From NCBI GenBank assembly GCA_964016885.1, contig OZ024750.1, positions 22,444,001 through 22,508,000 of the forward strand: a stretch of 64,000 nucleotides of DNA. Reading direction: 5' to 3'. The notes below the pieces were generated by a model. The model was not told the origin of the DNA and searched no databases. It saw nothing but the letters and a program-made list of their open reading frames with translations. Position 1 is the first letter of the stretch, and each line of letters opens with the position of its first letter. Below, piece after piece: positions 1 through 64,000 of this stretch. A program made the translations under genes and the position numbers. This DNA is from Eledone cirrhosa (taxonomy: Eukaryota).

Positions 1-13451: not shown

Positions 13452-13529
<78 letters not shown>

Positions 13530-14019
13530 TAAGGTGTTAGAGAGGGGTAGAAGAAATAGGAAGAGAGAGAAAGAGTGGTGGGAGAGAGATAGAGAAGAAA
13601 AATGGAAAAAAATATAGAGAGGGTAAGGAAGAGAGGGAGGGGTGAGGAAGAGGAGAAGAGAAAGAGAGGAGGGAGAGGGGAGTAAGAGAGATGGTAAAGA
13701 GATAGATAGAGAGAGGGAGAAAGTAAGTTCGCTGGGCCAGAGGTTGTACTGTGTTAATGAGTGAACCTCTACAAATTAGTCAGGTGTGATCTACAATAGT
13801 TATATGTCATGTAGATATAGACATGGCTGACTGGTTAAGATGTTAGCTTCTCAATCATGAGATCCTGGTTTCAATCACATTGCGTGGCATCTTGGGCAGA
13901 TGTTTTTACCATAGCCTTGGCCGTAGACGCATGCCGGGAAATTAAGTAGACAGAAACAGTTTTGAGGCCCGTCAGATGGTTGTAGCTGTAATTCAAAAGG
14001 TCAACATTATCGCACAGAG

Positions 14020-14597
14020 TAATAATTGTTTCTACTTTTGGCACAAGGTCAACAATTATCTCAGTGCATTACTGGTACTTTATTTTGTCGACCCCGTAAG
14101 GATGAAAGGCAAAATTAACCTCGGCGGGATTTGAACTCAAACCATAAAGGGACGTAACTCTATGCTGGAAAGCATGGTGCCTGACCCTCTACCGATACTG
14201 CCAATCCACAGTGTAATAATTGTTTCTACGTTTGGCACAAGGCCAGCAATTACCCAGTACATTACTGGTACTTTATTTTGTCGACCCCGTAAGGATGAAA
14301 GGCAAAATTAACCTCGGCGGGATTTGAACTCAAACCATAAAGGGACGTAACTCTATGCTGGAAAGCATGGTGCCTGACCCTCTACCGATACTGCCAATCC
14401 ACAGTGTAATAATTGTTTCTACGTTTGGCGCAAGGCCAGCAATTACCCAGTGTATTACTGGTACTTTATTTTATCGACCCCGTAAGGATGAAAGGCAAAG
14501 TTAACCTCGGCGGGATTTGAACTCAGAATGGCAAGGGCCGTAACTCTATGCGTCACAGCATGGCGTCCGACCCTCTACCGATACTGCCAATCCACCG
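14020..14597 (-). mobile_element. Three tandem SINE family 1 copies nested in a family 2 SINE
   Basis: Units are separated by CAG(T/A)GTAATAAT; the host SINE runs 13820-14015 and resumes at ~14610-14745. Confidence 0.9.
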
Positions 14598-15871
14598 CAG
14601 TGTAATAATGAATCTCGAGAATTACTTTATGCATACACGTGTCTGTGGCATACTCAGCAACTTAATCGTTAATTTCACGAGCAGGCTGATTTGTTGACTG
14701 AACAGCTGGGACACTCATCGTTGAATCCGACGGAAGTCCATTTGTTGTTCATGTGTGTGTAGAGAGAGAGAGAGACCGAAAGAGAGACAGAGAGAGAAAG
14801 TGATAGCCAGGAATGTGTCTGTGATATGTCTAAAGATTATATCTTTAATAGGCTACACGTGTCTATGGATTGGATTACTCAACCATGTACACGTAGTTCA
14901 TGAGCTAGACGTTACGTTCAGTTGATCAAACAACTGAATGATCATCGTCGAATTCGACGGAGAATCGTTTTATTGGAATAGACTTAACTATGTAAGAATG
15001 ATTTCAATGTCTCTCTTTGTTCATGTGTTACGTGAGGTGTGTATATGGCACTCGAGAAGGAAAGATTATCATGAGTATAGGGCGGGGTTGTTAAAGTTGT
15101 TCACAAGTAGAATATTAATGAGCAGGTATGGCCGAGTGGTTAAGAAGTTCGCTTCGCAGTCATGAGGTCCTGAGTTCGATCTTACTGCGAGGTACCGTTA
15201 ATAAGTGTCATTTACCATATTCTCGGGTCGATCGAAACCTTGTCAATAAGTTTGGGTAGACGGAAACTGTTTGGAAGTCTGTCGAGAGGATTGTATCTGT
15301 AATTCAAATATTTGTCACATATTTGTCACACTAATTGGGCTTGGGAATCACATTATTGGTACACGTGTCTGTGGAACACTCAACCAGTCACACGAATTGG
15401 ACGTTCAGTTGATTGAATATCATCCATCAGTGTGCCGTAGGAAGAGAGTGGGTTACATAACCGAATGCTGGGGTACACCAGGTGTCAGCTTAAAGAACCC
15501 CTCCCCCACCTTCGTTGGCGCAAGTTACTATGCTATGGTTTGACCTTAAGTTTTCTGTTCGCATTGCCATAATGGTGTGGTAGATCACAGCCCAGAGTAT
15601 AGGAGTTCTCTCCCTTGCTTGCTACTCGGTAGAGCATCGGACAACATATTTACGGAGTGTGGGATCTATAAAAAATAAAGTACCAGTAACGCACTGGAGT
15701 CGATTTAATCGACTTTCTCCTTCTCTTCAAATTACTGGCCTTGTGCCAAATGCAGAAACCATTATGTAAACATCCAAAAGTTTCGGTATTACATAGTTCC
15801 CCAACAGATTTGTCATCGCCAATATCATCACCGTCAGTCCCAATTTCGTCATCATCAATTTAAATTTCATT

Positions 15872-16238
15872 GGTCGGACGCCATGCTTTCCAGCATAGTT
15901 ACGTCCATTTACGATCTGAGTTCAAATCCCGCCGAGCTTGACTTTGCCTTTCATCCTTACGGGGTCGATAAAATAAAAGTACCAGTAATGCACTGGGTAA
16001 TTGCTGGCCTTGTGCCTAAAGTAGAAACAATTATTACTAAAGGATGGGCGGTGGATTGGCAGTATCGGTAGAGGGTCGGACGCCATGCTTTGACGCATAG
16101 AGTTACGACCCTTGCCATTCTGAGTTCAAATCCCGCCGAGGTTAACTTTGCCTTTCATTCTTACGGGGTCGATAAAATAAAGTACCAGTAATGTACTGAG
16201 TAATTGATGGCCTTGTGCCAAAAGTAGAAATAATTATT
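15872..16238 (+). mobile_element. Two tandem SINE family 1 copies
   Basis: First copy 5'-truncated, second full length; TACTAAAGGATGG follows each. Confidence 0.9.
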
Positions 16239-16611
16239 ACTAAAGGATGGAGTGATTTTTTTTTTTAAATATGAAGGACGATGCATTGGCACCAGTGATT
16301 ACTTGTCGCATAATTGTAAAAGAATGTAAATATTTTAAAGTTTTGCAAAGGAATACGTGTTTCGTTTAGAGAAAGTATCACACCCAAACATTACCGTAAA
16401 TATACATGCATTTACGTAAGCGAGTAACATCTGTTCAACCTTCTGTTCATTATTCACATTTCTTAACTCTCTTAAGATATTCCTTTAAAAAATCTGGCAC
16501 AATCGTCTTTGGTAAACAGAGTCAGCCCAGTGTTTATCATATGTAACTGATTTAGTTCCATTCTTCTGTTTCGACGAAATTTACGTTGTCCTTGACGAAA
16601 TTAAAACTGAT

Positions 16612-16698
<87 letters not shown>

Positions 16699-16729
16699 AG
16701 AACAAAAGATGGTTAAAAGAGTTCCATGT

Positions 16730-16798
16730 ATTTTATTATGCGCATTTCAAAAACAAATATCATCATGCAATAATATTTGTGTTTTCATCAGATAAAAC
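16730..16798 (-). ncRNA. Intact minimal type I hammerhead with palindromic stem III
   Basis: Minus strand: GTTTTAT-CTGATGA-AAACACAAATAT..ATATTTGTTTTT-GAA-ATGCGCAT-A-ATAAAAT. Confidence 0.8.
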
Positions 16799-16953
16799 AG
16801 GAAGACATGATATGAAGGTTAAAAAACACTTGTGGATAGTGCAGTTTTAAATCAACATATATATTATGTATACTCCAGTCCTACAAACTGTAGAGTGCTT
16901 CTTATCCGATATCTGCATTGCTTTATTGTACTACAATAAAACTCACCTCCTAC

Positions 16954-16989
<36 letters not shown>

Positions 16990-17363
16990 ATATATATGAA
17001 AAGAGCCAGCTGTCAAAACGGCCGGAGCTCAGCCGTCGGGGTCCTGACTCTTTTCCTATTACCCACTCTACTACCCTAAGTATCGAGTACTCTGGTGCGT
17101 TATAGTCCACCTGGTATCTTACCACAACTTCTTTATTATATATATATATATATATATATAGGAACGAGTAGGACCCCGAGGGCTGAGCTCAAACCGTTTC
17201 GACGGCTAATTCTGGACCAGAATTCGGGTTCAGAATTAGCCGTCGAAACGGCTTGAGCTCAGCCGTCGGGGTCCAACTCGTTCCTATTACCCACTCTACT
17301 ACCCTAAGTATTGAGTACTTTGGTGCGTTATGGTCCACTTGGTTCCTTACCACATTTCCTTCG

Positions 17364-17416
<53 letters not shown>

Positions 17417-17430
17417 TTTTAATATAGATG

Positions 17431-17481
17431 AGATTCTACAGGACTAGAACTGTTTCATTCATTAGAAATCATCAGGAATCT
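17431..17481 (-). ncRNA. Type I hammerhead ribozyme
   Basis: Minus strand: AGATTC-CTGATGA-T TTC taat GAA T-GAA-ACAG ttctagtc CTGT-A-GAATCT; GUA triplet. Confidence 0.85.
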
Positions 17482-18164
17482 GGGTATCAAAAAATAAAAA
17501 TGGTATTTATAGGTCTCTACAAGTGGTAGGAGAGGGTGGGGGAGTGGGATGGGTGTAGGTCATTGGTTGATAGAAAAGGGAATTCATTAAAAACTAGTGG
17601 TTACCTCCGATTCAACCCGGAATAACGTATATATATATATATATGATGGCTGCAATATTCGATTTCGGGTTATGCCATCGCTTGATACTTAAGCATGATC
17701 ATAACGATCGTGGCTTTCTAGTCCTGTTAGAGACTTGCCTAAGGCCAGCAATGCCAATGGTGGAAGCCTGGATGAAATATATGAGACTGATGGGAACTAG
17801 ATTGAGACTAACAATGATGTAACTGAGGATGACGATGTCGAATTTGTGACTGACATAGAGACAATTGACTTTAAACACTGTTAAATTACGAGGTTTGTTA
17901 CAGGGTTGTTACACTTGTCATATTTAGACTACCAGACTTTATGTATAGACCATGTAGACATTTTTGTCTCACTATGTTGTTGGTATACACACACATAAAC
18001 ATATACATATTATATGGGTGGTTAGAGATAAAGATAAATAGTTACGTAAATAGTCAGCCAGGTCATTTGATCGATATATATATATATATATATGTGAAAA
18101 AATGGGGAGAATATATATATATATATATATATATTACAAGTAGAAAGCAACTGTGATACACACA

Positions 18165-18204
<40 letters not shown>

Positions 18205-18783
18205 CACATATATTATATATACACATATACACATAATAATAGTATCAATAGAGTTAACCAAAGATAATTAAAATTGCCAATCAATAATATATTTAAGCTC
18301 AATGTGTCATAGATAGAAATATAGAAGAGATATCATTTAAGGGGTGAAGAAAATGGTGACCTATATAACAGAGAGAATAATGATTTAAGCAATCTATCCC
18401 ATCATCTGAATTTGTTATATATTGATTCATATATATAAATATATATATATAAAGATAGACAGACAAATTCCTAGATAGATAGAGAGACAGTCAGACAAAT
18501 ATAAAGAGTAGCACAACAGCCTCGTTTTCATTTCATTCTCTCTCCGAAGCTCCAACACGAGCTAAATACCAACAAGGAGAGTGTGGAGCCCTATATTAAG
18601 GCTTCCAGTCATCCGTTTCATGTCGTAACAGGTCGAAAATCACTAAATATAACTTTAATGATTTGTCAAACAACGTCCTTGTACCAGTTTAAAACGGGAT
18701 TTCGTTCCGACAATTTAATCTCGCTTTTTTAATCTGCTGGCTTCTGTCGGTCGCTGTTCAGATGTTGATATTTCATCCAGAAA

Positions 18784-18867
<84 letters not shown>

Positions 18868-18875
18868 GCGAGCAC

Positions 18876-18913
<38 letters not shown>

Positions 18914-19094
18914 TTACGTACGCACACACACACACACGCACTTACGTACGCACACAGGCACAGAGGCACACACACACACACACAGGCACAGACACACACA
19001 CACAGACACACGCATACACACAGAGGCGCACACATACACACAGAGGCACAGACACACACACATACACATACACACACACACACATTCTTTTATG

Positions 19095-19260
19095 TTTTTA
19101 CTTGTTTTAGTCATTAGACTGCGGCCATGCTGGGGCACAACCATGATTTGGTTGATCATATCGGCCTCATCACTCCTTGTTTTAAAGTCCAGCGGTTGTT
19201 TTATCGATCTCCTTTTGCCAATCGGCTAAGTTAAGCGACAGTTAAAAACAGACTGATACA
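19095..19260 (-). mobile_element. Older SINE with GTGCCCCAGCATGGCCGCAGTC..GACTAAAACAAGTAAA 3' tail
   Basis: The same tail occurs at ~9200-9260, 25300-25400 and 36305-36450. Confidence 0.65.
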
Positions 19261-19310
19261 AACGTAATCACGAGCGCGCGCACACACAGACTCACTCTCA
19301 CAAACACACA

Positions 19311-19399
<89 letters not shown>

Positions 19400-19734
19400 A
19401 AAACAAAGAGAGCGTGGTAAGATACCAGGTGGACTATAACGCACCAGAGTATTCAATACTTGGGGGTAGTAGAGTGGGTAATATGAAAAGATTCAGGACC
19501 CCGACGGCTGAGCTCCGGCCGTTTCAACAGCTATTTCTGAACAGCGTTCAGAAATAGCTCTCGAAACGCTAAGTCTCTCTTCCTGCTATTCCAAGCGTTA
19601 ACTTAATCTATACCTTCCATATACTGTACTTATTGTGTTGTTTTTTTCTGTTTACCTTTTAAATACATACATATATATCCTATATATATATATATATATA
19701 TACATATATATGTCTATATATATATATGTATACG

Positions 19735-19798
<64 letters not shown>

Positions 19799-19930
19799 TA
19801 TATATATATATGTATACGTATGTGTATATATATATATATATACGTAGGTCCCGGGTTGAGTCGGGGATAACCACAGTAAGTAAGGTACTCAATACATGGC
19901 AGAGTAAAATTTTTTTTATTTTATAGAAGG

Positions 19931-19981
19931 AGCTTCTACAGGACTAGTGCTGTTTCATTCAGATGAAATCTTCAGGAAGCT
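19931..19981 (-). ncRNA. Type I hammerhead ribozyme, paralogue of 17431-17481
   Basis: Minus strand: AGCTTC-CTGAAGA-T TTC atct GAA T-GAA-ACAG cactagtc CTGT-A-GAAGCT; downstream AATAAA, then a 3' tail ending in (TA)n at ~19843. Confidence 0.85.
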
Positions 19982-20285
19982 GGGTGTCATATTAAGTTCT
20001 GGTATTTATACATTTAGGTAGTGGTAAGGGAGGGGTGGGGGATGGGGGGGGGGGATTGTTTGGGGTGTGATGGTATTTAGATACACAGGACCACTTCATG
20101 GCACAGGCCGTTTTTCTTTGGGGAGTGGTCAATTAGCCAGAGTGCTTTTTTGAAATAAATAAATAAGTAAATAAATAAATAAATAAATGAATAAATAAAT
20201 AAATAAATAAATAAATAAAAAAAAAAAATAAATAAATAAAATAAATAAATAAAAACCCCAAGAATAGTAATTCAACAGATATATA

Positions 20286-20334
<49 letters not shown>

Positions 20335-20352
20335 TATACATATATATACTAT

Positions 20353-20391
<39 letters not shown>

Positions 20392-20442
20392 AAGAAAATG
20401 GTGCTCACAAACATAAACATATGGATACTCACACACACATAC

Positions 20443-20490
<48 letters not shown>

Positions 20491-20594
20491 GTGTGTGTGA
20501 GTATCCATATGTTTATGTATTTGTAAGCACCATTTTCTTTTTAGGAGTGCTATGTAACCAATGTTTATAGTAGACTGTTCATCGATTTAAAGAG

Positions 20595-20626
<32 letters not shown>

Positions 20627-21007
20627 CGAGAGAGAGAGAGAGCGAGAGAGAGAGAGAGAGAGTGGCTAGTGTTTGTACATGTTACATACTACATACATAA
20701 ATGGTAAATACATAAAATACACAGAATAAAATGTTTGACGTCAAGGTCGACTGATTCTGTGACGCAATTACAACAGGCATAAATCGGACAACACAACGAT
20801 AGAAAGTTGAAAAAACAAAAAAAAAACGAAGATAAAATATAAAAATCGATATTTCAGTATCGATCTAAGCGTTGCTAGTTTGCTGTTATTGCTGTTAGTG
20901 CTGCTGCTGTTATTTAGGCACACGTCAACGTTTATAGTATAGAGCAGATCTATGATCAAAAGCATTCCAGCTGTGAACGTCCTGCATTGTTAGAGATATG
21001 TATGAAT

Positions 21008-21293
21008 GTCTTTGCTTTTCATCCTTACGGGGGTCGATAAAATAAAGTACCAGTAATGCACTGGGTAATTGCCGGCCTTGTGCCAAAAGTAGAAACAATT
21101 ATTGGCGGTGAATTGGCAGTATCGGTAGAGGGCCGGACGCCATGCTTTGACGCAAAGAGTTACGCCCCTTTCCATTCTGAGTTCAAATCCCGCCGAGGTT
21201 AACTTTGCCTTTCATCCTTACGGGGTCGATAAAAGTAAGTACCAGTAATACACTGGGTTATTGCCGGCCTTGTGCCAAAAGTAGAAACAATTA
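21008..21293 (+). mobile_element. Two tandem SINE family 1 copies
   Basis: A truncated copy is directly followed by a full copy starting GGCGGTGAATTGGCAG. Confidence 0.85.
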
Positions 21294-21557
21294 TTTCATG
21301 TGCTCTTTTCTTATAAAACCCATTACCATATAAAACTGTTTATTTCAAAGTGTTTATATTATGTATTTTAAGGATCACGTAACTCCCGATGGTGTCGTAG
21401 GAGCGGGTGTTGTCATGGCATACGACAAGTCATGGGCACTTTAAATCTGACGGAACCCATCTCTTCTCTAGTTCTGAACATACCAGATTTCTTCTTCTTC
21501 TTCTTCTTCTTCTTCTTCTTCTTCTTCTTCTTCTTCTTCTTCTTCTTCTTCTTCTTC

Positions 21558-21593
<36 letters not shown>

Positions 21594-22982
21594 AGGGCAG
21601 TGAGAAATAGGTATAGAGGAAGAATCGATCCCAGTACTGGACATGTACTTTTTCTATCGATCTCGAAAGGATGAAAGGCAAAATTGACCTCGGCGAGATT
21701 TGAAAGCATTCCATGCGACATTTATGTTTATCTAAAAACCTATCATAATTTTATGAATTTTATGGAAGAATCTTTGTTATATTACAAACACTAGCAAACA
21801 CCCCCTAGCACAAAACCCGGCGACAAACCTGTTTATGTTCTTTGAATAAAGTGTCCTAATTTTTCTTAAAAAGACTAATATTTTCCTTAAAGTGTTCCTA
21901 CATTCATTAAACTAAATCCCCCTATATTCCTTAAACCATCACATGTCTCCTCTAACAAAAACAAAACCTCAAATACCACCGAGAGATTTATATAGAACCC
22001 TTAAAATTGATAAAAGAAAGAGTATATATGAATACATTTTGTCCATTTTCTAGAGAAGTCACTACTAGTTACTTTTGAAGTCTTCTTTGGAAAGAAACAA
22101 TGCAGTTATTAATAAGAAGAGTTGAAATGAATGCATGTTAGATTTCACAGCTCTAGCATCACTCCTCCGCAGTCAGCCTGTGAACTTTTCAGGCCACCCT
22201 CGTATGTACACATTTTTTTTATTTTCCTATATTATACCAAAATATACCATTTCATAAACGTAATCTATTAAAGTGGAAACTTTAGAATGTGATAAAGAAT
22301 GTCAAGAAAAACTGTCAAATTTTACTGACAAAACTTGTAGGAACCCCTTTTTTTTCACGAACCCCCAAATATTTACTGAACCCTTTGGATTCATATGAAC
22401 TTAGGCTGGAGACCACTGGCATAGAAAATAGCCCTTCCTTTCATCACAAGTTCGCTTTCGTTATCGTTGTTGGCCTGAATTGGTGGTGATTTAGCTGGAA
22501 GTTGCAAGATGGCACGTACGCAGAGAAAATACTCCATTACTTTACTGATTGAATTTCAACTCTGATATCTTAATGTATTTACACTAAATCGGTGTGAAGA
22601 TTGGCCTTGTTTAATGAAGTTGTTTCTAGATTATACGGAAATAACCAATGCCACAGGATATCTTTGATCAACTCTTATCTCTCAATCTTTCCTTTTTAAC
22701 GAGAATATTCTATTATGACCCCTAAAATCATATCATAATGTCTTTGTAGGTAATCCCTTTGTGTTAAAATGTGGTAGATGAAAGTAACTGGGTATGGCTG
22801 CGTGGTCAAGAAGTTCGTTGCGTAACAAACTACTGGTTCGATTCGATCATACTGCGCAGCACCTTTGGCGATACTTTCTACTATAGCTCCGAGTAGATCA
22901 GTAAACCTTGTAAGTGAAATTTGGTAGACAGAAACTGTATAGAAGTCTGCCAGAAGGACCATTCCTCTCTTGCATGATATAC

Positions 22983-23538
22983 TTAATCCTTTCGTTGCCA
23001 TATTTCTAATGAAAGACACTGCCTATAATTTTCAATTAATTTAAAAAATAATCAAGAATCTGGAACGTTTCGTAATATAACTGTTTGGAACATAACAAAG
23101 GTTCTTACGTAAAATTATGATGGAAGGTTTTTAGATAAATGTAAATTCTTTGAAATTAACAATTTTGTGTCATTGAACAGGTGGCAGTTTCAGGTGGTTT
23201 GGTATCAAAGTAAAGTTGGTGTTCGGAACATAATTATTTCTAGTTTTTGGCACAAGGCCAGCAAGTATCCCAGTGCATTACTTGTACTTTATTTTATCGA
23301 CCCCGTAAGAATGAAAGGCAAAGTTAACCTCGTAACTCTATGCTGCAAAGCATGACGTCCGACATTCTACCGATACTGCCAATCCACCGTTGGTGTTTGG
23401 AATATAATATAACAAAGCTCCTTATATCAAAATATGATCGAAAGTTTTTAGTTAAATAAAGACACTTTAAAACAAACGGCTCTATGTATCATTGAACCAC
23501 GAGGTGGGGTTCAGGCAGTTTGGTATCAAAAAGGTTAA
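22983..23538. mobile_element. TTAA-flanked (piggyBac-type) MITE with internal duplication and a nested SINE
   Basis: Ends TTAATCCTTTCG and CAAAAAGGTTAA; SINE family 1 (-) at 23230-23390. Related fragments at 32700-32823 (ending CGAAAGGGTTAA), 35243-35365 (starting TTAACCCTTT), ~21315-21790 and 42595-45110. Confidence 0.7.
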
Positions 23539-23576
23539 CAGTCACCACCGCCTATTACTAACACCACCACCGCTAT

Positions 23577-23641
<65 letters not shown>

Positions 23642-23839
23642 GAATGAAGCCTGGTTGGCTAGGAGTAAATGCCTTGGGTAAACAAACTTAAAACATTGAC
23701 ATATGAGGGGTTGGTGCTGTTGTTAAGTTATTTGTTGTTGTTGAAATATCGATAAATTACTTACATAAGCCTCATACTCAAGCTTAAAGCCTTGTTCTAA
23801 TATACAATACATTCCTATAGAATCCTGTACCTACTTACC

Positions 23840-23876
<37 letters not shown>

Positions 23877-23986
23877 ATTATATATATTTATATACACACA
23901 CACATACATATTGGGTTTATATATAGATATATATACATATATACATACACATATACCTATATATACACACACATACATATATGGTT

Positions 23987-24017
<31 letters not shown>

Positions 24018-24345
24018 ACACACGCACACACACACACACATGCCCCCCCCCCCCTATATATACACCACTTCAACAACTGCACTTCAGATATATCAAGTTG
24101 GATTGATGAAAAACAAAACATATAGATAATACAGATTAATGATTGTTTTAAATGTCAAAAATAAATTCTTATAAAATTGGTGACCGGTTGAACAACTTAC
24201 TTAACGTACAAATAGCCAGTTAACGTACAAATAGCCAGTTAACGAAATCAATTTATCGAAATATTAGGTCATTTAGTTCATAACTATAGCTGTTAATTTG
24301 TACAAATATGGATTTAATAGTTTTCATTACAATGACTTTGTGTCT

Positions 24346-24677
24346 GGTTTATAGTATGTCTCGGCATATTGCGGTTTATAGCATGTCTCGGTATATAACC
24401 GGCATATTGCGGTTTCTAGTATGTCTCGGTATATAACCGGCATATTGTGGTTTATAGTCTGTCTCGGCATATAACCGGCATATTGTGGTTTATAGTATGT
24501 CTCGGCATATAACCGCATATTGTGGTTTATAGTTTGTTGCGGCATATAACCAACCTATTACCGTTTATAGTCTGTCTCGGCATATAACCAATATATTACG
24601 GTTTATCGTTCGTCACGGTATATAACCGACATATTATGGTTTATAGTTCCACTCAGCATATAACCAACATATTGCGT
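24346..24677. repeat. ~38-bp minisatellite
   Basis: About 9 units of TAGTATGTCTCGGCATATAACCGGCATATTGTGGTTTA, degrading toward the right. Confidence 0.85.
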
Positions 24678-24994
24678 TATGTAATTTTACTCAATACAGT
24701 TATAATGTAACAATATTTTGTTGTTGTTTTCTTTAACTGGTTACAGTTCATTTAACTGGTTCAGTTGGGGTACTGATCCAGCTGGGGCACTGACCTAGAA
24801 GTGGATTGGTTCTTTAAATCAGGTAACAGAGTAACAGAATAACTACTGATTGTTGAGGTCCAGGGGTGTGTTTTCACTGTTCAGCTACGTTCGTACAGGC
24901 AGTTTGGGTATCAAACAAGTTAACACTCACTACTACTACTACTACTACTATCACCACCACCACCACCACCACCACCACCACCACCACCACCACC

Positions 24995-25036
<42 letters not shown>

Positions 25037-25825
25037 GCTACTGCTACTACTACTGCTACTACTACAAATTTCACTCACAAGGTATTTGTCAATCGGAGGC
25101 TATAGTAGAAGGCACTGGCCCAAAGTGTCACGTGGTGTGCGAAGCGAACTTCCTCACAGCCATGACCTCTGTCTATATATAGATTTCTTTACAATGACTT
25201 TATGTTGGTTTATAGTTTGTCTCAGCTTGCAATCTATTACGTAGTTTTATCTGGTATAATTAGAAGGCAACGGTATTCATTTGTTGTTTAACTGTTTAAC
25301 TCTTTTATTGCACTGCGGCCAAGCTGGAGCATTGCATTCAATGGGTTTTAGTCTATCCTCGAGATCCCGGTACTATATTTCAATTTCGTACTTATTTTTA
25401 TTGAATGAAATTAGTTTTTTTTAAAACATTAAGGGAGGTAACACAACACACTGGTTTACACACGCATGCGCACATACACAAACAGAGCTTTTAATACACT
25501 GGTTTACACATGTATGCGCGCGCACACACACATGCACACAGAGAGTTTTTACTGAAACTTTGAAATAAACAGTTCCTGTTATATATATATATATATATAT
25601 AATTGTTTCTACTTTTTGGCACAAGGCCAGCAATTACCCAGTGCATTACTGGTACTTGATTTTATCGACCCCGTAAGGACGAAAGGCAAAGTTAAATGTC
25701 CAAAAGAATTAACTATGGAGATATAACAGATACAGAAGCGAAAACCAACTAAACAGTGAGTGTGTTCTGTTATTATTTCTGGCAATATCATTACAACAAT
25801 ATGACCCTCCCCAAGTATGACAATG

Positions 25826-25865
<40 letters not shown>

Positions 25866-25885
25866 GTATATATACATATATGTCT

Positions 25886-25988
<103 letters not shown>

Positions 25989-26015
25989 CGTATATATACA
26001 TATATATATATATAT

Positions 26016-26372
26016 ACTCTGATATAACACCTGCAACCCTGATGGTATCCAATGATGTTGACTTGTTCTTCTTTTTGGTAAATATCATCTTGGTTAAGAG
26101 AGTGGGACTGGCTTTGTGCAGTGCCTTTGTTCACTATAAAAGCTTCACGGCGCAGGCATTTTTTTATATCTGGAGATCTCTCTGCACTTGTCGTCACATG
26201 GTACCATGGGCCCAGCACTATGTGTCAATAATTGTCACAAGTGTAGTGTTTGTAACAGAGTTTTCAAGTCGCTGGCTGGACTAAAAAGTCATACTCGTTC
26301 AGCGCATCGGTAGGGGTTCTCCTACATGGATATAAAGTAGTGGCCGTACTCGAAAACGAGTTGGCAGCCACC
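26016..26372 (+). mobile_element. RTE-type non-autonomous element, truncated copy
   Basis: Matches 6774-7130; embedded in (TA)n. Confidence 0.85.
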
Positions 26373-26415
26373 ATATATATATGTGTCTTATATATATATG
26401 TATACATATATATAT

Positions 26416-26457
<42 letters not shown>

Positions 26458-26822
26458 CACACACAAACATGCACACACACACATACGACGGCTACAACCT
26501 GATGACGTCTGCCACCCTCATACCAATAATTGGAGCAGGCTGGCTCTTGTTTTGCTGAGAGGGCTGGTGTATGAATTTGAAGGATGCGTTTCAACTTAAT
26601 TTATGTCTTGTGCGGTATATAGGGTTGGTGGGGTTGATTGTAGGATAATGGTTAGTGTTTGCTAGAGTTCGTGGTTAGCATGGATTTGGTGTAGATTTGT
26701 TTATGTTCTAGTTAAGGTAATTGACAGTCTCTCGCTCTCGCTCTCTCTCTTTCTTTTTCTCTCTTGCTCTCTCTCTCTCTCTCTGTCTACCTATATATAT
26801 ATATATATACACACGCACACAC

Positions 26823-26871
<49 letters not shown>

Positions 26872-27223
26872 TGTGTGTGTGTGTACGTGCGTGTGTGTAA
26901 GTACACAAACACAGTGTACAGAGTACATTCTTTCCCAGTTTAAAAATCCTCTGCTGATTAAAATTCTTCCCCTAGCTGAAATTCCACCTTTTAGTTTTGA
27001 AATTCTTTCAGTGTTAGCCAAATGAGCCGTGTTCGAGAAGCACCGTTAATCAACTTAAATAGATAAATAATTACTTCTTTTGTTGAAGTGTAAAACAGAC
27101 CTTGAGTGTTTAATATGCTCGGAGTACGTCATGGTTGTGCAGGCTTATGGCTTTGTGGTTTATCGAGATCGAATCTTGCACAATCTTGTAAAATTGTCAG
27201 GTCTTATATTGTTGACAATCTAG

Positions 27224-27299
<76 letters not shown>

Positions 27300-27340
27300 A
27301 ATATGAACATTTAGCTCAGAATCGAAGAGATCACAGACAG

Positions 27341-27527
27341 TAATTGTTTCCACTTTTGGCACGAGGCCAGCAATTATCCCAGTGTATTACTGCTACTTTA
27401 TTTTATCGGCCCCGTAAGGATGAAAGGCAAAGTTAACCTCGGCGGGATTTTAACTCAGACCATAAGTGGCCGTAACTCTTTGCTGCAAAGCATGGCGTCA
27501 GACCCTCTACCGATACTGCCAATCCAC
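27341..27527 (-). mobile_element. SINE family 1 with TSD
   Basis: Flanked by ATCACAGACA(G/A)TAAT on both sides. Confidence 0.85.
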
Positions 27528-27692
27528 ACACAATCACAGACAATAATGATAGTCAATCAACATAAAAAATAATTGGGAAAATCGAGTAAAATACTCCTGG
27601 ACGTTAAAATGTGTCCACTCTTTCCCGCCATTTGCATTGAGGAGACAACTATATTTCAAATTTCACAATGGTTCTTAAGTCAGCCAGATGTT

Positions 27693-27731
<39 letters not shown>

Positions 27732-27917
27732 GGCGAGGGAGAGAGAGGGGACGAAATGAAAAAGAGAAGAGGGTATGTGATAGAGCGGGAAAGAGAGAGA
27801 GAGAGAGAGAGAAAGAGAGGGTGGGAGAGAGATTCACAGTAGAGATAGGGTTTATCTCTATCATCTTATAATTGCGAGAAGATTCAACTCCCATGTAATA
27901 TGATGAGATAGAGATAT

Positions 27918-28056
<139 letters not shown>

Positions 28057-28260
28057 TCTCTCTCCCTGCTCTCAAGAATGTATCCGTTAGGTGGCAGATG
28101 TCTTGTTTTCAACCCGACTCATTGATATCGAGGAATTCAGTCTATGCAGTGGGTATTTCACGATTCCCTTGTAGGCAGTATAGTGATCGTGACATTGATG
28201 ATGGTGGTGGCGGTGGGACTTCAGATAATAATAATATGCTGTGTATATATATATATATAT

Positions 28261-28320
<60 letters not shown>

Positions 28321-28824
28321 GGGCTGCTGAGAGAATCTAGATAATAAATGAAAGACCTGCAAGTGAGTAGATACACACACACTAGAATGTTTAGATACAC
28401 AGAGCAGAGTTAAGGTTTTTTCTTATTTCTAACGATCTTGTCGCCCTACATATGATATCGCCTTTCTGCTATCTCACCAAGTTTCACAAATATCGTATAA
28501 GTTATTTAGTTATTTAGTGTAAAAATCAAAGTTCACTGCAGTTATATATATATGTACGCACAGAAACACATATCTATCTATCTATCTATATATATCTCTC
28601 TCTATATATATATACACACATATATTCCCTTGTTGTTCTCTGATATTTATCATATCTGTACCTTCTCTATGCATTCTGTACAAAGCTATTTAAAAATTTA
28701 ATTAATAGTTGCCACTCTGAGACGACAAATTAATTTCACTTATCTTTGAGTGTTGATCGGTCCATTCCAGATTTATCGACTCATGTTGCATTCGCGCAAT
28801 GATGACAACGATAGACTCCTATTC

Positions 28825-29187
28825 AGTGATGCACTGGGTAATTGCTGGCCTTGTGCCTAAAGTAGAAACAATTATATTAGAGGGTCGGACGCCATGCTTT
28901 CCAGCATAGTTACGTCCCTTTACGATCTGAGTTCAAATCCCGCCGAGGTTGACTTTGCCTTTCATCCTTACGGGGTCGATAAAATAAAGTACCAGTGATG
29001 CACTGGGTAATTGCTGGCCTTGTGCCTAAAGTAGAAGCAATTATGTATATATAACAAAGAGGGTGTGGTAAGATACCAGGTGGACCATAACGCACCTTAA
29101 CTTTGCCTTTAATCCTTACGGGGTCGATAAAATAAAGCACCAGTAATGCACTGGGGTAATTGCTGGCCTTGTTCCAAAAGTAGAAAC

Positions 29188-29190
<3 letters not shown>
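28825..29190 (+). mobile_element. Cluster of truncated SINE family 1 copies with a fold-back family tail fragment
   Basis: Three SINE 3' ends; 29052-29095 matches the GGTAAGATACCAGGTGGACCATAACGCACC tail. Confidence 0.8.
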
Positions 29191-29236
<46 letters not shown>

Positions 29237-29643
29237 CACTTGCATGTGTGGATCTGTATATTTTGAGTTATATATGTACACGTGTATATGTTTCTGTATC
29301 TATGCATCTGTATATACAGTGATTACATTCAATTTCTGAAATGTTTTACATATTTTTAGTTTCATTAATGAATTGTTTTTATACCTTTCTAACTAGCCGT
29401 GTTCTTTCTGGTTCTGTGAAGCCCAGCTTTGTACTGAGGCAGTTAGTAACATATCCAAAAGCCCCAATGATCACAGGTACAAATCTAAAGGTATATTCAG
29501 GGTGGTGTATCTGCTGATTCCGCATTAGTTCAGCATTATATTAACATCTGCTGACCAGCTGATCCCCACTATTGCGCATGCCTTCTTTTATCTGTCCCAT
29601 ATGACTATGCCTGGTCAGTTATGTATGTAAGTATGTATGTATG

Positions 29644-29674
<31 letters not shown>

Positions 29675-29699
29675 GTATGTATGTATGTATGTATGTATG

Positions 29700-30820
29700 T
29701 AAACCACTGGGGGTGAAGGACCCCCCCCCATCCTTTTTCAGGGCATTCTTCTAGGAGAAGGCAACTCAGGAAACTGGGATGACTCCGATATAAAACATGT
29801 GGCTCAGTAGTTACCGATGATGTTGATTTTTCTTCTTTTCGGGTTATAGCTACTGTCGCTCAGAGAGTGGGATTGGCTCAGTGCACAGTCTTTCTTCACT
29901 TTAAAAAATATCTTCACGCTCGGGCATTGCACGATAGAATTAATTAATAATTATTAATAATGTTATATCGTGCAATGACCATACTGATAACGCGGAGACA
30001 TGTATGTATGTATGTATGTATGTATGTATGTATGTATGTATGTATGTATGTATGTATGTATGTATGTATGTATGTATCTCCGGGAGAGATGACCCCTTAG
30101 CCTTTGTCAAGGCAGAATTCTAGAAGGAAAACTCTGATATAACACCTGCAACCCTGATGGTATCCAATGATGTTGACTTGTTCTTCTTTTTGGTAAATAT
30201 CATCTTGGTTAAGAGAGTGGGACTGGCTTTGTGCAGTGCCTTTGCTCACTATAAAAGCTTCACGGCACAGGCATTGCCTTATATCTGGAGATCTCTCTGC
30301 ACTTGTCGTCACATGGTACCATGGGCCCAGCACTATGTGTCAATAATTGTCACAAGTGTAGTGATTGTACCAGAGTTTTCAAGTTGCTGGCTGGACTAAA
30401 AAGTCACACTCGTTCAGCGCATCGGTAGGGGTTCTCCTACATGGGTATAAAGTAGTGGCTGTACTCGAAAACGAGTTGGCAGCCACCATGTATGTATGTA
30501 TGTATGTATGTATGTATGTATGTATGTATGTATGTATGTATGTATGTATGTATGTATGTATGTATGTATGTATGTATGGGAGTCAAAGGCTCCCAGTTGT
30601 TGTCACAACACCTTTGTAAGAGAAGGAAACGCTAAACAAAACAAAAAAACAAACAAACAAACAAAAAACTGCGGCTTCGGAAGCACCCGATGCTGTTGAC
30701 CAGTTCTCCTTTTCGGGTAGTGTTTTCGATGCTCAGAGAGTGGGATTGGTCGAGTGCAAGGCCTTTCCCCACTTAAAAAAAACAACCTTCAAAGCACAGG
30801 CACTGCTTGTTCAGGATCTG
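29700..30820 (+). mobile_element. RTE-type element copy (30080-30487) flanked by two diverged subfamily fragments
   Basis: 29750-29930 and 30620-30810 share CTAGGAGAAGG/GAGAAGGAAAC, GATGTTGA..TTCT(T/C)CTTTT and CAGAGAGTGGGATTGG with the young copy; the pieces are separated by (TATG)n. Confidence 0.75.
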
Positions 30821-31379
30821 TTACAGGTTCCTGTGGCTGGCTAAGTCTGTATCTATCTGTTTGTCTGTATGTCTGTCTATCTTTATGCATGTATGCTCCC
30901 CTCCTCCATAAGTATATCTTTTCTCCCAAAACTACCAAAACACACATCTATTTGTATATACGCTACAATTCATTATATGTTATGTTTATCGCATATCGAA
31001 GTTGTTTTTTTAATATCTTGGTTGATATTAGATAATTGTTTCTACTTTAGGCACAAGGCCAGCAATTACCCAGTTCATTACTGGTACTTTATTTGGTTGA
31101 TATTAGATAATAACAGCTAAACTAATCACCATAACTAAATTGACCAAATTTACCCCCCCCCCCCCTCCCAAATCAGAAATGCTTAACATTAAATGCATAA
31201 ACTCACTAAAACTTCTTTTTAACACTCCCTGTACAAGCCAGTGATGTTAGCCTTACACGACCGTCGGTCTTATATACCATCAAATACAGTAGTGTGTCTT
31301 ATGTTGAGATAAATACATCTTTCATTCCTTTAAAGTCACACAAACCAAATATATGTTCCGGCTGTAAGTTCTTTGAAAA

Positions 31380-31432
<53 letters not shown>

Positions 31433-32418
31433 TCACTCTGTCGCCCCCCCTCTCTCTCTCTCTATATATATATATACACGTAAACATACATACATAGTTC
31501 ATACATAGATTCATGCCTACACGCCCAATTATATGAGTATGTGAGAGTGTGTGTGTGTGTGTATATATATAACTATTTATGTATGTATGTATGTACGTAC
31601 GTATGTGTGTGTGTGTGTATATAACTATTTATGTATGTACGTATATGTGTGTGTGTCTGTATGTATGTGTGTGTGTGTATGTATCTATGTTTGTATGTAT
31701 GTATGTATGCATATACGTAAGTATGTAAGTATGTATGCATGTGTATAGGGAGAGTGAATTAAACCCTGCATAATTATATATCTGTGTCGATGTAAGAAAA
31801 CACGTTTCCACTTGTCTTCAATAACATTACACAAACAAACATTGACAAACAATTTAATATCTTTATCCTCATCTCATTGACATTTGGTTTCTTCTGTCTT
31901 GATACATCTTAAGCTCTATTGCCTACAATTTAGATAGAAATAAATGCAACCATAATGATTTACTGGCAGTTTCTAATGAAATGGAACAAATTACATTGAT
32001 TAAAATAAAACAAAATAAAGAACAAAAAATAAAACAAAATAAAGAACAAAAAATAAAAATAAAAATAAAACGATCGAATATGGTCCAGAGAACATATTTT
32101 CCTCTGTATCGATTTTTCTTGAAGATCATTAATTGAAAAATCTCAAAGAATTGAAATGTATATTAACTGCTAGTAAGGCTTCTCTAAAATTGTTGGTATA
32201 ATAACGAACGATTCGTGATGAATGGCGTTCAGTTTGCAGCAATCCCAAAGTACATTAACCCTTTTGAAATAGCTCACCACCTGAATCGGCCGTTGGTTGT
32301 GTAAACTTTTAGTGTTTGTAGAGAACATATTGCTTGTTGTTGAAATAATATGAAATTTCAACATCTACAACTGTGAATAGAAATTAGGTTCCCATAATAT
32401 ATATATATATATATGTGT

Positions 32419-32518
<100 letters not shown>

Positions 32519-33800
32519 GATGCACGAGCAGAAGGACGTGTTTTTCTTGCCGGAAAATCGAATTTCATCTGAGGATACCGTTCTCATAACAACAACAAAT
32601 GCATGAATTACATCTTGATTGCATGGGAGAACCGTTGAAATAATTATAATGAATAAACGATTTATGTAACATCACCATCTTTATTAATGTTATATATATA
32701 TATGTATATAAATACCAGCTTAATAATGAGTAAGTTATGTTACTAAAACCTTGATTATTTTCAAAACCATTTGAAAACCATAGGCAGAGTCCTTTATCAG
32801 AAATACGGTACCGAAAGGGTTAAGCAAGTTTTCATCAAGATTGGCTCCTGGTACTTAAGGCAGAACATGTAATATAAAAAACCCAAACCATATAATTGAA
32901 GTAGGGTACATATGTTGTTGGACACCTGTTGGTACTGAGTATGAGTGTTCCAGGTGTTTGATCAACGGAACACCCTGATCGTGAAATTAAGGTGTAAATG
33001 ACTGAGCATTCTACATACACGTGTACCCTTCCCATAGCTCTCATGGAGTTTTAGCGCAGCGCAAGTGTGTGACAAGGCTGGTCCTTTGAATTACTAGTAC
33101 AACTAATTTTTGCCAGCTTAGTCGATTAGAGCAACATAAAATAAAGTGTCTTCCACAAAGACATTACGTGCTACCGAGAACCGAAGTCACGATTTTAAAA
33201 TCGGGATCTGAACACCTCAACCACAAAGACACGTGCCTTCACTAGGGTACATATAACACGTATGTAACCCTCATTCCAGCTGTCATTCATAAAAATGAAA
33301 TATTTATATTAAAATCAGATTTGTTATTTGTGATTATTTATATATCTTAGGCCAGCCTTACGTGCCTTGCATTCGTGCAGGAAACGTCACTTGATTAAAT
33401 GGTTTGTGGAATCTATTTCACATTTTATATGTTAGTATTTAACTGGCGGCCAATTGGCAGAGTCGTTAGAACGTCAAATAGAAGGCTTTGTGGTATGAAT
33501 TCTGGCCCTCTGTGCTCTGAGATCAAATCCTGCCGCAGTCAATTTTTCCTTTCATCTTTCAAGGCCAGTACTGGGGATAGGTGGGTTATTTCTCCTTCTC
33601 ACTCTCTTTCTCTGGAAGAAATCGTTCCGAGAGATGGGCTTCGACAAGTTAAAAAAACCAAAGAAACGCTGCTACGACTCCACTAGGAGACAAGGATTGA
33701 TGGCATGGATGTGTCATTACTGCTGTTCTTTACCTATGATCAAAGTCATCTATTTTTTAGGACTGGTGTATCTCAAACCACATGATTTAATATGTTTTCA

Positions 33801-33992
33801 GGGCGGTGAATTGGCAGTATCGGTAGATGGTCGGACGCCATGCTTTCCAGCATAGTTACGTCCCTTTACGGTCTGAGTTCAAATCCCGTCGAGGTCAACT
33901 TTGCCTTTCATCCTTACGGAGTCGATAAAATAAAGTACCAGTAATGTACTGGACAATTGCTGGTCTTGTGCCAAAAGTAGAAACAATTATTT
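33801..33992 (+). mobile_element. SINE family 1 with TSD
   Basis: Full-length copy flanked by ATTTAATATGTT. Confidence 0.9.
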
Positions 33993-34047
33993 AATATGTT
34001 CTTAAAAAAAAAAAAAAAAATCAACAATACCAAGGTATGATTTGGGG

Positions 34048-34204
34048 CAGCGGTCGCTAACCAGTGGTCTGCAAGAAAATGTTGGTAGTCAGCAGAAACA
34101 TTTTAATGTATTTATCTTTCTAAAAAAAATTCATATTAGTCGTCTGCGGGATTTAAAATTATGAATTTAGAAGTTCGTGAGGTCCGAAAGTTTGGCGACT
34201 TCTG
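34048..34204. mobile_element. hAT MITE with 8-bp TSD
   Basis: TIRs CAGCGGTCGCTAAC / GTTTGGCGACTTCTG; ATTTGGGG on both sides (34040-34047 and 34205-34212). Confidence 0.85.
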
Positions 34205-34560
34205 ATTTGGGGGGACATGTCTTTTACAAACCACCTCCCCTCTATCTATATTATTTAACTACCACCAATGAATATTCTTCTAACAATTATAAGAAACAAT
34301 AATAGTATTATTAATAATAATGATGCACTGCCTTTTACCTCAACCTTCGCGTACGTTCTTCGTTATGTAAGCGGATATATATATATTATATATATATATT
34401 ATATATATATATTATATATATATATTATATATATATATATTATATATATATATTATATATATATATCCGCTTACTAATGACGGTCGCGAGAATGAATATT
34501 CACTGCCATAGTGAAGATTAATGTTTTTTTTTATTTTTTATTAAGGCCAAGTTTGAGTCT

Positions 34561-34655
34561 CTTGTTAGTCAGGACTTCGCCTGTGTACCCACAGGGTCAT
34601 CAGTCAAGTCTTGTCTGATGATTCATTGAGTACACAGGAGAAAGTTCAGACTAAG
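34561..34655. ncRNA. Back-to-back inverted pair of degenerate hammerheads
   Basis: Minus 34608-34561: CTTGA-CTGATGA-cCCTGTG ggta CACAGGc-GAAGTC ct GACT-A-ACAAG. Plus 34610-34655: CTTGT-CTGATGA-TTC..GGA-GAAAGTTCAGACT-A. Both lie within a larger inverted repeat at ~34541-34675. Confidence 0.65.
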
Positions 34656-34777
34656 CATCAACCACTTGGCTTTAATATAGAAACTATATTTATATTTATA
34701 TATATTTGATTTTTTCTAATTTCAAATTTCCAATCCAACCAAGTCTTGTTCATATATATATATATGACCAGGGTTTA

Positions 34778-34815
<38 letters not shown>

Positions 34816-36783
34816 TTCATATATACATATAAGATCTATACAGTGTTAATGTGGTCAACATAATTTAGAAACAAGAACAGGACGTACTTAAATCTACTTC
34901 CTACTCGAAAGATCTTAACGATAACCGAAAATTCTTACAACGAATACGCACGTTTTTCTTCATTTTCGAATACAAATTTACTGATGTCTATCATAGTATA
35001 TTTTTCATTTAGCTTAATGGGTACCATTCCTTGTTGAAACACTGATTTTTATCAAGAATTCGTTATTCAGCATCTTGTAGTCATTCATATTTTTCTCTCA
35101 ATTATAACCTCTATGTTTCCTTAATCGTAGCAATTCGGGCTTCTAATAATGTCCGGAGTTATATATATAGTTCTTCTTTACTCTTAGATTCTTAGACACT
35201 TCAGTATCGTTCAACGTCTATCTTTTTCATTGTTAACCCTTTTTATACTAAACAGGTCGTGGTTATACGACCCTGGTTCTATGATATTAACCTGTTTATT
35301 TTCAAGTGTTTATATTTATTTATCTAAAAAAAAAAAATTTTCCAACATAATTTTATGTAAGAACCAGTTGTGGATTAAGTTTGCAAGTGGCCCCTGGTTG
35401 AACATTTCATTGGGTTCCTTGTGTATTATTCTTGGTAGAAAAAAATAATTTAGGTTCCTTTATATATGACTGCAAACAGTCAGAACTTCCTCCGCCTAAT
35501 TCAATCCGATATATTACACTATATATATATTATACTAAAATCATTATATTATATTATATATATAAACACATGCACGCACAATCATTCTAAGGCGATCGAT
35601 TTGGCAGAGTCGTTAGAACGTTGGATATTTGTTCAGGGTCTCTGCGTTTTGAGTTCAAATCCCACCGATATCCACTTTCACCCTTTCAGAGTCGATAAAG
35701 AAAGTACCAGCCCAGTGTATGTGCAGCCCTCTTTCCTTCTAATTGTCACACCCTGGATGTTTCGTTGGATTAAAGTGGGGAGAATGGAAAGCTGGTCTAT
35801 GATTGCTCGCGACTGCATGGGTACTTAAAACCTTTAACGAAAAGGACACGCACCAACTCATACTCGATTGTGCATTATGGCTGTAGTTATATATTTTCTG
35901 ACCCCGTTATATTTGATATTTATTCAAGAATCTGCAAGAGTGCTGTAGATCCTATTTCTGTCTACAGCGTGTTGGAGAGAGTCTCTAAAGCCTAACACGA
36001 ATATGTAAATCACTTCAAAGTATGAAATCAATAAATTTTATCATTCTTCACTTCTTTCCTTCTCTTTACAACATTCTCTCGCCGAGAAGGAAACTTTAAT
36101 GTGATCGGCTCACGCATTCCTTTGTAGTTCTATGTAAACAATATTAAAGAGATCAATAATTTTATAGGCTAGAATTCAAACGAGAACATTCGACAAGAAA
36201 GGACATCCTTCCGAAAAAATCCTGTCTGTTCTTGCTCTCACTAATGCCTTAAGAAAGGACAACGATGGTCATGCAATTTACCCATTTCTCATTTTTTTAA
36301 AATTCCTTTACTGGTTTCAGTCATTAAAATGCGGCCATGTTGGCTCTCCGCTTTCATTTAAACAATTATATCGACCCCAGTACTTTATTGTCAAGTCTGG
36401 TACTTACTTTATCGATTGTTTTTGTCGTACCGCGAAGTTTGACACACACAAACGTGTTCGTAAGTCCAATACGTAAGGCCATAGGCCTTCGCTCTTCTTA
36501 ATACATACTTCTTGATTCTTCTTGAGTTTCCATTCCAACTGTAAATGGAGTCGTCCTTGAGAGGTTTCGATAACATATCACTTTTTCTAGGTTGCTAATC
36601 CCTTGTTAAAAAAAAAAGGATGCTGAGAGCATTCTCTTATGGTTGAACCCGAGATCATGTTATTGCGAAGAGAGTTTATACCCCAGACAAATATAAACAC
36701 TGTGTATCTATATATAATACCTGTGATTACGAAGTGAGTTTCTTTAACCATAGGCAAATGTAAACACTGTATATATATATATA

Positions 36784-37170
36784 CAGACCTGTCAACTCTC
36801 CCCGTCCTACAGGGAGATCTCTCACCTACGTTGAGGTGGGTGAGAGTCTTCTCTTGTGAAAAGGAGTATAGCTTTCATTATGTAAAATAGGCGGCGGATT
36901 GGCAGTATCGGTAGAGGGTCGGACGCCATGCTTTCCAGCATAGTTACGTCCTTTTACGATCTAAGTTCAAATCCCGCCGAGGTTGACTTTGCCTTTCATC
37001 CTTACGGGGTCGATAAAATAAAGTACCAGTAATGCACTGGATAATTGCTGGCCTTGTGCCTAAAGTAGAAACAATTATGTAAAATATCCCCATTTTACCT
37101 CATTTCTCCCCGTTTTAGGGCACTTTTTTATGGTAATTCTCGTTTGGGTTTTTAGAGGTTAAGAGGTCTA
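36784..37170. mobile_element. hAT-like MITE interrupted by SINE family 1
   Basis: Terminus CAGACCTGTCAAC; SINE at 36890-37077 with TSD ATTATGTAAAATA. An uninterrupted copy in opposite orientation lies at 62310-62511. Confidence 0.75.
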
Positions 37171-37447
37171 GTATATATAATATCTGTGTCTATAGTTTTT
37201 TATGTGGTGACCATGTTTTTCTCCACCGCAACCGGACTTTGGAAAACAACTATTGGGATTATCTTGTTTCAGTTTTTGTTTTGGTTTGTTGCAACTGTTG
37301 GCGTTGGTCTTGTTGAACTTTTGCCGATGCATTTTGATTTATAGCTTCAAACTAATACCACCCGATACGTAATTTTCCGTGTCTGATATACAGTAGACAG
37401 ACACACAGGTAGGCAACGTTTTTTTATATTATTATTATACTGTTGCT

Positions 37448-37725
37448 ACGGGGTCGATAAAATAAAGTACCAGTAATGTACTGGGTAATTGCTGGCCTTG
37501 TGCCAAAAGTAGAAACAATTATTATACTATTGCTAGGGCGGTGGATTGGCAGTATCGGTCGAGGGTCGGACGCCATGCTTTGACGTATAGAGTTATGGCC
37601 CTTGCCATTCTGAGTTCAAATCCCGCCGAGGTTAACTTTGCCTTTCATCCTTACGGCGTCGATAACATAAAGTACCAGTAATGCACTGGGTAATTGCTGG
37701 CCTTGTGCCAAACGTAGAAACTATT
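37448..37725 (+). mobile_element. Two tandem SINE family 1 copies
   Basis: Truncated plus full copy; ATTATTATACT(GT/AT/AC)TGCTA occurs three times around them. Confidence 0.9.
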
Positions 37726-38042
37726 ATTATACTACTGCTAATCTTTTGAGTGTACTTGTATATAGGACAACCTCTTATGGCTGCCTCGGTCGCCGACACA
37801 GCTTAAACAATACTACTACCCATCCCTTATCAGTGAACTCCAAGGAGTACATTGATACTACGACTGAATCTGAATTGACAACGCCTTAAGGATATATAAC
37901 AGTGTGGCAGAGATAATTCCATTCAATCGAGAATCCACAAATCTGATGTGTGTGTGTGTTAGCACAGATTAAAAGTTTAAGCAAACAATTTCTGCTTTCA
38001 CTCTAAAGAGGGTATATATATATATATATATATCTATATCTA

Positions 38043-38082
<40 letters not shown>

Positions 38083-38089
38083 TATACAT

Positions 38090-38124
<35 letters not shown>

Positions 38125-38393
38125 TATATTTATATATATATATGTGTGTGTGTATATATGTATGCACATCTATCTATCCCTCTTTATATATATATATATA
38201 TAACGAAGGAGGTGTGGTAAGGAACCAGGTGGACCATAACGCACCAGAGTACTCAATACTTAGGGTAGTAGAGTGGGTAATAGGAAAATGTTTAACCCCG
38301 ACGGCAGAGCTCAAGCCGTTTCGACGGGTATTTCTGGACCAGAAATAGCCGTCGAAACGGCTTGAGCTCTGCCGTCGGGGTTAAACATTTTCG

Positions 38394-38491
<98 letters not shown>

Positions 38492-41309
38492 AAAGAGGGA
38501 TAGATAGATAGGTGTACATATGTAACCGTAGCTGGTATATTATATATACACCATTTCATTGTGTTCTGCAATACAAGAAGTCAAAACTCACTTTCTACAT
38601 TTTCTCAGCTTTGTCCTATAACTAGTAATGTTTCTTGTTACACGTTGCTCTTGTAAAACACTCCTTGGTTTTGTTCCTGTTGTTATTGATACTGTTGATA
38701 ATACTGTTTGGTGATGCGCATGTTCGAGTAAGTTTTTCGTTATTCACTTTTCTTATTTGTTCTACATATTTATACTATTATTTCCTCTTTTCTTTAAACT
38801 ATGGTGTCGAAGATATGTTTATTTAATAATCTACGCAATTTGCTCTATGCGAGATATATTTACCTACATTTACCATCTGCTAAGAGATTTTCTTTCTAGT
38901 TTTCAACGTTAAACATGTTGTTCTGACATCTACCTTTAAGTTACTCGCTAGTATTTCTTTCTAACTCCCAGTTTATATTGTTATATTTGTTGAGGAAACT
39001 ACCCCTGGCTGTAACTAACTATTGCTAAATTATCCTTGACTCTAATTAGCTGCTGTTAAAATAACATTGATTTTAATTGGCTGCTGTTAGATTACACTTG
39101 GTTATCATTCTAAAAAAATATCTAAAGTTTATCTCAAGCCCGGTGCTTATTCTGGTTTCCTTTGCGTTAAGCGATTAAGAGTAGAAAACTGCCTCCTCGA
39201 CTGGACTTTAGTCCATCGTAGGGTTAAAATCCCAGCTACTGCTGGTAATCATTTCAGCTAAGTACACTGGAGCAACGCGAAATGAAGTATTTTTCTCAAG
39301 AACACAACATACAATTCAGTCCAGAGATCGAACATTATGATCAGATCTTATATCCAACCTATGTATAAGGATCAAAGAGGTGAGCTACAGGTTTGGAAAT
39401 GTACCACAAGTGAAATAAAAGTGAAATAGGTGACACATTTTGCACCTGGCCTGATCCTAGTACCAGCTTTGAGTAACTACGTTTTACATCTAGCCAGGAT
39501 ATATTACTATCTTTGTGGGTAGGCTGGTGTGTGTGTGTGTGTGGGTGGGTGGGGGGGGCATTTTATATCTGGCCTGCTTATTACCAGCTTTATTACCTGG
39601 CCTTATCTGGCCTTATTACCAGCTTTAGGTTCCTACATTTTACATCTGGCCTGTACTTATAACCAGCTTTGAAGTGAGGAGGTGGCTAAAATTTTGCCTG
39701 GGCCTATAACCACCTTGTGGAGAAGGTGAGTGGTTTGATTCTAAATTGGTACATCTGACCTGGGCTTATTACCAATGGTAGTGGTGGTGGGCTAAAGTTT
39801 TATATCTAGCTTGGTCATATTACCAACTTTACACAGGCCTGATGACGTCTATCAATATCTGTTGTTCAGTTACCGAGCATCTTGGCATCTTAAGGTAGAT
39901 CTATTGAAACAAGAAGGTTGGTCTATTTGTATGCATGACATAGCCTCTTTTTAGCTCTTTGTGGAAATTACCACCCCCATTCGAGTATGAACACAGCAGA
40001 TTTCTTCCAAAGAGAGACTAAGAGAGGGGTGCGAGAAATTGGGAAAGAGATATAGAAGAAGTATCGGCCCAGTACTGGATTAGTACTTTGTTCATCTAGC
40101 TCGAAAGAGCGAAAATGTAACGTTGACCTCGGCGTGATTTGAACTCAGAACGCAGAGAGCTGAAACAAATACTGCAACTCATTCTATCCGACGTTCAAAC
40201 AACTCTGCCAGTCATCGCCTTGGTATATTTATTGTCTACTGTAAAGGGTGTCAATAAATTGTTTACGACAACAAACGATGACGCGTGTTCATTTACCGAA
40301 CATTTTAATATCTGAGGGTAGACTTGTCAACACCTCCCTCTCGCTTCCTGTTTGTTTATTCATGATCAATGCAGTCTATAAGTTGTTGTTTATGGCAAAT
40401 AGCAATGTCTATTGTTCTACCAGCGGGCCAGTTTTGATGGTGGGCGTTAAAGACTCTTCTAAGTATAATTGTTTCTACTTTAGGCACAAGGCCAGCAATT
40501 ATCCAGTGCATTACTGGTACTTTATTTTATCGACCCCGTAAGGATGAAAGGCAAAGTCAACCTCTTCTAAGTATAATGTACATTAAAAAGCATGTGCAGT
40601 CATGCATGAAAATAGTAAATATATACCAGATTTTAAGCGTAATTAATATTTTACAAATACATACATGCGTCATTTGTGGTTGTAGCATGGTTGGATGGTT
40701 AAAGGAGTTCGTTTCGCATTCATTAGGTCCCGGATTCGATCCCACAGCGTACCATCTTGAGTAAGTGTCATTTACTACAATCTTGGATCGACCCATGCTT
40801 TGTGAGTGAAATTGGGTAGACGGACACTGTTTGGAAGCCTGTCGGATGGATTGTACCTCCAATTAAATAAAGCAAAAACAAGCTATGTCATACTGTGTCA
40901 CGCTAAATCTCCCTGAGAATTACGTTAAGGATACACATGCCGATGGAATACTCAGCCACTCACACGCTGATTTAATGAGTAAGCTATTCCGCTGATCAAA
41001 CAACTGGAACACTCATCATCGAAACCGACGGAGTTCCATCCGACATGTTATTTATTTAACTTACAATTCTCCACACATTATCATTGAACTTACAGAAAAA
41101 AAACTAAAGAAAATTTATATTAATCATTGACTAACATCAAATGAAAGTAATATTAGCCTAGGACTAGACCAATGTGTGTTTTTTAAAAAAATATAATTTA
41201 ATACCACCGGGTCAGTTTTGTGTGATATCCCATATATTGAATACTAACTTACTTATTGTACTCATAGATTTATTCAAAAACATTTCTTACACATTTGGTG
41301 AAAAATATA

Positions 41310-41350
41310 TTTCGCTGATGAGGTCAAAATAGACCGAAACATATCCAAAG
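41310..41350 (+). ncRNA. Degenerate minimal hammerhead
   Basis: TTTCG-CTGATGA-GGTC aaaata GACC-GAA-ACATAT-C-CAAAG; perfect core and stem II, one mismatch each in stems I and III. Confidence 0.6.
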
Positions 41351-41783
41351 TTGTCAGTCCTACTTCACAAAAAGAAAAAGAAAAGTATATAGAAAAAAAT
41401 GAAAGTGATATAAAACAATAACTTGGCAAATGTTTTTATATATATTTAATTTAATACAGTTTAGTCAGTATTATGTAATGTTCCATATGCTGAATACGTT
41501 AATACAAACTTATTGTATTTATACATTTGTGTGTAGCTCAAAAACGTATCATACAGACATTTTTTTTCTTTTTGCTATCGTTAACCTACTTTTATACATT
41601 AAAGGCTTGTCAGTGTTCCTGTTGAAGCTCTCTTTGTAAGTTTGTGTACCAGTTCAATCTACACGTTACCGTTGTTGTCGTCGTCATTGTTTGATCGCAT
41701 TCAACGCAGATCGAGCTGACCTACGACCAAAAGCTTTCCTGCCGTGGCAATCCCATATTTTGACTACATTATTCAATGTACTA

Positions 41784-42037
41784 CGGTGGATTGGGCGGTG
41801 GATTGGCAGTATCAGTATGAGGGCGGTGGATTGGCAGTATCAGTAGAGGGCGGTGGATTGGCAGTATCGGTAGAGGGTCGGACGCCATGCTTTCCAGCAT
41901 AGTTACGTCCCTTTACGATCTGAGTTCAAATCCCGCCGAGGTTGACTTTGCCTTTCATCCTTACGGGGTCGATAAAATAAAGTACCAGTAATGGACTGGG
42001 TATTTGCTGGCCTTGTGCCTAAAGTAGAAACAATTAT
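41784..42037 (+). mobile_element. SINE family 1 with multimerised 5' end
   Basis: GGGCGGTGGATTGGCAGTATC three times plus a partial fourth; TSD ATTATTCAATGTACTA. Confidence 0.9.

Positions 42038-64000: not shown

Follow-up and report, generated by a model that had tools for sequence, protein, structure and literature searches.

Hammerhead motifs with a U·U mismatch in Eledone cirrhosa: probable 3′ ends of Hydra-clade Penelope-like retrotransposons and possible weak, assisted ribozymes

Two similar hammerhead motifs lie on the minus strand of the 64,000-nt stretch of Eledone cirrhosa DNA analysed here (the window), and each has U opposite U at positions 10.1 and 11.1. Do they represent a new class of ribozyme, what carries them, and is RNA cleavage the reason for their upkeep? 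We favour the view, with a probability of about 0.8, that they are U·U hammerheads of two subfamilies of Hydra-clade Penelope-like elements (PLEs) and weak cleavers of tandem precursor RNA, assisted by dimerization or by protein.

By descriptor, both motifs have a 6-bp stem I, the core CUGANGA and a GUA site (Table 1). Stem II is UUC/GAA with a tetraloop, followed by GAAA, and stem III (ACAG/CUGU) encloses an 8-nt loop with CUAG at its centre. The residues of the type I core are present in both copies (C3, U4, G5, A6, N7, G8, A9; G12, A13, A14; A15.1-U16.1; H17). In the predicted fold three stems surround the core and the ends lie in stem I, stem II being weak. A Watson-Crick R10.1-Y11.1 pair is missing from both, its place taken by U·U, a known tolerated natural variant. 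The sequence-only reading had described this mismatch, as well as the CTAG palindrome in the stem III loop, and both descriptions hold. The descriptor finds three motifs in the window and none in 300 dinucleotide shuffles. Rfam gives no hammerhead match at E<=10 in 17415-17625; over the whole window, the best 150 of its 297 matches are microsatellite-driven miRNA matches below the gathering score.

The two copies differ at 8 of 51 positions, and no pair is broken. One stem I pair is A-U in one copy and C-G in the other. The remaining differences fall, as had been claimed, at N7 and in the loops (three bases of loop II and two of loop III). What had been called a double compensatory change is indeed two-sided, but it concerns a single base pair, hence one event. 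Of the two loop III differences, one is confined to the subfamily B copy in the window; TACTAGTC is found in 27 of 30 subfamily-B loci.

Table 1. Coordinates of the motifs, element copies and arrays (window positions unless another location is given)
Feature	Position	Strand	Remarks
Type I hammerhead motif, subfamily A	17431..17481	minus	Descriptor fit; U10.1 at 17468, U11.1 at 17457; loop III 17449-17442; predicted cut site between 17437 and 17436
5′-truncated 3′ end (pLTR part), subfamily A	17415..17596	minus	Ends at short-tail terminus into (TA)n
TATA-like box, subfamily A copy	17504-17511		
Inverted long-tail piece at 5′ truncation	17597..17627	plus	Usual PLE inverted junction
Type I hammerhead motif, subfamily B	19931..19981	minus	Descriptor fit; U10.1 at 19968, U11.1 at 19957; predicted cut site between 19937 and 19936
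3′ end, subfamily B	19843..20280	minus	3′ UTR end, hammerhead, ~88-nt tail ending in (TA)n
TATA-like box, subfamily B copy	20003-20010		
Hammerhead-shaped motif, third Hydra lineage	4262..4343	minus	Minimal motif 4273-4323
Further U·U type I motif, another family	9462-9500	minus	Compact, GUAC loop III; absent from the sequence-only reading
Hammerhead-like motif, other family	16729-16799	minus	
Hammerhead-like motif, other family	9598-9662	minus	
Hammerhead-like motif, other family	4685-4730	plus	
Hammerhead-like motif, other family	3143-3221	minus	
Abundant (TA)n-inserted element end	17000-17362	plus	1826 candidates
Same element end	19400-19580	minus	
Same element end	near 7212, 38353, 59040		
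Tandem arrays	55746-58537, 42627-44104, 14013-14609, 44403-44788, 63424-64000		33-bp x85, 25-bp-based and ~193-bp dispersed-repeat copies
78-bp hammerhead array	C28, ~30,496,700-30,873,700		16/16 sampled stretches in array (L232-L245, L250, L251)
8-unit piece, same junction as C28	C1, L249:3270-3850		
Independent 3-unit arrays	L254 (C27), L255 (C4)		69-80-bp periods

What, then, carries the motifs? Their sequence surroundings make it very probable that both are the 3′ ends of truncated copies, belonging to sister subfamilies (A and B) of a Hydra-clade Penelope-like retrotransposon. The subfamily A copy is about 180 nt long and 98% identical to loci L010 and L061; the subfamily B copy, of about 440 nt with an approximate upstream end, is 88-96% identical to subfamily-B loci over about 450 nt. 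The window is rich in microsatellites, and the searches covered the whole 3.0-Gb genome. They gave 609 candidates for subfamily A (40 scored; 41 other matches at 97-99%) and 1026 for subfamily B (40 scored, at 97-99% identity). Both subfamilies are young and heavily copied.

At two loci (L030/L061 and, in subfamily B, L055) the tail downstream of the hammerhead continues into an open reading frame. That of L061 is a single ORF of 684 aa with a reverse transcriptase followed, at the C-terminus, by a GIY-YIG endonuclease, in a copy that has an apparent frame shift near residue 656. Its motifs are RIRWR at 36 (RWK-type, with R for K), SDKT at 115 (DKT, not DKG), YRDD at 347, the CxCX5C linker CNCLNKEAC at 567 and YIGMT at 603. 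The subfamily B ORF is 72-82% identical to that of subfamily A, and CxxC and CxH are present in the subfamily-B locus L045 and in a third lineage represented at 4273-4323. Such ORF motifs, together with targeting of (TA)n and a hammerhead on the sense strand close to the 3′ end, define Hydra (Craig et al., 2021; PMC8557442). Here we find CxCX5C, CxxC/CxH around E and N and no CCHH, insertion in (TA)n, a sense-strand hammerhead near the 3′ end and inverted 5′-truncated pieces. The Hydra proteins given in that study have the same motifs in a comparison by eye. Searches of the ORF against Pfam, NCBIfam and PDB yielded nothing significant, and the clade call is therefore based on motifs, not on a tree. 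An identity as Naiad, first taken from the ORF N-terminus, was dropped because the endonuclease sits C-terminally. A tblastn search with the family ORF across the window was empty; the window copies are dead-on-arrival fragments without an ORF.

Two further kinds of sequence in the window deserve mention. One is the abundant (TA)n-inserted element end with 1826 candidates, which resembles the 3′ half of a hammerhead (GAAA, a stem III of 6 bp containing the palindrome GAGCUC, then GUC) and has a tail motif common to the Hydra subfamilies. The CUGANGA half is absent from the copies examined, and most copies stop or become an inverted copy 15-35 nt upstream. The other kind is represented by the motifs at 16729-16799 and 9598-9662, which have a long stem II and a palindromic stem III and recur in many loci.

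Is the hammerhead structure itself maintained? The earlier claim that structure was under selection in the source elements is borne out. In 11 hand-picked representatives 97.2% of cells are paired, with two two-sided stem I pairs and one wobble, and the covariation score is above that of all 500 shuffles. Where the upstream sequence is intact, three states of stem I are found, AGAUUC/GAAUCU, AGCUUC/GAAGCU and GGCUUC/GAAGCC, and a C-G to U-G wobble is seen in some copies. The second compensated pair occurs in other subfamilies, which argues for upkeep of the fold by the source elements. Stem I covariation nevertheless amounts to two independent events, not many, and a count of two such pairs is matched in 315 of the 500 shuffles. 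Within the family, two-sided change is absent from stems II and III. A further compensated pair in stem I, GAAGUC with GACUUC, would be the third but is tentative: about 4 of 29 matches fit, and most keep the uncompensated 5′ strand. RNAalifold chose a different register for stem II.

Inverted junctions can mimic perfect stem I pairing, and for that reason the covariation set was confined to copies with an intact upstream box (67 copies). Long perfect extensions of stem I were discarded as artefacts of such junctions, and so were many GGCUUC 5′ strands. The contrast between variable and constant parts is stronger evidence than covariation. Among 64 copies selected with the U·U pattern, loop II comes in 20 variants, whereas 59-64 of 64 copies agree in each stem column. 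Loop III has one and the same sequence in 49 of the 64, and across all of its 8 positions 59-63 of 64 copies agree per column. An inverted element piece lies within 60 nt upstream of the core in 32 of these copies, in a sample whose search pattern favours them. This suggests that stem I is a hot spot for truncation or template switching.

If the fold is maintained, what does it do? In the reading that we prefer, active master elements would keep the hammerhead fold. Cleavage of the monomer would be slow, because stem II has only 3 bp beneath the U·U, and contact through the centred CUAG may let two copies exchange stems I and III. Reverse transcription would initiate at two internal sites on RNA left uncut at this hammerhead, and cleavage would process the tandem precursor RNA without being necessary for each insertion. 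We regard this mechanistic part, weak cleavage of tandem precursors that may be dimer- or protein-assisted and dispensable per insertion, as about an even bet.

The ends of insertions bear on the question directly. None of the 64 copies ends at the predicted cut site: 30 end 10-29 nt, 1 ends 60-69 nt and 24 end 80-109 nt downstream of it, and 9 have no (TA)n within 130 nt. The templates for insertion were therefore uncleaved at this hammerhead. Among 100 matches listed, about 38 distinct loci were read by eye for their 5′ ends; one joins (TA)n exactly at the cut, and about six inverted junctions lie within 2 nt of it. The two insertion ends match the two internal reverse-transcription starts of an anole PLE, an element whose hammerhead depended on protein and could be dispensed with for insertion in vitro (Frangieh et al., 2024; PMC11167929).

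The third lineage, represented in the window by the motif at 4262-4343, bears on the same question. The motif has an extended stem I and U·U, and had been described as unrelated to the other two with the same mismatch. The mismatch is there, but the motif is related: it belongs to another Hydra lineage, with a protein about 50% identical (the ORF, at about 51%, has CxCX5C, CxxC and CxH). The motif further departs from the two in its core, CAGAAGA (U4A) rather than CUGANGA, and in its site, CUU. Core and site are the same in 20 of 20 third-lineage loci picked by similarity. The genome has 21,716 matches of this lineage, and CAGA is present in 100 of 100 among the matches listed. Copies are 86-98% alike; the internal loop of stem I varies and the stems are mostly kept. 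With A in place of U4 in the CUGA turn, the motif is hammerhead-shaped and a candidate ribozyme at most. Mutants of the CUGA turn, besides a C3/G8 swap, are reported to have low activity (PMC9901934), and a natural U4C is mentioned (PMC3088659); a report of natural U4A was not found in the text, as distinct from the figures, of the literature searched. The change is expected to cripple catalysis, and the lineage was amplified nonetheless. No canonical-core ancestor was found among its 844 CUGA matches: the 12 examined are all inverted-junction artefacts.

One could conclude that the fold is kept for a non-catalytic job, such as protein binding, positioning of the start of reverse transcription or joining of two cDNAs, cleavage being vestigial in these Hydra lineages. 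Insertions that traverse the cut site fit this view, as do the lack of a dominant class starting at that site among the matches listed and the inverted junctions just upstream of the core in half of the 64 copies. It also draws on the third lineage, where the stems are retained despite U4A and the 12 apparent exceptions examined are artefacts, and on the anole element, whose hammerhead mutants were without effect on insertion in vitro (Frangieh et al., 2024). Against it, subfamilies A-D keep the canonical core while loop II and N7 vary, as selection for cleavage predicts, and natural U·U hammerheads do cleave (Cervera and de la Pena, 2020; PMC7229834). On balance we consider a purely non-catalytic role possible but rather unlikely.

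A different alternative accepts cleavage and dispenses with assistance: the motif would be an efficient stand-alone ribozyme, the 4-bp stem III sufficing for the monomer, with loop III as a tertiary or protein contact and not a dimer interface. Stem III does exceed the 1-2 bp that dimer-dependent hammerheads have (Cervera and de la Pena, 2014; PMC4209133), and conservation extends to all 8 positions of loop III, the palindrome and beyond. The predicted dimer energy is also unexceptional: the stem III duplex is computed at -12.8 to -15.2 kcal/mol, against -1.1 to -1.4 for the hairpin, while duplexes with random loops have a median of -10.1 kcal/mol and 16-29% of them equal the native loop III. 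The predicted occupancy of the monomer, however, is low. The hammerhead fold makes up 2.8% and 0.2% of the ensemble in the two copies, and the stem II pair probabilities are 0.15-0.19 and 0.01. An obvious partner in loop 1 is lacking in subfamilies A and B, and the only fixed loop III change of subfamily B extends the palindrome to 6 nt. An efficient monomer is improbable in our view, and help from a dimer, with the centred CUAG conserved, is plausible.

As for the mismatch, a pattern requiring U·U has 38,708 matches in the genome against 52 for a reversed control; a few thousand of these are one tandem array, and 12 of 100 among the matches listed belong to another family. That separate U·U family has an extended stem I, an AAUU loop III and a GUU site (L066, L081, L084, L128, L136, L145). 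The full family pattern has 10,023 matches and its control none. When 10.1 and 11.1 are left free, U·U is read by eye in 96 of 100 among the matches listed and G-C in none; U·U is likewise found in 31 of 33 loci examined. The family consensus is therefore U·U and not a normal pair. The mismatch is also well represented elsewhere. It occurs in 14 of 25 Hydra families (File S2 of PMC8557442, uncommented in the available text), a natural U10.1-U11.1 has been reported and cited as the best tolerated mispair (Perreault, 2011; PMC3088659), and axolotl HHR_Amex2 comprises about 60,000 hammerheads with U·U that cleave at 22% per hour when monomeric and far better when dimeric (Cervera and de la Pena, 2020). 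That U10.1·U11.1 sets apart a previously unknown variant-core class, as the sequence-only reading proposed, is very improbable: at least five sequence-distinct families of this genome have it, Rfam misses the motif and PLE hammerheads are described as having a highly conserved G10.1-C11.1 (Cervera and de la Pena, 2014), but a state tabulated for Hydra, reported in nature and assayed in axolotl is not novel. U·U is the commonest state among the tabulated Hydra-clade hammerheads and has already been described; the families found here are new and very abundant.

Tandem units of the element do exist. Head-to-tail units, sought across the genome, amount to 2,227 junction matches, and among the matches listed most lie on C28. 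Five stretches sampled beyond about 30.497-30.874 Mb of C28 fall outside the array, which, if continuous, spans about 377 kb and holds about 4,800 units. It begins at a normal insertion of subfamily A whose tail is inverted, and each unit is a complete subfamily-A hammerhead. Contigs of short reads from two runs of one sample span the array junctions. The array agrees with the PLE-pLTR non-LTR retrozymes (Li et al., 2026; bioRxiv 10.64898/2026.07.22.740005) in deriving from a PLE end and in having tandem units with a type I hammerhead each; it differs from them in size, the maximum in that survey being 300 units per array, and in that no selection on the core is seen. Core and stems are intact in 320 of 585 aligned units; per site, the core has 0.024 substitutions and loop II has 0.014, and the array therefore looks like a neutrally decaying satellite.

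How do these hammerheads compare with known systems? Like the Hydra PLEs of Craig et al. (2021), they go with RW[KR], DKT, CxCX5C and a GIY-YIG that is C-terminal and lacks CCHH, with (TA)n targets, and with a sense-strand type I hammerhead near the 3′ end. Stem III ACAG/CUGU with A17 is also found in Hydra-1_aMil, Penelope-1_NV and Penelope-1_SK. Unlike the families listed there, in which loop III has 1-3 nt, they have an 8-nt loop III with a centred palindrome, and copy numbers in the tens of thousands. The hammerhead of Hydra-1_oBim, the one cephalopod family listed there, is of another kind and lacks U·U. The main text of PMC13282606 is silent on ribozymes. Axolotl HHR_Amex2 shares the type I form, U·U and a copy number in the tens of thousands, and its cleavage improves in the dimer; it is located in non-autonomous tandem repeats of 350 bp, its stem III has 2 bp and its loops 1 and 2 make contact, whereas the carrier here is an autonomous PLE and stem III is 4 bp long (Cervera and de la Pena, 2020). 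The minimal PLE hammerheads are similar in residing in pLTRs, mostly in solitary truncated copies, and in their inverted pairs, palindromic loop III and low predicted monomer activity; they differ in that stem III is all but absent, stem II is long, a bulge precedes 10.1 and the pair is G10.1-C11.1 (Cervera and de la Pena, 2014). Finally, the anole Poseidon PAc resembles the Eledone elements in its two 3′ termini past the hammerhead, AT-rich targets and insertion of uncleaved RNA. It is of a different clade, its hammerhead overlaps the start codon and its tail is 30-40 bp, whereas the termini here are about 70 nt apart and upstream of the ATG (Frangieh et al., 2024).

In sum, tens of thousands of hammerhead motifs in a single genome can escape Rfam and descriptors that demand a 10.1-11.1 pair. 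The function of hammerheads in Penelope-like elements is a standing question, and these families provide test material. Since sister lineages with U4 and A4 have both been amplified, and natural dimers exist in the array, catalysis, the need for a dimer and dispensability become directly testable. A more speculative possibility, to which we lean less than to its negation, is that U4A is an unreported but tolerated core variant rescued by protein or tertiary contacts, or else that the fold is a non-catalytic signal, the first lineage having in addition seeded a satellite. If true, Eledone would offer a natural experiment on whether Penelope hammerheads must cut, with a canonical-core, palindromic-loop lineage on one side and, on the other, a U4A/CUU sister that has spread to more than 20,000 copies through several subfamilies.
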